Sequence record: LT907986.1
DNA from: Escherichia phage vB_Eco_SLUR25
Reading direction: 5' to 3' (one strand)
DNA: 58,998 nucleotides
How positions within the stretch are numbered: position 1 is the stretch's first letter; each line of letters begins with the position of its first letter. Shown here one piece after another: positions 1 through 58,998 of the stretch. A model generated the notes under the pieces. That model had not been told where the DNA came from, searched no databases, and worked only from the letters and a program-made list of their open reading frames with translations. The translations under genes and the position numbers were made by a program.

Positions 1-481
1 ACTCCATGCACATATGCTTAGCGTCAATATAAACACATACAGCTTTCGGGTTTAAATGCTCCTGAATAGCGTCTGCAATCTGGTTAGTAAGACGTTCCTG
101 AACTTGCAGTCGACGGCTAAAAGCATCCACAACGCGAGACAGCTTACTGAGCCCAACGATCTTCCCATTTGGGACATACCCCACGACAGCATGGCCGATA
201 ATAGGAGCCATGTGATGCTCACAATGACTGTATACAGGAATATCACGGACAATGACCATTTCATTGGTGTTTTCCGCCCCATCCTCAAACGTCTTAAACA
301 GACCAGCAATATCTACATCATAACCGCTAAACCACGTTGCATAAGCTTTCGCTACACGCTCCGGAGTTTCCTCCAGCCCTGGGCGCAGAACCGCGCTAAC
401 TTCAATTTGGGATAGTAAAGTACGCACAGCGTTAGCAATACGGAATTGAACACCTTCACTATTAATACTATATTTAGACAT
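1..481 (-). CDS. folE: GTP cyclohydrolase I (FolE), N-terminal part; gene continues across the window junction into 58744..58998
   Basis: Reverse translation from ATG at 481..479 gives MSKYSINSEGVQFRIANAVRTLL...VYSHCEHHMAPIIGHAVVGYVP...; the CEHH core and length fit FolE; frame continues into the end-of-window copy. Confidence 0.75.
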   Translation of the reverse strand, partial: MSKYSINSEGVQFRIANAVRTLLSQIEVSAVLRPGLEETPERVAKAYATWFSGYDVDIAGLFKTFEDGAENTNEMVIVRDIPVYSHCEHHMAPIIGHAVVGYVPNGKIVGLSKLSRVVDAFSRRLQVQERLTNQIADAIQEHLNPKAVCVYIDAKHMCME

Positions 482-515
482 GGTTTGCAGTTTCCTTGTT
501 GTTAATGTGGTCATA

Positions 516-1037
516 TTACAGGCTATAGTTTACGTGACATTTCGAAGTTTCTTCGATGGTGCATTCTACAAGTTGAACACCATGTTCGTCAAGCAGCTGT
601 GGTCCAATTACTTCAACCATGTACGCAGCTAAGTTTTCAGCGGTCGGGTTGAATGGAAGTGACACCAGCGAACCTAAATAATCCATTTGATCCCGATGCG
701 ACATATTGTCCATAGTTGTCGTATCTACAAATTTATTTAAGCTCTCAATGAGCGGATCATGCTCCCAGTGCAGGAACTTATGGTCCCAGTTATCTTCCAG
801 CCACTGACACAGCGTAGTTTTAACCACACTAAAATCGATCACGCGTCCCACGTCGTCCAGCCCACCTTTTTCGCGAAGTGTGCCACAGCGAATAACTTTA
901 ACGTCCGTACGACCTTTCGGCGCAACCTTAAAGTGAAACTTATAGTTGTGACCATGAAGGTGGCGACACTTGCTTTCATGCCCTACAACACGATGTCCAG
1001 CGCAAATTTCATGTGAACGAATTACTGTATAACTCAT
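516..1037 (-). CDS. queD: 6-carboxy-5,6,7,8-tetrahydropterin synthase (QueD)
   Basis: 173 aa; CxxxHGH signature (CRHLHGHNY) of QueD/PTPS family; adjacent to folE/queC/queE. Confidence 0.85.
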   Translation of the reverse strand: MSYTVIRSHEICAGHRVVGHESKCRHLHGHNYKFHFKVAPKGRTDVKVIRCGTLREKGGLDDVGRVIDFSVVKTTLCQWLEDNWDHKFLHWEHDPLIESLNKFVDTTTMDNMSHRDQMDYLGSLVSLPFNPTAENLAAYMVEVIGPQLLDEHGVQLVECTIEETSKCHVNYSL

Positions 1038-1591
1038 TTTAATACCTCTTTAGACTGTTCAATTTCTAACGCACGCTGCGCCGACGCAATAATGTCTTTC
1101 AAATCTTCTACCAGATGTTTATGACCCCGTTCGCCAGGCTGCAACGCTTTTTTAATCAAATGCTGCAAAGCTGGGTTAGTTGTTTTCCAAGCTTCCAAGA
1201 CATCATACACGTCCACGATGCATTTTACAACATTGCCGTTTTCATCTTTACCATAAATAACTTTCTGATATTTATTCATGGGAATTTTAGATGGTTCATA
1301 TTTCGTAAAAATTGCGGTTTTATCAATTCTCCAGTCGGGCAAATTTGCTTCAATAGATTGTTTGACGTAATCATCCGCAACAATATATCTCCAGGCTATA
1401 ATATCTTGAACTTTATAAGGGCTATTCTCATCCATAGCCGAACGCCCTTCTATAGCCCAATCCCATCCATGTAATAGATTCTTAACGTGTGTGCCGTTGC
1501 GCAAACGAACTTCAAACTTCTCATTACGAAGAAAAATAGGCATTCCTTTACCGTCGTGTTGGTGCCAAATTTTATTCAAATTATCTTTCAT
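1034..1591 (-). CDS. hypothetical protein embedded in the 7-deazaguanine cluster
   Basis: ORF track 1034..1636; ATG at 1591 (MKDNLNKIW...) sits 2 nt after the stop of the upstream gene, so the shorter start is preferred; no recognisable motif. Confidence 0.5.
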   Translation of the reverse strand: MKDNLNKIWHQHDGKGMPIFLRNEKFEVRLRNGTHVKNLLHGWDWAIEGRSAMDENSPYKVQDIIAWRYIVADDYVKQSIEANLPDWRIDKTAIFTKYEPSKIPMNKYQKVIYGKDENGNVVKCIVDVYDVLEAWKTTNPALQHLIKKALQPGERGHKHLVEDLKDIIASAQRALEIEQSKEVLK

Positions 1592-1593
1592 TT

Positions 1594-2073
1594 TTACGCT
1601 CTTGCTGTACGTGAATGAACTTCGTAAACAACCCAAAGGATAGCGGATGCTGTGAACTTACTTAAGCTCATTGCTACCATTGATCCCGGATTAACAATAC
1701 CTATAATACTTAAGAACACAATGGAGTCAATCGGTACAGCTACCAAAGAGCTGATAAATACGCGTTGATGAAAAGGCTTCTTGGTGACCGTGTATACTAC
1801 ATAATCAGCAAACTCACTAAGCGCAAAAGACGCAACGGATGCAACTACAACCGCAGGATTACCGAACACCCAGCTAAGGATGCAACCAACGATCATTGCA
1901 GGGATAACGCCTTTGCCAGCGTTACGCTGTGCGTAATCACGCAGAACAAAGATAATGCCTACAAAGAAAGCCATCATTGGGACTACGCCAAGTGGCGTAT
2001 TAAGCATCGGAAGGTAGGAAAAGCCCAGGTTTACGAATGTAATTGCAGCCAGATAAGCAACGATAAATTTCAT
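1594..2073 (-). CDS. multi-pass membrane protein, putative queuosine-precursor transporter (YhhQ/DUF165-like, short form)
   Basis: 159 aa, 4-5 hydrophobic helices; segments FFVGIIFVLRDY and VAVPIDSIVFLSIIG resemble recalled E. coli YhhQ; lies between queD and queC. Confidence 0.4.
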   Translation of the reverse strand: MKFIVAYLAAITFVNLGFSYLPMLNTPLGVVPMMAFFVGIIFVLRDYAQRNAGKGVIPAMIVGCILSWVFGNPAVVVASVASFALSEFADYVVYTVTKKPFHQRVFISSLVAVPIDSIVFLSIIGIVNPGSMVAMSLSKFTASAILWVVYEVHSRTARA

Positions 2074-2193
2074 ACTTTTGTTCTCCAGTTTTAACAGCGC
2101 TGTTCGCTGGTTGTTGGGTTTAAAAGCTTTAGTAGTATAGTTGGGTTACCGCACCCTAAACAATGCGCTAGCGGTGCGGTTTTCGCGGTAAGA

Positions 2194-2901
2194 TCAAGCT
2201 TTGCTAATAAATTCGCTGTACCCTTTAGCACGAAGTTTACACGCCGGGCATTCCCCGCAACCATACCCCCAGTCATGCAGAGTGCGGCGGACGCCATTAT
2301 AGCACGTATGGGACTGCTCAATTACTGTGGTTAAGAAACCAACCTTATCCGCCAGCTCAAACGTTTCTGCTTTATTCAAACGCATAAGCGGAGTAACAAA
2401 ATGGATATCTGTTTCATATCCAACGTTTAACGTAGCTTCAAGCAGATCTACAAACTGCTGGCGGCAATCCGGATAACCGCTATAGTCTGTTTCACAAACG
2501 CCTGTAACCACATATCGGGCTCCGACCTTCTGCGCGTAGGCGTGCGCGGTAGTCAGGAAAAGGGCATTACGGTTTGGCACAAAGCTTGCCGGAAGGTTGT
2601 TGTGCTGTTCGTGATGTTCGTTAACATCACCTTCGTTCCCGATTAAAGCACTATTGCCAATCTGTTTCAATGCAGGTAATTCAAAGACAACAAACGGGAC
2701 ATTGTGCTCTTTACAAATTTGATTAGCACAAGCCAGCTCAATGTTATGACGTTGACCGTATGCAAAACCAATAGCGTAGACTTTGTCATAGTTATTAAGT
2801 GCAAGACCTAGACAAGTCACGCTGTCCTGGCCGCCAGACAGGACGACAACGGCGGAGTTATGATTTTTTACAGGGAATACCAGTTTATCTAATTTATTCA
2901 T
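2194..2901 (-). CDS. queC: 7-cyano-7-deazaguanine synthase (QueC), standalone (no amidotransferase fusion)
   Basis: 235 aa; PP-loop SGGQDS near N-terminus; C-terminal Cys cluster C..CGxCxxC. Confidence 0.9.
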   Translation of the reverse strand: MNKLDKLVFPVKNHNSAVVVLSGGQDSVTCLGLALNNYDKVYAIGFAYGQRHNIELACANQICKEHNVPFVVFELPALKQIGNSALIGNEGDVNEHHEQHNNLPASFVPNRNALFLTTAHAYAQKVGARYVVTGVCETDYSGYPDCRQQFVDLLEATLNVGYETDIHFVTPLMRLNKAETFELADKVGFLTTVIEQSHTCYNGVRRTLHDWGYGCGECPACKLRAKGYSEFISKA

Positions 2902-2902
2902 T

Positions 2903-3091
2903 TTAGAAACCTTTAAGGCTAATATTAAGGTTAATGACTACTTGTTCAACTACAGCTTCAGAGGTTACCTGACGCTGGTGTATCTCAAGCTCCGAATGTA
3001 TTTTCTTGGATGCAGCACGACAAATAGCGTCATTCAACTCGTCTTGTAAACGTTGAATTTTCTGCATAAGGATTACAGTTTCTTCATTCAT
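2903..3091 (-). CDS. small hypothetical protein (tandem paralog 1)
   Basis: 62 aa ORF; sequence pattern similar to adjacent 3084..3296 product. Confidence 0.4.
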   Translation of the reverse strand: MNEETVILMQKIQRLQDELNDAICRAASKKIHSELEIHQRQVTSEAVVEQVVINLNISLKGF

Positions 3092-3296
3092 TTACTTCAC
3101 CTTTAATATCACAAGGGTTAATTGTTACGTTAGACATTACAATTGGATGATTGCGCGCTCCAATTGTGCTAACGTGATTAATATCTAATTCTACATGCAC
3201 GCCCTGCATAGTAGCGTGAGCAATTGCAGAATTAAGTTTTTCTACCAGCTCAGTGATCATTTCCTGATGCTGTTTCGCTTCTTCCAAAGTGATCAT
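3084..3296 (-). CDS. small hypothetical protein (tandem paralog 2); start may be the internal Met at 3260
   Basis: 70 aa ORF; ELVEKLNSAIAHATMQGVHVELDINHVS resembles DELNDAICRAASKKIHSELEIHQRQVTS of neighbour. Confidence 0.4.
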   Translation of the reverse strand: MITLEEAKQHQEMITELVEKLNSAIAHATMQGVHVELDINHVSTIGARNHPIVMSNVTINPCDIKGEVNE

Positions 3297-3552
3297 TTCT
3301 TTTCACCTTCACTAATGTTTGTTTATAATCCATACCTTCAAGGTCAACTTCTGCCATTTCACAAAAGTTATCATCTTCCCAGTATGATATCCATTTAGTT
3401 TCACTGTCCATCAACGTTGGCTCATACTCGAATCCGTAAACTGTACCGTCCTGATCCGTAGCCAGCCACCGTACCCATTCAGGGACATCAAGCTTATTAC
3501 CAAAGTATTCAACTTCTTTAGTATGCACAACCTGACTTAACACACGCATCAT
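3250..3552 (-). CDS. hypothetical protein embedded in the 7-deazaguanine cluster
   Basis: 100 aa ORF between queC and queE, acidic, no recognised motif. Confidence 0.45.
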   Translation of the reverse strand: MMRVLSQVVHTKEVEYFGNKLDVPEWVRWLATDQDGTVYGFEYEPTLMDSETKWISYWEDDNFCEMAEVDLEGMDYKQTLVKVKRNDHFGRSETASGNDH

Positions 3553-4256
3553 TCAACCCCGATATATTTGTGAACCTGAAGCTGCAACGTGTACCCGTGT
3601 TTCATACAGCTTTGGACAACGGCTTGGATGTTACTGTGGTTAAGGTCTTCATCCTGCTCGTCCATTGGCTGTAAATATATCTTACCCTTGAAACCCTTCG
3701 GAGGTCTAGCGATAAATGGCGTAGCTTGATGATCTAATGCCTGAAGCGGCAAACCATCTTCCACGTTTACACAGCACGCTTTAAGTACATATTTAAATGC
3801 GTTTGCGCGGTACAGCACAGTAGGATGAATTTTTGAAGTCTTGGGACTACATACAATTACAGGTAACTGGGAAAAGTTCTTAGGTAAAGGCATAGACCCA
3901 TTAGTTTCAATTTGCACCAAATAGCCGCGCGATAACAGTTGTTCAATAAACGGGTTAATTTGCTGACGGAACGGTTCACCCCCAGTGATAACCACAAGTG
4001 AGGTGCTATTGCCTGATTCCAGCTTACGGCTTTCGATTAAACGCATAATATCGACAATATGATAAAGACTACGACCAACAGTATAATCCGTATCACAGCC
4101 AGGACATTGCAGGTTGCACCCAGCAAGACGCACAAATACAGCAGGTTGGCCGCAGAATGGACCTTCACCCTGAATGGTAGAGAATACCGAATGCACGTCT
4201 AAATACATATCGTTTTCTTTAGAACGGGACTCGGGAGCTTGTTGATTAATATTCAT
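3549..4256 (-). CDS. queE: 7-carboxy-7-deazaguanine synthase (QueE), radical SAM
   Basis: 235 aa; radical-SAM Cys triad CNLQCPGC (CxxxCxxC) near N-terminus; overlaps upstream gene by 4 nt. Confidence 0.85.
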   Translation of the reverse strand: MNINQQAPESRSKENDMYLDVHSVFSTIQGEGPFCGQPAVFVRLAGCNLQCPGCDTDYTVGRSLYHIVDIMRLIESRKLESGNSTSLVVITGGEPFRQQINPFIEQLLSRGYLVQIETNGSMPLPKNFSQLPVIVCSPKTSKIHPTVLYRANAFKYVLKACCVNVEDGLPLQALDHQATPFIARPPKGFKGKIYLQPMDEQDEDLNHSNIQAVVQSCMKHGYTLQLQVHKYIGVE

Positions 4257-4278
4257 CTTAAATCCTCTAGTGAAAAAG

Positions 4279-4300
4279 AAAGCGCCTCATTGGGCGCTTT
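4279..4300 (-). terminator. rho-independent terminator-like hairpin after gene 4326..5129
   Basis: Stem AAAGCGCC/GGCGCTTT with 6-nt loop; minus-strand reading is followed by a T5 tract. Confidence 0.5.
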
Positions 4301-4325
4301 CATTATAACGTGATATGTTTTGATA

Positions 4326-5129
4326 TTACAAGCCGTTCAGGGCTTCCGGTACTGGCATAGGTACGCGACCAGTTACACCATTAAACTTCTTCCAACGTGC
4401 ATACTGAGTTTTAACAGTATCTTCGTTCAGACCGTGGCGACCAGCCAGATTCAGAACATAAGAGATCGGAGCAGGCTGACCCAGCGTAGCGCTAATCTGA
4501 TCCATCAGAGCCCAGGCACGACCGCAGGAAGTTTCAGGTTGTGGACGACGAACACCATTCTGTTCAGGCATACGGTTCGCTTCTTTCGCTTTTTCACGTT
4601 CAGCTTTTTCGCGGGCTTTTTCAGCAGCCTTTTCAGCCTGTTTAGCAGCGCGGATCTTGTCTTTGAAGCCTTTGATAGACGAATCCAGTTCGTCAACCAT
4701 GCTCTGCGCAGCAGTCACTGCACCGGACAGATCTTCACCTTTGGATTTTTTAACAACTGCTTTCAGATCTTTCAGAGCATTCTTTAAATGCTTCAGCTGT
4801 TCAGAACCCTTAGATTCTGCTTCCGTAATCTGTTCAACAGTGCTTTCATCGGTAATACCGGATAAAGCAAACTTCACGGTTTCAACTGCCTGGGAAAGAG
4901 CGGTAAATTTATTTTCAGCTTCAGTACGAATTTCAGCTTGTTTCTTTTCGGCGGCAGCTTTTTTCTCTGCTTCTTTTTTCTCTTTTGCTACGCGTGCAGC
5001 TTCAGCGGCAGCGGCTTTTTTAGCTTCTGCGTCGTTAGCAGTAGCTTCTTTCTTTGCAGGCTTAGCAGATTTTGCAGCGGCAGCAGCGGCTGCGGCAGCA
5101 GCGGCTTTCTTATCTTCAATATTACTCAT
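4326..5129 (-). CDS. Ala/Lys/Glu-rich low-complexity protein with a conserved C-terminal domain (paralogous to C-terminus of 20655..21269 product)
   Basis: ATG at 5129 with RBS GGAGTG 6 nt upstream (5138 is GTG); poly-Ala run encoded by GCN repeats near 5075..5110; C-terminus NGVRRP...W...LG.P...TV..QYARWKKFNG. Confidence 0.55.
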   Translation of the reverse strand: MSNIEDKKAAAAAAAAAAAKSAKPAKKEATANDAEAKKAAAAEAARVAKEKKEAEKKAAAEKKQAEIRTEAENKFTALSQAVETVKFALSGITDESTVEQITEAESKGSEQLKHLKNALKDLKAVVKKSKGEDLSGAVTAAQSMVDELDSSIKGFKDKIRAAKQAEKAAEKAREKAEREKAKEANRMPEQNGVRRPQPETSCGRAWALMDQISATLGQPAPISYVLNLAGRHGLNEDTVKTQYARWKKFNGVTGRVPMPVPEALNGL

Positions 5130-5256
5130 TTTCTTCACTCCGAATTATTATGGGTTCGTTTGTTACCAACGGGGTTAAATGTACCAAAGGATTTTGTGAC
5201 ACGCAACCCCTTACATAAACATTTTTAAAAATATTTTTGATCAGGGTTAGAACTTA

Positions 5257-5751
5257 TTAGCTCTTCGCACCTCTGCCCGGTGTCCATGCTGCTTGCAATG
5301 CGGGTCGCTCACAAATGACCCTGGCACCGGAAATAATACTACCCTCCCGTTCAGCATCGTATTTGACACGGGCAGGTTTCCAAAGTCCTTCATCCATTGA
5401 CGGAACGTATTGCCCAATTTGAGGTGAGCAAAAGCCTTGGATATCGTATTCCACACAGAATTCGGCTTGTGCGCTGATTTGGGCGTGATCCAGGATTGTT
5501 TCTGGAAGTTGCGTAAAGTAATCAAACAAAATGCGCTCAACAATTTCCCGTTCATAAGGTGCAGCTCCTAAGTTTTCTGTCAGGTTAATATAAAGCATTT
5601 GAAGATCAACATCTTCAAGATCTTTTAAATCGTTTACTGGTGTTACCAGTGTTGACTCTGGACAACAAATAATTCCAAGTTGGTGTAGTGTCAGCCAATT
5701 GGGATGCTTTGCCAAGAGTTCAAATTTATCTGTATCAATCAGGACGTACAT
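5257..5751 (-). CDS. hypothetical protein
   Basis: 164 aa ORF; ATG at 5751 preceded by AGGGGAT RBS. Confidence 0.5.
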   Translation of the reverse strand: MYVLIDTDKFELLAKHPNWLTLHQLGIICCPESTLVTPVNDLKDLEDVDLQMLYINLTENLGAAPYEREIVERILFDYFTQLPETILDHAQISAQAEFCVEYDIQGFCSPQIGQYVPSMDEGLWKPARVKYDAEREGSIISGARVICERPALQAAWTPGRGAKS

Positions 5752-5772
5752 TGCGATCCCCTATAAATAAGT

Positions 5773-5795
5773 AATGCCCCAATAGTAGGGGCATT
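5773..5795 (-). terminator. terminator-like hairpin between helicase and downstream gene
   Basis: Stem AATGCCCC/GGGGCATT, 7-nt loop, followed on minus strand by a T-rich stretch. Confidence 0.4.
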
Positions 5796-5810
5796 AGATG
5801 TTGAAGTCAA

Positions 5811-7787
5811 TTAGAAAGGAACGTAATCCGGATCATCTACTTGTACAGGGTTAACCACATTGTTCACCGTTATACCTTGCGTATTCTGCGAAACAATATC
5901 GTCCCAGCTTACATCATCGTTATAGCTCGGACCTTCTGTCGTTCCATCCTGACCGTATACTTTAACCTGAATAGCTTCGTCGTCCTGTGGAGCTTCAAAC
6001 TTACCGAAACAAGTACCGTCATAATCATAGTTCAATATCTCAGGCCATTTCTTATTGGTATGAACTTTGATGTATTTTGGTGTTTTAAGCATTGCAGCAA
6101 CATCAAGAGCTTCTTCAATAGTTTGTGGTAAAGGTAAATGTGTCCTTTTCTTCCACCATGCGACAGCTTTACGACCTGCCCAGTCGCCATGAAGCAGAGC
6201 TACCCATTCGCTGAATATTTTACTACCGCAATAATAAGTCACCTTCATTGTTGGAGGTTTAGAGCTGTCATTGCGTTTAGTATGCTTTGCATAAGTCACA
6301 TGCGTAACTTTAAAGTCTTCAACTACTGGAATATCCTGCTTGATCAGGGCTTCCGTACTTGCTGCTTTCTTGAGTTTGGTCTGGAACTTAAACTCATGAC
6401 CGCAAAAGCCTTCTTTAACGTAATCCGTCCCGCGTAGCCTAAATCCTTTCAGATATAATTGTTGAACTTGTTCCTGTGTGACGCTGTCCATTGGGATTGG
6501 TGCGAAGCCACCGCAATAGCGAGCAGATGCATGATTATACGACCCACATACATCGCATTCTTTAACCGGAGCAGTACCAGCACCTTTTTCGCCAGGGCGC
6601 TTGGGTTTAACAGGGTCGTTAATAGGGCCCAAACGGCGCGTATTACCGCTGAAATCCAGTACAAGGCAGTTCTGCTTGGGGCTTGCCGCAATAGCTTGTA
6701 AGCGCCCCTCCTGCGTGGAAAGATCAAAGCCCTCCGCGTACACCGGACGCGTACCGCGACCCAGCATCTGGACCCATAGCACCGCCGACGCAGTGGGGCG
6801 GAGCATGATAATTAAGTCCAGCATTGGATGATCAAAACCTGTGGTTAAGACGTTATTGTTAGTTAATGCTCGAAATTCACCGCGCTTAAACTTCTCAATA
6901 ATCTCGTCACGTTCTTTTGCATCAAGCTTAGAGTGAATACATCCACAGCTAATACCCATATCGTTCAGCATATCACACGCGTCTTTAGCGTGTTCAATAC
7001 CAGAACAAAATATAAGCCAGCTTTGACGGTCTTCACCACATTCAATTGCTTCCTCAAGTGCGCGGAGTGTTGCGTCATCGCGGTTTACCGCACTTTGCAG
7101 CTCACTCTGGATAAACTCACCGCCGCGTTTACCTACCCCGTTGAGGTCCAGCTCCATCTTAGTACGCTTTGGCACAACCGGAAGAAGATAACCTTGCTCC
7201 AGGAACCAGTTGAAGGCTTCCGGAGTAGTTGCATCAAACGTTACCTTATCAAATAACGCATCATCGTCTTCGTTTTCCTTAACAATTGAACCATACCCCA
7301 GTCGATAAGGTGTAGCAGTAAGACCGATGATTTTTAAGTAAGGGTTAACTTCACGCAACGCTGCAAAGAATTTCTTATACATTGTTGCATCACGCGGACT
7401 AATAAGATGCGCTTCGTCCACAAAAATAAGATCAACTTTGCCGAACTTTTTCGGATGCTTAGCAACGGACGCAATCCCTGCAAAGGTAATAAGATTGTAG
7501 ACTTCTTTACGCTTCAAACCCGCGCTGTAAATACCTGCTGGCGCTTCGGGCCAGACTTTCATTAATTTATCATAGTTTTGTGCAATTAACTCTTTGACGT
7601 GAGTTAACATCATTACGCGCTGGTTTGGATACCATTTGTAAAGCAGATCGAGGAACCCCGCGATAACGAGCGATTTTCCTGTCCCTGTTGGTAACAGGAT
7701 CAAAGGGTTCCCCGCGTTACCCTTTTCAGCATCAAAATAGCGGAATACGCTATAAACTGCTTCCTGTTGATAATCGCGGAGCCTCAT
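5811..7787 (-). CDS. superfamily 2 DNA helicase (DEAH-box)
   Basis: Walker A PTGTGKS, motif II VDEAH, later motifs TATP and QMLGRGTR; ATG at 7787 (track start 7793 is TTG). Confidence 0.8.
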   Translation of the reverse strand: MRLRDYQQEAVYSVFRYFDAEKGNAGNPLILLPTGTGKSLVIAGFLDLLYKWYPNQRVMMLTHVKELIAQNYDKLMKVWPEAPAGIYSAGLKRKEVYNLITFAGIASVAKHPKKFGKVDLIFVDEAHLISPRDATMYKKFFAALREVNPYLKIIGLTATPYRLGYGSIVKENEDDDALFDKVTFDATTPEAFNWFLEQGYLLPVVPKRTKMELDLNGVGKRGGEFIQSELQSAVNRDDATLRALEEAIECGEDRQSWLIFCSGIEHAKDACDMLNDMGISCGCIHSKLDAKERDEIIEKFKRGEFRALTNNNVLTTGFDHPMLDLIIMLRPTASAVLWVQMLGRGTRPVYAEGFDLSTQEGRLQAIAASPKQNCLVLDFSGNTRRLGPINDPVKPKRPGEKGAGTAPVKECDVCGSYNHASARYCGGFAPIPMDSVTQEQVQQLYLKGFRLRGTDYVKEGFCGHEFKFQTKLKKAASTEALIKQDIPVVEDFKVTHVTYAKHTKRNDSSKPPTMKVTYYCGSKIFSEWVALLHGDWAGRKAVAWWKKRTHLPLPQTIEEALDVAAMLKTPKYIKVHTNKKWPEILNYDYDGTCFGKFEAPQDDEAIQVKVYGQDGTTEGPSYNDDVSWDDIVSQNTQGITVNNVVNPVQVDDPDYVPF

Positions 7788-7789
7788 AA

Positions 7790-8698
7790 TCAATCTTTCC
7801 CGTAATAATTAGCTACTTGATAGTTTTGACAACCAACTTTCTGCCCTTGCGTATCCACTGCGGCGGAATGGAAATTGCAATACCATGTTCCATCTTCTTT
7901 TGGTTCAAGGAATTGGCATGTGCGGCAGTTTACTTCCGGCATAGTTTTACGCCAGCATAGTGAGGAGTGATCGCACCATTTACATTCGAAGAAAGTGGAA
8001 TCTTTAAATGCGCGGTCCGGAATATCTGTAGCAATAGCAATCTGCACACCACGATCAATATACATGTCCGCGGTAACAGGATCAAACGGAATAATTTCTG
8101 CGTAAACTTCATCGTCATTCTTGTTTACAGCAAGATATAACGCTGCGCCAAGACCTAGTTTTCGCATGTACACGTTCATCTGTACATAGTGCTCAGGTTT
8201 GGCTTCTTTAACACCTTTAGCTTTCAGCTTTTTAAAAGACTTATCGTTATGCGTCTTCATTTCGGTGAGCACAGGCATCCCAGGCTGCACGTCCGGACAA
8301 CCTATAACCACACCATCGCAGGAACCGCCAAAGTGTCCGCCAGCTTCGCTGATACGGAACTGGTGTCCATTTTCGTCCTGCTGATAGACCTGCATACCTG
8401 CCGCAAGAAGCATAGCAATGAAACGCGCTTCTTCCAGATGTCCGCGGTTAAACAGTCGAAGCTGGCGTCCGTCAAACTCTTTGCGTGTAGCCCAGCGATA
8501 TCCATAGAAAAGCTTGCGTGCGCATTGCTGCCCAATAAGGGAAGCGCCTAAGTGACTGCGGTTACCGCTTTCAGGGCGATAAGCGTCTTCAATTGTGGGA
8601 ATGACTACGCCAAGATACTTACGGTAAGTCCCACCCTGATCTTTTTGCACACCGTCATTGATCGCTTGAAGTGTTTTTTCTGCAATATAAATAGCCAT
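7790..8698 (-). CDS. PD-(D/E)xK exonuclease, Cas4-like with Fe-S cysteine cluster
   Basis: 302 aa; D...EMK nuclease-like motif; N-terminal Cys plus C-terminal CxxCx5C (CKWCDHSSLC), the Cas4/RecB-family pattern. Confidence 0.6.
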   Translation of the reverse strand: MAIYIAEKTLQAINDGVQKDQGGTYRKYLGVVIPTIEDAYRPESGNRSHLGASLIGQQCARKLFYGYRWATRKEFDGRQLRLFNRGHLEEARFIAMLLAAGMQVYQQDENGHQFRISEAGGHFGGSCDGVVIGCPDVQPGMPVLTEMKTHNDKSFKKLKAKGVKEAKPEHYVQMNVYMRKLGLGAALYLAVNKNDDEVYAEIIPFDPVTADMYIDRGVQIAIATDIPDRAFKDSTFFECKWCDHSSLCWRKTMPEVNCRTCQFLEPKEDGTWYCNFHSAAVDTQGQKVGCQNYQVANYYGKD

Positions 8699-8763
8699 TG
8701 GAATACCTTAGAAAAATAAGCCGTCTTTCGACGGCTTATGGACACTACAGAGGGAGGGTTATC

Positions 8764-9645
8764 TTACTGCTGCCACGGCGGGACTGCTGCTTGTGCTGGA
8801 TGCGGTTCAGCTTGCTGCTGCGGCTGAGCTTGCTGCTGAGGCGCTGCTGCCTGACCCGGCTGTGCTACCTGCTGCGCCCACGGCTGCTGGGCTGCTTCCG
8901 GTGCTACTGGCTGTTGTACCGGAGCTTGCTGCACTGGCTGCTGTGGTGCTGCGTTTTGAGCAGGATTATCCCACGGCTGCGGTGCGGCATTCTGCCACGG
9001 TTGTGCTGCTGCGCCCTGCTGTGGTGCTGGTTGCTGCACAGGCTGCTGAACTGGTTGCTGTTGCTGCACCGGAGCTTGCTGCTGAGGCGCTTGCTGTTGC
9101 TGTGCAAACGGGTTAGCTGCTGGTTGCTGAGGTGCTGCGCCCGGGAAAGCTGGCTGCTGTGCTGGCGCACCTGCACCGAACGGGTTAGCTACTGCCGCTT
9201 GAGCACCCATTGCTGGAGCACCTGCTTCTTTTTCTGCATACTTAACCGGATCGTTGATGTTAGCATAACCGTTAGGCTCGTTGCTGTCTTCATAACCTTC
9301 CTGAGAACGAACTTTCAGACGCAGGTTCAGCGGAATGTTATGCAGTTGAGCAGGAGTATCCCAGCGAATTACGCCAACCGCATGGGAAAGCGCGCCCAGT
9401 TGTTCGTATGCGATACGCACAGTATCTTCGTTGTCGTTGATAACATTGTAACGAGCAAAGATTTTACGACCTTTAGCAAAACCATCAATGATGCTAAACG
9501 TTACCTGGATCGCCATACCGCCATTTTTGGTCGGTTTAAATTCAGATGCTTCAATTACTGCTTTATACCAACCTTTCGGCAATGCGCCGTAAGAAGGTGC
9601 TTGATAGCTGCTCGCGTCAAAGTGGAAATTAGTTGGCATAGTCAT
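8764..9645 (-). CDS. DUF669-like (SSB-like) recombination-associated protein with long Gln/Pro/Ala-rich C-terminal tail
   Basis: Globular N-terminal ~130 aa followed by ~160 aa of QQP/QPW low complexity; immediately downstream of Sak4-like ATPase with TAATG overlap. Confidence 0.5.
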   Translation of the reverse strand: MTMPTNFHFDASSYQAPSYGALPKGWYKAVIEASEFKPTKNGGMAIQVTFSIIDGFAKGRKIFARYNVINDNEDTVRIAYEQLGALSHAVGVIRWDTPAQLHNIPLNLRLKVRSQEGYEDSNEPNGYANINDPVKYAEKEAGAPAMGAQAAVANPFGAGAPAQQPAFPGAAPQQPAANPFAQQQQAPQQQAPVQQQQPVQQPVQQPAPQQGAAAQPWQNAAPQPWDNPAQNAAPQQPVQQAPVQQPVAPEAAQQPWAQQVAQPGQAAAPQQQAQPQQQAEPHPAQAAVPPWQQ

Positions 9646-10373
9646 TAGTTAATACCTTTCATTTTGTTGATAACAGAACCTAAGTGTGGGACTTCAACCG
9701 CATCTAAACGTCCCGAACGATCCTTAGCGATTGTATTAAAGTCCGGTTGAGTTTGCAAGTAACGATACGAGTTACCTTGCTGATCCTTATTTACATTCAG
9801 ACGAAATACTTCGTCGAAGAAGTAAGGGAGCATTTGCCCCAATTTGGATCCAGGCATAGATGGAGCATACGCGGTAACACCGGAGACTTCATCTTTGTCT
9901 TTGCCCATTTTAGCAGACATATAAACATGTTTGCCAGGAATATCGCGAAATTTACGGATCAGATCTTGCATCTTTTCAAGCAAAGTACCATAAGCTTGAC
10001 GAGGATCTTTCGTTCCCTTTTTCGCGTTGTTTAAACATTGTTCAGCAATTTCGCTCAAGCTGTCAAGCGCAATAGAATCGAAATACTGCTGGTTAGCTGG
10101 AGTTACGCACCACTGATAAGCCGCTTCAACGTCTTCCAGACATTTCACTTCAATTACCGGAATATCGTAAACGATGGGCAAACCCATGTTACCATAAACA
10201 CGGTTAAGGTTTTCCGCTGCAATAGACAACAGACCGGATTCTGCGCTGATTAAAATTGGTTTAGGTAGTGTGGCTACAAGGCTGGTTTTACCCATACCTG
10301 CTTCACCGTAAACCAGAATTTTAACACCTGTGTCCTGCACAACTTGTGAAGACATTTTAATTTCAATGGCCAT
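9645..10373 (-). CDS. Sak4-like RecA-fold ATPase (phage recombination protein)
   Basis: 242 aa; Walker A GEAGMGKTS near N-terminus; size and context typical of phage Sak4/AAA_24. Confidence 0.6.
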   Translation of the reverse strand: MAIEIKMSSQVVQDTGVKILVYGEAGMGKTSLVATLPKPILISAESGLLSIAAENLNRVYGNMGLPIVYDIPVIEVKCLEDVEAAYQWCVTPANQQYFDSIALDSLSEIAEQCLNNAKKGTKDPRQAYGTLLEKMQDLIRKFRDIPGKHVYMSAKMGKDKDEVSGVTAYAPSMPGSKLGQMLPYFFDEVFRLNVNKDQQGNSYRYLQTQPDFNTIAKDRSGRLDAVEVPHLGSVINKMKGIN

Positions 10374-10438
10374 TTAACGCCTCTCTTTTAAGTTCGCGCT
10401 CATTGTAACGTAATATACTTTGAACCCTCAATTACTTT

Positions 10439-11365
10439 TTAATCTAAAGCCTGATCACTTTCATCGCGGAAATGCATAAAGTTTGCAAAACGCGGTTTAT
10501 CTTTCACGCCATGAGGGAAGTGTTTATATGAAATAGTCCGACCTTTAATTTTGTCAGGGTTATTCCAATAATAAATCTTATCCTCTTGCGTTAGTTTACC
10601 AGGACTAACGTTGATTGTATTACCCGTCTTAACGTCTTTACAAACCAACGTCCCGATCATACCGTTAGGAACTTTATTTTCCTGATGCGAAGATCGTGTA
10701 GTCCTGCCCAGCTCGTTAACAGTAGCTTCATTAAGGTTAGTTTCACCCTCAATAATATCAAGGACAATAGCATCTTCCTGAATAAAGCGTTTAATACGAA
10801 GATATCCACCTTCACGAACTGTGCCGCGCCCATGTTTATAAGGCTTGTCAGGATCGCGGATAATAATACCTTCATAACCCATATCAAGCCAGATGTTTTC
10901 CCAGTAGAGCAACTCTTCTAAAGACTTAACCACATACATTGGCACAACTTGCAGGTCGAGCAATTCACCTTTCGCGTGCTGTGTGGTTATAAAATCTTTC
11001 ATCATGTTGTAGCGGGCTTCATAGCCCAGCTCTGCAACACTCTCAGCGCACAGATCAAAGATGTGCCATTTCAGGAACGGTTCACCTTCAATTGTGTTTA
11101 CCGCACTGGTTGTTTTACGACACAGGTCTGGATCTGTTTCCACCCCTGCCGCAAGCTCACCGTCATAGCCCATGTATTGAGAACCGCTGAAAATTGCGCT
11201 GGTATGGCGGTTTTTAAACAGCTTTAAGCTTCGCCCTACTATCTGCCCGTCCGGATTTAAACCGCGTACACCGTCGATTTTAGGCAGTATACAGCACGGA
11301 AACTTAATCTTTTCTTCAACCGCGTCAGTCGCTAAATGTGGTTTAAATGCCATTGTTAACCTCAT
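10439..11365 (-). CDS. ATP-dependent DNA ligase
   Basis: Adenylation motif KIDGVRG (KxDG); length ~300 aa typical of small phage ligases; ATGA overlap with upstream gene. Confidence 0.8.
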   Translation of the reverse strand: MRLTMAFKPHLATDAVEEKIKFPCCILPKIDGVRGLNPDGQIVGRSLKLFKNRHTSAIFSGSQYMGYDGELAAGVETDPDLCRKTTSAVNTIEGEPFLKWHIFDLCAESVAELGYEARYNMMKDFITTQHAKGELLDLQVVPMYVVKSLEELLYWENIWLDMGYEGIIIRDPDKPYKHGRGTVREGGYLRIKRFIQEDAIVLDIIEGETNLNEATVNELGRTTRSSHQENKVPNGMIGTLVCKDVKTGNTINVSPGKLTQEDKIYYWNNPDKIKGRTISYKHFPHGVKDKPRFANFMHFRDESDQALD

Positions 11366-11985
11366 TCATAATAATCATGTTGATGAGAACTGCCACGTAT
11401 ACCGCAACGTTCTAAAAGTATTGCAGCTTTTTGAGCTTTCTCTTTCATACGGGTATTACGGCGTAAATGTCCGCTACCCTTTTTAGGTCTATTTTCCTTT
11501 TTCTTTGCTTCGGAAATAAGCTCTTTGCATTCCTGCAAACGGATCTTGCTTCTTTCCAATCGCATAGCAGAACGCGCACGTTCATCGCAAAATCTTTGGG
11601 CTTTACTACGCTGGTCCTGATTAGCTGTATGACCTTTAACGTGGCGAAACTCAATAGTAAGATTATATTTACGAAGTTGATCGTTCAACCATTTGAAAGC
11701 TACACCTTCCTGTTCACTTTTCCAGCTTGCCTCTTTATACACTTTAATAGCGGTTGAACAATCTGTTTGCACAATTAAATGATCGCCTGGATGGATTAAT
11801 TTAGCCTTCATTCCCTCCCAAATAACATTACAGATTGCCATTGTTTCAGCTGCATTATTATCAGGAGCGCCACGTAACGGTCCACCGTTAGCGTTATTTC
11901 CACGGTTGCACACTACCCATCCACCGTATCCCGCAGCTTTTGTATTTGGACAAAAACTTGCATCAGATATAATTGTTACTCTCAT
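11362..11985 (-). CDS. RNase H-like nuclease
   Basis: 207 aa; ISDAS, TDCSTAI and VKGHT segments resemble RNase HI catalytic motifs; basic C-terminal extension. Confidence 0.55.
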   Translation of the reverse strand: MRVTIISDASFCPNTKAAGYGGWVVCNRGNNANGGPLRGAPDNNAAETMAICNVIWEGMKAKLIHPGDHLIVQTDCSTAIKVYKEASWKSEQEGVAFKWLNDQLRKYNLTIEFRHVKGHTANQDQRSKAQRFCDERARSAMRLERSKIRLQECKELISEAKKKENRPKKGSGHLRRNTRMKEKAQKAAILLERCGIRGSSHQHDYYE

Positions 11986-12026
11986 TGTTTATCCTTAATA
12001 AAAAGGGGTCTGTTGACCCCTTATAG

Positions 12027-12257
12027 TTATGCAGGAATGGATTCTTGCGGTGCTTCCGGAATAACAATCTCAATCTCTTCCTCATTCTGGAAGGTTAGTC
12101 GAAACCCGTCTCCTGGACGCCCGAAAGCAAAGGTAAGGGCTATCGTATTATCCTGCTCGTAATGACAGATACTTTCTACTTTCATTTCGTTACCGTAAAA
12201 GTCACGGTAAATCATTCCAGGTAGCGCATCGGTCGCTTTGATCTTTCTTACAGCCAT
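12027..12257 (-). CDS. hypothetical protein
   Basis: 76 aa ORF in operon context. Confidence 0.4.
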   Translation of the reverse strand: MAVRKIKATDALPGMIYRDFYGNEMKVESICHYEQDNTIALTFAFGRPGDGFRLTFQNEEEIEIVIPEAPQESIPA

Positions 12258-12268
12258 TATTCCCCCGT

Positions 12269-13060
12269 TTACAGTTTGTCTTTGAACTCTTCGATATATT
12301 GCTCGATCGGATACTGCTTACGCTTGAAACGATCAAACAAGATTTTAGCAGATTCTACGTCTTCGTCGCTCTCTTTACTTGCGCCCGGTGCCATAAAATC
12401 ACGCCATGTAAAACCGTTCAGATTATGCATCTTAGCGATGTGCTTGTTGTAACGGCTTTCCCAGTCCACACGCGGACCTTCCATCTTGCGTAAACCGCGC
12501 CCAAGCACCTGTACATACAAATCTTTCTGACGTTGTACAGCTTCACCATTATAAGGTCCGGTTTTAAACTCAACAACACTACCGTTAAGATCTGCACCAT
12601 CCGCAAAGTTGTGTAGCATAGTTTCAATAACGTCATTCAATGTTGGAACCGTCACTTTGCCCTGGGCAATGCCTGCCAAATAACCGACGTTTTCTTCACC
12701 GTACAACTCGATCAGTTCTTTCTTGGTTGCTTCTGCTTCTTTGTTTGCGGACAAAGCCAACATCTGTTGTTCGAACATGTGTTCCTGTTCCAGGAAGTGA
12801 GCATAGCGCTCTTCGTCTACTTTGCACACAATCCATTTATATTCAACATCCTTGCTGAAGTCCGGATACTGATCTACTTCTACTACTTCCGTAGTAAAGA
12901 ACTTGCCGTTATATTGAATAACAACTGTATCGCCCGGCTGCAATTCGTCACTTTCCAGAGCACGGTAGGTATAAAGACGGCCACCCGCTTCAAACTTAAC
13001 TTTGACAGTTACAACGCCTTTTAACAGAGCATGATAAGCTTTCTGAAATTCTTTACGCAT
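12269..13060 (-). CDS. hypothetical protein
   Basis: 263 aa ORF, no recognised motif. Confidence 0.5.
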   Translation of the reverse strand: MRKEFQKAYHALLKGVVTVKVKFEAGGRLYTYRALESDELQPGDTVVIQYNGKFFTTEVVEVDQYPDFSKDVEYKWIVCKVDEERYAHFLEQEHMFEQQMLALSANKEAEATKKELIELYGEENVGYLAGIAQGKVTVPTLNDVIETMLHNFADGADLNGSVVEFKTGPYNGEAVQRQKDLYVQVLGRGLRKMEGPRVDWESRYNKHIAKMHNLNGFTWRDFMAPGASKESDEDVESAKILFDRFKRKQYPIEQYIEEFKDKL

Positions 13061-13102
13061 TTTTAGTTTCCTCTTGGGCGGATTGACTGCCCGTTAATGT
13101 GG

Positions 13103-13513
13103 TTAGGCTTTATTCGGCACAATTTCCAGAGACGCGGAACCAACTTTCGATTCAACGCACTGGTTAAAGACTGCGGCTTGCTCCGCTGTAAGTTTACGCC
13201 AAGCCGCAACTTTCAACACAGGTTTATTTTCCACAAGCTGATCAACGTTAACACCAACTTTAATCAGATCGCCCAGGATTCCGTTAAGGCTTGGAAGATC
13301 AATCTTGCGATCAATCTTGTGAGTCATTTTCATAACCCCGCCAGTAATTTCAACTTTATTAGTCCCTTCAGATGGAGCAGGGAAATAGGACTTAATAATC
13401 TTTTCGCGTAGTGCTCGCTCGCGAGCTTGAAGCTTTTGTAATTCTGCTTTGGTTTTATACCACTCAATTACATCTGCTTCTGTTGCTTGTACTGCTTTAT
13501 CTGCGTCGAACAT
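13103..13513 (-). CDS. hypothetical protein
   Basis: ATG at 13513 (MFDADKAVQ...) preceded by AGAGGAT RBS; ORF-track start at 13573 lacks an RBS. Confidence 0.45.
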   Translation of the reverse strand: MFDADKAVQATEADVIEWYKTKAELQKLQARERALREKIIKSYFPAPSEGTNKVEITGGVMKMTHKIDRKIDLPSLNGILGDLIKVGVNVDQLVENKPVLKVAAWRKLTAEQAAVFNQCVESKVGSASLEIVPNKA

Positions 13514-13754
13514 TTTTCTATCCTCTGTTGTGTTTCGATGTATGTATAATAGCACATCCATGTGACAGGGCAAGACTCAATTCGTATCAATTAATCTTTT
13601 TAAACGGATTTGTAATCTAGCAACCTTCCTCCATTCAGCATCCTCCATTAATGGTGTAGACTTATAGGCTTCAGGTATCGGACAAGGTATATAGGGTTCC
13701 ATGTCAGATATTACTTGCTTTGATAACTTTTTCTTCCGTTTACCCATAAATAGC

Positions 13755-14510
13755 CTATTTCAAATAGCGGGAAGTCATAATTGGATGCAAAGACACTTCT
13801 TCCTCAGATGTAACCACATTGGGCTTCCCTGAGCAAGGCACTTCTAATTCAATTTCAGCTGCCCCACAGACACGGCATTGATGTAATGCAATTTCACCAT
13901 TTCTATCCTTGATGCACTCAGGGGCGTCCGGATCGCTATTAATATATAATTCATGACCGTTTATAAAAGGTCGCATATCCTGTTTACGATAAGCTACACC
14001 CGTTGACCCGAAACCATTAGCACCGCGCTCAGTAGTCTTGAGCTCGTCTACTTCTACCAGTTGCACGCAAGGCACCTTAATAAGCATAGCTTGCGCAATA
14101 CGATCACCATGACTAACGGTAAAACTACCATTATGATCAATAGTAAGCTTAACTTTAACTTCGCCAGTGTAGTCGCTATCGATGACACCTACGCAGTTAG
14201 CCAAACGAACGTCATTTTTGAATCCATGTCCACTCCGGGAATAGACCATAAGCGCATATCCTTTAGGGATATCAAATGCTAACCCTGTACGGAATACGTG
14301 CTCGTAAGAGAAAATGATTTGTTCACAACCGTCTTCACTTTTGAGATCCGCGTGCAGGTCAAAGCAAGCTGCCCCGGCAGTGGCAAACGCTGGTAGAATT
14401 GCCGTGTCAGTTAAACGTTTCACACCGACCGGAATTGTGCTTAATGATGCAGCAAGTTTTTCAACATCAATTGCAAAAGAATTTTTTGTGATATTTAATA
14501 CATCAGTCAT
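13755..14510 (-). CDS. dut: dUTP diphosphatase (dUTPase) with C-terminal Cys-containing extension
   Basis: Motifs YSRSGHG, GVIDSDYTGE, HGDRIAQ typical of trimeric dUTPases; extra ~90 aa C-terminal region with CxxC. Confidence 0.8.
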   Translation of the reverse strand: MTDVLNITKNSFAIDVEKLAASLSTIPVGVKRLTDTAILPAFATAGAACFDLHADLKSEDGCEQIIFSYEHVFRTGLAFDIPKGYALMVYSRSGHGFKNDVRLANCVGVIDSDYTGEVKVKLTIDHNGSFTVSHGDRIAQAMLIKVPCVQLVEVDELKTTERGANGFGSTGVAYRKQDMRPFINGHELYINSDPDAPECIKDRNGEIALHQCRVCGAAEIELEVPCSGKPNVVTSEEEVSLHPIMTSRYLK

Positions 14511-14519
14511 AATTTCACC

Positions 14520-14987
14520 TTATTGAATTGAACCGCGATCAATTAACCATTGTTTCGCGTGCGCTTTAAAGATAATGCGGTAGTCATCGAGACTAATTTC
14601 CGCGCGGATGGAATCTTTAACTTCATACCACTGCCATTCACCATTACTGAAGACAACCGGATTAAGCGGTAGAACGACCTTCCATCCTTTACGTTCTATT
14701 TTATACATCAGAACTGGATATCTGCCAAGCTCTTTAGCAGATTGGACAGTCTGCTTCCACCATGTGTTTACTTGTGGCGTAGCATGGTTTTTTACTTCAA
14801 CCGCATGGTGGCATGTATTGCTGATATCACAACCACCGACAGCACTTTGATTCTGGTTTCGCTGAGCAATAGGTTTTTCCGGTAACTGCATCCCCAGCTC
14901 TGCGTAGATTTCGGCATAAATTGCATTAAAGAAATCACATACTTCCCGCTCACCGCGTTGGCCTTTAGCGCGAATATTTACTGCCAT
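14520..14987 (-). CDS. PD-(D/E)xK nuclease, Holliday-junction-resolvase-like
   Basis: ATG at 14987 with GGAG RBS; GQRGEREV ... GGCD ... VEVK resembles E/D/ExK arrangement of Hjc-type resolvases. Confidence 0.45.
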   Translation of the reverse strand: MAVNIRAKGQRGEREVCDFFNAIYAEIYAELGMQLPEKPIAQRNQNQSAVGGCDISNTCHHAVEVKNHATPQVNTWWKQTVQSAKELGRYPVLMYKIERKGWKVVLPLNPVVFSNGEWQWYEVKDSIRAEISLDDYRIIFKAHAKQWLIDRGSIQ

Positions 14988-15060
14988 GTTTGTCTCCATA
15001 ACTTTAATGTAAAACACTTCATAAAGAATTTTATATTGAAGTTATGTTGATCGCAAGGAA

Positions 15061-15092
15061 CAAAAAAGCCCAGGCATAAGGATTCCTGGGCT
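15061..15092 (-). terminator. rho-independent terminator (minus strand)
   Basis: Stem AGCCCAGG/CCTGGGCT, 10-nt loop, followed on minus strand by TTTTTG. Confidence 0.55.
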
Positions 15093-15404
15093 CTCTTGAT
15101 TGTCGGATAGCTTACTTTGACTGCCGTCTTCGTCTACCCTGGCCTACTTGTACAGCCTCGCCAAAGGCTGGTGACGGTTTGGTACATCTGGCGCCGTCTC
15201 GTTAAACATCGTTTACATCGTTCAGTAAGTTGCGGGTTTACCCTGTCCGCTCCAGGAAGCCCAGCGAAAGTAGTTGCTGTAAGGAGGTACAGCTACCGCT
15301 TTCAAGGGCTTGAGTTAAGCATCGTTCACTAAGTTAATGTTGTTAAATTGTTAAACCTCGTTAACTGTGGTTATCTTAAAGGATGCAGTCTTGAATGGCA
15401 AGCT

Positions 15405-15722
15405 TCAATTTTGCGCGGTTCCCTTTGCCGCTTTTGGTGCTAAAGTACCATCATTTAACATCAACTCAAAACCTGTTACTTGATCGGTTGGAACAATAGG
15501 GTAATTCATAATAGCCATGTGAATACAATGTCCACCGTCACATTCATCGATGTATTCATTACCCCAATAGTATAAATGCCCATCTCTTCGAATATCCATT
15601 GCCGTTGGGAAATCTACAAGAATTCTTTTAATTTCTTTTCGTCCTTCTTTATGCAGATTAGTTTCAATACGGATAAGCTCCGCATAAATTGCTTCACAGA
15701 TAGTGTTTACAATTCCCATCAT
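15405..15722 (-). CDS. hypothetical protein
   Basis: 105 aa ORF. Confidence 0.45.
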   Translation of the reverse strand: MMGIVNTICEAIYAELIRIETNLHKEGRKEIKRILVDFPTAMDIRRDGHLYYWGNEYIDECDGGHCIHMAIMNYPIVPTDQVTGFELMLNDGTLAPKAAKGTAQN

Positions 15723-15916
15723 TTACCCCTTAAGTTTTGAATCATTCTATCACAGGCAGCTTTTACAGAAGAGTTTTGCCAGTCTTCCTCAATTTGTGAA
15801 GGTTCTTCAGGTGAATAAGCAGCACTAATTAGACACTGATTATAACCTTCAATATAAGCCTGCTTTGCTGTATCTATTATTGCTTGTAAAGCAATATTGA
15901 ATAATTGTTGAGACAT
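15719..15916 (-). CDS. small hypothetical protein
   Basis: ATG at 15916 (MSQQLFNIALQ...) with GAGGTG RBS; the longer track ORF to 16090 lacks start support. Confidence 0.4.
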   Translation of the reverse strand: MSQQLFNIALQAIIDTAKQAYIEGYNQCLISAAYSPEEPSQIEEDWQNSSVKAACDRMIQNLRGK

Positions 15917-16157
15917 CTTACACCTCACAGAATATACATAAACCAGAAATAACCAGCTACGAAAATAGCACCCGCAAATAATTTTAAAAGCTCGAACATT
16001 GTTCCCTCCGTCAACTTTATGCTGTAAGTATAGCAGGACTTGCGATGTATGCAACAACTTTAGACTTGAAATACATCTATGAAATAGCACGATTTGCCTT
16101 TACCTCTGATCCGTCTAGCTGTACTATTAACCCATAAACAGAGCGGAGGATTACAAA

Positions 16158-16382
16158 ATGGTCATGCTGAATAAAGTATATAGCACAATGGGCGCGGATT
16201 ATAAAGTTGTACGTCACCCGCGTACTGGTAAATTTGAAGCATATATCCGTCCAATTGGTGAAAGTTGGATGTATTACGGTACTTATGATGATGCTGAGCA
16301 AGCTTATAAAGAAGCGGAAAGTGCCGCGGAAGCATCCGAAATTATGGCAAGGTACGACGTCGATGATTACTACCTTAACTAA
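16158..16382 (+). CDS. AP2-domain DNA-binding protein, encoded on the opposite strand inside the leftward arm
   Basis: 74 aa; GKFEAYIRPIGESWMYYGTYDDAEQAYKEAESAA matches AP2-like pattern; GGAGGA RBS; followed by strong terminator. Confidence 0.55.
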   Translation: MVMLNKVYSTMGADYKVVRHPRTGKFEAYIRPIGESWMYYGTYDDAEQAYKEAESAAEASEIMARYDVDDYYLN

Positions 16383-16387
16383 CAATA

Positions 16388-16405
16388 AAGGGCCTTTCGG
16401 CCCTT
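16388..16405. terminator. bidirectional rho-independent terminator
   Basis: Stem AAGGGCC/GGCCCTT with TTTC loop, T-rich on both sides; lies between convergent genes 16158..16382(+) and 16409..18745(-). Confidence 0.55.
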
Positions 16406-16408
16406 TAT

Positions 16409-18745
16409 TTATTTACTTAAGTCCTTGAAAACGCTCTCAATTGACTCATCTATATACCATCCCAATCCCCTGAAATTACGCTTCAACGCATCTTCACGCG
16501 TAACTGGAACGAGCGCACCCATATCTACAAGTTGTTTGATAGTAAGGTCTGTTGCAGTACCTGCTCCCATCCTGTGATTCTTGAATGCAGCTAGACCGTA
16601 AGTCCTGCGTGTGATAGTTGCCTTTGGAATAATACCGTCAACGCGCAGCTCCTTACGATCACATGCAATCTTACCGCCAAGATAGTCTTTGCAGACCTGA
16701 CAGATAGCCTTCACACGTGTTTCGTCATCACCGCCAATAGTACCTTTTTCCCATGCGTTGATCATAATGTCCTGACCGTGCGTAACAAAATCTACCGCCC
16801 ATTGCATGTGGTTTGGTTGCACCACAGGATTGATCCAGTTTTCCCCCACCGCTAACAGAGAAGCAAGACGCAAAGCTTTAAGGTGTGCACGGTTCCACGG
16901 CTGACGGATTGCTTCGTCTTTGGTTGCGTTGATGTGTTCATCACATAACAGGTTAAACTCCCGTTCAATCCTTTCAGCTTCAGGGCTTAACTGGACTGTG
17001 ACAGTTTGAAACTTCGCCATTGTTACTAAGGTGTGGTTAACAAGATGGCACACCATGTCCTTTAACTGCTGGGGCATTATAATCTCAGGGTTTTCATTTG
17101 CAGGAACTCGATCTCCTTCATATTGCACAATGTGGAAACGGGACAAGAAACCGTCTTCCATCATTTCACGAGTTAATGCTTCAAAGAAAGTGTCCGGTGT
17201 TGTTTCTCCCAGCACGCTGAACGCTACCCCTTCCATCGTTTTGGTATTATTAGCCTTATCAGAATATCCAATACCGCCAACAACATCCATTGCGCCAGAT
17301 TTTTGATATACATCTGTGATAGTTTGCTTTAGAGTATAGTTTGCAGTACCAGGCTGAGCTGTTGCCATACCTTTGATGGTTTTGCCAAACTCTCCGTTAA
17401 TGTTCACAAACGAACTATGATCCGCAAAACTTTTACGCAATGCAGGACCGGACGCATAGTTAGTCATGTCTACAAATTCATGAACTTGCGGTAATTGCTC
17501 CCCTACTTGCTTGCAAATATAGCTGGGTCCGGCGTGAAGCATCTCTTTACCCACACCTGAGCGAGCGATAAGCACAAAGTAACCGTTCAGCCCTGTGTTG
17601 GTGATAGTATTCCATACCTTACCGCACACACCAGACAGAAATGCTAACGATGCGGTGATTGCAATTTCTTTCACCGGACGTTGCGATGCTTTGTAGATGT
17701 ACTTCGCAAGCTCCCCAGCAAGCCCCGGCGGCCACTCAATAGCGGTTGCATCAATAGACGTACTTTCTGCAACTACTATTTGACCGGAAGGACTAACTGT
17801 GGTTACAGGCATCTCGGTTACTTGCTGCATTGTGCTGTGTGCGGCTTGCATACGGGCAGCGTAATCCCGCGCCAGCGCAGCTACGTTTTCCTGGGCAATG
17901 CGCTCACGCTCCATGCGACCTCGACACATACGCAAGCAACGGTCAATATGAACATTGTTCTTATTAGCCTTCTCACGTTTGCCCAGTGCACTATAACGGA
18001 ACAGACGGCGACATTGCTCATTACTTTCCGTGTAGAATGCATACATAGAAATGAGGGCAAGGTCTGCTTCAGACTGGGAAGGGAAACCCATTTCAACCCA
18101 TTCACCATTAAATAACCGCGCATACTTATCGCCGTTGTCTGCTTCAAGTGCACGCTGATGAATAGTTGCATCATCTTCTACCGGATCTTTTTCTACCAGT
18201 TCAATTTCATATGTCTTGCGCTGAAGATCAATTTCATTCACAAGCATAGTAAGGTAATGATCACGTTCTGCAACTGGTTTGTTGTAGACAGGATTACCAG
18301 TGCAGATAATAAAACGCTCCTGACTATAAACCTCGACACCATCACGTCGACGACCTTTACCGATGTTACCTCTTAACCACAGGTGAACACCCAAGCCTGA
18401 GCGACTCACTTCGGTGTAAGTATCGAACGCAGTCATGATCTGTTCGAAGCGGCGCAACTGTTCCGGCGTCGTGTGCTTTTTGGGATCCGGTTCATTGGTT
18501 GCATTCTTCACATCCAGGTCGATGCAGGTGAACGGGTCTTGTGCGGTAAGCACAAAGCCAATATAAGGTTTATTGAAATGAGCGGCACAACCTTTGGCAG
18601 CTTCAAACGTCATAAGCATATCCGGATCGGTAACGTCCGCCGCCATCAAACGTCCAATATCGTTATCCCATACGAGCGGTTTTTTATCCGCATCGGCGAC
18701 CGCCCATTGTGGGAAAGCTTTAATTTCAGCGGGAAACAGTTCCAT
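16409..18745 (-). CDS. DNA primase/helicase (primase-polymerase-like N-terminus, D5/DUF3987-like helicase C-terminus)
   Basis: 778 aa from ATG 18745; Walker A-like GVGKE; overall size and architecture typical of phage primase-helicases; family assignment from memory. Confidence 0.6.
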   Translation of the reverse strand: MELFPAEIKAFPQWAVADADKKPLVWDNDIGRLMAADVTDPDMLMTFEAAKGCAAHFNKPYIGFVLTAQDPFTCIDLDVKNATNEPDPKKHTTPEQLRRFEQIMTAFDTYTEVSRSGLGVHLWLRGNIGKGRRRDGVEVYSQERFIICTGNPVYNKPVAERDHYLTMLVNEIDLQRKTYEIELVEKDPVEDDATIHQRALEADNGDKYARLFNGEWVEMGFPSQSEADLALISMYAFYTESNEQCRRLFRYSALGKREKANKNNVHIDRCLRMCRGRMERERIAQENVAALARDYAARMQAAHSTMQQVTEMPVTTVSPSGQIVVAESTSIDATAIEWPPGLAGELAKYIYKASQRPVKEIAITASLAFLSGVCGKVWNTITNTGLNGYFVLIARSGVGKEMLHAGPSYICKQVGEQLPQVHEFVDMTNYASGPALRKSFADHSSFVNINGEFGKTIKGMATAQPGTANYTLKQTITDVYQKSGAMDVVGGIGYSDKANNTKTMEGVAFSVLGETTPDTFFEALTREMMEDGFLSRFHIVQYEGDRVPANENPEIIMPQQLKDMVCHLVNHTLVTMAKFQTVTVQLSPEAERIEREFNLLCDEHINATKDEAIRQPWNRAHLKALRLASLLAVGENWINPVVQPNHMQWAVDFVTHGQDIMINAWEKGTIGGDDETRVKAICQVCKDYLGGKIACDRKELRVDGIIPKATITRRTYGLAAFKNHRMGAGTATDLTIKQLVDMGALVPVTREDALKRNFRGLGWYIDESIESVFKDLSK

Positions 18746-18747
18746 TA

Positions 18748-18972
18748 TCAGCCTCGCATCATTGCAGGACCGCAAGACCGTAATGCTTCAACAAATTGTT
18801 CTGCATTACTTTTTATAGCTTTGACAGCATTTTGTGCATCCAGGTAAGATTCAAACTTGCCCAAATAAAGGATCTTACCAGCCACCATGACGTGAGCGGT
18901 ACGAGCAACGTTTCCACCAATGTAGTACCCGTTACGTTTTAAAAGTGTTAACTGTTCGTCATTAAGAGCCAT
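18748..18972 (-). CDS. hypothetical protein (possible AP2-like fold)
   Basis: ATG at 18972 (MALNDEQLTLL...) with GGAGGA upstream. Confidence 0.4.
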   Translation of the reverse strand: MALNDEQLTLLKRNGYYIGGNVARTAHVMVAGKILYLGKFESYLDAQNAVKAIKSNAEQFVEALRSCGPAMMRG

Positions 18973-19264
18973 AGATCTGTTTCCTCCGCCATTCTTCGTA
19001 TGCTGAATTATTTGCGTCATATACTTCACAAGCGTCTTTCATGCTGTCATACAGTCCAAGGAAAGTTCGCCTTGTTTCTCCGCCTACATCTACCCATGTT
19101 AATCGGGCGAGCCATTTACCAGTTTTATAATCGAAAGTAACTCCCTCACGCCCGCTCACATTTTCCCGCGGAACTCGGGGCTTTCGGCGTCCGAGTCCAC
19201 GACCTTTGAAATTACTACCCGGAACAGTCCTGCACTTACGACCCACGACCAACCTCCGGCACAA
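18962..19264 (-). CDS. AP2-domain DNA-binding protein (start TTG 19264 or GTG 19246)
   Basis: GVTFDYKTGKWLARLTWVDVGGETRRTFLGLYDSMKDACEVYD matches AP2 pattern; only non-ATG starts available; overlaps 3' end of upstream HTH gene. Confidence 0.5.
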   Translation of the reverse strand: MCRRLVVGRKCRTVPGSNFKGRGLGRRKPRVPRENVSGREGVTFDYKTGKWLARLTWVDVGGETRRTFLGLYDSMKDACEVYDANNSAYEEWRRKQIYGS

Positions 19265-19451
19265 CCCGGCCAGCGTGCAACATTAAGACAGGTTCTGCAA
19301 CTGCACGAACATAGACATACACGTTAGCAATCTTAACTTCGCCCGGCAGCTTACCGCGAAGCGAACATAATTTGCGACGACTAAGACCGAAGCGGTTTTC
19401 AATTTCTGATGTGGTTATGTATTTAAGATCAAATTCTTTTTGACAGTCCAT
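19236..19451 (-). CDS. small helix-turn-helix DNA-binding protein, first gene of leftward arm
   Basis: 71 aa; ITTSEIENRFGLSRRKLCSL is HTH-like; GGAGG RBS 5 nt before ATG at 19451. Confidence 0.5.
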   Translation of the reverse strand: MDCQKEFDLKYITTSEIENRFGLSRRKLCSLRGKLPGEVKIANVYVYVRAVAEPVLMLHAGRVVPEVGRGS

Positions 19452-20279
19452 ACCTACCTCCTAACAGCACTATACACAATCCATAGTAGGTCAGCCACAA
19501 TTATTCCACCTGAAGTTATAATGTGAGCGGATTGTTAATATATAACCACATGTGATGGAAAGTTTTGGGTAGGAATAGTTGGTGCTCCACAGTTTGCACA
19601 ATGTGACGGAAAGTTTTGTGAGTTTTGCAAAGTTTTGCGAAGTTTTGTGGTGCCACTGTTGCTAAAAACTTTAATAAAAACAATAAGTTGGTGCAGTAAG
19701 TTTTTGCGTTTTGGGGTAAAACGCATTTTTTACCCTAATACCCTAATCCCGACTGTTAGTAAAAAACGTATATAAATCAATAGGATAGATACTAAATGAA
19801 TAGTGAATGGAATGGGTAGAAATCCAAATGATGGAAGTGGAATAAATTATTCCTACTTGATGGAATAATGGAATCGGTACTCTGGAGCGCAAAAACCTAA
19901 AACTTTCAGTCAACAGACTAAAAACGGATAGAAACTAAAAGTTAATAAGTAATAGCATAAATATATATAAAATAAGGATTTATTAGTAATGTATATAGTA
20001 CCTATTGGTATTATTTGAATGTTTTTGGGTCTGCAACAAAAAGTCGCAAAACTCACAAAAAGTGAAAGATAACAATTCGTGACAAGATTGTTAATGGAAT
20101 AGGGTGTATGGATATACAGTATTATTCCAGATTCCGGAATAATTGGAATAATGGAATAAATTATTGAACTATTGTGATCGGAATGTATATCAAGCTATAA
20201 TGCGCTTAATCGCGGGATATTGGAGGAGGACTTTATTGCGCGGTTAACCGGACCAGTAGGAGGGCTGGCCCGGAGTAGT
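19452..20279. promoter_or_regulatory. 830-bp non-coding control region: phased GTTTTG repeats, TGGAATA palindromes, AT-rich core, 15-bp long-range inverted repeat (origin/early promoter region candidate)
   Basis: GTTTTG at 19561, 19612, 19621, 19631, 19642 (about 10-bp phasing); palindromes GGAATAAATTATTCC (19838..19852) and ATTCCGGAAT (20130..20139); TTTTGTGAGTTTTGC (19613..19627) inverted at 20045..20059; AT-rich 19925..20000. Confidence 0.5.
19705..19730 (+). terminator. terminator-like hairpin plus T-tract on plus strand inside control region
   Basis: GCGTTTT-GGGGT-AAAACGC followed by ATTTTTT. Confidence 0.4.
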
Positions 20280-20480
20280 TTAGAGCTGTACAGGTATGAA
20301 GTGGGCTAATGTGTCGTCGGACATGATACCCGACAATTTTTCGCTTACCCATTCGGACCAAATGCTATCCGGTTCCTGGCGGTGTACAAACCAGATTTCG
20401 GATGTGCCTTCTTTGCGCATCGGCTGCACTTCTACAAGAAACTTGTCCTGCATGAGGCGGGTGAAGCATACGCTGGTCAT
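20280..20480 (-). CDS. hypothetical protein
   Basis: 66 aa ORF; weak RBS. Confidence 0.35.
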   Translation of the reverse strand: MTSVCFTRLMQDKFLVEVQPMRKEGTSEIWFVHRQEPDSIWSEWVSEKLSGIMSDDTLAHFIPVQL

Positions 20481-20654
20481 TGGAACTGGCTTTTCGTGTT
20501 TATTGTAATAAGGAGTCAGTAATTTATTTCCGAAGTTAGCAACTTCATAAACAGTTCCTTTGCGAAGACCTCTGATGTCTGTGTAAGAGCGATAAATGTT
20601 TTCATGTTTACTCCTAGGGCTCCCGCAGAAGCCGTTGGTTGATGTGGTTATAGA

Positions 20655-21269
20655 TTATGCGTCCAGTCCGTTGTACTTGCGCCAGGCGTAGAACTGAATG
20701 GCAACCGTTGTTCCGTTGTAAGAAGGCATTGCAGCTTTCATTTCTTTCAGCTCCGGCGTGCGGCCCAGTTCGGCTAAAAGTTTGTCGCCCATTGCCCACA
20801 CTTCGGCGGTTTTTCCTTTCAGAGGCTTGCGAGCGCCATTTTTGAAATCACAGCGAGCAGCTTTTGCATCCTGTTTTGGTGCGGCAGCTTTTGGCTCTTC
20901 AATTTTGATTTCAGAAACCTGCGTGGCAGCTTTTGCATGTTTCATATCTTTCTCTTCCTCCTGCTCCAGGGCTTCGAGGCAGCTTTTGACGATTTCCGGA
21001 TTTACCATCGGGCGCAGTACCGAGACGCTGGCAGCTGGCGCGGCGGTCGGTGCCGGGACTTTCTGCTCCGGTTGTTGCGCTTTTTTATGGTCGCGCAGCA
21101 CCTGAAGCACTTCCTTCTCGACGATGTAAAAACCGATTTCGTCCTGATGGATAAGCTGTTCGTGTGCATCGCGTGCAACCTGGCCCCAGCGGGTCTTAAG
21201 GGCGCGGCGTGCATTCGTTTTCATGGTGTAACGCATTTTGTCCTGTTCGCGGTGAGTTACTTTAGACAT
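20655..21269 (-). CDS. hypothetical protein with Ala/Lys/Glu-rich middle and C-terminal domain shared with 4326..5129 product
   Basis: ATG at 21269 (MSKVTHREQ...) with AGGAG RBS; C-terminus NGARKP...W...LGRTP...TV.IQFYAWRKYNG. Confidence 0.5.
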   Translation of the reverse strand: MSKVTHREQDKMRYTMKTNARRALKTRWGQVARDAHEQLIHQDEIGFYIVEKEVLQVLRDHKKAQQPEQKVPAPTAAPAASVSVLRPMVNPEIVKSCLEALEQEEEKDMKHAKAATQVSEIKIEEPKAAAPKQDAKAARCDFKNGARKPLKGKTAEVWAMGDKLLAELGRTPELKEMKAAMPSYNGTTVAIQFYAWRKYNGLDA

Positions 21270-21342
21270 GGTATAGCTCCTTTCGTTAAAGTTAGTTTGC
21301 TTATTATTGCCTACCGTGATAGTAGGCAAGGTATAAGAAAAC

Positions 21343-21591
21343 TTATTGCACGATTGCTACGAAATCGGCGGTTGCGATATCCATGCTTGCGAAAGCAACG
21401 ATGCCATAGTCGGTGTCGTTTTCGGCGTTAAACGCTTTGAGGAACTGCTGTACTGCTGCTTTATGGTTAAGCGTTACGTCGATAGCATAGTCCCAGCTAT
21501 AGACTTTGCGCTTGCCAAAACCTTTAACTGCAATGCGTGCGCTTTTAGTGTTGGTTGGTGCCAAAAATTTGGTGACGATAGAAGTAGCCAT
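21343..21591 (-). CDS. hypothetical protein
   Basis: 82 aa ORF preceded by repeated promoter-like hairpin element. Confidence 0.45.
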   Translation of the reverse strand: MATSIVTKFLAPTNTKSARIAVKGFGKRKVYSWDYAIDVTLNHKAAVQQFLKAFNAENDTDYGIVAFASMDIATADFVAIVQ

Positions 21592-21660
21592 GATGTATAT
21601 CCTCGTTTTGTTTAAGTTGACTTATTATTGCCCGGTCCGATCAACTGGGCAAGATATAAA

Positions 21661-21828
21661 TCAACTATTTTCGCTTACATAATCCAGTGCGGCTTCGAGG
21701 AAATAGAATTCTTCCTGCTTATATAAGCTGATGGCCCACTCCAGCTGAGCGCGGGTAAGGTGGTGATATTTGTTATCGATGCAATAGCTGCGACCGAAGT
21801 ACATGATAGTGAAGTATGAGCTGGACAT
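21661..21828 (-). CDS. small hypothetical protein (55 aa)
   Basis: Manual translation MSSSYFTIMYFGRSYCIDNKYHHLTRAQLEWAISLYKQEEFYFLEAALDYVSENS with GGAGG RBS 8 nt upstream; replaces ORF-track 21675..21893 in another frame. Confidence 0.35.
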   Translation of the reverse strand: MSSSYFTIMYFGRSYCIDNKYHHLTRAQLEWAISLYKQEEFYFLEAALDYVSENS

Positions 21829-22228
21829 AACGCGCCTCCAAGTATGGTTAAGAAGTAGTACCGTGTTGCTATGGGTACATAATAGCGATGCATTGTGATA
21901 TTGAATAGGCCAAAAGTGCTATTTTAGAATCGTTTTGCATCTAGTGAAAATTATGCTTGCCCTACATGTTTAGCACCAATGCCCTAACTAATATCACACG
22001 ATCCGGTCTACGCGCTTGCACACATACATCTAAGGAGCGCCGGACCAGTTCCCACGGACTGGGAGTAGTACACCGGATCTACCAGGGGGATCCGGTTCCG
22101 CGTATGTGCAGAATCTACCAGGTAGGATCGGTACTATGTGGGCGCCGGAAATACCAGGGGCGCTCAACCGTCTCCGGTCGTCCTGTAAGCTGGTCCAAAA
22201 TATTTTTATAAAAAGATGCAAAAAGGTG

Positions 22229-22257
22229 TAGACATATGATCAATCTAACCATACTAT
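22229..22257 (+). promoter_or_regulatory. candidate sigma70-type promoter for the rightward arm
   Basis: TAGACA - 17 nt - TACTAT located about 50 nt upstream of first plus-strand gene. Confidence 0.3.
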
Positions 22258-22306
22258 ATACACATACCGCAACGGTACTACAAATTAACTTAAAGGGGTC
22301 TACATC

Positions 22307-22510
22307 ATGTCTATTCGTAACGTTATCTGTGTAATGGTTGCAAACAATAATTTCGGTTTCGTAGAAGGTGCAGAGTATAAAATGGATCTTAACACTCGTT
22401 GCATTATTAAAGGTGAAGAGGAATGGCGCGCAGTAGTAGAAGACCGCGGCGATATCTACATTTATAGTTCAGACACAATGAAAACTATTGCGGTCTTCGA
22501 ATTTAAATAA
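22307..22510 (+). CDS. hypothetical protein
   Basis: 67 aa ORF, first gene of rightward arm. Confidence 0.45.
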   Translation: MSIRNVICVMVANNNFGFVEGAEYKMDLNTRCIIKGEEEWRAVVEDRGDIYIYSSDTMKTIAVFEFK

Positions 22511-22536
22511 GATAATTAATTTACAGGAGGTGTAAA

Positions 22537-22800
22537 ATGATTCGCATTCTGGAACGTTACAAAAACGAAGCTACTGGCGCTATTGCATTCAAACGTATGT
22601 TAGTAAAACAAATCGACGGTTTATTCCGTGTTGTTAAAGAGGTTGATTACGGCAACGGCGCAGGGGTAAGCGCCACTATTGTCCCGGGCATTAAAGCGTA
22701 TAAAACTTTAAAAGGTGCCGAGAAAGCCCTGGCAGCCTGGAAACCTGCTCGCTATCAAATGTCCCGTGTTGAAGGGCTTATGCAGGAAGGTAAGATCTGA
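22537..22800 (+). CDS. hypothetical protein
   Basis: 87 aa; strong RBS AGGAGGTG. Confidence 0.5.
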   Translation: MIRILERYKNEATGAIAFKRMLVKQIDGLFRVVKEVDYGNGAGVSATIVPGIKAYKTLKGAEKALAAWKPARYQMSRVEGLMQEGKI

Positions 22801-22868
22801 GTTTGTTTATACAATGGGCATTAATACAGTGCCCATTAATAAGCTAACTAATTATAACGAGGTGTATT

Positions 22869-23054
22869 ATGTCTACGGACACTGTGAAGTCTGTAAATAA
22901 TAGCAACAGAACATTTAGAGTTATGTACTATGGCGAATATATCGGAGACGTTACAGCTCCCAGCCGCATCGCTGCAGAAGGTTTCGTCCGCGCAGAGATG
23001 CAACTTGGAATCGCCGATTTTGCAGCCATTATTGAACTGGTAGAGGTGTACTAA
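22869..23054 (+). CDS. hypothetical protein
   Basis: 61 aa; RBS GAGGTG. Confidence 0.45.
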   Translation: MSTDTVKSVNNSNRTFRVMYYGEYIGDVTAPSRIAAEGFVRAEMQLGIADFAAIIELVEVY

Positions 23055-23055
23055 T

Positions 23056-23196
23056 ATGTCACGCAAATACACGCTTACACGCGCACAGCACGCGTTATTA
23101 ATTGCAGCAATGCGCGCAGAATATGTAGTTCATGGCTGGCACAGTGCCATGATGCGCGGTAAAAGCATATATGCGGGCATACGCTCGCAAGGATAA
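23056..23196 (+). CDS. small hypothetical protein (46 aa)
   Basis: Manual translation MSRKYTLTRAQHALLIAAMRAEYVVHGWHSAMMRGKSIYAGIRSQG; ATG 2 nt after upstream stop with GAGGTG RBS. Confidence 0.3.
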   Translation: MSRKYTLTRAQHALLIAAMRAEYVVHGWHSAMMRGKSIYAGIRSQG

Positions 23197-23762
23197 CGCA
23201 CACAGCAGCACCACAGCGAGCTAAAGCTCAAAGGTAATGGTAATGCATTACCAACACACAACGAGCACGCTGTACCCCACAAAGCGGCGCTAATTTCAAC
23301 ACTCACAGGCTGTACGTTAACTCGTACGGCCTGCTCTGCTATATGCACGCGATGTATATAGCCAGCTCACGATATACATTAATATAATAACGAATGAAAT
23401 AGATTCGTCTGGAAGAATAACAGATCTTGCAGTCACAGACCGGTCCAATGAGCCGACTCATAGACCCCACCTAGGATCATCAGGGTACTAATAATCACCC
23501 GAGGGCGCCTTATCCATCCTGATAGTAAGTCCTTGCCTAAATCTCACCTGTCGCATCCCTATCCACCTACATCCATGACCCCACCTACCTTCTTTTTGAA
23601 TATATTGCGCTCATCCTTTCTAAATATATGGATTTTGGTAGTAAATTCTGAGTCGTCAACGTATAATTCGTCTTGTAGCTGCTCCATAGCTACCATCTTT
23701 AAGCGGATGCAACCAATTTCTATCAATTCACACCTGTTTTTAGAGCATCAAGGAGGTATTAT

Positions 23763-24011
23763 GTGCGACTCCAGTGCAAGCGCTGCACCAGCACCTCCAG
23801 CAATGTGGTTACAGAGGTAAATGCAATGCGATTAGGCCCATATCGCGGGTATTATGGTCGGGCAGCATGGAATGACGCTACTCAACGTTTTGAAGGCTGG
23901 ATTATCTGTCCAGAACGTGTTAAATTTCATTCCGTAAAAGAGAAAAATATCGTTCTTAATTTTCAAAAATGTGTCACTAAATATGTAGAGGAGCAAGAAG
24001 AATGCGTGTAG
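23763..24011 (+). CDS. hypothetical Cys-containing protein (start GTG 23763 or ATG 23826)
   Basis: AAGGAGG RBS ends about 7 nt before 23763; CKRC and CPER motifs. Confidence 0.4.
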   Translation: MRLQCKRCTSTSSNVVTEVNAMRLGPYRGYYGRAAWNDATQRFEGWIICPERVKFHSVKEKNIVLNFQKCVTKYVEEQEECV

Positions 24012-24292
24012 AAGAGATTGTTGAAGGTAAAGAGTATCGTTTACTGACCGATATTGGTGGTGTCGGATATACTCCGGATGATGCAGCTTGTTTTAATGTC
24101 CTTCCGCAAGGTGCTATCGTGACAGTTAACAAGGTTGTTACCGATTTATACAGCGTTCATGACGGCAGATGGCCACATGCAGTTATTGTTACCTTCGGTA
24201 AAGATGGTTATGTGGACCTTGATGGCGGAGACGACACTTACGAAGTCGCTTATACAGGTCTGGTGAGTCCCAATTTCCTGGAAGAAGTATAA
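24002..24292 (+). CDS. hypothetical protein
   Basis: 96 aa; RBS GAGGAG. Confidence 0.5.
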   Translation: MRVEEIVEGKEYRLLTDIGGVGYTPDDAACFNVLPQGAIVTVNKVVTDLYSVHDGRWPHAVIVTFGKDGYVDLDGGDDTYEVAYTGLVSPNFLEEV

Positions 24293-24343
24293 TTATCAAT
24301 CTATAATGGGCTCTACGGAGCCCTTAATTATCTGGAGATTGTT

Positions 24344-24640
24344 ATGCTGTATTTAGGAATGGACGAAACTGGACACGCGATTCCTTCCGTTAGCAAGGAG
24401 ACGCAAGTATTTACCGACTATTACGGGTCTGCTGTCCCTGTTGAGCCCTGGGCTAACTTTATCGCTGTAGACGCAGACGGTAAAGTACATTGTTATGACG
24501 CCAAACCTTCTTGCTATGAATCTGGTAAGCAATGGATGCTTGGCGTATACGGTTTGCATGTTCGCTATTGCGGCGAAGTTGACATTGAAGGTGTGGACTG
24601 GCGCGATACGTTGAAGGAGATTAAAGATGTCCGCGGCTGA
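24344..24640 (+). CDS. hypothetical protein
   Basis: 98 aa; RBS GGAG. Confidence 0.5.
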   Translation: MLYLGMDETGHAIPSVSKETQVFTDYYGSAVPVEPWANFIAVDADGKVHCYDAKPSCYESGKQWMLGVYGLHVRYCGEVDIEGVDWRDTLKEIKDVRG

Positions 24641-24716
24641 AGTTACAACATTTATAATAGCTTTTGCTGTTGCTTTATTCCTTATAGCTAAGTTAGATTT
24701 AATGATGGGATAGTTT

Positions 24717-24941
24717 ATGCGCTTACTCATGGTGTTAGGCGTTATACTTGCCGCTTTCGTTGTATTTGCAATTGTAGACTCTAAAGAAATGGAGCGGCAA
24801 AACTGCCAACGTACTGGTAACAGCCGGGATGATATTATTTGGCAATATATTTACGATGCAAAAGGTAATGTTATGTCAATGTATCCTCAGGTTATTACTG
24901 AGTATGAATATAAATGCAATGACCGTAACAGGTGGAGATAA
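24717..24941 (+). CDS. small membrane protein
   Basis: 74 aa with N-terminal hydrophobic helix LLMVLGVILAAFVVFAIV. Confidence 0.45.
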   Translation: MRLLMVLGVILAAFVVFAIVDSKEMERQNCQRTGNSRDDIIWQYIYDAKGNVMSMYPQVITEYEYKCNDRNRWR

Positions 24942-24943
24942 TA

Positions 24944-25483
24944 ATGAGCTGTCAAAAATGTAACGGAACGGGAATGGTTGATAGTGGTGGAGTTCAACCG
25001 TGGGGTGATCCTATTCTGGTGGAGTGCGATTGTTTATATCGTGAGCGCGATGCTTGGGAGCTGGATCAAGCTGGAGGTTATTACTCCCGCCATGTTATGG
25101 CAATGACATCCGAAGGTTTGCACAGCAAAGGTGATATTGCTGCGGAGCTAGGCTATCGTGACATGCGCATTGACCAGCTAGAAGCTGAATGGCGTGCTCA
25201 GGAAGAACGTGCAGAAAATGCTGAGACGGATCTTGTCGACATGCGTGCTGCTGAGCACGCTCTATCCGATTCTTATATTCGTTTGCGTCAAATTGTTGGT
25301 GCAATGAATCCGCCTGGTGTGAGCAGCGAAGAGGTGTGGGCGCATACCGAGAAGAAGGCTCAAGAGTTGCGTGATCGCTGCGAAGCTCTGGAAGCTGTAG
25401 CAAAGGACTTCCTGCGTCGTAATAAATATGGTCCTTTGTTCTATCGTGATCTGTATAACCGTTTTAAGGAGATTGTAAAATGA
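24944..25483 (+). CDS. hypothetical protein with N-terminal Cys4 zinc-ribbon-like motif
   Basis: ATG 24944 with GGTGGAG RBS; CQKCNGTG ... ECDC. Confidence 0.5.
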   Translation: MSCQKCNGTGMVDSGGVQPWGDPILVECDCLYRERDAWELDQAGGYYSRHVMAMTSEGLHSKGDIAAELGYRDMRIDQLEAEWRAQEERAENAETDLVDMRAAEHALSDSYIRLRQIVGAMNPPGVSSEEVWAHTEKKAQELRDRCEALEAVAKDFLRRNKYGPLFYRDLYNRFKEIVK

Positions 25484-25749
25484 TTACTGCTCAAGAAGCT
25501 CGTGAATTAAGCGATAAGCTGGATATTAGCGAAGATATTGAATTTATCAGTGACAGCATTCGCGTAGCTGCTACAAAGGGATACAATAAAGTATCACTGG
25601 TAACCAAATACGGCGCTGTTGGCAATCCTGACACTCAAGACCCGACCACTATGAAGATTGCTAAATGGTTAGCTGATTCTGGTTTTACGGTGTTATATTA
25701 TCCTTCAATGGACCAACGTGATAACGAGCGTACTGAGGTGGCATGGTGA
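25480..25749 (+). CDS. hypothetical protein
   Basis: 89 aa ORF overlapping upstream stop. Confidence 0.5.
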   Translation: MITAQEARELSDKLDISEDIEFISDSIRVAATKGYNKVSLVTKYGAVGNPDTQDPTTMKIAKWLADSGFTVLYYPSMDQRDNERTEVAW

Positions 25750-25816
25750 TTGAAGAAAATATCAAATATTGGAAAGGCTTTATTGACGAAATGTTGAAAC
25801 CGTTGGAGAAGAAATA

Positions 25817-26209
25817 ATGCTATTAGTCGTCACCGGAGGTCGAAATTTTAAGCATGTGGAGTATATTTATGCTCAATTGGATAAGCTGCATATGCAAAGA
25901 AGGATAACCACACTTCGCCACGGTGACGCTGACGGTGTTGACCGCATTTGCGCACAGTGGGCAGAGCGCAACGGTATTAAGACAGAAGCGTTCCCTGCCC
26001 CGTGGGACAATCTTTCCTTACCAAATACCAAGATACGGTATAACGCCAAAGGTGCTTATAACGCACAAGCAGGCGCTTATCGCAATCAATTAATGCTGGA
26101 TACCGATCCTAAACCGGATCACGCTATTGTGTTTCCTGGCGGAGCTGGTACTATGGATATGTACAGACGGATTAAAGCATCCGGTATTCCTTACACATTA
26201 GCGGAGTAA
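25817..26209 (+). CDS. SLOG/DUF2493-like (Rossmann-like ligand-binding) protein
   Basis: LLVVTGGRNF ... HGDADGVDRICAQWAERNG ... FPGGAGTMDM resembles recalled DUF2493/YspA pattern. Confidence 0.4.
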   Translation: MLLVVTGGRNFKHVEYIYAQLDKLHMQRRITTLRHGDADGVDRICAQWAERNGIKTEAFPAPWDNLSLPNTKIRYNAKGAYNAQAGAYRNQLMLDTDPKPDHAIVFPGGAGTMDMYRRIKASGIPYTLAE

Positions 26210-26212
26210 ATA

Positions 26213-26683
26213 ATGGCTGACGTTAAAACTATTGTTGATGCAATGGACGAATCCAAAGACTGCCAACTGAAGAAGTCATTTGAAGTAAAACAGGTTACAG
26301 AGACTCAGTTGGTTTGTAATTTTGCGCGTTATTGTGGACTGGGGCGCGGGAAAGACTGGAACGGGCTTATTGTTATGCCCACATCACAGATTCTCGTTTA
26401 CGTCCGCAACGTTGTAGAAGATGTTCTGCGTCTTCAGGTTGAAATTGGTGACGTAGAAATTAACATGACCGCGAGTTCTACCATTGTGGTTAAATGGCAG
26501 TCGGGCGAGACACTGCGTTTGGAAGCGTGTCATTGTGCTAAGAGCTTGCACCACCTGCGCGGCTGTCATTACCAGTTCGTTGGGTTTGTACATCCGCAAG
26601 GGTTAAGCGAGCGTACGGCGCTGGTAGCGCGTTTGCTGCTGCGTCCTTATAATAACGAGCCGGAAGTTATATACGAGGCATAA
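26213..26683 (+). CDS. hypothetical protein
   Basis: 156 aa ORF. Confidence 0.5.
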   Translation: MADVKTIVDAMDESKDCQLKKSFEVKQVTETQLVCNFARYCGLGRGKDWNGLIVMPTSQILVYVRNVVEDVLRLQVEIGDVEINMTASSTIVVKWQSGETLRLEACHCAKSLHHLRGCHYQFVGFVHPQGLSERTALVARLLLRPYNNEPEVIYEA

Positions 26684-26684
26684 A

Positions 26685-27110
26685 ATGTCAGTAAATTTTG
26701 TCAAACAGCCAACTTTAAATACATGCGTTTCTGCGTGTTTGGCAATGATCCTTAATAAACCTGTTGAGAAGGTTATTGAGGAATTTCATAGTCGTTATTA
26801 TAACAACTGGGAAATCACTATCAGCGAATATTTGACTAAAAACGGCGTCCAGCATCATTGTTCAGAAGGTGGTGGACGTGAAACTTTGCATATGGGAGGT
26901 TTGTTCCTGTGCACGGTGCCAAGTCTTAATATTCCTGGCGCATTGCACCAGATTGTGATTGATATGACGGATCACAAGTTTATTGTGCATGATCCAATTA
27001 AAGGATGGGAAGGTAAAAAGTTCTATGTTGGTCCGGATCAAGATCCTGAAGAGCCTGGAGCTTTTATCATTCATACTTGGGTCAAAGACGTTGAAATCCT
27101 GCCTTATTAA
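26685..27110 (+). CDS. papain-like cysteine peptidase (C39-like)
   Basis: N-terminal Q-x5-C in KQPTLNTCVSACLAMIL and downstream His/Asp (FIVHDP), as in C39 peptidases. Confidence 0.45.
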   Translation: MSVNFVKQPTLNTCVSACLAMILNKPVEKVIEEFHSRYYNNWEITISEYLTKNGVQHHCSEGGGRETLHMGGLFLCTVPSLNIPGALHQIVIDMTDHKFIVHDPIKGWEGKKFYVGPDQDPEEPGAFIIHTWVKDVEILPY

Positions 27111-27172
27111 TTTTCTTGCTATCACATAACCCTTCATTGTATTGTGTACCCATCGAATAAGAGGGGTACACA

Positions 27173-27358
27173 ATGACCAAACTATACGCCGGATTGTTTT
27201 TATTTGCGACGTTAATGTTCGCTGGGCTTTATACCTATACAGTAGTCGAACAACCTTCCACGGTTATCCGAATCTTTGCAAGTATAGGGCTTTGCATCTG
27301 TCTTATTCTATTTGTTTTATGCATTGTTATTATCCAAGACCAAAGGAAAATTAAATGA
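27173..27358 (+). CDS. small two-helix membrane protein
   Basis: 61 aa, two hydrophobic segments. Confidence 0.45.
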   Translation: MTKLYAGLFLFATLMFAGLYTYTVVEQPSTVIRIFASIGLCICLILFVLCIVIIQDQRKIK

Positions 27359-27819
27359 CCACAATTGCGTTTGATGGAAAAGTATTAGCCGCGGACCGTG
27401 GAGTTATGCGCGGGGAAGCCGTGACTGCTTATAAGAAAGTTCATAGCGTGAATGGACATCGTGGACGGTTTTTACTGGGCTTGTGCGGCCTTACAGCATT
27501 TACCGATCAGGTGTTGCGTTATTTTAATAGCGCGGAACCTGTTAAGTTCCCTGATATTAAACTTTACAGCAAAGATGATGATTACGGGCAAACTTGCGGT
27601 CTTGCTGTCACTCCGGAAGGTACTTGCCATTTTATTTATAATGATGGTACTTTGAGCGAGCCCATGCTGGATGGATGGGGGTCTGAGGGTAGCGGTTGTG
27701 TGTTTGCTGCTGGCGCGTTAGCTGCTGGTGCAAGTGCGAGCGAAGCTATTGAGTTGGCAATTAAACACACCACATGCGCATTCCTGGGAGTTGATACAAT
27801 ATCATTTGAGGGTTTTTAA
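27355..27819 (+). CDS. Ntn-hydrolase of the HslV/proteasome beta-subunit type
   Basis: N-terminus MTTIAFDGKVLAADRG (Thr after initiator Met), internal KKV, C-terminal GSEGSG...AAGA...EAIELA resembling recalled HslV. Confidence 0.45.
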   Translation: MTTIAFDGKVLAADRGVMRGEAVTAYKKVHSVNGHRGRFLLGLCGLTAFTDQVLRYFNSAEPVKFPDIKLYSKDDDYGQTCGLAVTPEGTCHFIYNDGTLSEPMLDGWGSEGSGCVFAAGALAAGASASEAIELAIKHTTCAFLGVDTISFEGF

Positions 27820-28080
27820 ATGACTACATTCAGTCACCTGATCCCACCTGCTTATCATAGTAAGGTAGTTGACCACGGGACGCATGTTGTAATTGGTGGC
27901 GAAATCTTTATCACAGATAACGAGGAAATCGCCATTGCAATTATTGACAGCACTCAGCATGACTTTATGGTTATCCTGCAACACGAACCAGATAACTTCA
28001 CTTTTTACTCCAGCTACGGGGTCGATAAAGGTGGAAAAAGCCTTGTTAGCTGGTACATTAGCGAGTGGTTTGACGGGTAA
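27820..28080 (+). CDS. hypothetical protein
   Basis: 86 aa ORF. Confidence 0.45.
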   Translation: MTTFSHLIPPAYHSKVVDHGTHVVIGGEIFITDNEEIAIAIIDSTQHDFMVILQHEPDNFTFYSSYGVDKGGKSLVSWYISEWFDG

Positions 28081-28161
28081 TCTCCTTAGATCAATTCTCC
28101 TTGCGCCGTATCAAGTTTCTCTGTTACCCTTGAGTGGTTCATGTCAAGCGGAGGAACTCGA

Positions 28162-28600
28162 TATGGCACTTCAACCTCGTGGTATTCGTAATAACAATCC
28201 AGGCAATATTCGCTGGGGTGATAATTGGCAGGGCTTAGTTCCTGCTGATAAGCGAACCGATAAATCTTTTGCTCAATTCACGCAACCGATTTACGGCATT
28301 CGTGCGCTAGCGAAAATCCTGACAAACTACACCAAACGTGAAGGCTTACCCAATGTGGGTAAGAAAAACATCGACACTGTACGTGAAATTATCGCTCGCT
28401 GGGCACCGCCTAACGAAAACGATACGGAAGCGTATATTCGCTCTGTTGCCAAAGCAATTGGTGTTCAACCTAACGATCCAATTAATGTCTTCGACAAGGC
28501 AATTATGTCAGGATTGGTGAAAGCAATCATTCGTCATGAAAATGGCATGATGCCCTATACCGACGACGTAATTAACCGCGCTATTGCAATGGTACTTTAA
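28162..28600 (+). CDS. putative endolysin (peptidoglycan hydrolase, class not determined)
   Basis: ATG 28162 with GGAGGA RBS; 146 aa; immediately upstream of holin and spanins; motif RNNNPGNIR. Confidence 0.45.
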
Positions 28601-28603
28601 CTG

Positions 28604-28626
28604 ACGGGGCGTTAGCCCCTTTTATT
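28604..28626 (+). terminator. terminator-like hairpin between endolysin and holin
   Basis: GGGGC-GTTA-GCCCC followed by TTTTATTT. Confidence 0.4.
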
Positions 28627-28636
28627 TGGAGGGAAC

Positions 28637-28981
28637 ATGTTCAATTCACCCAACGAACATTGGGCAGTTCTAGCGGGGTTTGCGTTTATCTCCCTCATTG
28701 GGGGAGCTCTCGGTTATGTCATGCGTACAATAGACGCTGGTAAGAAAGTACGGGCAAGCATTGCGTTTCTTGAAGGCTTATCCGCCGCTTTCTTTGGCGT
28801 TATAATGTATGCGATCTACAGGGAGTTTAACATCAGCCTTTGGTTCGCTTTTGGCCTTGCTGGCCTATTTGCTTGGGCAGGTTCACGTGCTACGCTAAAA
28901 GCCCTAACGTCGCTTATAGCTTCACGGACAGGGATCAAACTCGATTCAGGGGACTGCAAACATGAAAACAATTCTAAATAA
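28637..28981 (+). CDS. holin (multi-TM membrane protein)
   Basis: 114 aa, three hydrophobic helices, charged C-terminus; position in lysis cassette. Confidence 0.45.
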   Translation: MFNSPNEHWAVLAGFAFISLIGGALGYVMRTIDAGKKVRASIAFLEGLSAAFFGVIMYAIYREFNISLWFAFGLAGLFAWAGSRATLKALTSLIASRTGIKLDSGDCKHENNSK

Positions 28982-29438
28982 CTTCTTCAGTTTTATAAAA
29001 ACTAAACCGCGTCTGTTTATCGAGTATTTGATGATCGGTGCGGTTGTGTTTTTATGCGGGGTGGCTGCATACTTGTGGTCACAGAACGAGCTCAGCAAAA
29101 CTAATTTAAATCATGCTGAGCAAAGACTAACCGTTGTAGAACGGGACAATGCAAAGCTGGGCGAAGCTGTTGTATTTCTTGCATCCCAACGGGAGAAGGA
29201 TACTGAATCCTATCGAAAATTGGCTTCAGCAATTGAAAGTGAGCAACATAACCACAGGTTGCTTCAGGACAAATTAAAAGCACTGGAGAAAAGCAATGCC
29301 GACGTCAAAGCTTATCTTAATGAGCGTGTTCCTGATGATTTGCGCAGGCTGCTCGACGGAGATACAACCTCCACCACCGCCGCAGATAGTGAAGATAAAA
29401 CTTCCGGCCCATCTGTTGGTAGAATGTCGGGAAGTTGA
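28962..29438 (+). CDS. i-spanin (Rz-like inner-membrane spanin)
   Basis: N-terminal TM helix followed by coiled-coil-like periplasmic region; o-spanin embedded out of frame. Confidence 0.5.
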   Translation: MKTILNNFFSFIKTKPRLFIEYLMIGAVVFLCGVAAYLWSQNELSKTNLNHAEQRLTVVERDNAKLGEAVVFLASQREKDTESYRKLASAIESEQHNHRLLQDKLKALEKSNADVKAYLNERVPDDLRRLLDGDTTSTTAADSEDKTSGPSVGRMSGS

Positions 29439-29601
29439 TAAATATCCTTTGGTTTATACAAGGGACATTATCCAACGTTTGCAGGATACAGAAACAGCTC
29501 TGACTGAATGTAAACTGAGGGTTAAGGAAATCATACGCTATGAAGCTGAAAATGTTTCGCTTGATTTTGTAGGATCAAGCAATTATATTCAGCCTAAATA
29601 G
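29296..29601 (+). CDS. o-spanin (Rz1-like outer-membrane lipoprotein), embedded in i-spanin gene
   Basis: Signal peptide with lipobox ICAGC followed by Pro-rich segment PPPPPQ; out-of-frame overlap with 28962..29438. Confidence 0.55.
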   Translation: MPTSKLILMSVFLMICAGCSTEIQPPPPPQIVKIKLPAHLLVECREVDKYPLVYTRDIIQRLQDTETALTECKLRVKEIIRYEAENVSLDFVGSSNYIQPK

Positions 29602-29621
29602 CAATAAGAAAGGGGGCTTCC

Positions 29622-30179
29622 ATGAACGGGGCAAGTCAAGAGCAATATGATCGTGACTGGACGAATTACATCCAGTATGCAAATAGCTTGTCCGCTGAAG
29701 AGATGGCAATACGTGACAAAGTTGTTGCTGAGTACATGTTCGACTACAATTGGACTAACGCTTGCATGAGATGCGGGTTCAATGCTATGTTTGCACAGGA
29801 GCTTGGCCAACGCTTTGCCACGGACTGTTATGTTCGATGGAAGCTCAAGGAGATTGAAAGATCCCGTGTTCAACGTACTTCTGAGCAAGCTAACATTGAA
29901 GCAGACCTTGAGCGTCAGCATATCATTGAAGCATTAAAACGTGAAGCTCATTATACAGGACCGGGATCTTCTCAAGCTGCTAGAGTCGCCGCATTGGGCA
30001 AGCTTGCACAAATTTATGATTTGGATGCTCCCAAGAAGGCTAAGATTGATGTTACTAACAGAGGCGGCGTAATGATAGTCCCTGCTGTAGCAAATATTGA
30101 CGAATGGGAAAAAACTGCATCCGAGTCTCAACAACGACTAGTTAAAGAGACTGAAGATGGAGCTAAACCGACAACCTGA
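29622..30179 (+). CDS. terminase small subunit
   Basis: 185 aa ORF immediately upstream of and overlapping large terminase; RBS AGGGGG. Confidence 0.5.
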   Translation: MNGASQEQYDRDWTNYIQYANSLSAEEMAIRDKVVAEYMFDYNWTNACMRCGFNAMFAQELGQRFATDCYVRWKLKEIERSRVQRTSEQANIEADLERQHIIEALKREAHYTGPGSSQAARVAALGKLAQIYDLDAPKKAKIDVTNRGGVMIVPAVANIDEWEKTASESQQRLVKETEDGAKPTT

Positions 30180-31716
30180 TAACATGCCGCGAGTCGTCTG
30201 GAAACCACATCCAGGTTCACAGACACTCGCTCTATCCTGCCCCGCTGATATTATCCTATACCACGGAACTCGCGGTCCTGGAAAAACGGACTGCCAGCTT
30301 ATGCGTTTCCGTAAGAATGTTGGTGTAGGGTACGGTAAATTTTGGAAGGGTATTATATTCGACCGTGAATATAAAAACCTTGATGACCTTGTAACTAAAT
30401 CCCAGCGTTGGTTTCCTGAATTTAAAGACGGGGCTAAATTCCTTAGCTCTAAGTCTGATTATAAATGGGTTTGGCCTACAGGTGAAGAGCTACTGTTCCG
30501 CGTTGCTTGTAAAGAAAAGGATTACTGGTCTTATCACGGTCACGAATACCCATTTATCGGATGGAACGAATTAACAAAATATCCGGACGGGCGTTTGTTT
30601 GAAGCTATGATGTCCTGTAACCGTTCATCTTTCTTACCAGAAGATAACCCAATTATTAATCCAGATGGTACGGTCACATATTTACCGGATATCCCTCTTG
30701 AAGTGTTTGCTACCAGTAACCCGTTTGGTGCGGGGCATAACTGGGTTAAGAAACGCTTCATTGACGCTGCACCGATGGGTAAAATACTCAGGAAGACTAC
30801 GCGAGTGTTTAACCCGAGGACGCAGAAAGACGAAGATGTGGTTACGACGCAATGCCATATCTTTGGTTCGTACCGTGAAAACAAAAACCTAAGTCCAAAA
30901 TATATTGCAGAACTTATGTCTATCACAGACCCGAACAAGCGTGCTGCATGGTTGGGCGGGAGCTGGGATATTACATCCGGTGGTATGTTCGATGATCTGT
31001 GGCGTAGCACTGTTCACAAAGTACGACCATTCCCGATTCCAGCGAGTTGGAAGATTACACGTTCTTTCGACTGGGGTTCTTCAAAACCGTTCTCTGTCGG
31101 TTGGTGGGCTATTAGTGATGGTTCGGATGTTGTGCGTGAAGATGGCACTACATTCTCCACGGTCCGCGGTGACCTGTTTAGGATTAACGAATGGTATGGG
31201 ACCAACGGTAAAACAAACGAAGGTCTACATTTGCTGGACTCAGAAATTGCAAGCGGTATACTGGAGCGGGAATTGGCCTGGGGTATACACGATCGTGTAG
31301 TTCCTGGTCCTGCGGATAACTCCATTTGGGATCTGGAGAACAATAACTCCACCGCTGCAACAATGGCGAAGAAAATTCGTCTTAACGGGAAGTTATACGA
31401 CGGTATACATTGGAAGCGCAGTGATAAGTCTGCTGGGTCACGTAAACGGGGCTGGCAGAAAATGCGTGAGTTCCTTAAAGCTGCACTGCGGGAAGATGCG
31501 AACGGTAAACCTTTGCCCGGTCCGCGCGAGAATCCAGCAATGTACATTTTTGATAACTGCAACTATTTCTTTGAGCTGGTTCCAAGTCTACCTCGCGATG
31601 AAGTAGATCAGGACGACGTTGATACGGAATGTGAAGACCATATGGGTGATGAAGTTCGTTATATGGTTCTGGATCAAGCTGTTTATACAGGTGTTGGCAA
31701 AACTATCGGTATTTAA
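30157..31716 (+). CDS. terminase large subunit
   Basis: Walker A GTRGPGKT near N-terminus; ~520 aa; acidic C-terminal nuclease-like region; start could alternatively be 30184. Confidence 0.85.
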   Translation: MELNRQPDNMPRVVWKPHPGSQTLALSCPADIILYHGTRGPGKTDCQLMRFRKNVGVGYGKFWKGIIFDREYKNLDDLVTKSQRWFPEFKDGAKFLSSKSDYKWVWPTGEELLFRVACKEKDYWSYHGHEYPFIGWNELTKYPDGRLFEAMMSCNRSSFLPEDNPIINPDGTVTYLPDIPLEVFATSNPFGAGHNWVKKRFIDAAPMGKILRKTTRVFNPRTQKDEDVVTTQCHIFGSYRENKNLSPKYIAELMSITDPNKRAAWLGGSWDITSGGMFDDLWRSTVHKVRPFPIPASWKITRSFDWGSSKPFSVGWWAISDGSDVVREDGTTFSTVRGDLFRINEWYGTNGKTNEGLHLLDSEIASGILERELAWGIHDRVVPGPADNSIWDLENNNSTAATMAKKIRLNGKLYDGIHWKRSDKSAGSRKRGWQKMREFLKAALREDANGKPLPGPRENPAMYIFDNCNYFFELVPSLPRDEVDQDDVDTECEDHMGDEVRYMVLDQAVYTGVGKTIGI

Positions 31717-31727
31717 CTGGAGGGTAT

Positions 31728-33224
31728 ATGGGTATTGATGCAACTCACCCGCTATATGACAAGTGGAAGGACGCATGGGTTAAGTGCAACGACTGCTATG
31801 AGGGTGAAGATAAAATTAAAGAAGAAGGTGTTAAATATCTACCACCTTTAGCTTCCATGATTATTGATGGGATGAATAATCCTAATGATTTGGGCTTTCA
31901 ACGTTGGCTCGCTTATCGTCTGCGTGCTAACTTCCCTGACGATTATTCAAGTGCGGTTACAAACAATTTAGGTCTGCTACACCAGAAGCCTCCTACAATC
32001 CAGCTCCCACCTGAAATGGAATACATGCGGGAGCTGTGTACTGCGGACGGTGAAGACATTATTGCTCTGCTACGTCGCATCAATGAAATGCAGTTAAAAA
32101 ATGGACGTTTGGGCCTGCTGCTGGACTTGCCGAAAGGTGAGGATGTAAATAACAGACCTTATATTAGCGTTTATGATGCTTTATCCATTATCAACTGGGA
32201 TGATGGTAAAGATGAATTGGGCAATATCAACTTGAACATGGTTGTTCTGGATGAAAGCGGTCCTGTGCGTGTCAATCAGTTTGACTGGAAAGAAGAGAAG
32301 CGTTATCGCGTTCTACAATTAGGTCCAATGGACACAGATGAAGTAGCAGGTGGAGCGGTCTACTCCCAACATCTGTTTATTAACAATACCAATTATGATG
32401 AAGGGCAAATGATTGCTCCTTATTATAAAGGTAATACGCTGGATGAAATTCCTTTCCAGTTTGTCAATACAACAGATATTACCCCAGCACCGGAAGCGCC
32501 GCCATTGTTGGGTCTTGCTAACATTTGTCTAAGCATGTACCGAAGTGACGCGGATTACCGCCAATGCTTGCATATGCAGGGTCAGGATACTTTAGTTGTT
32601 GTTGGTGGTTCCATGGAAAATGGAGATAAAGCCCCTCAGCGTATTGGTCCTGGTGCAGTCATTAACGTTTCTCAGGGAGGTGACGCTAAATATGTAGGTG
32701 TTAGCGGTGACGGTTTGTCCGAGCAACGTCTCGCACTGGCAGCGGATAAGCAGGAAGCCCAAATTAAAGCCGGGCAAATGGTAAACAATACCAAGAGTAC
32801 GCAGGAATCGGGTGAAGCCATGAAAACGCGTATTGCTGCGCGTACAGCTAGTCTGATTCGAATTGCGTATACTGGTGCGGCTGGTTTGGAAAACTTGCTG
32901 AAGGTTTGCGCTAAGTGGATGGGTGCTGATCCCGAGAAAGTTGTGGTTAAGCCTAATCTTGAATTTACCAAGAGCATGTTTAACGGTCAGGACTTTGTTC
33001 AAATTATTACTGCACGCAACCTTAAGGCTCCGATTAGCTTGCAGTCTATTCATGGCTGGCTTGTTGATCAGGGCTTGACCACACTAAGCTTTGAAGAAGA
33101 AATGGCAATTCTTGAAGAAGAGCTTAAGAAGTGGCCTCTGCCTGATGATGCTAAAGCTGATTTAAACGCAGAGCAGCAAGTAAGCAAAGATCCTAAGGAA
33201 GACAACGCTTCCGATAAAGAATAG
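31728..33224 (+). CDS. portal protein
   Basis: 498 aa ORF directly after terminase large subunit; acidic C-terminus. Confidence 0.6.
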   Translation: MGIDATHPLYDKWKDAWVKCNDCYEGEDKIKEEGVKYLPPLASMIIDGMNNPNDLGFQRWLAYRLRANFPDDYSSAVTNNLGLLHQKPPTIQLPPEMEYMRELCTADGEDIIALLRRINEMQLKNGRLGLLLDLPKGEDVNNRPYISVYDALSIINWDDGKDELGNINLNMVVLDESGPVRVNQFDWKEEKRYRVLQLGPMDTDEVAGGAVYSQHLFINNTNYDEGQMIAPYYKGNTLDEIPFQFVNTTDITPAPEAPPLLGLANICLSMYRSDADYRQCLHMQGQDTLVVVGGSMENGDKAPQRIGPGAVINVSQGGDAKYVGVSGDGLSEQRLALAADKQEAQIKAGQMVNNTKSTQESGEAMKTRIAARTASLIRIAYTGAAGLENLLKVCAKWMGADPEKVVVKPNLEFTKSMFNGQDFVQIITARNLKAPISLQSIHGWLVDQGLTTLSFEEEMAILEEELKKWPLPDDAKADLNAEQQVSKDPKEDNASDKE

Positions 33225-33319
33225 TTGCAACTTCCAAGTTGATTGGTTTATATTAACGAACACGGGGCTGGGACGGCTCAGCTCCAAAAACGTCACACGG
33301 GTGACAACGGAGATAAGAA

Positions 33320-34192
33320 ATGAAAAAGAGTTCTGTAGCTATTAGTGTTGGTATGGCTTTAATTAATCCACGCGCTCGCGGTGAAGGTGATGTGGAACTG
33401 GAATACGAATATGCATCTGCGGAAGAGATCCCGGCAGAGTTTGCAACTCTTTACGCAGAGCAGGGCGGTAAATACGTTCTTGCAAAAGTTAAAGGTGTAG
33501 CCCCTGCTGATAGCGTTCGTCGTCTGGAAAGTGCGTTAGCTAAAGAACGTAACGACCATCGTCAGGTGAAGCAACAGATTAGCGCACTTGGGCGTCCGGT
33601 TGAAGAAGTCCTTGCGGACCTTGATCGTATTCCTCAACTGGAAGCTGCCGCTAACGGTAAAGGTACTCCGGAAGACATCGAAAAGATGGTTAAAGCCCGT
33701 CTTGCTCCGCTCGAGCGTCAATTGCAAACTGTAGCAGCTGAACGCGATTCCGTTAAGCAGGAAATTGAAGGCTACCGCACTCGCGAAACTAAAGCGAAAA
33801 TTAAAGACGCAGTTATTGCCGCTGCATCCGGTGCTAAGCTGCGTCCGTCTGCTATCGAAGATGCGGTGACTTATGCACAGTTGCAAATGACCGTCGACGA
33901 GAACGGCAATGTGGTTACGAAAGATGGGGCGGGTGTAACTCCATACCTAACCCCGGCGGATTGGCTTAACGAGATCCTCCCGAAACGTCCTCACTGGGTT
34001 GAAGGATCTGCTGGTGGTGGTGCATCTGGTCCGGGCGCTGGCGGACATCACGGCGAAGACCCTTACAGTCACGACGGTTGGAACATCTCTAAACAGATGA
34101 ATCTCTGGAAAACTAATCAATCTTTAGCTAAACGCTTAGCTGAAAAGAATGGCGTAGACCCGCTGAAGCCTGTACGTCCTGCTAAGAAATAA
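33320..34192 (+). CDS. putative scaffolding protein
   Basis: 290 aa, alpha-helical/coiled-coil-like charged protein between portal and major capsid genes. Confidence 0.45.
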   Translation: MKKSSVAISVGMALINPRARGEGDVELEYEYASAEEIPAEFATLYAEQGGKYVLAKVKGVAPADSVRRLESALAKERNDHRQVKQQISALGRPVEEVLADLDRIPQLEAAANGKGTPEDIEKMVKARLAPLERQLQTVAAERDSVKQEIEGYRTRETKAKIKDAVIAAASGAKLRPSAIEDAVTYAQLQMTVDENGNVVTKDGAGVTPYLTPADWLNEILPKRPHWVEGSAGGGASGPGAGGHHGEDPYSHDGWNISKQMNLWKTNQSLAKRLAEKNGVDPLKPVRPAKK

Positions 34193-34314
34193 GTTGACAT
34201 CCCGACGTCCCTGATGTTAAGTTTCAACACATCAGGGACACGGGTTCCTAAACAGCCTTCCACGGGGAAAGGCTACCAACAGTAAACAAATCAATCCTTT
34301 TCCTGGAGACAAGT

Positions 34315-35376
34315 ATGTCTAAATCTAAAATTATTCTACCATTTGGTCGTGGTGAAACTGACCTGACTCGTTTGAAGGATGTCATTGTCCCTGAGATCTT
34401 CACTGGTTATGTGCAGACGCAGACTGCTGAACTTTCTGCTCTGATTCAATCCGGTGCGGTTGTAATGGACGAGCGTTTATCTGCTAACCTTGCTGGTGCA
34501 GGTCTGACTTTTAACGAGCCGTTCTATAACGACCTGAAAGATGAAGACGAAGATATCGCGGTTGATAAAGGCAATCCGTCCAAACCGTCAAACATCACTA
34601 CCGGATCTGAAGTTCAGGTTCGTATGAGCCGTTCGAAATCCTGGGGTTCTGCGGATCTGGTATCAGCTTTGATTGGTAACGACCCAATGACCGCTATCGG
34701 TAACCGCGTGTCTGCGTGGTGGGTTCGCCGTCTGCAAGCTGCATACATCGCAACCTGGAAAGGCGTATTTGCTAATGCGAAGAAATCCCATAACGATGAT
34801 CTGACGTTCGATATTTCCGGTTCTTCATTTGTAAACAACCAGACCAACTTTACCGCGTCTAACTTCATCAACGCAACTGCAACGATGGGTGATGCTGCTC
34901 GTGGTCTGACCATGATTATGGTGCACTCTACCGTTCGTAACCGTATGCGTCAGCTGAACCTGATCGACTTCATTCCGGATGCTCGCGGTGAAACTCAGTT
35001 TGAGTATTATCAGGGCCTGCGTATTATCGAAGACGACTCCATGCCACACGATCCGTCTACTGGTGTGTTTGAAAGCTGGCTGTTCGGCCCGGGCGCGACT
35101 GCAATGGGTGCTGGATCACCGAAAGTTCCGACCGCTGTGGTGCGTGACGAAGCCGCTAACCAAGGCGCTGGTGAAGAAGTTCTTCACAACCGTGTTGAAT
35201 GGATTCTGCATCCGGTTGGCCATGCTTGGGCTGCTGCTCAAACTGCTAAAGGTGGTCCGTCTAACGCTGCTACCACTAACAACCTGGCCCATGAAGATTC
35301 CTGGCGTCGTGCGTTCCCTGAGCGCAAGCAGCTTAAAGTTGCACGCCTGATTACTCGTGAGTATCAGGGTTCCTAA
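34315..35376 (+). CDS. major capsid protein
   Basis: 353 aa ORF in capsid position, followed by strong terminator as expected for a highly expressed gene. Confidence 0.65.
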   Translation: MSKSKIILPFGRGETDLTRLKDVIVPEIFTGYVQTQTAELSALIQSGAVVMDERLSANLAGAGLTFNEPFYNDLKDEDEDIAVDKGNPSKPSNITTGSEVQVRMSRSKSWGSADLVSALIGNDPMTAIGNRVSAWWVRRLQAAYIATWKGVFANAKKSHNDDLTFDISGSSFVNNQTNFTASNFINATATMGDAARGLTMIMVHSTVRNRMRQLNLIDFIPDARGETQFEYYQGLRIIEDDSMPHDPSTGVFESWLFGPGATAMGAGSPKVPTAVVRDEAANQGAGEEVLHNRVEWILHPVGHAWAAAQTAKGGPSNAATTNNLAHEDSWRRAFPERKQLKVARLITREYQGS

Positions 35377-35406
35377 GGCTTCACTCAACGCCGCGCTGTA
35401 GTATTT

Positions 35407-35433
35407 TGGGGACATCTTATGTCCCCTCTTTTT
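35407..35433 (+). terminator. rho-independent terminator after major capsid gene
   Basis: GGGGACA-TCTTA-TGTCCCC followed by TCTTTTTT. Confidence 0.6.
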
Positions 35434-35446
35434 TAGGAGAACAACC

Positions 35447-35770
35447 ATGCGTTATCAACGTTATGAGCGACATGACTTGATGGAAAAATCGTTGCAGGTG
35501 GAGCCAATTTCGATTACTCTCGATCCTGCTACGATTGACACCACAACTTCAGAAGTAAAAACGGTTACTGTTAAAATAAACTTTGTCCCAGGCGGAACTA
35601 CAAACAAAGCGTATAGCGCGTCAGTTGACGGTTCCTCTGCTACAATTAAAGACAACGGGGACGGTACAATTACTGTGACCACAACCGCAAGCAGTGGTAC
35701 TTCAAACTTGACAGTAACGTCCAAGGCAAAGGATAGTGTTACTGGTACATGTGTTATTAATGTGACCTAA
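35447..35770 (+). CDS. Ig-like (Big_2-type) domain protein, possible capsid decoration
   Basis: Thr/Ser-rich beta-strand pattern VKTVTVKINFVPGG ... TITVTTTASSG typical of bacterial Ig-like domains; AGGAG RBS. Confidence 0.4.
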   Translation: MRYQRYERHDLMEKSLQVEPISITLDPATIDTTTSEVKTVTVKINFVPGGTTNKAYSASVDGSSATIKDNGDGTITVTTTASSGTSNLTVTSKAKDSVTGTCVINVT

Positions 35771-35786
35771 AAATAAGGATTAAACA

Positions 35787-36440
35787 ATGAAGACATTAAT
35801 TGAAGCATTGTTAGAACTTGATCCGGATAACCCGAATCATTGGACTAGCGACGGTCTACCTAAAGTTGACGCTCTGCGTTTCGCTACCGCTAACCCATCT
35901 TTAACTCGCGACGATATTACAACTGCTGCTCCGCTGTTTACCCGCGATAACCGCGTGCTGGAAGAGCCCGAGCCAGTGGAACCTGTTAAATCTGCGGACC
36001 CAGTTTTACATGAAGCAGTTAAACAGGAGAAAGCTCATGAAGAACAAAAGAAAGTCGCGGTTGCAACGATGCAAATCGAAGTTAAGATTAGCGAAGCACT
36101 GCGTGCTCTTCTGGAGCCGGAAAAAATCGGTGACACTTCCAGCCTAAGCGATGAAGAGCTGAAAGCGAAGCGTGAAAAGCTTAGCAATGTGGTTAAAGAG
36201 ATTGCCCACACTAAGCACGCGCTGGAGCTTGCTATTGCCGACGTTCAAGCGGATCTGGATAAGATTATCGTTGAGCAGGAAAGTCGTCGTCCTAAGTCCG
36301 GGCTTACTGCAACTCAGATGTATCTTGAAGCGCAGAAAAAACGTAAACCTGAAGACATGCTTTCTGACCATCTCTTCCAGAACCCTATTGACGATCCGGT
36401 CGCCCGTATGGTTGCGCGTAATATGATGCGTCGAGGTTAA
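35787..36440 (+). CDS. hypothetical structural-module protein
   Basis: 217 aa ORF. Confidence 0.45.
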   Translation: MKTLIEALLELDPDNPNHWTSDGLPKVDALRFATANPSLTRDDITTAAPLFTRDNRVLEEPEPVEPVKSADPVLHEAVKQEKAHEEQKKVAVATMQIEVKISEALRALLEPEKIGDTSSLSDEELKAKREKLSNVVKEIAHTKHALELAIADVQADLDKIIVEQESRRPKSGLTATQMYLEAQKKRKPEDMLSDHLFQNPIDDPVARMVARNMMRRG

Positions 36441-36493
36441 CCATGGAAATGAGCCATAGACAATATGTGTTGTGGCTCCTCCGACGTAATAGA

Positions 36494-36518
36494 AAACGGC
36501 GTCAAGAAGACGCCGTTT
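36494..36518 (+). terminator. terminator/attenuator-like hairpin
   Basis: 10-bp stem AAACGGCGTC/GACGCCGTTT with AAGAA loop, followed by TCTGTT. Confidence 0.35.
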
Positions 36519-36578
36519 CTGTTCCTGAAGAAGAGCTCCCGCCGCTTATCCCTACAACCATCGCAATGAGGAAGAAAG

Positions 36579-37085
36579 ATGGAGATTCCACTGATAGTTG
36601 AAGATGGTACTGGTGTACCGGACGCCAACAGTTATGTCACCATTGAACAAGTCCGCATGTATGCAGCAATGCGAGGTATTGTACTTCCAAGTGAAGATGA
36701 AGATCTAAAGACAAAGATCTTTGACGCTATGGATTTTGTGGAAGGGTACAGCCAACGCTTTAAAGGTTATAAAATTAACCCACAGCAACCGCTAAATTGG
36801 CCACGCTACGGGGTGTTTGTGGACGGGTTCGAGCTACCCCAAAGCCCCTTACCAAAGGCGCTTATAAACGCTGTTTGCCAGCTTACAGCGGACTCAGCTA
36901 CTGGCGGTCCTCTTAATGGGAAAACTACTGCATATGCAGTCAAAAGAACTAAAGTAGAAGGTCTTGAGATTGAATACGCAACTGGTAGCACAGCACAGTC
37001 AGGTCCAGCAAAAACATATGATAAAGCTATGACGTTTTTATCACCTTTGCTGGGTTATCAAATGGGTAATAGATTGATACGGTGA
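36579..37085 (+). CDS. putative head-tail connector/adaptor protein
   Basis: 168 aa; position between capsid and tail genes. Confidence 0.4.
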   Translation: MEIPLIVEDGTGVPDANSYVTIEQVRMYAAMRGIVLPSEDEDLKTKIFDAMDFVEGYSQRFKGYKINPQQPLNWPRYGVFVDGFELPQSPLPKALINAVCQLTADSATGGPLNGKTTAYAVKRTKVEGLEIEYATGSTAQSGPAKTYDKAMTFLSPLLGYQMGNRLIR

Positions 37086-37088
37086 TTT

Positions 37089-37469
37089 ATGAGCTTTCCT
37101 TACGAGCAGCTAGTTGAAGCTGCAAAGCAAATGATCAACGATGCTGGTGTTAACTGTACCCTTGTTGTTATGGAGCAAGGGGAAGGTCAAGATGAATGGG
37201 ACGATCCGAGCGTTGAAAAACGATACCCATTCATTGGAGCTTTCCTTTCACCGAAGGAAAAGATGATTGGCGGCAGTCTTGTTTCTGCTGGTGAACTGAA
37301 AGTGTTGACTTACCCAATGACACCTCCATTGACTCGCGATAAAGCAATGACTGCACGCATTGAGCGTGTGTCACCGGATGGGGAACTGGAAGTGTGGACA
37401 ATAAATGAGTTTGTTGATACACGACCAGCTAACGTTTCTGTTCTTTACACTTTTAAGGTGACGCGATAA
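37089..37469 (+). CDS. putative head completion / neck protein
   Basis: 126 aa ORF in neck module. Confidence 0.4.
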   Translation: MSFPYEQLVEAAKQMINDAGVNCTLVVMEQGEGQDEWDDPSVEKRYPFIGAFLSPKEKMIGGSLVSAGELKVLTYPMTPPLTRDKAMTARIERVSPDGELEVWTINEFVDTRPANVSVLYTFKVTR

Positions 37470-37876
37470 TGGGATTCGGGGCGGATATTCGACGTGCAAG
37501 TCAGAAGGTACTTGTTCAGACAAGCGAGCAGGCCAAAAAAGTCGTTGTCAAGTTCACAGAGAACGTGATACAGGATACTCCTGTTAAGACCGGACGCACA
37601 AAAGGTGGTTGGCGGTCATCCATTGGTGCGCCGTATGCAACGGAAACTATCCGCCTCGATCCTACTGGAGAGATGGCTAAAGCTGAAGCCCGAGTTGTTG
37701 CACGCCAACTACCTAATGATAAAGACTGGACTTTCTATTTTAGCAACCTGACACCATATGCTGGCAAACTGGAGTTCTTAGGTTGGTCACAGCAAGCCCC
37801 GAACGGTATGGTTCGTATTAACGTAGCGAAGCTTCCAATGTTGATACGTCAAGCTATAGCAGAAGGAAAACTATAA
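37469..37876 (+). CDS. putative tail completion protein (HK97 gp10-like)
   Basis: 135 aa; ATAATG overlap with upstream gene; size and position. Confidence 0.4.
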   Translation: MGFGADIRRASQKVLVQTSEQAKKVVVKFTENVIQDTPVKTGRTKGGWRSSIGAPYATETIRLDPTGEMAKAEARVVARQLPNDKDWTFYFSNLTPYAGKLEFLGWSQQAPNGMVRINVAKLPMLIRQAIAEGKL

Positions 37877-38325
37877 TGCTTGGATACGATTTCATTAATG
37901 ATGCATTTAATAAGATGCTACGCGAAGCAGTTGGACCGGATATTGGTATAGCGTGGAAGAATAAGAAGTTCACACCTAAAGCCAACCAGATGTGGTTAAA
38001 GGCAATCAATGCTCCCGCTTCCACTTACGCTGCAACGCTAGGTGATAACGGTCTGAATGAAATTCCAGGCTTCTACCAAATTACAGTATATAGCCCTTTA
38101 AACACTGGAACGTCTAAGCAGAATCAAATCTTGGATTCTATTCGGAAAAAGTTTAAACTGGGCTTGCGTATCCCGTGCCCGGATGACCACACGTTACGGA
38201 TTGTCAGTTTAGACTTTTCGCAAGGTGGACAAACTTCGCTGAACGATTTTACCAAAGGCGGGGTTGAAGATAACTGGGACGTTAACTTTATCACAATCTA
38301 TTGGTCGGCTCGTGAGCCGAGGTAA
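37876..38325 (+). CDS. putative tail terminator protein
   Basis: 149 aa immediately upstream of major tail protein. Confidence 0.4.
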   Translation: MLGYDFINDAFNKMLREAVGPDIGIAWKNKKFTPKANQMWLKAINAPASTYAATLGDNGLNEIPGFYQITVYSPLNTGTSKQNQILDSIRKKFKLGLRIPCPDDHTLRIVSLDFSQGGQTSLNDFTKGGVEDNWDVNFITIYWSAREPR

Positions 38326-38339
38326 GAGAGGATCTAAAT

Positions 38340-39263
38340 ATGGCTACAGGTTCACGTTATTCGTGTTACTACGTCAAAGAAGATGTAAGCAACACTACGC
38401 CAGCGAGTGCGAAGTTTACTCCGTTCCGTGTGACCAGCTCCGGTCTGGACATTAATATTGCAACGCTGGAATCTGAAGAACTGCGCGATGACGCTGAAAC
38501 TGCGGACTTCCGCCTCGGTGCTCGCAGTGTTGAAGGTACAGTAACGGGCGAAATGTCCTTCGGCACCTTCGATGATCTTATTGCTGCTGCACTTCGTGGG
38601 GAGTGGCAAGACAATGTCCTTAAAGGTGGTATCGTTCGTCAGTCGTTTACTTTCGTAGACTATAACGCAGATCTACCGTCAGGTAAATATACAATTTATC
38701 GCGGTTGCGAAGTTAATAGCATGACTTTTTCATTGTCTGCGGAAAACATGACCACAGTGGAATTCGGTATTGTTGGGCGCTCGATGGAAATTGCGGAATC
38801 GCTTCCATCTGGTGCAACTATCAAAGCCCGTACAACTACGTCACCGATGGATGGTTTCTCCGGTCGCTTGCTGGAAAACGACGAAGAAATCAGCGTTATT
38901 ACGGAAATCGGTCTTACCGTTGAAAACGATATTGCGCCACGCTTTGTTGTTGGTTCTAAGTTCTCCATTGAACCGTCCGCTGGTCGTCGTGCGGTAACTG
39001 GTACAGCTAACGTGTACTTCCTGGATAACAAGCTGCGTATGAAGTATCTGGATGAAGTGGAAACTTCAATCAAGTTTGATCTGATTGACCCAAGCAATCC
39101 GGAACAAAAATACACTGTGGAAATTCCTCGCGTGAAATTCACTGAAGCTCCGCGTCCTATTGACGGTGAAGGGGATATCATGCTTAATATGGGCTACCGC
39201 GGATTGCTGGACCCAGCAACCGCAAGTTCCATCAAAATTACCCGCGTTGTAGCGGGAGCCTAA
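38340..39263 (+). CDS. major tail (tube) protein
   Basis: 307 aa ORF directly upstream of tail chaperone and tape measure genes. Confidence 0.55.
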   Translation: MATGSRYSCYYVKEDVSNTTPASAKFTPFRVTSSGLDINIATLESEELRDDAETADFRLGARSVEGTVTGEMSFGTFDDLIAAALRGEWQDNVLKGGIVRQSFTFVDYNADLPSGKYTIYRGCEVNSMTFSLSAENMTTVEFGIVGRSMEIAESLPSGATIKARTTTSPMDGFSGRLLENDEEISVITEIGLTVENDIAPRFVVGSKFSIEPSAGRRAVTGTANVYFLDNKLRMKYLDEVETSIKFDLIDPSNPEQKYTVEIPRVKFTEAPRPIDGEGDIMLNMGYRGLLDPATASSIKITRVVAGA

Positions 39264-39272
39264 GGATAAGAA

Positions 39273-39680
39273 ATGACCGACACCAAAAAAGCCAAAGTTG
39301 TAGTAGCTAAAAGCTTCCGTGATTTTAAAACTGTGAGCCGGGCTAACGACCCGGCAAACACTAAGCCAATGAGTGTGGTTATTCCTGGTGTAGGCGACAC
39401 TGGCGAAAAACTCTACATTCGTAGCCGCTACTGCACAGAGTACCGTGATGCTGAACTGAAAGCACAGCGTCAACTGTTGGCTCTTATGCAGGGTAAAGAC
39501 GGTGAAGTAACGGATGCTATGAAGGAAGATATCCTTACCCGTTCACTGTGTAACCTTGTAGCAGGTTGGACTTTTGACGAGCCACCGACTGTTGACAACG
39601 TGTTTGAGTTCTTAACGGAGAACCCAACTGTCCGAGAAGATCTTAACGTATTTGCCGCTAAAGATAGTAATTTTTTCTAA
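39273..39680 (+). CDS. tail assembly chaperone (gpG-like)
   Basis: 135 aa; ends in slippery heptamer T_TTT_TTC at 39671..39677; position between major tail and tape measure genes. Confidence 0.55.
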   Translation: MTDTKKAKVVVAKSFRDFKTVSRANDPANTKPMSVVIPGVGDTGEKLYIRSRYCTEYRDAELKAQRQLLALMQGKDGEVTDAMKEDILTRSLCNLVAGWTFDEPPTVDNVFEFLTENPTVREDLNVFAAKDSNFF

Positions 39681-40078
39681 AAGCGCGCAGACAGTTAATT
39701 GATAAGAAGATCCTCCAATGGGAACTAAATAGTAAAGTCCCCGGCGGGGGATCTTCTTTATTATCGCAACTGCAAAAGGTTGAGGAACAGTCTGGTAAGA
39801 CGCCACCTAAGCTTAAAGAATATCGGGAAAAGGAAATACCGATTTGCTTCGAATATCTATCTACTCTATTTGATGATATTTACACTGGAGGGGATTTTAG
39901 TTATACAGAATTGCACAGCTATCGAGTGACAATGGGCTTACATCTTCAACCGTACGAATGCGAAATACTGCGGCAGCTATGGCTTGAAAAGCGCGTGTCA
40001 GAAGCTGAACAAAATGCTAAACTCATGGAAAGTCAAATGCAAAATCAAAATAAAGGTAGAAGAAAAAGGAGAAGATAA
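39273..40078 (+). CDS. tail assembly chaperone frameshift product (gpGT-like) made by -1 programmed frameshift at 39671..39677
   Basis: -1 frame is open for 135 codons from the slippery site to TAA 40076..40078 with no start codon near its beginning; stop overlaps tape measure ATG (TAATG). Confidence 0.5.
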
Positions 40079-43000
40079 TGGCCGAAACCGCTTCGCTAGT
40101 AATCAGAGTTGACGCGAGAGGGATTAGTACCGCGGACTCTATGTTGCGGAACTTAGCGCGTACAGGTGACACAGCGGAGCGGTCTGCTCAACGTGTCACA
40201 TCAAGCTATAAAACATTGTCTAACACATCTAACGAACTTGCAACTGTCACAAGTCGTTTAGATGCTGCAATTGTAGGAATGATCAGCGTTGACACCATTA
40301 ACCGTGTTATTTCGCTATCGGACTCCTGGACTATCCTCACCAACAAACTTGAACTGGCTCGTACGGGTAATGAAACCGTTGCGGATGCACAGCAACGCGT
40401 GTTTGATATTGCCCAGCGGTCACGTACAAGCTTGGAAGCAACTGCAACTCTATATTCCCGTCTCCAGCGTGCAATGAAGAATACTGGTATGACGGGTATG
40501 GAGCTTGGACGTATCACTGAAACAATTAACAAAGCGATGATTGTTTCCGGTGCAACGTCACATGAAGCAAGCGCTGCCCTTATTCAGTTTTCGCAAGCGA
40601 TGGCATCCGGTGTTCTGCGAGGGGATGAATTCCGCTCTGTTGCAGAACAAGCACCCCGCTTAACTCAAATCATGTCCGATGCGTTAGGTGTTACCATTGG
40701 ACAATTGCGTGAAATGGCTTACAGCGGCAAGTTGAGCGCCGATGTGGTTATCAAATCGTTGTCTGGTGCTGCGGATACAATTGATAAAGAATTTAGCCGC
40801 ACTATGCCAACGTTTAACCAGCAATGGACGGTTGCAACAAACAACTTGACTAAGTTCATGGGCGAATCCCAAAAGACTCAAGGTGCGGTTGCTGCATTGG
40901 GACAGACGTTTGTTGCATTATCCGAAAACTTAGGAACGGTTGTAACGGTTGGTTCAGCTTTAGCCACAGTGATTACCGCCCGTATCATTACGGCAATGCT
41001 TGCTAAGACTAAAGCGTCTATAGCTGCTGCAAAAGCATCGCAGATGGAAGCTGCACAAACGGCGGCAACTACTGCGTTGATGCAAAGCTCTATTGGCGTT
41101 ACCGCGCAGAAAGCGGCGGCGGATCGTGCTGCTTCTCTTGCAGCGTTACAGGTTGCTCGCGGGTCATTAGCGGTTGCTAAAGGTACGGCAGCGGAAGCAG
41201 GCGCACGTCTTGCGCTTATTAACGCTACCCGTGCGCATTCTGCGGCAATTATGGCGGACGTACAAGCGCGGCAAGCGCTCAATGCTGCGCTTAATGCAAC
41301 TGTACCAGTCGCAAGCCGAGCAGCTACAGCAATGAGCGTGCTGCGCGGTGCTATGGGGTTAATTGGCGGTCCTGTTGGTGTAGCAATGCTGGCAGCGGGT
41401 GCAATTTACTCCTATAAAGCGTCGTTGGAAGCTGGTCGTGCGGAAAACAATCAGTTTGCGGATAGTGTTGATTCTGTACGCGAGAAACTGATGCAGATGA
41501 CAGAAGCTCAGTTGGCAGCTAACGCGGTCAAAGCTAGAGCAATCCTTCCGGAACTTGAAGAGCAAATGAAGCGAGATCAAACTGCTCTTAAATCTGCTAC
41601 AGAAACACAGAAGTTCTATGAAGCACAATTAAAACGCCGTGCCGCGTCCGGTCGTGATACAGCTAGTGCCGAGAAGAACTTACAAATTGCAACGGATAAC
41701 GTCAAGCTTGCTGCCGAGCGTGCTGAAGAAGCTCAACGTCGTTACAACAATGTCTTAGAAATGACAAGCCCTGCTATCGAGAAAATAATTCCGTTAGCTC
41801 GTCAGCTTGCTGCTGATATGAAGGCTGTTCTTAGCATCAAATCCGGTCCACTTATTGACGAGAAAGTCCTTGACCGTTTTAAAGGTCAGCTAGGTGATGT
41901 TAACCGTGAGATTGATGTTAACACGGTTAAGGGTGCTGGCAATGCTCGCCAAGCTGCAATCCTTAGTGGACTGTATCAGACGCTGGGCAAGGATGCGGAT
42001 ACATACGGAAGTCTTATTCGCAAAGTAGCTATGGGCCAGGACGTTAGCTCAGAGGCAACAAGCGAATCCGCTAAAGAGCTTGTTAAATATGCTCAAGATT
42101 TAGCGCAAGCTCTTGGCAAAAACTACGATCTTGAAGAAGCAGAGAGAAACCGGACTAAAGCTACAAAAGACGGTATTAAAGCAGAACAACAGAACGCCAA
42201 AGTTATTGACGATTTACGCAACAAGCTTAACGAAGTAACCACAGGGGTTAAGGAAAACGCCAAAGCGAAAGCTCAAGCTGTGGCTTTAAACAAGCTCAAT
42301 ACGTCTGCAACTGCCGCGGAAAAAGCAGAAGTTGTTAGTCTTGCTGCTGCAATTTACGATGCAGAAGAAGCTCAAAAGAAACTGGACGAGCGTAAGAAGA
42401 ATCGTAAGTTTGCTCAGGGTCTGTTAGATGAAGGTATGACAGACTATGAAAAAATCGCGTACGAGCAAAATACAAAGATTGCAGAGCTTAATGCAAAACA
42501 GCGAGCCGATGATTTAGCTTACTATCAGCTTTACGAAGATGCTAAAACCCAAGTGCTGAAAAAAGCAAGCATGGAAAGGGAAAACCTGGATAAAGTTCTT
42601 ATGAACCGAATGATATCTTTTTCTCAGGAATCCTTAGGCATTATAATGGATGGCCTGTCACAGGCTGTAAGCCAGCAGAACTTCTTTTATAAAGCTATGT
42701 TTGCAGCACAGAAAGCAATGCAAATCCCATCAATCCTTGCTAACACGGAAACGGCAGCATCTGCGGCGCTTGCATGGGGTACACAGCAAGGAGGTGCTAC
42801 GATGGGTGCAACAATGGCAGCTATAGTGAAAACTATGGGTTATGCGTCCGCTGCCACTGTGGGTGGCTTAGCGATTGCTGGTATGGCTCACGACGGTATT
42901 GATAACGTTCCGCGTGAAGGTACATGGTTGCTGGATAAGGGTGAACGTGTACTTAATGCTCCGTCTAATGACAAGTTAAATCGCTTCCTGGATAGCCAAG

Positions 43001-43194
43001 CTTCACAACAAGGTGGCGTGAATATGTCCGGTGGTGTTAGCATTGTTCAGTATATCACGGTGCAAGGAAATGGCGATGCAGCACTCACACAAGCCATGCA
43101 AAAAGCGGCCCGTGATGGCGCTGAGCAGGGATATAATAAAGTTCTTAATGACTTTGCATCCCGAGGAACAATTCGTAGAACTGCAATGGGGTAA
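40078..43194 (+). CDS. tail tape measure protein
   Basis: 1038 aa, Ala-rich alpha-helical, follows chaperone frameshift pair. Confidence 0.8.
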   Translation: MAETASLVIRVDARGISTADSMLRNLARTGDTAERSAQRVTSSYKTLSNTSNELATVTSRLDAAIVGMISVDTINRVISLSDSWTILTNKLELARTGNETVADAQQRVFDIAQRSRTSLEATATLYSRLQRAMKNTGMTGMELGRITETINKAMIVSGATSHEASAALIQFSQAMASGVLRGDEFRSVAEQAPRLTQIMSDALGVTIGQLREMAYSGKLSADVVIKSLSGAADTIDKEFSRTMPTFNQQWTVATNNLTKFMGESQKTQGAVAALGQTFVALSENLGTVVTVGSALATVITARIITAMLAKTKASIAAAKASQMEAAQTAATTALMQSSIGVTAQKAAADRAASLAALQVARGSLAVAKGTAAEAGARLALINATRAHSAAIMADVQARQALNAALNATVPVASRAATAMSVLRGAMGLIGGPVGVAMLAAGAIYSYKASLEAGRAENNQFADSVDSVREKLMQMTEAQLAANAVKARAILPELEEQMKRDQTALKSATETQKFYEAQLKRRAASGRDTASAEKNLQIATDNVKLAAERAEEAQRRYNNVLEMTSPAIEKIIPLARQLAADMKAVLSIKSGPLIDEKVLDRFKGQLGDVNREIDVNTVKGAGNARQAAILSGLYQTLGKDADTYGSLIRKVAMGQDVSSEATSESAKELVKYAQDLAQALGKNYDLEEAERNRTKATKDGIKAEQQNAKVIDDLRNKLNEVTTGVKENAKAKAQAVALNKLNTSATAAEKAEVVSLAAAIYDAEEAQKKLDERKKNRKFAQGLLDEGMTDYEKIAYEQNTKIAELNAKQRADDLAYYQLYEDAKTQVLKKASMERENLDKVLMNRMISFSQESLGIIMDGLSQAVSQQNFFYKAMFAAQKAMQIPSILANTETAASAALAWGTQQGGATMGATMAAIVKTMGYASAATVGGLAIAGMAHDGIDNVPREGTWLLDKGERVLNAPSNDKLNRFLDSQASQQGGVNMSGGVSIVQYITVQGNGDAALTQAMQKAARDGAEQGYNKVLNDFASRGTIRRTAMG

Positions 43195-43197
43195 TAT

Positions 43198-43782
43198 ATG
43201 CTCACTTGGCCCGAAGAAATTAGACCGTCTGAGATGGAATGGTATCTAGTTTCAAACTCTGTAGAATTTACAAGCCCCTTCAATGGGGCTTCCCAAACTG
43301 TGTCCTATCCTGGATCACGATGGGAAGCAACGTTGACATTTAGTAATTTAAATGACTGGCAATCCAGAAAGCTCGAATCGACATTAGCTAAGCTTGATGG
43401 TAAAGCTGGTCGAATTATGCTTCAAGATTTTGGTCGTTGGGGACGCGCACCGATTGGATCACCTGTGGTTAACGGTGCAAACAATACAGGGACAACTTTA
43501 TCAACTAAAGGTTGGACACCTAATAGAAAGGTTTTATGGGAAGGGGATTACATCGCAGTAAACGATGAATTAAAATTAATAACCGAGGATGCTTGGAGCG
43601 ATTCTTCTGGCAACGTGATATTAAATATCGCCCCGATGCTAAGGACTATTCCACCGAATGGGGCTAAAATCGAGACTCAAAAGCCACAAGGGGCTTTCCG
43701 GTTAGCGGAAAATACTAACGGGGTTAAGCGTCAGCCAGCTTTTAATAATTCATTCACTCTAAAATTCTCGGAGGCGTTCTAA
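43198..43782 (+). CDS. minor tail protein (distal tail)
   Basis: 194 aa directly after tape measure. Confidence 0.5.
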   Translation: MLTWPEEIRPSEMEWYLVSNSVEFTSPFNGASQTVSYPGSRWEATLTFSNLNDWQSRKLESTLAKLDGKAGRIMLQDFGRWGRAPIGSPVVNGANNTGTTLSTKGWTPNRKVLWEGDYIAVNDELKLITEDAWSDSSGNVILNIAPMLRTIPPNGAKIETQKPQGAFRLAENTNGVKRQPAFNNSFTLKFSEAF

Positions 43783-44366
43783 TGCTATTCAGTCCTTTCA
43801 GCGATACGCTTCTCAACGCAATGGAGCAGTCGAACGTTAGTCTGGTACTTGCTGCGGAAATTGACTTTCCTTCTGGTGTAACGCGTGTGCATACTGGGAC
43901 AGGGGTTGTTGTTATTAATGGTCAAACTTTCCTTGGCGTTGGTACTCTTGGGGACGTTGGGTCAGTGACTGAGGAAAACAGCACTAGCTCCAGCACAATG
44001 TCCATGGCGCTTAGCGGTCTGGACATGAGTCTTGTTGGGGAGACATTAAACGAAGAAGTTATCGGGCGTAATGTTGTTTGCTATATTGCAGTAATGAACG
44101 AGCAAGGAAATGTCATTGCTGCTAATGTTTTATTTGAAGGTTTTATTACCGACACGGCATTACAAGCTGGTCAACAGAATGCATTGAGTTATGTTATTTC
44201 CAACGTTTTTGAGCGTTGGTCACAAGGTTTACCGGATCGCTATACAGATGAAAGTCAACAGCGTTTATATCCGGGCGACCGTTTCTTTAGATACATTGCA
44301 CAAATGGCTGAACGTTCAATCTTTTGGGGGAGTAAGAAAGATGCGCCAGGGTTCTCCTATGAGTAA
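43782..44366 (+). CDS. minor tail protein
   Basis: 194 aa; TAATG overlap. Confidence 0.45.
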   Translation: MLFSPFSDTLLNAMEQSNVSLVLAAEIDFPSGVTRVHTGTGVVVINGQTFLGVGTLGDVGSVTEENSTSSSTMSMALSGLDMSLVGETLNEEVIGRNVVCYIAVMNEQGNVIAANVLFEGFITDTALQAGQQNALSYVISNVFERWSQGLPDRYTDESQQRLYPGDRFFRYIAQMAERSIFWGSKKDAPGFSYE

Positions 44367-44775
44367 GTTACCGGGCTGGCAGACACGTTTATTAACCACA
44401 GTAAAGGAGTTGTCATCGACTCCTTTTTCTTGGGGTGAAAATGATTGCTGCACCTTCGCGGCTAAATGTGTTGATGCGCAATACGGCACAAATATCTACG
44501 AACAAGTCGCTGGAAAATATAGCACAGAGCTTGGAAGTAAAAAGTTCACTATTGAAAGAGTTGGAACCGCTTACCTTCCATTGTTATTGGATACCTACCT
44601 CAGCGAACGAGTTGACAAGAACTATGCGCAAAGAGGCGATGTGGTTACATTTGAGGGAGCATTGGGCTTAACTGCTGGCATATTATGGACTGGATATGTA
44701 TGGGCTATGGGCCCGAACGGTGTGGAAACATTCCCGCTTAATAAGATCAAAATTACGGATATTTGGAGGGTCTAA
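44341..44775 (+). CDS. tail assembly protein (gpK-like; possible NlpC/P60-type Cys motif)
   Basis: ATG 44341 with GGGGGAG RBS; WGENDCCTFAAKC resembles catalytic Cys region of NlpC/P60; ORF-track start 44191 lacks support. Confidence 0.4.
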   Translation: MRQGSPMSKLPGWQTRLLTTVKELSSTPFSWGENDCCTFAAKCVDAQYGTNIYEQVAGKYSTELGSKKFTIERVGTAYLPLLLDTYLSERVDKNYAQRGDVVTFEGALGLTAGILWTGYVWAMGPNGVETFPLNKIKITDIWRV

Positions 44776-54312: not shown

Positions 54313-54376
54313 TTTGTATCTCCTCTTGTTGTATGCATATATTAAAACAGACCCGCGAAGGGTCTGCAAGTAGAAT

Positions 54377-56362
54377 TTAGGCGTATCCCATGTCTTCGAG
54401 ATACTTCTCTGCTTTAGCTATATAAGCATCATAATCTATGTCGTCCGGTATTTTATCCGGTAGCGTCATGATCGGGACACCTCCCGCGCTACCAGCTACA
54501 CGGTTGCCCGAGTTAGCATAGATTATTTCAGGTGTTTCTTCATTAGTGCTTAAATACCAGCGTACAACCTTACCCAAAAATTCGCCATTCCATACCGCGC
54601 CGCCTTTTACCGCACGTAGGATAATGAATTTTCTAATATCGTTGCAATTGCGTATAGTACGAGAAACAGGCGTACCGTGGGCCAAACATTCACATACAGC
54701 TTCCATAATGATCTCACCAGTACAGTTCTTTTGAAGACCTGTCTTTGCGAACCACCCTTTACGTTTAATTTCAACATTTCCTTCCTCGTCAGGTTCTTTT
54801 ACTGCAACATAGTTATTGACGTTAGCGCTGTACAGCTTGTCATAGTAGTTGGACTCCATTTCAAAGCCTGTCACGGATTCCCACCACTTGATCATATTAT
54901 CAACGAAGTCCTGCATGTGGTCTGGATACTTAACCACAATGCCGTCCGTGTTCGCTGAAATTACTTTAACACCATTCAACTCAAATGCTTCAATAAGCAT
55001 CAACAGTGAAAGCTGCCCTGTTAATGTAACTTGTATCAATAATTGCGGCGCGTAAAGGACAGACCACATAGACCCCAGCTTACCAAACGATCCGTTAATA
55101 ACGATCTTCAGCGTGTTGGCTGTGTTCTTGTCTCCGCTGTGCTTAGCTGCAATACGGCGGTCTACAATACTTTTATAAACACGAAGGAACGCTGGTCCCA
55201 ACTGTTCTGGATATAAGCCCTGATTAAGAATGATTGAAGGATAATAAGACGTTACGTCAATGTCCCGCTTTTTGATACCAGGCTCTTTACCGTGGCCAGC
55301 ACACTCTTCGGAGCTATGCAAACCACCAATACCCATACGGTAGACACCGTCCGCAATCTTGATCTCAAGACCTGTTAATGCAGGAGGTAAGCTGACACCA
55401 CCGTTATCGCTAACAATAAAGCGACAGTCCCGAACAATATCCAAAACACTATTCATCAAAGGAGTTTGAAAACGAATAAAGTCTGGTATGTTGTATGCAT
55501 ACTTTGTTCCAGGATAAACTTGCGGACGCTGTGGGCGCACGCCCGTCAACGCTTGGATTTCGTGCTTAATTACGTCTTCTGCAATCTGTGCATCTGAGCG
55601 TGAACGCAGGTCCACACCGTATTCTTGCGACATAATTTCACGCAAGTGAATAGGCTCTTGTAATGCAATAAAACATTCTTCCGTCTGTACAAGGTCGTTA
55701 ATACAGTACCAGCGCACAATAAGCATCTGGTCTTGCGTCAACATTGTATTAGGCTTGAACGGTAAATCCTGCATACGACGAGTATGTACACGTCCGCCGT
55801 ATTGTTTCAAACCGCCGGACCCAGGCAGCACTTCCATGATATCGATGTGGTTAACGTTCTGCATACGCTTGAGACGGTAACTCTTCAATACATCCGAAGG
55901 ACGCCAGTCTTCAACGATTATTTTATCAGTTGCGTCTTTAAGCTGAGCATTAGAGCAGCCGTTAAGCGCAAGCGTAGCAATGGGCATATCGTACCCGTTA
56001 CCGTTAAAGCTTACGATAAGGAAGTTTGTCATTACCCAGTTAAGTAGCAAGCAATTCAAACTACAACCGTGATACATTTCGAAGTAGACAACTTTCTTAG
56101 TCCTTACTCCGCGGAATGCGATCAAGAAGTAGTTTGGATAACATTCAATATCATATACAAGCGGTTCGCGGTTAATCCATGCTTGAATAAGTTCATCCTG
56201 CGTATACAGGTTGTATTGGAAGTTCCGCGCTTCCTCAAGGTTAGGCAAATAATCCTGGCGCTCCCAAGTGCGCTCCGGCGGTAAACGTTTAACCTTTTCT
56301 TTCTTTGCTTTTGGCTCAGGCGGTAAGTCCTGCCAAAAGAAACCAATAGCATCTGTCCGCAT
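54377..56362 (-). CDS. family B DNA polymerase with 3'-5' exonuclease domain
   Basis: Exo motifs VYDIECYP and FNGNGYDMP; pol motifs DVTSYYPSI, KIVINGSFGK, ANTDG; ATG 56362 in TAATG overlap. Confidence 0.75.
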   Translation of the reverse strand: MRTDAIGFFWQDLPPEPKAKKEKVKRLPPERTWERQDYLPNLEEARNFQYNLYTQDELIQAWINREPLVYDIECYPNYFLIAFRGVRTKKVVYFEMYHGCSLNCLLLNWVMTNFLIVSFNGNGYDMPIATLALNGCSNAQLKDATDKIIVEDWRPSDVLKSYRLKRMQNVNHIDIMEVLPGSGGLKQYGGRVHTRRMQDLPFKPNTMLTQDQMLIVRWYCINDLVQTEECFIALQEPIHLREIMSQEYGVDLRSRSDAQIAEDVIKHEIQALTGVRPQRPQVYPGTKYAYNIPDFIRFQTPLMNSVLDIVRDCRFIVSDNGGVSLPPALTGLEIKIADGVYRMGIGGLHSSEECAGHGKEPGIKKRDIDVTSYYPSIILNQGLYPEQLGPAFLRVYKSIVDRRIAAKHSGDKNTANTLKIVINGSFGKLGSMWSVLYAPQLLIQVTLTGQLSLLMLIEAFELNGVKVISANTDGIVVKYPDHMQDFVDNMIKWWESVTGFEMESNYYDKLYSANVNNYVAVKEPDEEGNVEIKRKGWFAKTGLQKNCTGEIIMEAVCECLAHGTPVSRTIRNCNDIRKFIILRAVKGGAVWNGEFLGKVVRWYLSTNEETPEIIYANSGNRVAGSAGGVPIMTLPDKIPDDIDYDAYIAKAEKYLEDMGYA

Positions 56363-57315
56363 TAGACACGTTCTCCAATTAACACACCGCGAAGATTTTC
56401 CCCAAAGAATGCGCAAGGTTGCGGATATAAACTAAAGTCCGCAGTCTTAACCACATTTTCGAGTAATAACAGGATGTCGATATTGTAAACTCCTGTTATT
56501 GATCTGTCCTGCAATACGAAGCTTGCACCTTCTGCATCATCGTAATGAGTACGTGCTAGACCGTTTTCAATATATACGCGAGGACGATCTTCCGCAAAAG
56601 GTTTGATTTTATGCAAGCCCTCAAAAAGACCTGGATCAACAGGATGTGCATTGCATTGAACATTTAAAATACGACGTATATCAGGCCACTCCGCATCAAT
56701 AAGCTGTGTTCGCAACCAGCGACCTTCCGGATAATGAAACGTCACATTGTTCTTGCTAACCTGAATATGTGTCGGGTTAGCTTTAATGCGCAGTATTTCT
56801 TTAATAGCAACAGACGGTATTATGCAGTCAATAGGGAATTGATTACCAAACCAATATTCCGCAATGGTGACGTTATTTGTAGCAAACAGGCTACCGTTAT
56901 TAATCAGAATACCACAGGCCCACGGGCGGGACGCATCCGAGCCTACAAACGGAGCAACAGACTTCACACCGTGTACGAAGCGAGCACCGTCTATTTCGTA
57001 TAAATCGCCTTCAGGGAATACGTGAGGCGTTTCCTTGTCAATGCAGCGTATAGCAACACGAAACGGTCCGGACTTGATATTAAGTTTACCGTTAGCCATC
57101 ATTGTTAACTGTACGGTTTCGTCACAGTTTGAAATAGCTTTAATCATAGGACCAGCTTCGGGCTTGCAATCAATATCCAGCTCAATAGGGCTACCCAGTG
57201 CAATAACACCGTTAAAGCCCTGTACCTGTCCATCACGGATAAGAAAACTGGTAAGCCCTTCTACCAGTTCCTTTTTAGCGACGGAGCCTTGAACAAATTT
57301 AAGAGCGTCTAACAT
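56362..57315 (-). CDS. DNA polymerase sliding clamp (DnaN/beta-clamp-like)
   Basis: 317 aa; QLIDAEWPDIRRILN resembles recalled DnaN motif KLVDGRFPDYRRVLP; immediately upstream of polymerase gene. Confidence 0.5.
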   Translation of the reverse strand: MLDALKFVQGSVAKKELVEGLTSFLIRDGQVQGFNGVIALGSPIELDIDCKPEAGPMIKAISNCDETVQLTMMANGKLNIKSGPFRVAIRCIDKETPHVFPEGDLYEIDGARFVHGVKSVAPFVGSDASRPWACGILINNGSLFATNNVTIAEYWFGNQFPIDCIIPSVAIKEILRIKANPTHIQVSKNNVTFHYPEGRWLRTQLIDAEWPDIRRILNVQCNAHPVDPGLFEGLHKIKPFAEDRPRVYIENGLARTHYDDAEGASFVLQDRSITGVYNIDILLLLENVVKTADFSLYPQPCAFFGENLRGVLIGERV

Positions 57316-57542
57316 TAGCGATCCTCGATTGCTCTAATTGTGGTTAAATCTAATTCACAGGTTGGAGGGTATCCATAAAGTCCCATTTGTTTTCCTTGTG
57401 CATTAAACCATGTACCTGACGGATCCTGCCACTGCTTAGGTGTCTTGTGGAGAAATACTACTCTGTTTTCACCGTAATAATTAATTCTTACGCCCGTGTG
57501 AGTATATTTACGTTTACCTTTTGGTCTTCTTAAGTTAGCCAT
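57315..57542 (-). CDS. hypothetical protein
   Basis: 75 aa from ATG 57542 (57545 is TTG); overlaps dpdA stop. Confidence 0.4.
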   Translation of the reverse strand: MANLRRPKGKRKYTHTGVRINYYGENRVVFLHKTPKQWQDPSGTWFNAQGKQMGLYGYPPTCELDLTTIRAIEDR

Positions 57543-58462
57543 CAAAACAACTCCATTACACGATCACGGAATGTGCCGTCATGGGTAGCGTTAATGTTTG
57601 CAGCAATTACACCATACGCCCATAAGTTGAAGGCAGCACGTGATTCATAGATTGTTGATAAACGTTCGTAAGTGAAACCGTTTTGCTCAAGGTATTTAAG
57701 GACAGCGTCTTGTTCAATCTCAGTTAATGTTGAAACATGCTTACCAAAATGATGGCGGTCCGGTGACTTATCTGATACGCGCATTGGTCCCCACGGAGGG
57801 GTAACCACACTTCCAAACGCTGCTGCTTGAATCCAGGAGGATGAGTCGCAGCTATACCACGGATAACGTTCCATGATGGTTGTTGACGTAATACCAAACG
57901 CATGAAGTTTAATCTTAGCACGTCCGCTACCGTCGCAAATATATTTGTCCCACATGCGGTCAAGCCAAGTCTTAAGCGTGTCCGTTGAACGTCCCACCAT
58001 ACCCCCAATGGTGATATATTCGTAGTTCTTCATGTAGTATTCAAGATAGCGGAAGTCCTCCCCAAAGTGAAAGCAAGGTAACGGTTTAGCACCGCGTGCT
58101 TCCATTTCAAGCTGGTTACGGTAGGTTTGCAACGGATCACCGATACCATCAAGCACCGATGCCATTACCGCACCATCTTCTACCCGCAAAATATCTTTAT
58201 TGCGCTTGATGTATTCGCAGTATTCAACAATATCAATGTGAGCACCTAACGAGTGCGCGGAGAATGCACCGGAGTCGAGAAACACTTTAGCTCCATCCGC
58301 ACGCATCTGATCAACATACTTTTGACGTCCAACGTAGTGGTATGATTCCAAAATATGGGGCAGATTGCGCGTGATATTTTTCTCATGCTCCGACAGCTTT
58401 TCATAACGCTGCTGTCCAGGCATATATCCGTTCGTGTAAACTGCTGCCATAAAAACGTTCAT
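57542..58462 (-). CDS. dpdA: DpdA-like DNA 7-deazaguanine transglycosylase (TGT-fold)
   Basis: 306 aa; LDSGAF matches TGT catalytic Asp region (DSGGFQ-like); ITIGGMVG matches TGT GG(L/M)(S/V)G motif; clustered with folE/queD/queC/queE. Confidence 0.75.
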   Translation of the reverse strand: MNVFMAAVYTNGYMPGQQRYEKLSEHEKNITRNLPHILESYHYVGRQKYVDQMRADGAKVFLDSGAFSAHSLGAHIDIVEYCEYIKRNKDILRVEDGAVMASVLDGIGDPLQTYRNQLEMEARGAKPLPCFHFGEDFRYLEYYMKNYEYITIGGMVGRSTDTLKTWLDRMWDKYICDGSGRAKIKLHAFGITSTTIMERYPWYSCDSSSWIQAAAFGSVVTPPWGPMRVSDKSPDRHHFGKHVSTLTEIEQDAVLKYLEQNGFTYERLSTIYESRAAFNLWAYGVIAANINATHDGTFRDRVMELF

Positions 58463-58465
58463 TTC

Positions 58466-58672
58466 TTACTCCACGTTGTTTAAAGCGACTACTTCAATGA
58501 GATAATTTTCTCTCTTAAAGCATTGCTCGCTTAAGATCTGTTCAACTCTAACATGCAGATCCGCATGAATTTGTTTTGCGTTACTGCTTTCAGCAATACC
58601 GTCCATACATAACAGAACTCTGAAAGTACCTTTTTCTACAGCTCGAACGTTGAAAAAGTATTGTCTTACCAT
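58466..58672 (-). CDS. small hypothetical protein between folE and dpdA
   Basis: ATG 58672 with GGAGGA RBS 3 nt upstream; 68 aa. Confidence 0.4.
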   Translation of the reverse strand: MVRQYFFNVRAVEKGTFRVLLCMDGIAESSNAKQIHADLHVRVEQILSEQCFKRENYLIEVVALNNVE

Positions 58673-58708
58673 ATTTCCTCCAATGACTAAAAAGCCCATA
58701 CCAGTATT

Positions 58709-58735
58709 ATGACCGATATGGGCTTGATCTGTAAA
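58709..58735 (-). terminator. terminator-like hairpin after folE
   Basis: Stem AGCCCATA/TATGGGCT with long loop, followed on minus strand by TTTTAG. Confidence 0.35.
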
Positions 58736-58743
58736 GCTATCTA

Positions 58744-58998
58744 TTATTTACAAGCTTCAAGGAACTCCCGGCGCCATTCTTTACCAATATTGCTACCATG
58801 CTCCAGTTCTGTAGCGCCCCGGAACGCTTTGGTAATAGTAGAGCTGCCGCATACCTGTTTAACACCGCGCGACTCCATGCACATATGCTTAGCGTCAATA
58901 TAAACACATACAGCTTTCGGGTTTAAATGCTCCTGAATAGCGTCTGCAATCTGGTTAGTAAGACGTTCCTGAACTTGCAGTCGACGGCTAAAAGCATC
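58744..58998 (-). CDS. folE: GTP cyclohydrolase I (FolE), C-terminal part (stop at 58744..58746); 58872..58998 duplicates 1..127
   Basis: Reading frame from 1..481 continues through the junction: ...[46 protein letters not shown]. Confidence 0.7.
58872..58998. repeat. 127-bp exact direct repeat of window positions 1..127 (terminal overlap of a circular assembly)
   Basis: Last 127 nt are identical to first 127 nt; repeat lies inside the folE coding sequence. Confidence 0.9.

Follow-up and report, generated by a model that had tools for sequence, protein, structure and literature searches.

A probable structured non-coding RNA gene of Seuratvirus coliphages with a loop identical to the 3' end of 16S rRNA

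What is the function of the long non-coding gap that interrupts the leftward gene block of Escherichia phage vB_Eco_SLUR25? This phage is a Seuratvirus with an E. coli host, and the window analysed here is a stretch of 58,998 nt (sequence record LT907986.1), whose lineage is labelled SLUR63 type (SLUR63) in our comparisons. The full intergenic gap (14988-15404) is 417 nt long, of which 343 nt extend from the terminator to the upstream stop codon; on the minus strand the segment at 15062-15404 is non-coding and carries an imperfect hairpin and an intrinsic terminator, followed by a promoter-like site. An earlier note on this DNA had suggested either a non-coding RNA or a long 3' untranslated region as the source of a stable RNA, and it is the former, stronger option that is supported by the covariation and the conserved edge signals described below. 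We lean towards reading the gap as a self-contained gene whose product, a structured non-coding RNA of ~305 nt outside Rfam, would control translation in trans. We hold with considerable confidence that the locus encodes a discrete functional structured RNA, while the specific mechanism of anti-Shine-Dalgarno pairing is put forward tentatively.

The earlier description of the segment as untranslated is well founded, in that no ORF is conserved: six-frame translations of SLUR63, Salmonella phage STP-SP5 and VogelGryff have no open frame in common on either strand, and the indels between SLUR63 and STP-SP5 have lengths that are not multiples of 3. A 71-aa plus-strand ORF (15117..15332) annotated in some records is frame-broken in STP-SP5, and all 34 of the 34 Seuratvirus genomes either leave the gap empty or assign it a spurious antisense ORF. 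A search of the whole window against Rfam 15 at gathering thresholds gave no match, as did searches with the related loci, and relaxing the E-value limit to 10 for 14900-15600 returned four chance-level matches far below threshold; ARAGORN found no tRNA or tmRNA gene in the window. The RNA is thus a family not represented in Rfam. There is no BLAST-level host similarity among 5,426 E. coli genomes, and we found no transcriptome or ncRNA report in the literature on Seuratvirus and Queuovirinae.

Conservation, one of the checks that the earlier note had named, is extensive within the genus: 34/34 Seuratvirus records retain the gap, and a more distant version is present in Hafnia phage yong3 (nhmmer E = 4.5e-13). 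Pattern searches recovered only three Seuratvirus contigs and one coding false positive from IMG/VR, and seven true and six random contigs from metagenomes; a scan of GTDB genomes gave 42 unrelated matches. The nucleotide identity to STP-SP5 is ~78-80%, similar to that of the flanking protein genes (70-84%). The features of the locus are collected in Table 1, in which the helices are listed in the order of the RNA; RNA position n corresponds to window position 15369-n.

Table 1. Predicted features of the intergenic locus, in window coordinates
Feature	Position	Strand	Description
Candidate sigma-70 promoter of the RNA	15373..15401	-	TTGCCA (15401-15396)-N17-TAAGAT (15378-15373)
Predicted ncRNA	15062..15366	-	~305 nt; non-coding, covariation in seven helices
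5' array	15314..15365	-	six direct repeats [G/C/U]U[U/G]AAC; period 8-10 nt, ~30% GC
H2	15258..15310	-	imperfect 19-bp hairpin; dG -26.4 kcal/mol, z = -5.59
H2 apical loop	15280..15288	-	ACCUCCUUA; same sequence as the 9-nt 3' tail of E. coli 16S rRNA
H4	15232..15256	-	hairpin GCGG/CCGC; possible H-type pseudoknot CCUG:CAGG; loop motif ACAGGRUAAAC
Variable linker with second array	15201..15231	-	2-3 tandem units of GAACGAUGU
H5'	15173..15198	-	hairpin GACGG/CCGUC; 16-nt loop CGCCAGAUGUACCAAA
H6	15153..15170	-	hairpin CAGCCU/AGGCUG; invariant loop UUGGCG
H7	15105..15139	-	hairpin GGGUAG/CUAUCC; encloses H7b and the motifs GAAG and CAAAGUAAG
Intrinsic terminator	15062..15093	-	stem AGCCCAGG/CCUGGGCU, 10-nt loop, U6
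Promoter-like site of the PDDEXK ('RusA-like') nuclease and dUTPase genes	15028..15056	-	TTGCGA-N17-TAAAAT

Conserved signals mark both edges of the predicted RNA, a promoter-like site at the 5' edge and a terminator at the 3' edge. The candidate promoter lies directly after the upstream stop codon, matches the consensus at 9 of 12 positions and would start transcription near 15366. STP-SP5 (TTGACA-N17-TAATAT) and yong3 (TTGCAA-N17-TAAGAT) have equivalents at the same position, with the same spacing and key bases, and together with the SLUR63 type they make up three diverged lineages that retain the site, although their upstream genes are 45% identical or unrelated. The rho-independent terminator that the earlier note placed at 15061..15092 is present at 15062-15092, with an 8-11 bp stem (dG -17.2, z = -4.25); it escaped the built-in scan because its loop is 10 nt long. 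All four lineages (SLUR63 type, STP-SP5, VogelGryff type and yong3) retain a terminator, in the form of three unrelated hairpin sequences, the VogelGryff type and yong3 having other hairpins at this site, each with a U-run. The promoter-like sequence reported beyond it is likewise as described, with TTGCGA at 15056-15051 followed by TATAAA at N15, and an alternative reading with TAAAAT at N17, ending at 15028, is the more canonical one. Promoter-like matches occur in the region at chance density (9 found versus 8.7 expected), which limits the weight of the 9-of-12 match before the RNA as well, and this downstream match alone would therefore be weak; its support comes from conservation in diverged relatives, a TTGC/TTGA -35-like hexamer standing right after the terminator in STP-SP5, the VogelGryff type and yong3 as well.

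The strongest evidence for an RNA product is the pattern of substitution in its predicted helices. In a covariance analysis of 14 distinct sequences, another of the checks named earlier, 12 base pairs are changed on both sides, compared with 3.8±1.4 in shuffled alignments (a value reached in 0/500) and 1-2 in slid-alignment controls, and 99.6% of pair cells are standard pairs. The compensatory changes stem from at least four independent lineages (STP-SP5, L025/L010, the VogelGryff-type allele and PLYYY01), and yong3 contributes three additional compensatory pairs, in H5' and H6. The alignment consists mostly of near-identical sequences, and several helices are supported by one or two events because only two homologues are truly diverged. 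G-U pairs fill 50 of the 672 pair cells, which would be C-A if read on the other strand, all one-sided pair changes yield G-U on the minus strand, and the folding z is -2.39 for the sense strand versus -1.52 for the antisense strand. These substitutions indicate selection for base pairing in an RNA read from the minus (operon-sense) strand, and the loops are more strictly conserved than the stems.

The aligned sequences further indicate that the RNA is modular, with UNAAC arrays, a conserved two-hairpin core with invariant loops and an anti-Shine-Dalgarno hairpin in Seuratvirus only. This last element is H2, the imperfect stem-loop that the earlier note had placed at about 15257..15320 and that we find at 15258-15310 on the minus strand (z = -5.59). 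None of 200 shuffled sequences is as stable, and its six compensatory pairs derive from STP-SP5 and, independently, L025/L010; it is absent from yong3. The RNA's candidate promoter, the identity of the H2 loop, the repeat arrays and five further helices go beyond what the earlier note had listed. In STP-SP5 the 5' array has lost one whole repeat unit. H4 alone is thermodynamically unremarkable; it shows one compensatory change (C-G to U-A), and an H-type pseudoknot, with an invariant stem, is possible. In the linker, Dru_SM1 has one extra 9-nt unit and contig L023 an insertion of ~100 nt made of variants of existing modules; GAACGATG has no other copy in the genome. The H5' loop is constant across the family except at one W position, and one pair of its stem is compensated in yong3 (C-G to G-C), while H6 has two compensatory pairs from yong3 and takes G-U forms in STP-SP5 and Greed. 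The H6 loop is complementary to CGCCAG of the H5' loop, and a 6-bp kissing contact between these invariant sequences is possible. Five compensatory pairs in H7 come from the VogelGryff-type allele, and the small hairpin H7b within it (GAC-GGCA-GUC) is changed from GAC/GUC to GUC/GAC in PLYYY01. In yong3 there are two CCAGAU..ACCAAA loops, the module being duplicated.

The most suggestive part of the RNA is the H2 apical loop. Counting the following rrnB spacer base (C) lengthens its identity to the 3' end of 16S rRNA to 10 nt, and the loop is invariant in 14/14 aligned sequences of the family while the surrounding stem diverges. The loop is predicted to be mostly unpaired (mean P(unpaired) 0.6-0.7) and to form a duplex of -13.2 kcal/mol with UAAGGAGGU, and thus provides a conserved, by prediction accessible, seed complementary to ribosome-binding sites. 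Under the explanation that we favour, host RNA polymerase would transcribe the discrete RNA, perhaps with additional read-through from the upstream genes, and the RNA would act in trans: its loop would pair with the Shine-Dalgarno sequences of selected host or phage mRNAs and compete with the 30S subunit, blocking initiation, while the repeats and the terminator tail might serve as a protein-binding, stabilizing platform. The phage genome contains no antisense match of 13 nt or more, and its sole perfect 9-nt Shine-Dalgarno sequence (52542-52550), before a 67-aa late ORF, has no complementarity extending past these 9 nt. Unless its targets were specific, a 9-nt loop with the sequence of the rRNA tail would face competition from tens of thousands of ribosomes. 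The anti-Shine-Dalgarno hairpin cannot be the core function of the family, because it is missing in yong3.

A related idea, which we consider improbable, is that the RNA is an rRNA mimic acting as a decoy, with an exposed copy of the 16S tail and a leader containing 12 nt of the rrn boxA region. Such a decoy might titrate a host factor or a defence toxin that recognizes the anti-Shine-Dalgarno end of 16S rRNA, or alternatively re-tune globally which mRNAs find ribosomes in infection; if so, it would be one case of a wider, unrecognized class of structured RNAs that Queuovirinae-like phages encode immediately before their PDDEXK nuclease gene. The boxA element itself (core GCUCUUUAACAA, the NusB-S10 site) is rejected, its GCUC core being GAGG in SLUR63 and AGUC in STP-SP5; only the 3' part and flank are shared with the rrnB leader, as the 12-mer UUUAACAAUUUA (P(12 or longer) ~0.03). 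Other resemblances were set aside as well. The likeness to the type I-E CRISPR repeat, and with it an RNA anti-CRISPR, is confined to AGCGG..GGAUAAACC, interrupted by a gap of 3 nt (majority variant, p ~0.015; SLUR63, p 0.37), and the repeat hairpin is absent; the resemblance to the type I-F repeat is insignificant or not conserved. An 11-mer of 16S 812-822 occurs in a few members only, the RfaH ops core GCGGTAGC is lost in STP-SP5, CsrA GGA sites are not enriched, and there is no match to the preQ1 riboswitch.

The main rival to trans-acting translation control, or to a decoy, is a role of the repeats in replication. The locus would then be an origin or an origin-associated transcript in which the GTNAAC repeats are DNA iterons or priming sites, read by the 788-aa NrS-1/P4-alpha-like primase-helicase encoded ~1 kb upstream or by another conserved DNA-binding protein, perhaps the 74-aa AP2-like protein; transcription from the adjacent promoter into the AT-rich repeats could activate the origin or supply an R-loop primer, and the hairpins could act on RNA or single-stranded DNA. 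Nowhere else in the genome is T[GTA]AAC as dense as in these repeats (six and four copies in adjacent 120-nt windows versus a mean of 0.6). The cluster, with ten UNAAC copies within 240 nt, begins ~1 kb past the primase-helicase gene, its period is near-helical, and its copy number shifts by whole units. Providencia phage PSTCR4 has a GTNAAC cluster at the same syntenic place (five copies in 120 nt versus a mean of 0.16) and shares with SLUR63 the 12-mer AACTTAGTGAAC (1/300 shuffles), the remainder being non-homologous, and in both PSTCR4 and Vibrio phage 83AMN the element comes directly after the primase gene and one tiny ORF. The primase carries an NrS-1-type helix-bundle domain, and domains of this type recognize 5'-GTG(A)-3' on template DNA (PMC8718748), although at the sequence level the primase matches none of the known origin-binding domains. 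The replication modules of related phages include a gene that matches PF00075 (RNase HI-type), weakly in yong3, and is annotated as RNase H in phage Seurat, and a 263-aa protein with a weak match to the PriA 3'-binding domain is full length in exactly the RNA-positive phages; a single-sequence AlphaFold model of this protein is unusable (pLDDT 38), and a PDB sequence search with it was uninformative. The one-strand G-U covariation, the promoter in three lineages and the terminator in four are, however, predictions of an RNA gene that an iteron origin does not require. Moreover, the repeats all have one orientation, and the cumulative GC skew reaches its minimum at ~20 kb, where transcription diverges, and not at the repeats. 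The gap is missing altogether from close relatives whose primase belongs to the same family (L038-L043), which suits an accessory element better than an essential origin, and we regard the origin as unlikely.

The remaining alternatives concern what an RNA from this locus might do. It could be a multivalent sponge or decoy whose UNAAC units and duplicated loop modules titrate a host or phage protein, such as an RNA chaperone, a ribosome-associated factor, or a nuclease or toxin recognizing the 16S 3' end, in which case the anti-Shine-Dalgarno loop would be a protein-recognition mimic and not a base-pairing seed. The variable copy number of the repeats, the duplication and exchange of modules between relatives (yong3, L023), the lack of an extended antisense target in the phage genome and the position in a variable accessory stretch, with turnover of neighbouring small ORFs and an insertion hotspot at the junction after the terminator, are all consistent with this. 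The idea is nevertheless purely architectural: no known protein-binding consensus is enriched (three GGA in 305 nt is about as expected, and ARN runs are short), and no adjacent protein gene co-varies, so that we think a sponge rather unlikely. Passive punctuation of the operon, by a long 3' UTR with an RNase III-type processing or stabilizing hairpin and a terminator-promoter reset, would require no function of the RNA itself. There is no terminator between the upstream ORF and the element, and the RNA could for this reason be mainly a 3' UTR product; the leftward block has four similar terminators, and H2 is like the long imperfect hairpins found between the early genes of phage T7. Punctuation, however, needs far less than some 300 nt of RNA in which seven helices are under selection and loops are invariant, preceded by a conserved candidate promoter of its own; RNase III sites do not require loops that are stricter than stems, and relatives that lack the element manage with no gap, which makes this explanation very improbable. 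More improbable still is a cis-acting leader of the nuclease and dUTPase genes (a riboswitch, a protein-dependent attenuator or a put-like antiterminator) that controls read-through at 15062. The order of promoter, structured RNA, terminator and genes is that of attenuators and of HK022 put, and the possible H-type pseudoknot at 15232-15256 would suit such a device, but in every lineage a separate promoter-like site precedes the downstream genes, and the first gene past the terminator varies among relatives (HNH, a 100-aa ORF or the nuclease). Furthermore, the sole alternative pairing that could compete with the terminator, CUGGGCUU (in H2) with GAGCCCAG, is lost in STP-SP5, where H2 is altered and the terminator unchanged, and no riboswitch family, preQ1 classes included, scores at E values up to 10.

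The locus may be part of something broader. Like the window phage, PSTCR4 and 83AMN have a structured non-coding gap at the same site before the PDDEXK nuclease gene, with a promoter-like TTGCGT-N17-TATATT/TATTAT at its start and a strong terminator at its end, and these gaps fold strongly (z = -7.55 and -3.26, respectively). The PSTCR4 gap has the GTNAAC repeats in common with the window phage, and that of 83AMN contains a hairpin with a CCUCCC loop. They differ from the present RNA in having no overall homology to it by nhmmer, which likewise found none in the Nonagvirus, Vid5 and Siara loci, and no Rfam match; their relatives are too few for covariation. In Pantoea phage Vid5 a tRNA-Ser lies at the syntenic place. 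Taken together, the repeat motif shared with PSTCR4 and the structured gaps of the Providencia and Vibrio phages suggest that an RNA locus, or an origin, has been overlooked more broadly in this phage group. Seuratviruses, among them CAjan, Seurat and several phages of the BASEL collection isolated on E. coli K-12, serve widely as model coliphages. A conserved ~300-nt RNA with several domains and a promoter of its own would be among the few large structured ncRNAs known from virulent coliphages, and a genetically tractable one. That its loop is an anti-Shine-Dalgarno sequence provides a directly testable hypothesis of RNA-based translation control, or of a decoy, in infection.

Among known systems, base-pairing sRNAs with C-rich, anti-Shine-Dalgarno-like hairpin loops, such as RNAIII and RsaE of Staphylococcus aureus, are similar in being structured RNAs with their own promoter, a candidate one in the phage, and an intrinsic terminator, and in having an apical loop complementary to Shine-Dalgarno sequences as the obvious effector, fixed while the stems covary; the phage RNA differs in carrying the full 9-nt 16S tail in place of a UCCC motif, in having a single such loop and in being encoded by a virulent coliphage, and is related to none of them by sequence or in Rfam. 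Lambda OOP, P22 Sar, DicF, AgvB/AsxR of EHEC and the T4 species 1/2 RNAs act on translation or on other RNAs, and are mostly cis-antisense RNAs or host-target mimics of 50-150 nt. The present RNA resembles them as a short independent phage unit with an intrinsic terminator, but is ~305 nt long and multi-domain, with no antisense partner of at least 13 nt in the phage and no host similarity. With the protein-sequestering RNAs CsrB/RsmZ and CrcZ it shares arrays of a short single-stranded motif whose copy number varies and hairpins that are gained and lost as modules, although its motif is UNAAC and theirs are GGA or AAnAAnAA. Iteron and primase-helicase origins (phage P4 ori/crr, the SaPI ori and the RSF1010 oriV with its ssi hairpins) and R-loop origins (ColE1 RNA II, T4 oriF/oriG) are comparable in their short direct repeats near a primase-helicase gene, an AT-rich stretch following a promoter, and structured single strands. 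Unlike these iteron and R-loop origins, the locus described here has no inverted iteron set and no skew signal and is absent in close relatives with the same primase, whereas its candidate promoter, its terminator and its G-U-tolerant covariation are conserved.

The untranslated stretch picked out in the earlier note lies within the leftward block of replication and nucleotide-metabolism genes of the window phage, a Seuratvirus (Queuovirinae) that we call SLUR63, and a dUTPase gene comes next after the PDDEXK_15 gene downstream of it (see the table). Its reading as a candidate non-coding RNA holds: sequence comparison points to a real and conserved structured RNA, about 305 nt long and apparently autonomous, supported by covariation. 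The imperfect stem-loop is present as hairpin H2 at 15258-15310 (-26.4 kcal/mol, z = -5.59), the rho-independent terminator at 15062-15092 has the stem AGCCCAGG/CCUGGGCU and U6 (z = -4.25), and the promoter-like site beyond it comprises TTGCGA and, at N15, TATAAA, with TAAAAT at N17 as a more canonical reading. Six-frame translations gave no open frame common to SLUR63 and the diverged STP-SP5 (Salmonella) and VogelGryff types. A 71-aa plus-strand ORF (15117-15332), opposite the RNA and annotated as a hypothetical protein in several GenBank records (e.g. KS_A8 and VogelGryff), is broken in STP-SP5 and is thus likely to be a mis-annotation. The RNA region matched no Rfam family at gathering or permissive thresholds, and ARAGORN gave no match.

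Features of the RNA locus and its surroundings in SLUR63 (window positions unless marked RNA; RNA position n is window position 15369-n)
Feature	Position	Strand	Remarks
263-aa protein (phrog_27666)	12269-13060	-	weak Pfam PriA 3'-DNA-binding-domain match
PDDEXK_15 (Pfam) gene	14520-14987		annotated 'RusA-like'; downstream of RNA
Candidate promoter TTGCCA-N17-TAAGAT	15401-15373	-	directly past upstream ORF stop codon
105-aa ORF, unknown function	15405-15722	-	upstream neighbour of RNA
74-aa ORF	16158-16382	+	weak AP2-domain match; antisense, directly past primase-helicase gene
NrS-1-type primase-helicase	16409-18775
H2	RNA 59-111
Pseudoknot stem	RNA 113-116 with 124-127
H4	RNA 119-122 with 134-137
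H5'	RNA 171-175 with 192-196
H6	RNA 199-204 with 211-216
H7	RNA 230-235 with 259-264
H7b	RNA 241-243 with 248-250

Conservation in related phages, which the earlier note had named as a check, is borne out: every one of the 34 Seuratvirus records in the phage collection has the region at 95-100% identity, and STP-SP5 has it at 80%. IMG/VR and metagenome scans added about ten further contigs, all from close relatives. A distant homologue in the Hafnia phage yong3 (nhmmer E = 4.5e-13) was reached by starting from the neighbouring nuclease protein, and no gap was found at the RNA site in other relatives whose nuclease is 60-65% identical. The identity of the non-coding stretch (about 78-80%) matches that of the protein genes on either side (70-84%), while the upstream ORF is 45% identical in STP-SP5, 58% in slur01 and unrelated in yong3.

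Evidence for a structured RNA comes from a seven-helix structure evaluated on 14 distinct sequences, in which 99.6% of pair cells hold standard pairs. Twelve pairs are changed on both sides, as against 3.8±1.4 in column shuffles (0/500) and 1-2 with slid partners. The compensatory events are mutually independent: H2 and H4 are changed in STP-SP5, a C-G pair at the foot of H2 has become U-A in L025/L010, GAC/GUC has become GUC/GAC in H7b of PLYYY01, and H7 is changed in the VogelGryff-type allele, in which an HNH endonuclease gene has been inserted and the whole 3' domain swapped along with it. A further three compensatory pairs, in H5' and H6, come from yong3. All single-sided changes give G-U; G-U fills 50/672 pair cells, and read on the opposite strand these would be C-A mismatches, indicating that selection acts on the minus, operon-sense strand. 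Folding, too, is better on the sense strand (z = -2.39) than on the antisense (z = -1.52). The candidate pseudoknot stem is invariant among the aligned sequences, so that covariation is uninformative there, and the invariant H5' (CGCCAG) and H6 (UUGGCG) loops could possibly form a 6-bp kissing contact.

The RNA is modular. Direct repeats [G/C/U]U[U/A/G]AAC with a period of 8-10 nt make up its 5' 55 nt and the linker at 141-168; this cluster is the densest of its kind in the SLUR63 genome, and copy number varies by whole units among relatives. The core common to yong3 consists of the repeats, H5' and H6 with their invariant loops, a GAAG...CAAGUAAG motif and the terminator; H2 and H4 are restricted to Seuratvirus, and yong3 has in their place a different hairpin whose loop repeats a CCAGAU..ACCAAA motif. 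In metagenome contig ERZ1026901 NODE-154 (L023, ~1145-1235), an insertion of about 100 nt in the GAACGAUGU repeat linker looks like diverged copies of H4/pseudoknot (GGAUAAAC) and H5' (GCGCC..CAAACC).

Promoter matches of 9 in 12 are no more frequent than chance would give, so the candidate promoter is weak by itself, yet its architecture is retained in STP-SP5 (TTGACA-N17-TAATAT) and yong3 (TTGCAA-N17-TAAGAT) despite their differing upstream genes. The 3' end has a hairpin followed by a U-run at the same place in the SLUR63 type, the VogelGryff type and yong3, and the three hairpins are unrelated; a TTGC/TTGA -35-like hexamer opens a promoter-like site right past the terminator in 4/4 lineages, and the following gene varies (nuclease, HNH endonuclease or 100-aa ORF). 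Together these have the signature of an insulated transcription unit with the RNA itself as product, its predicted ends lying at 15366 and 15062. Alternatives considered were passive 3'-UTR punctuation, a protein sponge or decoy, and a cis-acting leader of the downstream genes; the last is weakened by the conserved downstream promoter and because the one candidate antiterminator pairing is lost in STP-SP5. No Seuratvirus transcriptome was found in the literature. Four strong intrinsic terminators in the leftward early/replication block (4273-4301, 8712-8738, 12000-12020 and 15062-15091, minus strand) suggest that this block is divided into several transcription units and is not a single long operon.

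The junction just past the RNA terminator (window ~15020-15060; also L004 861-1373, L005 861-1373 and L002 2641-2943) is an insertion hotspot. VogelGryff, Dru_SM1, SA80RD, OddieOddie and SA126VB all cease to match the RNA's 3' part at one common point; of these, VogelGryff and Dru_SM1 were examined, and both have an HNH homing endonuclease gene just downstream and an exchanged 3' domain. An extra ORF of about 100 aa lies at this junction in STP-SP5 and Greed.

The main rival explanation is that the repeats have a replication-origin role. In its favour, the Providencia phage PSTCR4 has a GTNAAC cluster and a shared 12-mer, AACTTAGTGAAC, at the same syntenic place without overall homology, the element comes after the primase-helicase gene, and helix-bundle domains of NrS-1-type primases recognise GTG(A) on template DNA (PMC8718748). 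Full-length homologues of phrog_27666 occur in exactly the RNA-positive phages (34 Seuratvirus and yong3) and are missing at that position from RNA-negative relatives, a co-occurrence that may be phylogenetic coincidence; single-sequence AlphaFold gave an unusable model of the protein (pLDDT 38). Against an origin stand the covariation, which is of RNA type, the conservation of the candidate promoter and of the terminator, the fact that all the repeats point one way, the lack of a skew signal at the locus and the absence of the element from close relatives with the same primase. The 74-aa ORF, with a small counterpart in the same position and orientation in Seurat, 9g, PSTCR4, Vid5, Kpn2-P2 and yong3, might encode a DNA-binding regulator that reads the GTNAAC repeats.

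As to what the structured RNA might do, the H2 loop, ACCUCCUUA, equals the final 9 nt of E. coli 16S rRNA (10 nt with the next rrnB precursor base) and is invariant although the surrounding stem is altered at many positions. By prediction the loop is largely unpaired, and it forms a duplex with UAAGGAGGU at -13.2 kcal/mol. Since its natural partners are Shine-Dalgarno elements, the mechanism we prefer is that the loop would pair with these in trans and occlude ribosome-binding sites, the remainder of the RNA serving as scaffold. Our confidence in this mechanism is low, because yong3 lacks H2, no extended target complementarity was found in the phage genome and a generic anti-SD loop would face competition from the pool of ribosomes. 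In the whole genome a single perfect 9-nt Shine-Dalgarno, UAAGGAGGU, occurs (in 52542-52759, plus strand); it precedes an unlisted 67-aa Cys-rich ORF (52556-52759), which closes the rightward late block and is followed by a terminator.

Two further resemblances were noted. At RNA 14-25 (15345-15356, minus strand) the 12-mer UUUAACAAUUUA is identical to a piece of the E. coli rrnB leader, the 3' portion of boxA with its flank (P ~0.03 in shuffles for a match of 12 or longer), which with the 16S-tail loop invites speculation about an rRNA mimic; it is probably not a Nus-factor site, as the boxA core GCUC is absent. At RNA 117-134 (15235-15252, minus strand) most family members read AGCGG-ACA-GGAUAAACC, matching but for a 3-nt insertion the 3' end of the E. 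coli type I-E CRISPR repeat (AGCGGGGAUAAACC, the crRNA 5' handle; p ~0.015). In SLUR63 itself the reading is GGGUAAACC (p ~0.37), the repeat hairpin is missing, and we judge the resemblance to be chance.

Strongly structured non-coding stretches before the PDDEXK gene also occur in PSTCR4 (L013 3361-3840, z = -7.55) and the Vibrio phage 83AMN (L030 2513-3000, z = -3.26; with a CCUCCC-loop hairpin), neither matching Rfam; the Pantoea phage Vid5 has a tRNA-Ser at this slot (L014 3697-3784). Like the SLUR63 locus, the PSTCR4 and 83AMN stretches have a promoter-like start, a strong terminator and the same syntenic position, and PSTCR4 shares the GTNAAC repeats and the 12-mer as well. In this phage group RNA genes seem to favour the slot, but relatives are too few for covariation there. 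The SLUR63 RNA, unannotated in all records and absent from Rfam, represents a new family of a kind already known, the phage-encoded regulatory or structured RNAs.

Follow-up and report, generated by a model that had tools for sequence, protein, structure and literature searches.

Three short open reading frames around the primase gene, here called ORF A, ORF B and ORF C, are best explained, with a probability of about 0.6, as free-standing AP2-fold minigenes of a Seuratvirus that are real and expressed. They would have arisen from a common source with the DNA-binding modules of the HNH-AP2 homing endonucleases that circulate among Seuratviruses, and they would fall into two functional classes, with ORF A acting in counter-defence and ORFs B and C encoding DNA-binding proteins. 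The window (the whole stretch of DNA analysed, 58,998 nucleotides) comes from a phage of the genus Seuratvirus and was compared with the public record LR025196.1 (vB_Eco_SLUR63). The three ORFs and the gene at 19236..19451 are all present at the coordinates given below, and in the record all four are labelled as hypothetical protein. The features of the region are as follows.

16045..16137, plus strand: ORF of 30 aa ahead of ORF A, or its 5' leader; the equivalent of DruSM1 PH_ORF69
16145..16149, plus strand: Shine-Dalgarno sequence GGAGG of ORF A, 8 nt 5' of the ATG, read from the sequence
16158..16382, plus strand: ORF A, 74-aa acidic protein with a predicted AP2 fold; phrog_22269; orthologue of DruSM1 ORF65 (anti-Hhe)
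16384..16409, no strand assigned: bidirectional intrinsic terminator common to ORF A and the primase gene; 26 nt, 11-bp stem, U-rich tracts on both sides
16409..18745, minus strand: primase/helicase, 778 aa, a context gene; phrog_3022 (2.6e-247), Pfam DUF3987 and NrS-1 polymerase HBD domain
18748..18972, minus strand: ORF B, an AP2-like protein of 74 aa, mildly basic; least well supported of the three
18962..19246, minus strand: ORF C, AP2-type protein of 94 aa, strongly basic, its N-terminal arm rich in Arg and Lys; GTG start behind GGAGG at 19257..19253
19236..19451, minus strand: 71-aa basic protein, possibly HTH-like, encoded at the head of the primase operon; phrog_11967, function unknown
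19452..20279, no strand assigned: non-coding repeat region upstream of the operon, candidate cis sites

The assignment of the three ORFs as AP2-type is supported by their sequences; it is solid for A and C, while B is assigned on profile evidence only. An earlier note on this DNA had pointed to AP2-like patterns in 16158..16382 and 18962..19264 and, more weakly, in 18748..18972. These patterns were borne out by a phage AP2 HMM derived from the AP2 domains of five sister-phage HNH-AP2 endonucleases, with no window sequence in the training set. Among 989 six-frame segments of the window, its top three were exactly C (E=1.6e-8), A (E=1.5e-4) and B (E=5.2e-4), and the next segment reached only 0.86. 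The profile-profile (hhalign) scores of A, B and C were likewise each above all 150 column shuffles. The AP2 HMM search that the note had proposed thus succeeded for all three ORFs with the phage-specific profile and failed with the Pfam AP2 model (PF00847, gathering threshold 33.3 bits). The Pfam gathering score was reached by 0 of 3 ORFs; A (19.2 bits, E=1.6e-3) and C (21.8 bits, E=2.3e-4) stayed below it, and B gave no match in this search. Given that the bona fide phage HNH-AP2 endonuclease SA80RD_69 likewise scores only 19.0 bits, the Pfam model under-detects phage AP2 domains.

The best PDB match for both ORF A and ORF C was WRI1. All three AP2 segments have their nearest relatives in the AP2 domains of sister-phage HNH-AP2 endonucleases. 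Word-indexed homologue searches returned near-identical proteins only (three matches for A, one for B and two for C), so the alignments used for structure were shallow. A Foldseek search of BFVD retrieved many uncharacterised phage proteins of 55-75 aa with the same fold and none with a known function. Compared with the AP2/ERF domain (PF00847; AtERF1 2GCC, WRI1 7WQ5, TEM1 7ET4), the three proteins are free-standing, at 74-94 aa, and ORF A differs in its acidity and in an additional N-terminal strand (MVMLNKVYS), which is invariant. The arm-type binding domain of integrases (HPI integrase 3JTZ; the class of the lambda Int N-terminal domain) had no sequence-level match here and, unlike proteins with that domain, none of those described here carries an integrase catalytic domain.

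For ORF B, the resemblance might be a chance match of an unrelated fold to the short pattern YLG.Y....A, which we regard as unlikely. ORF B had no sequence match in Pfam, PHROG, NCBIfam or PDB and its profile alignment spans only 27 columns, as a chance match would predict. However, it ranked third of the 989 window segments with a wide gap to the noise, its hhalign score was reached by 0 of 150 shuffles, its KS_A8-type homologue independently matched the same AP2 segment at 2e-4, and the predicted order of its secondary structure elements fits AP2.

The evidence supports plus-strand ORF A as a genuine gene, probably separately expressed. The ribosome-binding site and the bidirectional terminator that had been ascribed to it were both found: the GGAGG is unchanged in 7 aligned phages, the divergent STP-SP5 among them, and the hairpin, which fills the entire gap between the convergent stop codons, is annotated as a bidirectional terminator in phages Seurat and SA80RD. 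The gene had been placed inside a minus-strand operon, but it actually lies between two minus-strand transcription units. The 30-aa ORF upstream is 93% identical to DruSM1 PH_ORF69 (tblastn); in STP-SP5 this ORF is not preserved while the DNA block is conserved, so the segment is more likely a promoter or leader than a protein-coding gene. A promoter scan found no sigma-70 consensus promoter for ORF A, and promoter counts in the window were not above shuffle expectation. Manually picked promoter candidates were not conserved in STP-SP5, and no promoter is claimed.

ORF A is present in all of 33 Seuratvirus records at an identity of at least 92%, and STP-SP5 has a 38%-identical copy in the same convergent, syntenic position. 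Its dN/dS is 0.19. An IMG/VR scan with the ORF A family yielded close relatives only. In a phmmer search against 1.84 billion proteins, ORF A matched multi-AP2 proteins at library-wide E-values of 6.8e-11 to 7e-4, and the Pfam AP2 E-values of these proteins themselves were 1e-16 to 1e-64. The structure model predicts an AP2 fold, with a three-stranded antiparallel sheet packed on a C-terminal helix. Residues R31 and W37 are invariant and K16 and K/R25 are conserved, while R19, which we take to align with the main DNA-contact arginine of AtERF1, is variable. The protein has a pI of 4.6 (4.2-4.6 across the family, with a net charge of -5 to -10). It has no cysteine; ORFs B and C each have one or two scattered cysteines. 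Taken together, ORF A would be a genus-wide accessory gene on a plus-strand mini-unit consisting of a conserved leader, the Shine-Dalgarno sequence, the gene and the shared bidirectional terminator.

The phenotype of a close counterpart is known from phage DruSM1, in which the gene labelled "ORF65 (PH_ORF70)" in GenBank encodes a protein 95.9% identical to ORF A over 74/74 residues. Like ORF A, it has 74 aa, lies on the plus strand, is convergent with the primase gene and has the same neighbours and the same 30-aa upstream ORF; no material difference was seen at the sequence level. This full-length high identity and the conserved synteny make ORF A an orthologue within the anti-Hhe ORF65 family (phrog_22269). 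According to the available text of a preprint by Ojima et al. (10.1101/2024.04.14.589459), the ORF65 deletion is viable, making the gene non-essential, and the mutant plates on Hhe cells with an EOP down to 10^-3 (1000-fold) and small plaques, with a weaker effect for Druantia I than for Hhe. The same text reports the same Hhe phenotype, with a lower EOP, for deletion of the upstream PH_ORF69; it does not describe complementation of ORF65 and gives ORF65 the HHpred label of a SplA-like transcriptional regulator. That label was not adopted for ORF A, which had no Pfam SplA match at E<=1; the evidence gives an AP2 fold instead.

By orthology with DruSM1 ORF65, ORF A would be a non-essential counter-defence factor that allows escape from the Hhe helicase/Vsr-nuclease and, to a lesser degree, from Druantia I. 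We infer that it more likely binds a protein, either Hhe itself or its trigger, than acts as a classical transcription factor, because it is acidic throughout the family and keeps only a partial set of DNA contacts. The earlier suggestion of a transcription regulator or a homing-endonuclease remnant for the plus-strand gene fits poorly with an acidic protein whose orthologue behaves as an anti-Hhe factor.

A sequence-specific DNA-binding transcription regulator, with indirect anti-Hhe and anti-Druantia effects exerted through phage or host genes, is nevertheless a possible, if rather improbable, alternative for ORF A. Its AP2 fold and homology, together with K16, K/R25, R31 and W37 conserved on the sheet, would suit such a role, as would the SplA label in the preprint. 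In the preprint, moreover, the deletion has an effect with both Hhe and Druantia I, which are unrelated systems, and regulation (e.g. of ORF71/Druad1) would explain this more easily. CasPRs offer a precedent, being phage AP2 proteins able to silence defence genes. They are described as CapR + AP2 anti-CRISPR repressors that need the Cys-rich CapR domain, bind DNA as basic proteins, silence cas transcription and occur in Bacillota prophages, so that phage anti-defence proteins with AP2 domains have been described before (10.64898/2026.02.23.707548). ORF A shares with them an AP2 domain and, via its DruSM1 orthologue, a link to counter-defence; unlike them, it is an acidic protein of a lytic coliphage and has no CapR domain (no cysteine). 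Against regulation stand the family-wide negative charge and low pI and the lack of conservation at R19. Among the viable knock-outs of Ojima et al., only ORF65 and its upstream leader show the Hhe phenotype, and a strictly lytic phage would presumably gain little from silencing a defence protein that has already been made.

ORFs B and C, with pI values of 9.3 and 10, lie as a cassette between the HTH-like gene and the primase gene. The start codons available to ORF C are only GTG and TTG, as had been observed. GGAGG at 19257..19253 lies 6 nt 5' of GTG 19246, the start codon is ATG at the same position in phage L011, and L017 has an ATG start too. GTG 19246, with an 11-nt overlap with the upstream gene, is the likely start, rather than TTG 19264 with the overlap of about 29 nt reported earlier. 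The HTH-like gene, B and C each have their own Shine-Dalgarno sequence and start codon and are joined by 11-nt overlaps.

The protein at 19236..19451 (dN/dS 0.18-0.28) had no significant match in Pfam, NCBIfam or PDB-profile searches; its best PDB-profile matches, to HTH segments of SigF region 4 (E=0.35) and LsrR (E=1), are non-significant, and one family member matched AbiEi_4 at E=0.049. By eye only, its residues 12-36 show an HTH-like pattern.

An HTH-AP2 fusion protein made by a programmed frameshift from the HTH-like gene into ORF C had also been raised, and we give this very little credence. The two ORFs overlap, no ATG start is available to ORF C in SLUR63, and a 151-aa protein of STP-SP5 does combine an extra N-terminal domain with a C-like AP2 C-terminus. 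However, STP-SP5 keeps a separate 73-aa HTH-like gene upstream of the 151-aa gene, and the N-terminus of the larger protein has no similarity to the HTH-like protein. The Shine-Dalgarno sequence before GTG 19246 and the ATG at that codon in L011 also argue against a fusion, as does the frame offset, which is +1 in SLUR63 and +2 in L017, where the overlap is of the ATGA type. No slippery heptamer was present in the 45-nt overlap window (19282-19238).

The contents of the cassette vary among relatives. The same slot in Skure, ECP2304, KS_A8, SA80RD and L011 holds other AP2-like minigenes or a complete HNH_3+AP2 endonuclease. The B-slot proteins of Skure and ECP2304 were only suggestive as AP2 proteins (E=5e-3, with 1 of 150 shuffles reaching the score) and were not counted. 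The Seuratvirus HNH_3+AP2 homing endonucleases (e.g. SA80RD_69 and that of CAjan) have the AP2 segments closest to A, B and C, and one of these enzymes occupies this very slot upstream of the primase gene. In the Pfam search A, B and C had no HNH_3 match, compared with 3.8e-21 and 6.1e-23 for the sister-phage endonucleases, and the phage AP2 profile detected no complete HNH-AP2 gene in the window.

Of the earlier idea of homing-endonuclease remnants, then, the link to HNH-AP2 genes stood and the decay did not. The HTH-like gene and A, B and C are intact in every relative examined and under purifying selection, and no signs of decay were seen in A, B or C (intact in all carriers, with pN far below pS). 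It is improbable that B and C are no more than inactive leftovers of HNH-AP2 homing endonucleases, carried along beside the primase gene after loss of the nuclease domain. Such leftovers would explain why their best matches are AP2 segments of these enzymes, including the N.SG..GV junction motif in ORF C, why an intact HNH-AP2 gene fills the slot in SA80RD, ECP2304 and DruSM1, and why the slot is so variable, ORF B being unique among 5.8 billion proteins. Yet no carrier has a damaged copy of either gene, ORF C being 95-97% identical in 9 phages and also found in L011 and L017; substitutions show purifying selection (pN 0.18 versus pS 0.84 for ORF C, dN/dS 0.31-0.36 for ORF B); each is equipped for its own translation and coupled to its neighbours; and no vestigial HNH sequence was found.

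We keep to the reading of B and C as DNA-binding proteins, which would be translationally coupled through the 11-nt overlaps to the HTH-like protein heading the primase operon and sit in a swap-prone cassette. We infer that B, C and the HTH-like protein have targets in DNA; B and C may bind the repeat-rich region upstream and either regulate the operon or mark a replication origin. That region (19452..20279) holds 6 of the 10 copies of TGGAATAA and 4 of the 7 copies of AAGTTTTG in the window. Clusters of both repeats accompany the SLUR63-type HTH gene and ORF C in each of 5 phages and are lacking in the Seurat, CAjan, SA80RD and KS_A8 types. Linkage alone may account for this co-occurrence, since even STP-SP5 shares homologous DNA across the whole module.

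A more far-reaching joint picture can be drawn, which we hold only tentatively and consider unlikely as a whole. The AP2 fold would have been turned into an acidic protein-level inhibitor in ORF A, which would bind directly and so block the Hhe helicase/Vsr-nuclease or hide its trigger. B and C, retained in just the slot at the 5' end of the primase gene that HNH-AP2 homing endonucleases invade, would be nuclease-less site-occupying proteins that shield this target against homing or serve in addition as binders of an origin or operator in the repeat region inherited with them.

The analysis assigns an AP2 fold to a genus-wide Seuratvirus gene, the orthologue of which reportedly counteracts Hhe, a defence system that is poorly understood. 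Phage AP2 minigenes escape the Pfam AP2 model but are cleanly recovered with a small phage-specific profile. The remainder of the locus is ordinary phage mosaicism. Upstream of the primase gene lies a hot spot at which AP2 modules are exchanged with or without an HNH nuclease, useful for the annotation of Queuovirinae and for following the domestication of homing-endonuclease DNA-binding modules.

Positions 15400..20300 match the Escherichia phage vB_Eco_SLUR63 record LR025196.1 (58,998 bp; Seuratvirus, Queuovirinae) with 100% identity, and the window is a rotated form of that record. The region is present in 37 phage records, which are almost all from E. coli Seuratviruses. We therefore use the name SLUR63 here. 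The gene map around the primase is as follows.

19452..20279: non-coding, repeat-rich stretch of about 830 nt, preceding the start of the minus-strand operon
19451..19236, minus strand: HTH-like gene, 71 aa, basic; ATG start with AGGAGG 5 nt upstream; first in the operon
19246..18962, minus strand: ORF C, 94 aa; GTG start with GGAGG 6 nt upstream; overlaps the HTH-like gene by 11 nt
18972..18748, minus strand: ORF B, 74 aa; ATG start; overlaps ORF C by 11 nt
18745..16409, minus strand: primase/helicase, 778 aa (phrog_3022, DUF3987); last in the operon
16158..16382, plus strand: ORF A, 74 aa; GGAGG 8 nt upstream; stop codon one base from the hairpin
16384..16409, both strands: terminator hairpin with an 11-bp stem and U-rich tracts on both strands, abutting the primase stop

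ORF A had been described as a gene with its own ribosome-binding site and bidirectional terminator inside a minus-strand operon. The ribosome-binding site (GGAGG) is present, and so is the terminator, the counterpart of which is annotated as bidirectional in Seurat and SA80RD, but it is common to ORF A and the primase. A divergent intergenic region lies 5' of ORF A and the next minus-strand unit begins at 15916, so ORF A sits between two minus-strand units and not inside one. Further along the map, the dUTPase (13755..14510, minus strand) has 251 aa vs about 195 aa in Seurat, SA80RD and the sister Seuratvirus DruSM1, and its extra C-terminal residues, about 55, carry a CxxC motif.

For the AP2 identity of ORFs A, B and C, Pfam alone is equivocal: ORF A (19.2 bits) and ORF C (21.8 bits) both scored below the 33.3-bit cut-off of the AP2 model, and ORF B gave no match to it. 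Since even a true HNH_3+AP2 endonuclease from a sister phage reached only 19.0 bits, the Pfam model is insensitive to phage AP2 domains. The AP2 HMM search proposed in the earlier note was run with a phage model whose sole source was the AP2 segments of five sister-phage HNH-AP2 endonucleases, against all 989 stop-to-stop segments (at least 30 aa) of the window. ORFs C (E=1.6e-8), A (1.5e-4) and B (5.2e-4) ranked as the top three and the fourth segment followed at 0.86, which makes them the only AP2-like ORFs in the genome, all clear of noise. When each family was aligned with the phage AP2 alignment by hhalign, C came out at 96%, A at 82% and B at 76.5%, and none of 150 column shuffles reached the observed score of any of the three; pairwise BLASTP matches always fell in the AP2 segment of HNH-AP2 endonucleases. 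A phmmer search of ORF A against 1.84 billion representatives returned 19 proteins at E<=1e-3, including three small relatives; the matches scanned beyond these were multi-AP2 proteins (Pfam AP2 E 1e-16 to 1e-64). In PDB sequence searches the AP2 protein WRI1 ranked first for both A and C, and further entries were AtERF1 and ERF096 in the list for A and Toxoplasma AP2VIIb-2 in that for C. Together, the window-wide HMM, shuffle-controlled hhalign and BLASTP, with phmmer for A and the PDB searches for A and C, bear out the three AP2-type ORFs. They belong to a known kind, the free-standing phage AP2-fold proteins; the observation is confirmed and its first interpretation partly supported.

Conservation and substitution patterns were examined for the same genes. 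ORF A is full length with at least 92% identity in 33 of 33 Seuratvirus records, and the divergent Salmonella phage STP-SP5 carries a 38%-identical copy in the same convergent position beside the primase. ORF C is intact in nine phages and two metagenomic relatives, and about ten phages, as well as the metagenomic relative L017, have an ORF B homologue (33-44% identical) in the slot of ORF B. In all three ORFs and the HTH-like gene the nonsynonymous rate is much lower than the synonymous one: dN/dS is 0.19 (A), 0.31-0.36 (B) and 0.18-0.28 (HTH-like gene), and for C pN is 0.18 vs a pS of 0.84. Within the ORF A family the N-terminal strand MVMLN..YS does not vary, nor do R31, W37, A49 and E61. 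Residues 1-9 (MVMLNKVYS, 16158..16184) are (near-)invariant even in relatives 36-56% identical elsewhere, a constancy that points to an interaction motif or to a constraint acting on nucleotides or translation initiation.

ORF C indeed lacks an ATG start in SLUR63, as the earlier note had said, and the GTG at 19246, with a good SD site, is its start in both the SLUR63 and Skure annotations. Several features argue against the fused HTH-AP2 frameshift product that the note had held possible: the SD and GTG of ORF C's own; an ATG at the matching codon (MGRKCRTV...) in the metagenomic relative L011; the ATG start of the L017 homologue, in an ATGA-type overlap whose frame offset is unlike that of SLUR63; and the absence of a slippery heptamer from the 45-nt window 19282..19238, where a shift would have to occur. 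STP-SP5 does encode a 151-aa protein with a C-like AP2 C-terminus, but its 73-aa HTH-like gene stays separate and upstream, and the 151-aa protein has an N-terminus without similarity to the HTH-like one. The simple reading of these sequences is that initiation of ORF C is independent and coupled. The 71-aa protein itself belongs to phrog_11967, a family with no functional label, and had no significant match in Pfam, NCBIfam or PDB searches. The closest PDB matches, neither of them significant, were to HTH segments in SigF (E=0.35) and in LsrR (E=1); a single family member matched AbiEi_4 at 0.049. The "HTH" label is plausible but unproven.

Proteins B (pI 9.3), C (pI 10.0) and HTH-like (pI 9.4) are all basic, and the N-terminal arm of C is rich in Arg/Lys. 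The repeat-rich stretch 19452..20279 contains 6 of the window's 10 copies of TGGAATAA, 4 of its 7 copies of AAGTTTTG, and two 18-nt copies of AAAACTTTCC(G/A)TCACAT (minus-strand reading) 51 nt apart; GGAATAA occurs there in eight copies, in both orientations. Both motif clusters were found in all five genomes with a SLUR63-type HTH and C-type protein (SLUR63, Skure, ECP2304, L011 and STP-SP5) and were absent from the Seurat, CAjan, SA80RD and KS_A8 types; DruSM1 has the GGAATAA cluster only. This distribution fits cognate protein-site pairs, at an operator or origin. It could equally reflect plain linkage, as the whole module is homologous DNA. The stretch resembles an origin/promoter module with iterons or operators, and it is co-inherited with the SLUR63-type HTH and ORF C.

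Beyond the repeats, where the public record has no annotation across 19452..20654, a Seurat gp63 homologue (phrog_25978, 108 aa) lies at 20283..20606 (minus strand), with 92% identity across residues 6-108. A 1-nt indel near codon 5 puts its ATG (MKTFI) out of frame; this is either a real 5' frameshift/pseudogene or a sequencing error. The next gene (20655..21269, minus strand) encodes a 204-aa protein 98% identical to DruSM1 NGRRMQZB_79, which, with numbering taken from gene order, is probably ORF72 (anti-BREX type I, 'KfrA_N') of the DruSM1 knock-out preprint (bioRxiv 10.1101/2024.04.14.589459).

The position just before the primase gene is a swap site, filled in different phages as follows.

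Skure and L011: HTH, C, a different 89-95-aa protein
ECP2304: HTH, C, 81-aa protein, HNH_3+AP2 endonuclease (L006:4348-4872)
KS_A8 type: 242-aa protein (L005:1004-1732), second HTH type, B-like protein of 70 aa
Seurat and CAjan: 260-aa protein (Seurat gp62, L003:5124-5906), HTH only
SA80RD and DruSM1: protein of about 247 aa (L008:7075-7818 in DruSM1), HTH, HNH_3+AP2 (L002:5174-5698 in SA80RD; L008:6279-6803 in DruSM1)

The HNH_3+AP2 homing endonuclease lies just upstream of the primase and opens with the first 16 residues of that protein, MELFPAEIKAFPQWAV. This suggests that the element entered the primase gene within its 5' end and duplicated that end. The phage AP2 HMM detected no HNH-AP2 gene among the window segments of SLUR63, whose primase start at 18745 represents the uninvaded allele. 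By eye, the 242-260-aa protein preceding the second HTH type appears to have an AP2-like C-terminal strand-strand-helix pattern, e.g. TATAIRVKLGAHWVDLAIYRDAEQAKN.

The GenBank record of Dru_SM1 labels a gene 95.9% identical to ORF A as "ORF65 (PH_ORF70)". According to the preprint on the DruSM1 knock-out library (10.1101/2024.04.14.589459), ORF65 deletion is viable, weakens escape from Druantia type I, and on hhe-bearing cells lowers EOP 1000-fold with small plaques; ORF65 is among the listed anti-defence genes, with the HHpred label "SplA". The hhe product carries a Vsr-type nuclease domain and is very large; the residue mutated in the study is E1731. Deletion of PH_ORF69, a 30-aa ORF just upstream, is reported to reduce EOP on hhe cells as well. 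Its SLUR63 counterpart lies at 16045..16137, and because the reading frame is broken in STP-SP5 while the DNA block is still conserved, we regard this segment as a putative promoter or leader and not as protein-coding.

Members of the ORF A family are acidic (pI 4.6; 4.2 in STP-SP5), and we infer that ORF A is more likely a protein-level inhibitor. A DNA-binding regulator is the main rival, and AP2 domains are at work in phage counter-defence in the CasPR anti-CRISPR repressors (bioRxiv 10.64898/2026.02.23.707548). Those proteins, however, are basic, need their CapR domain and silence cas in prophage hosts, whereas the ORF A family is acidic. For one of the three AP2-fold ORFs of this locus, ORF A, a function has already been reported from a sister phage.

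Follow-up and report, generated by a model that had tools for sequence, protein, structure and literature searches.

The intergenic region at positions 19452–20279 of the Escherichia phage vB_Eco_SLUR25 sequence (LT907986.1) is filled with short repeats, which raises the question of what these repeats are for. The window, meaning the whole stretch of DNA that was analysed, comprises 58,998 nucleotides. With 828 bp, the region is the largest non-coding stretch of this 59-kb Seuratvirus genome, which was treated in the comparisons as Escherichia phage vB_Eco_SLUR63, under a crude ORF model. The initial annotation had described it as large, intergenic and repeat-dense; this description was borne out, and the repeats were found to be non-random. 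The region is bordered by a 66-aa ORF (20280–20480, minus strand) and by the head of an operon containing the following genes:

19236–19451, minus strand: gene for a 71-aa small DNA-binding-type protein (phrog_11967), the first gene of the operon
18962–19264, minus strand: gene for an AP2-like 100-aa protein, a candidate binder of the TGGAATA repeats
16409–18745, minus strand: primase-helicase gene (778 aa), encoding the proposed origin-binding initiator

Small ORFs within the region, which appear as genes in some records, were treated as non-coding because their reading frame was not kept in Salmonella phage STP-SP5. No tRNAs were found, and a search of E. coli genomes and plasmids for similar DNA, as expected of satellites sharing the origin, returned none. 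The region coincides with a module boundary, its left half being exchanged for a 242–280-aa gene and other DNA in Greed/CAjan-type phages. Decay of the 248-aa gene sited there in Greed/CAjan was rejected as the source of this left half, as no DNA similarity was present.

One repeat family, GTTTT(T)G, contributes 12–13 iterons of opposing orientation that flank an AT-rich core. Exact GTTTTG was present in seven copies, compared with 0.48 per 828 bp elsewhere, and this count was reached in none of 1000 dinucleotide shuffles. A slightly degenerate pattern gave 12 copies in the 828 bp against 0.84 expected from the rest of the sequence. The iterons and the core are arranged as follows:

19556–19649, plus strand: distal iteron array, with one copy at 19560–19569 and four tandem copies of AAGTTTTG(Y)G at 19611–19649 (period 9–10 nt)
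19698–19731, plus strand: two further iterons, the second making a 9-bp hairpin with a T run behind it (terminator-like, plus strand)
19888–19905, minus strand: two inverted iterons (CGCAAAAAC CTAAAAC) adjoining the AT-rich core on its left
19906–20020, no strand: AT-rich core, the proposed DNA-unwinding element, recognized by its duplex stability and conserved across iteron alleles
20021–20062, no single strand: core-right iterons, one direct (GTTTTTGGG) and three inverted (CAAAAAG, CGCAAAAC and CACAAAAAG)

The sequence TACCCTAA also occurs twice at 19731–19747, after the iteron pair. The five GTTTTG motifs at helical phasing that had been noted before correspond to five plus-strand copies starting at 19562, 19613, 19622, 19632 and 19642; their spacings are 51, 9, 10 and 10, so the phasing is roughly right for the tandem four. 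A perfect 15-bp inverted repeat had also been reported and is real, but its coordinates were one base off. The repeat, TTTTGTGAGTTTTGC, occupies 19614–19628 and 20046–20060 with 417 nt between the arms, and its right arm falls inside the core-right iterons. Taken alone, it is modestly unusual (28 of 1000 shuffles) and is composed of iterons. No DnaA boxes (TTATCCACA, at most one mismatch) were detected in 19000–20600, and neither TTWTNCACA nor an IHF consensus was present in the region, which in this respect does not have the DnaA boxes of a DnaA-dependent iteron origin of the plasmid or lambda-like kind.

The AT-rich core turned out to be more pronounced than originally claimed. Positions 19927–20026 form the least stable 100-bp duplex in the 59 kb, with a dG of -102.7 against a genome mean of -136.0 (sd 7.4), a deviation of 4.5 sd. 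Near invariance was seen for the core and for the TGGAATA blocks described below, at an overall identity of 74%; in the SLUR63-type group, the conservation profile had little resolution because 10 of 12 sequences were more than 92% identical. Strand composition also switches at the region. The cumulative GC skew has its minimum at 19510 and its maximum at 52903, and the minimum is apart from the transcription divergence point at ~22250. Coding-strand skew was negative in all five minus-strand ORFs between 20280 and 22250, an inversion that is based on five small ORFs only, some of which may not be genes, and positive in 33 of 35 other minus-strand genes and 35 of 40 plus-strand genes. Transcription and the repeats themselves also influence GC skew in phages.

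The protein that could act on such a site is encoded in the adjacent operon. The primase-helicase comprises an AEP prim-pol with a helix-bundle domain (aa 1–300), an MCM/ORC-like AAA+ ATPase (DUF3987) and a predicted C-terminal winged helix (aa ~696–778, coded at 16412–16660). In fold comparisons with its AlphaFold model (pLDDT 90.5), the N-terminal domain resembled the NrS-1 prim-pol and the C-terminal half resembled MCM/ORC/Cdc6. Judged from this model, the protein has the predicted architecture of a self-loading initiator helicase, including the winged helix. Its closest solved relative by sequence is SaPI5 PriRep5 (7OLA), the best PDB sequence match, and the match is limited to the primase domain. 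The winged helix of PriRep5 binds iterons placed on both sides of an AT-rich region (PMC9371898). At least 281 phage records contain the NrS-1/DUF3987 primase family, and the helicase half has at least 422 homologues; an IMG/VR scan with the primase alignment returned only seven loci.

Across ~25 related phages, changes in the iteron sequence at homologous positions were seen only where the C-terminal part of the primase-helicase had changed too. The GTTTT(T)G iteron occurs in SLUR63/Greed/CSP1/STP-SP5 phages around a conserved AT-rich core, GTTTATAG in CAjan/Seurat/slur01/KurtStettler phages and yong3, and (G/A)TTTTATAG in the metagenomic contigs L031 and L032. These classes correspond to clusters of the C-terminal domain (CTD, aa 696–778), which was 87–100% identical within a class and 33–51% identical between classes, whereas the primase domain (aa 1–300) was 92–100% identical across all compared E. 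coli and Salmonella phages and contigs. In L031, the ATPase core is SLUR63-like (86%), but the CTD (33%) and the iteron are different; between SLUR63 and CAjan, only the 3' half of the gene diverges, while the DNA on either side is 97–100% identical. The gene beside the primase 3' end was rejected as a co-varying candidate, being 97% identical between iteron classes, and the alleles of the HTH and accessory genes did not predict iteron type. Three iteron variants on four CTD clusters are a correlation that suggests an iteron specific to its cognate initiator. The sample comprised four CTD classes, and a common iteron was seen in yong3 and CAjan although their CTDs are just 46% identical. Co-inheritance of the replication module followed by homogenization of the intervening DNA could mimic such co-evolution. 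In the more distant Vid5, PSTCR4/7, L033 and L034, which have the same gene pair, no large gap was found upstream, so this location is not a family-wide rule.

Taken together, the region is likely an origin of bidirectional (theta-type) replication, of the kind with iterons and an AT-rich core, served by the phage's own self-loading primase-helicase. Operator or iteron arrays around a DNA-unwinding element had been suggested initially, and the origin half of that suggestion is supported by four independent computed lines: opposed iterons flank the genome's least stable duplex; the strand-composition switch sits at the region and not at the transcription divergence point; the iteron co-varies with the winged-helix part of the primase-helicase across recombinant phages; and the predicted architecture of this protein is that of a self-loading initiator helicase. 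As a possible mechanism, the C-terminal winged helix would bind the GTTTT(T)G iterons at 19888–19905, at 20021–20062 and in the distal array (19556–19715), and the bound protein would assemble into helicase rings and melt the core (~19906–20020). The 417-nt distance between the 15-bp inverted arms, far beyond the span of a double hexamer, was counted against this origin assignment.

No described origin for Seuratvirus or other Queuovirinae was found in the literature searched, and the region is most likely a new example of an origin kind that is already known. SaPI/PICI Rep or PriRep origins are served by a helicase that is fused to a primase and carries a winged helix at its C-terminus, as predicted here. 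Iteron clusters of this kind are present in the region, and, as in SaPI/PICI origins, short iterons with opposed copies lie on both sides of a central AT-rich region (PMC9371898). The iteron specificity of those origins is tied to the cognate initiator (PMC9371898); the likeness here consists of sequence covariation. Several differences exist. The ATPase half of the phage protein is most like MCM/ORC by fold. The SaPI origin lies immediately downstream of rep, whereas the region here precedes the operon and is 0.7 kb away from where the primase-helicase gene starts; the downstream location is customary in SaPIs and not something that the mechanism demands. Moreover, the present region is much larger (~800 bp), includes iterons in a distal array as well as a second repeat family that is module-specific, and belongs to a lytic phage instead of a satellite.

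Phage P4 offers a second parallel. Its alpha protein combines a primase, a helicase and a C-terminal winged-helix origin-binding domain in one polypeptide, and P4 ori and crr carry octamer-type iterons in two separate clusters, both needed in cis. The single polypeptide with primase, helicase and predicted winged helix and the separate iteron clusters are shared by the phage studied here. However, the P4 alpha primase is of the DnaG/TOPRIM type and the distance between ori and crr is ~4.5 kb, whereas the primase here is an AEP and the clusters are 250–400 bp apart. No sequence similarity to P4 alpha was detected. The archaeal plasmid pRN1 has a comparable gene order in orf56/orf904, where the gene for a small DNA-binding repressor comes before the prim-pol/helicase gene. 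Its essential cis regions are reported to be a promoter region of 64 bp on the upstream side of the operon and 166 bp on the downstream side, and not an upstream iteron/AT-rich region (PMC4234260).

Once mapped, an origin with matched initiator and iteron alleles would provide a natural specificity-swap series for studying how NrS-1/DUF3987 primase-helicases recognize and open DNA. It would also provide an engineering handle for these BASEL-collection phages and a test of whether origin specificity restricts recombination between co-infecting relatives.

The second repeat family bears on the main competing explanation, and its sites are listed with the promoter-like elements:

19500–19527, minus strand: sigma-70-like promoter match for the 71-aa/AP2/primase operon (9 of 12 consensus positions, TG present)
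19800–19880, no strand: left TGGAAT(A) cluster with the palindrome GGAATAAATTATTCC (19839–19853), nearly invariant in STP-SP5 and L031
20092–20165, no strand: right TGGAATA cluster with the palindrome ATTCCGGAAT (20131–20140)
20172–20201, plus strand: rightward sigma-70-like promoter TTGTGA-18-TATAAT (consensus match)
20206–20273, no strand: pair of stable hairpins, their loops of GGAGG type, located where the upstream gene has its 3' end (z -3.4)

At least ten TGGAATA motifs had been claimed; the repeats are real, but the exact heptamer occurs seven times on both strands together, and it is the GGAATA core that occurs 10 times (GGAAT, 14 times). The counts of this family were reached by 0 of 1000 shuffles. 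Both palindromes noted earlier are present, each unique in the genome. Linking the repeats to the HTH and AP2 proteins proved partly correct: the GTTTTG family pairs with the primase-helicase, and TGGAATA alone travels with the AP2-type module. The AP2-like gene co-occurs with TGGAAT repeats, and the right cluster is replaced in phages that do not have the module. The AP2-like protein matched Pfam AP2 with an E value of 2.8e-4, below the gathering score, and its PHROG match is the AP2 part of HNH endonucleases. The 71-aa protein, presumably of HTH fold, is annotated as 'regulatory protein cox' in one related record; it was rejected as the primary iteron-binder candidate because its alleles diverge from iteron type. 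Pfam, NCBIfam and PDB searches gave nothing significant for the 71-aa, 93-aa and 248-aa proteins.

These features could be explained if the region were purely a transcriptional control region, with the repeats acting as operators of an early/middle switch for the 71-aa, AP2-like or other regulators and with the origin elsewhere. The operon immediately downstream of the region starts with genes for small DNA-binding-type proteins, a TGGAATA copy overlaps the extended -10 of the promoter match at 19527–19500, and the second promoter-like site faces right with hexamers retained in yong3 and STP-SP5, where it precedes an ORF. The accessory gene module is accompanied by the TGGAATA, ATAGTG and CCCTATA families, and direct-repeat arrays are typical of Cox-like regulators. 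Nevertheless, the GTTTTG family tracks the helicase C-terminal domain and not the regulators, promoter matches are no more numerous than in shuffles (4 against a mean of 4.1), and the extreme instability of the core and the skew switch would be left unaccounted for. An exclusively transcriptional role is therefore unlikely. Since control and origin functions can coexist, it is partly absorbed into the origin assignment, in which the TGGAATA sites are probably an auxiliary or regulatory set. The clusters flanking the core, and the copy over the -10 of the operon promoter, would probably be bound by the AP2-like or the 71-aa protein.

It is considerably less probable that the region is another cis-acting winged-helix site (centromere-like, pairing, copy-control or packaging-related) instead of an initiation site. 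In its fold, the CTD is also similar to TubR and to further winged helices of the centromere or regulator kind, and the distal tandem array has no clear initiation role. However, this winged helix is part of a primase-helicase instead of a partition system, no sign of a plasmid or prophage state was met in the record or in the literature consulted, and structural and terminase genes are far from the region.

A non-coding RNA locus, in which one or several small RNAs, such as a GGA-rich protein-sponge RNA, would contain the repeats, appears slightly more improbable still. The plus strand carries the terminator-like hairpin and T run (19705–19731) and a stable two-hairpin element after the conserved promoter (20206–20290), and GGA motifs are numerous on one strand. 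The two hairpins could be a terminator or a small RNA; a terminator is annotated at this element in one related record. In contrast, the iteron segment folded no better than shuffles (z -0.03), the 19705 hairpin was not kept in STP-SP5, and the right-end hairpins gave a weak consensus fold across five phages. Rfam gave no match at the gathering score in the whole window, nor at E up to 1 in 19300–20400, and the motifs, present in either orientation, change along with a protein domain. Equally implausible is a non-functional mosaic junction left at a recombination or homing-endonuclease hotspot, with repeats as decay products or slippage, since the module boundary and the HNH endonuclease genes close by in several relatives are outweighed by non-homologous replacements that retain the architecture and an iteron type matching their own helicase, by the near invariance of the core and TGGAATA blocks, and by motif counts far above shuffles.

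A side observation concerns priming. The octamer TGTGGTTA occurs 46 times genome-wide against ~2 expected (~22-fold over-represented). The N-terminal domain of the NrS-1 primase-polymerase is homologous to that of the present protein by sequence and fold, and NrS-1 recognizes 5'-TTTGGTTA-3' or 5'-GTG(G/A)-3' (PMC8718748). The octamer agrees with TTTGGTTA in 7 of the 8 positions, and GTGG is part of it. In the comparison with pRN1, the AEP helix-bundle domain is reported to read a GTG template motif (PMC4234260; PMC8718748). Neither over-representation of the recognition site nor an origin role was described for NrS-1 (PMC8718748); here, TGTGGTTA is a putative priming site. Its copies near the core are:

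19410–19417, plus strand: TGTGGTTA, putative primase recognition site inside the 71-aa gene
19543–19550, minus strand: TGTGGTTA, the nearest copy left of the core, in an orientation suiting rightward priming by the NrS-1 rule (PMC8718748)
20643–20650, plus strand: TGTGGTTA, the nearest copy right of the core, in an orientation suiting leftward priming

Following core melting, the fused AEP primase would begin DNA at the nearest sites, 19543 on the bottom strand and 20643 on the top strand. Both face the core, and therefore each first primer could become the leading strand of the opposite fork. It is conceivable, though somewhat short of probable, that one protein uses a two-level DNA code, its winged-helix tail reading lineage-specific origin iterons and its AEP domain an 8-nt priming signal spread genome-wide by selection. 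If true, the octamer would define a new class of phage genome-wide 'architectural' sequence, an over-represented site for primase recognition, alongside Chi and KOPS in bacteria, and lagging-strand start-site choice would be directly testable in a simple system. A convergent octamer pair brackets the origin core in all 13 phages examined. The variant TGTGGGCA occurs in Halfdan, which is without annotated 7-deazaguanine genes, and TGTGGTCA occurs in Pseudomonas phage NP1 and Nonagvirus JenP1. The latter, which speaks for the generality of the origin arrangement, has a comparable 940-nt gap with TTTTTGC-type repeats, a GC-skew minimum at the gap edge and a convergent octamer pair flanking the gap.

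The window holds the complete genome of Escherichia phage vB_Eco_SLUR63 (Seuratvirus, Queuovirinae), as a circular permutation of record LR025196.1. Leftward genes run from ~22250 to position 1 and then from 58998 down to 52789, and rightward genes run from ~22300 to 52544. Under a crude ORF model, 19452-20279 was the largest non-coding stretch of the genome, located ~2 kb into the leftward arm, and this region is probably the phage's bidirectional replication origin. A four-gene operon begins at its left side. It encodes a 71-aa small protein (phrog_11967), which one relative annotates as a 'cox-like regulatory protein'; a 100-aa protein whose AP2 match falls below threshold; a 93-aa protein; and a 778-aa primase-helicase. 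The gene on the right (20280-20606) encodes 108 aa in Skure and other relatives, compared with only a 66-aa ORF here; the difference could stem from a frameshift, a mutation to a stop codon or an error in assembly.

Features in and around the region
19410-19417, plus strand: further copy of the octamer TGTGGTTA near the region
19527-19500, minus strand: sigma-70-like site with an extended -10 that is overlapped by a TGGAATA copy
19543-19550, minus strand: octamer, left member of a convergent pair around the AT-rich core
19705-19731, plus strand: hairpin with a T run, including one iteron
20172-20201, rightward: sigma-70-like TTGTGA-18-TATAAT site, directed against the flanking genes
20206-20273: pair of stable hairpins (z -3.4) with GGAGG-type motifs in their loops (CCUCC on the opposite strand)
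20280-20480: 66-aa ORF (phrog_25978) ending at the right side of the region, without annotation in the SLUR63 record
20643-20650, plus strand: octamer, right member of the convergent pair

Two repeat families, GTTTT(T)G iterons (family 1) and TGGAAT(A) motifs (family 2), were concentrated in the region. GTTTTG occurred in seven copies versus 0.48 per 828 bp elsewhere, four of the seven genomic copies of AAGTTTTG were located here, and GGAATA and GGAAT were counted 10 and 14 times; none of 1000 dinucleotide-preserving shuffles reached the observed counts. Four GTTTTG-type copies were arranged in tandem at 19613-19649 with a period of 9-10 nt, and a slightly degenerate iteron pattern yielded 12 copies (0.84 expected), eight on the top and four on the bottom strand, with a weaker thirteenth at 19897-19904. 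The initial annotation had claimed at least ten TGGAATA copies, of which seven were counted, and two palindromes, both of which were present and unique in the genome. Its perfect 15-bp inverted repeat also exists, shifted by one base to 19614-19628 and 20046-20060, and the arms are composed of the same GTTTTG-type repeat. The AT-rich core proved more remarkable than had been proposed, as 19927-20026 is the least stable 100-bp duplex of the whole genome (dG -102.7 kcal/mol versus a mean of -136.0, sd 7.4), the next least stable window beyond the region being at -113.7.

The homologous region was gathered from ~25 phages and contigs. When the core sequences of eight representatives were aligned, the AT-rich centre was conserved (…ATATATATAAAATAAGG…TATATAGT…), and the iteron sequence differed between phages at identical flanking positions. 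SLUR63, Greed, STP-SP5 and CSP1 carried GTTTT(T)G; CAjan, KurtStettler with its relatives and Hafnia phage yong3 carried GTTTATAG; and the metagenomic contigs L031 and L032 carried (G/A)TTTTATAG. In a sample of only four classes of the primase-helicase C-terminal domain (CTD, aa 696-778), where the same iteron occurs in yong3 and CAjan, whose CTDs are 46% identical, the iteron classes matched the CTD clusters, with 87-100% identity within a class and 33-51% from one class to another. Over the primase domain (aa 1-300), all E. coli and Salmonella members of the comparison, phages and contigs alike, were 92-100% identical. Between SLUR63 and CAjan, the protein was 100% identical over aa 31-300, differed at one residue in aa 1-30 and fell to 26-67% identity across most of aa 360-777. 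At the stop codon itself the DNA was back at 97% identity, the value also measured for the following gene. The 3' half of the gene (16412-17800) is a sharp recombination mosaic within a single gene. In L031, a SLUR63-like ATPase core (86%) is joined to an unrelated CTD (33%) and the iteron also differs, which places the iteron determinant in the last 80-140 residues. Among the phages and contigs compared, neither the alleles of the 71-aa protein nor the accessory alleles predicted the iteron type. The motif at 19.5-20.1 kb therefore co-varies with the protein segment coded at 16.4-16.8 kb across ~2.5 kb of near-identical DNA, and such covariation is what a specificity pairing of initiator and iteron would predict. 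Alternatively, motif and CTD may have been inherited together and the intervening DNA homogenised afterwards, a history that would likewise imply selection holding the pair together.

The initiator candidate contained an NrS-1 helix-bundle domain and DUF3987 by Pfam, and its top PDB sequence matches were SaPI5 PriRep5 (7OLA; primase domain only) and NrS-1 prim-pol. Foldseek searches with an AlphaFold model (77 homologues, pLDDT 90.5) matched the predicted N-terminus to NrS-1 prim-pol and the C-terminal half to MCM, ORC and Cdc6 chains, suggesting a winged helix behind an AAA+ domain. The winged helix of SaPI Rep/PriRep binds iterons of five or six nucleotides that flank a central AT-rich region, with at least two iterons per side in opposite directions, and SaPI Rep loads itself without a loader (PMC9371898). 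The region shares this anatomy of iterons flanking an AT-rich centre and would work in kind like SaPI Rep/PriRep origins: the winged-helix tails of the primase-helicase would bind the iterons, the protein would self-load, the AT-rich core would then melt, and the fused AEP primase would start DNA at flanking octamers. By analogy with plasmid iterons, the distal tandem array (19556-19715) may serve operon autoregulation, or else protein recruitment. The region is also alike in kind to the P4 alpha system with ori and crr. It differs in lying upstream of the operon, in size, in having a bipartite iteron layout and a second repeat family, and in the modelled MCM/ORC-like ATPase fold. Iteron origins with self-loading helicases are already well known. 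The initial annotation's interpretation of the region as a candidate origin is supported, except that the GTTTTG repeats pair with the helicase rather than with the HTH or AP2 proteins.

Neither a DnaA nor an IHF consensus was found in the region. The DnaA box check brought up the octamer TGTGGTTA (reverse complement TAACCACA), by far the most over-represented 8-mer of the genome, with 46 copies versus 2.05 ± 1.43 in shuffles. Copies occurred on both strands (with a weak genome-wide bias of 28:18 in the lagging-template sense), mostly within genes, about once per 1.3 kb and without conserved flanks. Every examined locus of phages with this primase-helicase family showed such enrichment or a variant octamer, at 0.2-1.45 copies per kb in enriched loci versus 0.03 by chance. 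Nonagvirus JenP1 contained TGTGGTCA 31 times and TGTGGTTA 19 times, Pseudomonas phage NP1 (58% GC) contained TGTGGTCA 33 times, and Halfdan, where queuosine/DpdA (7-deazaguanine) genes are not annotated, contained TGTGGGCA 20 times (among 34 TGTGGNNN). NrS-1 prim-pol was shown by experiment to recognise 5'-TTTGGTTA-3' and 5'-GTG(G/A)-3' and to begin synthesis at the base immediately 5' of the site (PMC8718748). TGTGGTTA matches TTTGGTTA at seven of eight positions and contains GTGG. When this start rule was applied to 13 representative phages covering all module types, the octamer closest to the core on its left side (-414 to -472; bottom strand in 13/13) was predicted to prime rightward, and the closest one on the right (+542 to +1384; top strand in 13/13) leftward. 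The convergent pair was kept even amid non-homologous surrounding DNA, and JenP1 showed the same arrangement. A bidirectional origin would need such a pair if the first primer synthesised in the wake of each departing helicase goes on to serve as the other fork's leading strand. A link between the octamer and phages was not found in the literature searched. This octamer is the most novel lead of the analysis.

Strand composition also agreed with an origin here. The cumulative GC skew reached its global maximum at 52903, where the two transcription arms converge, and its global minimum at 19510, at the region and away from the transcription divergence (~22250). The coding strand was G-rich in 35 of 40 rightward genes; for leftward genes it was G-rich in 33 of the 35 situated left of the region and C-rich in all five ORFs between 20280 and 22250. 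This pattern is expected if the top strand turns into the leading strand just right of ~19.9 kb; with so small a sample, and with repeats adding to the local skew, it is supportive rather than decisive. JenP1 (L036, 41001-41940) has a comparable 940-nt non-coding gap 2.9 kb upstream of its primase gene, with TTTTTGC/GCAAAA repeats, direct repeats and an AT-rich centre, and its cumulative GC-skew minimum, over the 50 kb examined, lies at the gap's left edge.

The operon and its upstream DNA were mosaic among the ~25 phages and contigs. SLUR63-type phages carried the 71-aa gene and an AP2-type gene; the Greed/CSP1, KurtStettler and CAjan/Seurat types instead had a 242-280-aa gene (phrog_27223) inserted where the 71-aa homologue borders the non-coding region. 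Only 19890-20066 and 20158-20280 were alignable with the Greed and CAjan types. Family 2 repeats changed together with the accessory module, and family 1 repeats did not. TGGAAT(A) occurred only alongside AP2-type proteins, in the SLUR63 group, Salmonella phage STP-SP5 (a different, 151-aa AP2-like protein) and L031 (a 195-aa protein), whereas ATAGTG accompanied the Greed and Kurt variants and CCCTATA the CAjan variant. The TGGAATA clusters bracket the core symmetrically and touch the putative operon promoter, and probably serve the AP2-like or the 71-aa protein as auxiliary or autoregulatory sites.

The promoter-like site at 19527-19500 could, from its sequence, drive the 71-aa/AP2/primase-helicase operon. 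The site at 20172-20201 is a closer match, and yong3 and STP-SP5 retain its hexamers, there upstream of an ORF. Promoter matches in the region were no commoner than in shuffles, so both sites are only leads. The hairpin at 19705-19731 was not conserved in STP-SP5. The consensus fold of the right-end hairpins over five phages was weak, and one related record annotates a terminator there; promoter and hairpins together (20172-20290) could represent a small antisense RNA or the upstream gene's terminator. The region had no Rfam match. In every module type, 19698-19750 and its equivalents consist of an iteron pair followed by a short G-run/C-run element (GTTTTGGGGTAAAACGC…ACCC here, then TACCCTAA twice; GGGGGAGACCCC in Greed). 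The sequence ATGTGAGCGGATTGTTAATAT at 19519-19539, which overlaps the -35 of the putative operon promoter, was conserved in STP-SP5, and two weaker copies of its 17-mer were located at 20079 and 20174. Eleven consecutive bases of it (TGTGAGCGGAT) are shared with the E. coli lac operator, a likeness that is probably coincidental.

Follow-up and report, generated by a model that had tools for sequence, protein, structure and literature searches.

Between the last leftward and the first rightward gene of an Escherichia phage lies a GC-rich stretch with short direct repeats, for which a preliminary description made without database searches offered three readings: a packaging (pac) site, a structured RNA or a protein-binding site. 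Which of these, if any, does the locus serve? The phage belongs to the Queuovirinae, whose coliphages (9g, CAjan, Seurat, BASEL Bas19-25, DruSM1) serve as model systems in work on DNA hypermodification and in screens for anti-defence genes, and whose non-coding early region has so far been described only as two predicted promoters. No description of the repeat array treated here was found in the literature searched. The window (the whole 58,998-nt stretch of DNA that was analysed) is the complete 58,998-bp genome of vB_Eco_SLUR63 (LR025196.1; Seuratvirus, Queuovirinae) in rotated form, window position being record position minus 18,502.

Here, we describe in this region a cis element with a 6–9-nt core conserved across two genera, which lies with the first-expressed genes within a direct terminal repeat of ~3.4–3.7 kb (predicted for the window phage), apart from the packaging ends. 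We compared the island and its neighbourhood among phage records and metagenome loci and weighed what the array may do.

Results and discussion

A degenerate array between divergent promoters

The island is situated between the leftward ATG at 21828 and the rightward ATG at 22307, and it differs from its surroundings, as first described: the GC content is 0.61 over the 160 nt from 22037 to 22196 against 0.448 genome-wide, and 0.57–0.60 over 22000–22199 against 0.30–0.36 in the flanks. Its boundaries (Table 1) were set from island-less relatives, which read ...ACATATAAAGCTGCC joined directly to AAAATATTTTT; in the Seuratvirus alignment, the island starts directly after ...ACATATAAGG and ends directly before AAAATATTTTTATAAAAAG. 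The + strand of the region is G-rich, with GGA enriched (7 in 162 nt, i.e., 43 per kb versus 14 per kb in the genome). The Dcm/EcoRII site CCWGG occurs 87 times genome-wide and is not depleted.

Both direct repeats of the preliminary description share the exact 10-nt core ATCTACCAGG (22077–22086 and 22113–22122), which has no other site in the window even when one mismatch is allowed, and the partial third copy placed at about 22152 corresponds to TACCAGG at 22152–22158, the ACCAGG cores at 22081, 22117 and 22153 keeping an exact 36-nt period. The units share only ~16 nt of this period (a repeat family at 22073, 22109 and 22145 with 75–100% identity in the repeat search), and TRF reported no array. 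Taken by itself, the pair of 10-mers lacks genome-wide significance (2.18 expected with up to one mismatch; 67 of 100 shuffles reach two). The 19-nt unit consensus GYGCCGGANNKACCAGGKG has three matches, all in the island, against 0.31 expected (one shuffle in 100 reaches three), a score to be read in the knowledge that the consensus was built from the very units on which it was scored. Across the 59-kb genome, ACCAGG occurs seven times and CCTGGT four times, and the island is the sole cluster. Conservation among relatives is a stronger case for the repeats than these chance statistics.

Several short hairpins were also found, as announced (e.g., 22072–22079/22089–22096), and two of the three window cores sit in hairpin loops. 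GGACCAG (22042–22048) can pair with CTGGTCC (22190–22196), closing the island. The arm at 22000–22011 is the counterpart of a 5' hairpin in Nonagvirus (AUCCGG...GCCGGA), and Seuratvirus relatives show C or U opposite G in it.

Table 1 Elements of the divergent control region, in window coordinates
Feature	Position	Strand	Basis
Leftward promoter region (P_L)	21855–21950	−	Promoter scan; invariant block in relatives
−10-like TAATAT, 6 nt upstream of the 5' hairpin, with a poor −35; putative promoter	21989–21994	+	By eye
Upstream arm GATCCGGTCTAC, pairing with GTACACCGGATC (22068–22079)	22000–22011	+	Inverted-repeat search; MFE fold
GC-rich island: degenerate tandem array of three full units and one partial 5' unit, with hairpin-forming spacers	22037–22196	+	Composition; alignment to island-less relatives
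Partial unit 0 (GCGCCGGACCAG, without a full core)	22037–22062	+	Repeat search
Local hairpin CCAGTTCC-CAC-GGACTGG	22045–22062	+	Folds; sequence
Unit 1, core 22081–22086 in the 9-nt loop of ACCGGATC (22072–22079)/GATCCGGT (22089–22096)	22062–22097	+	Repeat and hairpin search
Unit 2, core 22117–22122 within the 11-bp palindrome CTACCAGGTAG (22115–22125)	22098–22133	+	Repeat search; unit alignment
Unit 3 GCGCCGGAAATACCAGGGGCGC, core 22153–22158 in a 12-nt loop, GCGCC (22142–22146)/GGCGC (22159–22163)	22134–22169	+	Repeat search; unit alignment
AT-rich block AAAATATTTTTATAAAAAG, then AGATGCAAAA	22197–22223	.	Inverted-repeat search; alignment of relatives
Rightward early promoter P_R, TAGACA-17-TACTAT	22229–22257	+	Promoter scan; kept in all relatives including Seurat

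The putative promoter upstream of the 5' hairpin was not reported by the promoter scan. Its analogue in 9g is CATAAT, and a BPROM promoter directed into the array is annotated in the record of that phage; a −10-like hexamer stands 6–7 nt upstream of the 5' hairpin in both Seuratvirus and Nonagvirus. No intrinsic terminator was predicted for the putative transcript. The island lies upstream of P_R, 32 nt separating its end from the −35 hexamer; the Nonagvirus counterpart of P_R (TAGACA-18-GATAGT) begins 12 nt past the third core in HdSG1.

Other symmetric elements occur in this control region. The segment 21855–21895 mirrors the P_R promoter and 5' UTR at 22241–22281 (41 nt, 71% complementary), both segments finishing in GCAAC(A)CGGTACTAC. 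AGATGCAAAA (22214–22223) is a perfect inverted copy of TTTTGCATCT (21933–21942), the pair bracketing the middle region, and a 28-nt imperfect inverted repeat links 21894–21921 with 21971–21998; both the 28-nt repeat and the 10-nt pair are kept in island-less relatives and may be operators. A near-perfect palindrome of ~20 bp (ACTATACTGGACAGTATAGT in 9g; HdSG1 locus L273, 893–912) lies ~50 nt downstream of the Nonagvirus array, where it overlaps TATAGT promoter-like hexamers, and it, too, may be an operator.

Coding potential

The description of the island as non-coding holds. The ORFs over it (84 aa on the + strand and 63 aa on the − strand) are conserved in frame and length in no relative: of the 84-aa ORF, 43 aa remain in the near-identical metagenome locus L025, GottfriedDienst also has a shortened version, and the unit spacings of 27, 35, 36 and 37 nt found in Seuratvirus break the reading frame. 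A protein-coding gene was rejected since no ORF is shared among relatives. CDSs for a "hypothetical protein" are annotated across the island in Dru_SM1 (L004, 1092–1468), CAjan (L003, 1688–1897) and KS_W4 (L011, 717–1001); being unconserved between relatives, they are probably spurious. The island ORFs of Dru_SM1 are pharokka-only calls, and the DruSM1 knockout study reported no phenotype for the small ORFs over the island.

Two proteins of that study were traced to their loci. The anti-AVAST "ORF83", which we had suspected of being the island on account of the locus tags _82 to _84 that overlap it, maps to NGRRMQZB_95, a SLOG/Smf-like protein. The 204-aa protein at 20655–21269 (− strand; phrog_22313) is encoded within the predicted terminal repeat and is orthologous to Dru_SM1 NGRRMQZB_79, which our mapping identifies as "ORF72", reported as anti-BREX and KfrA_N-like by HHpred; a Pfam search of the 204-aa protein gave no significant match.

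Variation and conservation of the array

Within Seuratvirus, the intergenic regions of 14 phage records and 12 metagenome loci were aligned. Four units are present in GottfriedDienst (Bas21), CAjan, Dru_SM1 and CSP1, three in the window phage (SLUR63 sequence) and Greed, two in metagenome locus L024, where the deletion runs precisely between cores, and one in SeppeHuegi, KS_W4 and ECP2304. Metagenome locus L025 (PPYE01311188.1) has two intact cores plus one inverted unit, SA126VB has a truncated island, and slur01, yong3, SA80RD and 7 of the 12 metagenome loci have no units; the BLAST coverage pattern suggests that ~9 more Seuratvirus phages lack them. The island is absent in ~12 of ~31 distinct Seuratvirus phages and is replaced in another seven (the Seurat group, in which an unrelated AT-rich filler of similar length takes its place) as well as in metagenome locus L019. 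The neighbouring genes are 96–98% identical between phages that carry the array and phages that lack it, and no candidate binder co-varies with it.

Around the core, the flanks and the order of the units are scrambled; ACCAGG itself does not vary in any of the 29 units (23 distinct), which come from 11 of the 12 Seuratvirus sequences examined, the exception being SA126VB with no intact core. Further positions are near-invariant (G at both −11 and −6, A at −4, C at +12), and half of the Seuratvirus units read ACCAGGG. In L025, otherwise near-identical to the window, the loop of the unit-1 hairpin is inverted (TACCAGGGG to CCCTGGTA) between the same stem arms, giving CCGGATC-CCCTGGTA-GATCCGG as the homologue of window 22072–22096; hairpin flips of this kind are known from chloroplast non-coding DNA. 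The inversion would destroy the motif on an RNA and keeps it on DNA.

In Nonagvirus, the corresponding locus was found with a neighbouring 82-aa protein as anchor. In 9g, the divergent region has three such units in direct orientation (GTGTGCCGGAAATACCAGGTAAC...) at spacings of 27 and 26 nt, and the array is placed and oriented as in Seuratvirus. It is kept in all 13 distinct Nonagvirus phages found except JenP1 and is also present in four IMG/VR contigs. Homology is clear between unit 1 of 9g and the last Seuratvirus unit (GTGTGCCGGAAATACCAGGnnnCGCGAGC), and among the window units it is unit 3 that comes closest to Nonagvirus unit 1; elsewhere, the intergenic regions of the two genera can barely be aligned. 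An alignment of eight Nonagvirus sequences has 20 variable columns out of 127, all of them outside the 27 core positions (ATACCAGGT three times), a distribution for which the chance of ~0.008 overstates independence, as sequences within groups are closely related.

Farther afield, the array was not found in the more distant Providencia phage PSTCR7 and Escherichia phage Pondi; BLAST against 5,426 E. coli genomes gave no match, and plasmids gave chance matches only. Scans of contig collections for three spaced copies of ACCAGGKG or TACCAGGKR returned mostly coding or collagen-like repeats, the Nonagvirus contigs being the only true relatives. Conservation, which the preliminary description named as a check, cuts both ways: the region is absent in many relatives, and the motif is nevertheless conserved across two genera. 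Judged from these comparisons, the array is non-essential: a dispensable, lineage-restricted component of the rightward immediate-early control region.

RNA structure and the favoured reading

The + strand of the array region folds better than dinucleotide shuffles in both genera (z from −0.9 to −4.6 in Seuratvirus and from −0.6 to −2.7 in Nonagvirus). Its z-score is lower than that of the − strand on average in all four sequence groups and in 19 of 20 individual sequences, a count that overstates independence given the close relatives within groups and that should be read with z-scores near −2 being modest. In the consensus structure of Nonagvirus, which was derived from the same alignment as was used to count its pairs, nine one-sided transitions keep pairing as G-U, two break it and one pair is compensatory; these substitutions are compatible only with the + strand, as the equivalents on the − strand would be A-C mismatches. 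All four variable pairs of Nonagvirus helix 1 (AUCCGG...GCCGGA) are kept, one of them by compensatory change.

The pairing context of the motif varies by unit type. The Nonagvirus structure predicts pairing of unit 1 with unit 3, unit 2 being apical, and in C-type units, the core is partly paired (CAGGGGCA with TGCCCCTG in CAjan). RNAalifold detected no covariation in the C-type islands, and a Nonagvirus covariance model run against Seuratvirus loci gave a non-significant best E-value of 6.2. Rfam 15 had no match at the gathering threshold anywhere in the window, E-value searches with the island and three relatives returned chance matches only (mir-203, E = 0.84; scaRNA, E = 0.13), and a tRNA/tmRNA search found none.

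Two of the readings first proposed, a structured RNA and a protein-binding site, both survive and are not mutually exclusive. We tentatively favour, at somewhat less than an even chance, an accessory multi-site recognition array carried on an early transcript of the + strand, because of the folding z-scores of that strand and the wobble-compatible substitutions. The array comprises three copies of the invariant ACCAGG core, each with a semi-conserved GYGCCGGA-NNN prefix and borne on GC-rich hairpins. We infer a transcript start at ~22000, at the 5' hairpin arm, so that the early + strand transcript would begin near 22000 with the 5' hairpin and would display ACCAGG, for the most part looped out, so as to offer a single sequence-specific factor several sites. 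The putative factor, whether protein or complementary RNA, could be titrated in trans or act in cis on the leader, and the number of units (0–4), shifting through inter-unit recombination, would set the dose. Transcription of the array, its start site and the existence and identity of a reader of the motif are the parts of this proposal that we infer.

A possible duplex-DNA operator

An operator-like array on duplex DNA is nearly as likely as the RNA reading. The ACCAGG units would then be sites for a phage or host regulator of the divergent immediate-early promoters, chiefly P_R, and the hairpins would be incidental to repeat turnover; we regard this as a serious possibility, if a doubtful one. 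It would fit the invariance of the core whatever its predicted pairing context, the palindromic form of the core in all Nonagvirus units (TACCAGGTA, TACCWGGTA) and in window unit 2, the place of the array directly upstream of P_R at the distances given above, and the inverted loop of L025, which keeps the duplex site. Copy-number variation and loss would likewise suit a modulatory operator. The spacings (26–27 bp in Nonagvirus and 27–37 bp in Seuratvirus) are, however, out of helical phase, and the sole invariant part of the unit, ACCAGG, is itself asymmetric; in half of the Seuratvirus units it is followed by G. An operator also leaves the + strand folding bias and the wobble-type substitutions unexplained, and the near-identical neighbouring genes of phages with and without the array offer no co-varying binder.

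Possible repeat turnover without function

That the island is a functionless, self-perpetuating palindrome and repeat tract between strong divergent promoters, which slippage, template switching and recombination would both maintain and rearrange and which could be lost at no cost, we consider unlikely. Absence from so many Seuratvirus phages and metagenome loci and from JenP1, replacement in the Seurat group and L019, the range from no units to four with deletions precisely between cores (L024), the hairpin-loop inversion of L025 and the small spurious ORFs of DruSM1, for which the knockout study reports no phenotype, all agree with it. It does not readily account for a core that stays invariant amid diverging spacers in two genera between which the intergenic sequence otherwise scarcely aligns, for the shared position and orientation of the array, or for predicted-stem substitutions that are biased towards preserving pairs.

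Less probable readings: replication origin and decoy RNA

Direct repeats beside an AT-rich stretch (22197–22215) at the point where the gene arms diverge, together with the G-rich + strand, also recall a replication origin or enhancer, in which the repeats would be iterons for an initiator such as a primase-helicase and replication might be primed by transcription through the G-rich strand. We rate this as very unlikely, given that half of the relatives apparently do without the island, that the genome has no second cluster of the motif and that the 36-bp spacing (26–27 bp in Nonagvirus) is out of helical phase.

A bolder variant of the RNA reading would make the array an immediate-early decoy RNA from the terminal repeat, presumably one of the earliest parts of the genome to be expressed after entry. 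UACCAGG(U) would titrate a host factor and, most specifically, mimic the ACCA loop of 4.5S RNA and sequester Ffh (SRP54); we consider this a long shot. The Nonagvirus core UACCAGGU is identical to nt 38–45 of the E. coli 4.5S (SRP) RNA, a segment that includes the ACCA asymmetric loop contacted by Ffh. Further words shared with 4.5S RNA are CGCGUGUGCCGG in CAjan and Greed (nt 78–89) and GGAAGCAGC in CSP1 (nt 57–65), and the longest matches are all on the sense strand, with scattered 7-mers only on the antisense strand. Scored by Smith-Waterman against 3,000 shuffles, the similarity is reached by 22 shuffles for CAjan (p ~0.007) and by 857 for SLUR63; the latter value is not significant, and the former does not stand up to the comparator having been chosen post hoc. 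The SRP family gave no match in the Rfam searches, and the fold of the island differs from that of 4.5S RNA.

Other resemblances, none with statistical support, are to Dcm/EcoRII CCWGG, FadR half-sites, REP elements and the complements of the 16S helix-24 strand and of the initiator-tRNA D-loop. The 36-nt period led us to consider a mimic of type III antitoxins (ToxI, CptI, TenpI and phage pseudo-ToxI, with near-identical tandem repeats of 34–45 nt), which was rejected for want of tandem identity and of any match in E. coli or plasmids.

Genome ends and packaging

The deposited record of the Seuratvirus phage ECP2304, on which the end positions for this genus rest, has an exact direct terminal repeat of 3,695 bp, whose boundaries align at 93–96% identity to window positions ~19840 and ~23511. 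The island is accordingly predicted to lie inside a direct terminal repeat of the window phage, 2.2 kb and 1.3 kb from its ends; in ECP2304 itself, it is ~1.1 kb from the nearer boundary. The record of the Nonagvirus HdSG1 has an exact direct terminal repeat of 3,363 bp with the right boundary at ...GGCGGCTC followed by TTAGATC. For 9g, a hot spot of read starts and ends was reported at nt 28,243, within the array-bearing intergenic region, and interpreted by the authors as a single left end (PMC4276943). The right repeat boundary of HdSG1 is exactly this hot-spot base, and the Nonagvirus array lies 224–282 nt inside the boundary. A search for the 9g terminus motif in the window found it absent. 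The terminal repeats of HdSG1 and ECP2304 span the early promoters of the divergent arms together with the small genes that come first on either arm. Seurat itself had earlier been inferred to use pac-headful packaging from the similarity of its TerL.

Around the boundaries projected from ECP2304, the window has two long non-coding regions. The first (19451–20654, 1.2 kb without an annotated gene) is dense in direct and inverted repeats (TGGAATAAATTATT twice, TGGAATAATGGAAT twice, the AAGTTTTG family and a 24-nt inverted pair), and the left boundary (~19840) falls on one of these repeats. The second (23197–23760, 0.56 kb) is C-skewed and contains the right boundary between 23511 and 23512 (...CGAGGGCGCCTT on the left, ATCCATCC on the right), flanked by copies of GACCCCACCTA at 23463 and 23577. 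These repeat-dense boundary regions are better candidates for end recognition than the island.

The pac site of the preliminary description does not survive this mapping, in which the published 9g reads and the relatives' records place the ends elsewhere than at the Seuratvirus island. TerS (window 29622–30179; phrog_5334) is 99–100% identical across Seuratvirus phages with zero to four units and with Seurat-type filler, the island being missing from about half of the close relatives, and the TerS of Nonagvirus is only ~46% identical to that of Seuratvirus, the motif being the same. Repeats serving as TerS binding sites, like lambda cosB or SPP1 pacL/pacR, would recall the cosN-cosB geometry in the Nonagvirus array near its right boundary; with the Seuratvirus island more than a kilobase from either end, the array present or absent independently of TerS and the boundary regions a better fit, we find this the least probable reading of all.

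What the array may offer

If the array is a true early RNA or operator with a specific reader, it provides a handle on the start of infection, and the natural variants with 0–4 units form a ready-made dose series. A decoy RNA, if true, would be a new kind of phage RNA for host takeover or anti-defence. If the tract is functionless, it illustrates how repeats and hairpins turn over between divergent promoters, with the natural inversion of a hairpin loop among the changes.

Comparison with known systems

Like lambda cosB (R1–R3) and SPP1 pacL/pacR, the Nonagvirus array consists of short direct repeats that begin a few hundred bp in from an end of the DNA. Unlike these, the array does not track TerS, is absent from many phages with the same terminase and lies 1.1–1.3 kb from the Seuratvirus end.

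The left terminal repeat of T5 with its injection-stop region and the ends of T7 with their short repeat arrays are non-coding repeat and palindrome regions. Like them, the island is non-coding, rich in repeats and hairpins, and placed inside a direct terminal repeat that it shares with the genes expressed first. It differs in having no sequence similarity to them and in standing in mid-repeat between promoters; the region 19450–20660 is the closer analogue.

With the iterons of the lambda ori and of plasmid or P4 origins, the array shares its three to four direct repeats, the partly palindromic core and the adjoining AT-rich block, but it is out of helical phase and dispensable, with no matching initiator identified and no second cluster.

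Compared with the sponge sRNAs CsrB and RsmZ, the array has an invariant ACCAGG rather than the A(N)GGA of CsrA, its promoter is putative and no terminator is predicted, Rfam gives no match and the motif is not always looped. What it has in common with them is a short invariant motif repeated in variable hairpins of a non-coding stretch with a varying copy number, and titration, as in those RNAs, would be the mode of action; the enrichment of GGA in the island is a further likeness.

Follow-up and report, generated by a model that had tools for sequence, protein, structure and literature searches.

A conserved, modular non-coding gap between the early gene cluster and the rightward gene array of Seuratvirus phages as a candidate transcription-control region

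Results

The Locus and Its Gene Neighborhood

The window, that is, the whole stretch of 58,998 nucleotides analyzed here, has its equivalent in the record LR025196.1 of phage SLUR63 (Seuratvirus, Queuovirinae), a complete genome that is rotated with respect to it (window position = record position − 18502). Replication genes read leftward and small genes read rightward from a divergence at 21829–22306; four small plus-strand genes, which form the rightward early cluster, precede a gap that begins after the stop codon of the last of them (table 1). This gap (23197–23762) measures 566 bp up to the GTG start codon at 23763, or 564 bp up to the ATG at 23761, and the GenBank record annotates no CDS across it. 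On its 3′ side, the plus-strand array runs from small genes through a lysis cassette to, in this record, the terminase and structural genes. Some 900 bp separate the gap from the divergent promoter region, and it is the sole large untranslated stretch of the rightward arm; it is not the largest of the genome, since the one at 19452–20654 spans 1.2 kb. Close to the gap, the plus strand has a single site resembling a canonical intrinsic terminator; it lies at 24308–24333, past a gene ending at 24292, and consists of GGGCTCTACGGAGCCC followed by TTAATTATCT.

The original prediction described a gap devoid of any ORF equipped with an RBS and skewed toward C and A, and both traits were borne out. 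SD-like motifs (weak AAGG/AGGA) precede ORFs of 9–21 codons only, and the base content of the gap is A 29.5, C 26.9, G 17.3, and T 26.3%, vs. A 27.6, C 22.2, G 22.6, and T 27.7% for the whole genome, with A reaching 36% and C 32% over 23197–23300, and C reaching 37% and G falling to 10% over 23507–23600. The coupling of the neighboring genes at 0–30 nt did not hold up, the measured spacing being wider (−10 to +76 nt).

Table 1. Features of the gap and of its flanks, in window coordinates except for the last four rows, which are given in the coordinates of the respective loci.
Feature	Position	Strand	Description
Last gene of the early cluster	23056–23196	+	46 aa; stop codon TAA at 23194–23196
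Module A	23194–23252	+	Stop codon, CGCACACAGC, CACAGC units, two hairpins
CACAGC units of module A	23201–23206, 23212–23217	+	
Small hairpin of module A	23218–23229	+	GAGC-UAAA-GCUC
Hairpin A	23233–23252	+	GGUAAUG-GUAAUG-CAUUACC; −9.2 kcal/mol; includes the palindrome at 23239–23252
Module B	23251–23506	+	Indel-polymorphic; chain of hairpins as plus-strand RNA
Hairpin T	23306–23333	+	CAGGCUGUACG-UUAACU-CGUACGGCCUG; 11-bp GC-rich stem; −19.8 kcal/mol with flanks
Candidate promoter P_B	23359–23388	+	TAGCCA-N18-TATAAT; 10/12 matches; PWM 9.85, top 0.07% of genome positions
11-mer GACCCCACCTA, exact copies	23463–23473, 23577–23587	+	Second copy inside block III
Module C	23507–23762	+	Conserved non-coding core; nearly invariant among E. 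coli Seuratviruses
rut-like tract	23513–23592	+	C 41%, G 9% (C/G about 4.7); unstructured, untranslated
Module C block TCCATCCTGATAGTA	23513–23527	+	
Module C block AAATCTCACC	23539–23548	+	
Module C block CCCCACCTACC	23579–23589	+	
Module C block TTTGAATAT	23595–23603	+	
Module C block GGATTTTGGTAGTAAATTCTGA	23630–23651	+	
Module C block CATCTTTAAGCGGATG	23694–23709	+	
Minus-strand promoter-like site	23632–23659	−	TTGACG-N16-CAAAAT; 9/12 matches; PWM 10.4, top 0.045%
Candidate promoter P_C	23639–23667	+	TAGTAA-N17-TATAAT; 9/12 matches; weak −35 (3/6), consensus −10; top 0.17%
RBS and starts of the downstream gene	23750–23763	+	AAGGAGG (AGGAGG at 23751–23756); ATG 23761, GTG 23763; gene ends at 24011
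HNH gene in locus L010	1992–2465		
HNH gene in locus L011	1964–2437		
HNH gene in locus L018	1508–1981		
HNH gene in locus L019	1508–1981		

Relatives of the Gap and Its Non-coding Status

The comparison set comprised about 35 related loci; a protein-anchored search of IMG/VR and metagenomes contributed 18 loci, of which only L043 and L049 are clearly diverged. The Salmonella phage STP-SP5 is about 70% identical to the gap across about 375 nt, and about 78% identical in the downstream coding sequence. For GottfriedDienst (Bas21), the identity in the gap region is 98%. When IMG/VR and GTDB were scanned with exact and gapped patterns, the only real matches were the three known Seuratvirus contigs; approximately 170 other matches came from the gapped pattern, which was overly permissive, and nhmmer found them to be unrelated. 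The gap had no blastn match in E. coli genomes or in plasmids. A search of the literature found no transcript or functional data for the gap region or for any Seuratvirus.

When a conserved protein-coding gene was looked for at the gap by comparison with related genomes, none was found. Single-nucleotide indels between close relatives disrupt all candidate frames, and STP-SP5 preserves none of the gap's ORFs. The variable sites of 23507–23760 are spread over the three codon phases as 23:14:21 (15 distinct sequences), vs. 1:1:12 in the adjacent downstream gene. A Pfam scan of all gap ORFs gave sub-threshold noise only, and a translated search (tblastn) of the gap with the HNH protein described below and with the proteins of the relatives' alternative cassettes gave no similarity. 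At the RNA level, searches against Rfam, with the whole window at the gathering threshold and with the gap at E ≤ 10, yielded only a 12-bit noise match, and a tRNA/tmRNA scan yielded no matches.

With no conserved ORF on either strand, frame-breaking indels, no codon periodicity or third-position bias, and no translated similarity, the decayed gene that had been envisaged is rejected, and it is extremely unlikely that a decayed or unusual protein-coding gene lies here in any form, be it the minus-strand ORF of 55 aa at 23559–23726 or the plus-strand ORF of 95 aa at 23533–23820. It is true that annotators of related phages did call ORFs in this interval, on the plus strand in Seurat (gp70), CAjan (AJT60560), and KurtStettler (bas22_0078), on the minus strand in Greed (ANY29776), ECP2304 (WVH02280), and SHIN8 (CDS0087–0089), with further calls in GottfriedDienst (bas21_0079/0080) and Dru_SM1 (_88/_89). 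However, these hypothetical proteins disagree between phages in strand, frame, and ends, they have no credible RBS and no similarity to candidate parent genes, and the frame of the 55-aa minus-strand ORF is broken by a 1-nt deletion in CAjan. Most likely, a stop-poor, C-rich sequence was mistaken for genes, and annotators may take the small hypothetical proteins of this interval, present in at least eight Seuratvirus records, as almost certainly spurious.

A Junction Module with a Maintained Hairpin

The gene located 5′ of the gap is a swappable cassette: unrelated small genes occupy its place in different phages, and all are joined to the junction TAACGCACACAGC. The 46-aa protein of SLUR63 resembles, by eye, a 46-aa ORF of the metagenomic locus L049 (1510–1650). 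Module A, which follows, is conserved even where both flanks differ, and its retention despite different upstream cassettes marks it as a recombination junction.

The perfect 14-bp palindrome GGTAATGCATTACC, to which attention had been drawn as a feature of its own, does exist and is unique, but it was overread, since the genome holds 3 perfect palindromes of 14 bp when 3.6 are expected by chance. It is part of hairpin A rather than a stand-alone site, and corresponds to a 7-bp stem, GGUAAUG/CAUUACC, that overlaps a conserved GUAAUG repeat. In the widespread, evidently ancestral allele, hairpin A is formed by GAGCUAAUGYA...UGCAUUAGCUC, with an 11-bp stem, and in STP-SP5 by GAGCUAGCCC...GGGCUAGCUC, whose UAAGUAAUGUAAU loop is similar; SLUR63 has acquired a different right arm by replacement and, with it, the new 7-bp stem. 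Across the alignment of hairpin A, 97.5% of the cells pair and two pairs are changed on both sides, STP-SP5 showing compensatory changes in the inner stem. The hairpin is followed by CA-rich sequence, with no U tract, and was not called by a terminator scan.

An Indel-Polymorphic Chain of Hairpins

Module B is found in only about a third of the relatives (12 fetched loci, some of them redundant). The group of Seurat, CAjan, and Greed has instead a segment of 118 bp, rich in GCACAGC repeats (2–3 copies at 9–12-nt spacing), a form shared with STP-SP5, L049, and the Hafnia phage yong3. Taken together, modules A and B are strongly structured on the plus strand (z = −4.54, with none of 100 shuffles as stable; z = −2.84 on the minus strand).

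The main element of module B, hairpin T, is annotated as a rho-independent terminator in SA126VB. Directly after it comes CUCUGCUAUAU, which has no proper U tract, so hairpin T is not a canonical intrinsic terminator, and the terminator scan did not call it; a GC-rich hairpin followed by a U tract is thus found neither here nor at hairpin A. In L043, the stem of hairpin T is kept through a double change from G-C to A-U and a change from G.U to A-U. The G.U pairs and compensatory changes of hairpins A and T fit the plus sense only. Another hairpin, at 23338–23362, is broken in GottfriedDienst and SHIN8 and is thus not maintained. The 11-mer shared by modules B and C (table 1) has related CCCGACCCAYC blocks at the equivalent place in diverged relatives, and a 14-mer, CTTTYTRAATATAT, is present twice, 24 nt apart.

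With regard to the regulatory RNA that had been suggested for the gap, our observations thus support maintained plus-sense hairpins in its 5′ half and, in module C, give no support, as detailed below.

A C-rich Core with Invariant Blocks

Over 23591–23716, nucleotide diversity (pi) is 0.01–0.03, equal to or below that of the adjacent coding gene. In STP-SP5, L049, L043, and yong3, module C appears as invariant blocks separated by spacers that vary in length and sequence. No module C-like sequence was found outside Seuratvirus in the phage, plasmid, and E. coli collections or in the IMG/VR and GTDB scans. When sought elsewhere in the genome, the module C blocks, the palindrome, and the junction motif each proved unique, so they do not represent a repeated phage promoter motif.

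As plus-strand RNA, module C is unstructured (z = −0.41), and RNAalifold detected no conserved structure on either strand (about −6 kcal/mol, 0–2 compensatory pairs). With neither a covariance-model match nor a covarying structure in module C, the local hairpins A and T are the only supported RNA structures of the gap. The rut-like tract of module C has the sequence-level properties expected of a rut site, namely, a C-rich and G-poor RNA of about 70–80 nt with little structure and no translation. It is the top 80-nt window for C over G on the entire plus strand of the genome (z = 4.0), and it is kept in all Seuratviruses examined, including those with an endonuclease insertion.

Several readings of short motifs in the gap were considered and dropped: DnaA, IHF, and CRP boxes seen by eye, for lack of support; a 7-codon leader peptide at 23628, for want of a start codon in STP-SP5 or yong3; and base pairing between block III and the SD sequence, as the latter differs among relatives.

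A Homing-Endonuclease Polymorphism Replaces the AT-Rich Core

In Skure, Dru_SM1, phiG7, and WildeMaa, a gene for a 157-aa HNH homing endonuclease replaces 23572–23825, thereby removing the AT-rich core, P_C, and 21 codons from the start of the next gene. The same replacement probably occurred in SA80RD, as judged from its divergent copy of the downstream gene alone. These phages keep everything from module A through the C-rich blocks, and the cassette brings, at the aligned position, a strong promoter of its own (TTGAAA-N17-TGcTAAAAT, with an extended −10; PWM 13.7). The core is therefore dispensable provided that a promoter is supplied, which favors a promoter role for it and argues against an essential origin or RNA gene at this place. 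The downstream protein of the HNH phages shows 80–84% amino-acid identity, vs. 98–100% for most endonuclease-free phages (91.5% for KS_W4), a divergence that is typical of the flanks of homing endonucleases.

No Pfam match was obtained for the downstream protein itself (23763–24011; VOG10342). A CCC run present in all relatives (around 23788–23789) is one C shorter in SLUR63, and the frame of the conserved ATG at 23761 consequently ends after 19 codons, so that only the GTG at 23763 or the ATG at 23826 of the deposited annotation gives access to the conserved body. The missing C reflects either a sequencing error or a true truncation of the N-terminus; the N-terminal extension is likewise absent from the relatives that carry the endonuclease. 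In CSP1C, two genes overlap at the corresponding position, with the labels “antitoxin HicB” and “RNA-binding protein Hfq”, one of which would be that of the downstream gene. Distant homologs are found in Craquatrovirus phages of Providencia, beside a gene for an HD hydrolase.

Such mosaicism raises the question of whether the gap is a mere scar of recombination and insertion, whose conservation would reflect recent sweeps rather than function. The sharp breakpoints at 23250/23251, about 23506, and 23572, the occurrence of at least three alternative contents, the variable cassette upstream, and the presence or absence of the endonuclease with its divergent flanks would all agree with this. However, the relatives from Salmonella, Hafnia, and metagenomes, whose spacers have freely diverged, keep the blocks at about 70% identity, the hairpins are kept by compensatory changes, and the G-poor composition is preserved even in variable spacers, and we consequently see the scar as a quite unlikely explanation.

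The same polymorphism bears on the possibility that the gap acts as a DNA-level site, such as a replication origin or another protein-binding array. In this regard, the CACAGC and CCCSACCYAYC repeats could be taken for iterons and 23590–23660 for an AT-rich unwinding region, the unique and conserved blocks are set among variable spacers, the array of GCACAGC repeats belongs to the ancestral allele of all diverged relatives, the 14-mer is duplicated, and replication genes lie a few kilobases to the left. Yet, the compositional asymmetry of the strands and the plus-sense G.U pairs point to a function at the RNA level, the SLUR63-type allele has another segment instead of the GCACAGC array, at least four phages have the HNH gene in place of the AT-rich core, which has not been relocated elsewhere, and a much better origin candidate exists at 19452–20654. 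We therefore consider a DNA-level role improbable. The stretch at 19452–20654 is ORF-poor, lies just upstream of the primase/helicase operon, and has a GC content down to about 31%; it carries AAAGTTTTG(C) units in both orientations (in tandem at 19610–19647, inverted at 19895–19912 and 20036–20061) as well as TGGAATAAT(GGAAT) repeats, and is a plausible replication origin.

Promoter-like Sites

The gap contains two perfect plus-strand copies of TATAAT (23383–23388 and 23662–23667). The second, which had been described as lying just upstream of the RBS, is in fact about 83 nt upstream of it rather than adjacent. The first belongs to P_B, annotated as a promoter in SA126VB, with an invariant −10 and a variable −35 among the five module-B phages compared. 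The second belongs to P_C, whose predicted start near 23674 would give a leader of about 85 nt to the ATG at 23761. P_C lies where the region is most conserved, within 42 nt that have a pi of 0.0095, and its −35 is flanked or overlapped by the half-sites GGATTT (23630–23635) and AAATTC (23643–23648). The PWM scores of the gap, in the top 0.05–0.17% of genome positions, occur in roughly the number that chance predicts for 566 bp, so these scores by themselves prove little. The support for P_C is comparative: the position of a TAGnAA-N17-TATAMT element is kept in four of the five phages or loci compared (SLUR63, L043, STP-SP5 with TAGAAA-N17-TATACT, and L049; it is absent from yong3), which, like the promoter found at the same place in the HNH allele, is consistent with promoter activity. 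The suggestion that promoters reside in the gap is thus plausible, despite the chance-level scores; no feature marks them as belonging to the “middle/late” class that had been put forward. The poor −35 and the invariant surroundings suggest that P_C is probably regulated.

A third site, on the minus strand, overlaps P_C and has the best PWM score of the gap, above that of P_C. Together with the strong structure of modules A and B, it gives some substance to the view that the gap encodes a trans-acting or antisense non-coding RNA, either a leftward G-rich transcript or a plus-strand RNA started at P_B: a leftward transcript from this site, with several GGAUG motifs, would be the complement of the C-rich tract, and the site falls in the most conserved 42 nt. 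It is kept, along with SLUR63, in L043 and yong3 (three of five), but is weak or degraded in STP-SP5 and L049, and the entire promoter region is deleted in the homing-endonuclease phages. Moreover, the gap matches no Rfam family, module C shows neither conserved structure nor compensatory pairs in support of an RNA on either strand, and the number of GGA motifs is, by an informal estimate, about what the G-rich composition predicts. A non-coding RNA thus strikes us as unlikely. A reading of the minus-strand GGAUG motifs as a CsrA sponge was dropped on the same count.

Discussion

The gap between the early cluster and the rightward array is non-coding, conserved, strand-asymmetric, and modular or mosaic in its make-up, with hairpins maintained in the plus sense. 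We give about an even chance to the explanation that it is a cis-acting transcription-control region set between the four-gene early cluster and the long rightward array. In its most likely form, as far as sequence comparison can tell, the gap would be the boundary of a transcription unit, combining a rut-like zone of Rho-dependent termination with a promoter. Here, termination, Rho dependence, and promoter activity are what we infer from the layout described above. A long unstructured RNA that is rich in C and poor in G is the textbook loading site of Rho. On this basis, RNA polymerase would leave the last early gene and the transcript would go untranslated past 23196, folding hairpin A and, in the SLUR63-type allele, the GC-rich hairpin T. 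The unstructured tract at 23513–23592 would then be exposed, host Rho could load on it, and termination would occur in the AT-rich stretch directly downstream (23590–23660). P_C, from within the gap, would drive the downstream genes, and P_B may contribute to their expression in the SLUR63-type allele.

Two aspects of the conservation go further than this proposal. A rut site does not need invariant blocks of 10–17 nt, and the conservation of blocks I–III is thus unexplained by Rho loading alone, so that a specific factor binding RNA or DNA may recognize them; and the near-invariance of about 125 bp exceeds the needs of a simple promoter. A bolder possibility would be that the universally retained part is a sequence-specific RNA switch, namely a nut- or put-like antitermination or processing site composed of the stop codon, the CGCACACAGC/CACAGC repeats, the hairpin with a GUAAUG-type loop and a covarying stem, and the C-rich tracts with the invariant blocks I–III. 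We deem this very unlikely; if true, the switch, recognized by a Seuratvirus or host factor, would govern the read-through from the early genes into the rightward array, which would represent a processive antitermination unrelated in sequence to lambda N/nut, in a subfamily of virulent siphoviruses.

Under the transcription-control explanation, the gap would be a conserved control point for the transition from early to later genes in a group that includes the BASEL phages Bas21–25. Seuratviruses are used in studies of host range and defense. If the gap does combine Rho-dependent termination with a promoter, it would offer a simple handle on temporal control in Queuovirinae. The place is also a natural, tolerated insertion site, as the HNH cassette and the alternative modules illustrate, and could be used to engineer Seuratvirus phages.

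Several known systems resemble the gap in part. In the cro–nutR–tR1–cII interval of phage lambda, the Rho-dependent terminator tR1 has rutA and rutB sequences flanking the boxB hairpin. Like the gap, this interval starts immediately past the stop codon with which a short early gene ends, gives a CA/C-rich untranslated RNA around a hairpin, with an unstructured tract of more C than G followed by an AT-rich zone, and divides the immediate-early from the later genes of the same strand. Unlike it, the gap has no boxA-like CGCUCUUA, the conserved upstream sequence being CGCACACAGC, its hairpin has a semi-conserved loop of the GUAAUG type rather than a boxB, and no N-like protein was identified here (a Pfam scan of two neighboring small proteins gave no match); it is also much longer, at 566 bp, and holds internal promoter-like sites. 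With the boxA consensus absent and no N-like factor known, the gap is not a member of the lambda nut system.

A second likeness is with the PeSL-type mobile regulatory cassettes of T4-like phages, which consist of an early promoter and a stem-loop and flank ORFan cassettes. In both, a short conserved hairpin module sits at a junction where small early genes are swapped; unlike module A, which is single-copy and comes after the variable gene, PeSLs are many per genome, include a promoter, and come before it. The presence or absence of the 157-aa HNH gene with its own promoter among relatives recalls the insertion sites of free-standing HNH homing endonucleases, except that SLUR63 carries the endonuclease-free allele and its gap has no endonuclease remnant. 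As for activator-dependent promoters such as lambda pRE and the T4 middle promoters, P_C shares with them a perfect TATAAT next to a −35 with three of six matches, in a conserved sequence where GGATTT/AAATTC half-sites straddle the −35, but it is a predicted site, with no known activator and no motif that recurs elsewhere in the genome. Overall, the gap would belong to a known kind of element, the intergenic transcription-control region, of which it would be a lineage-specific case.
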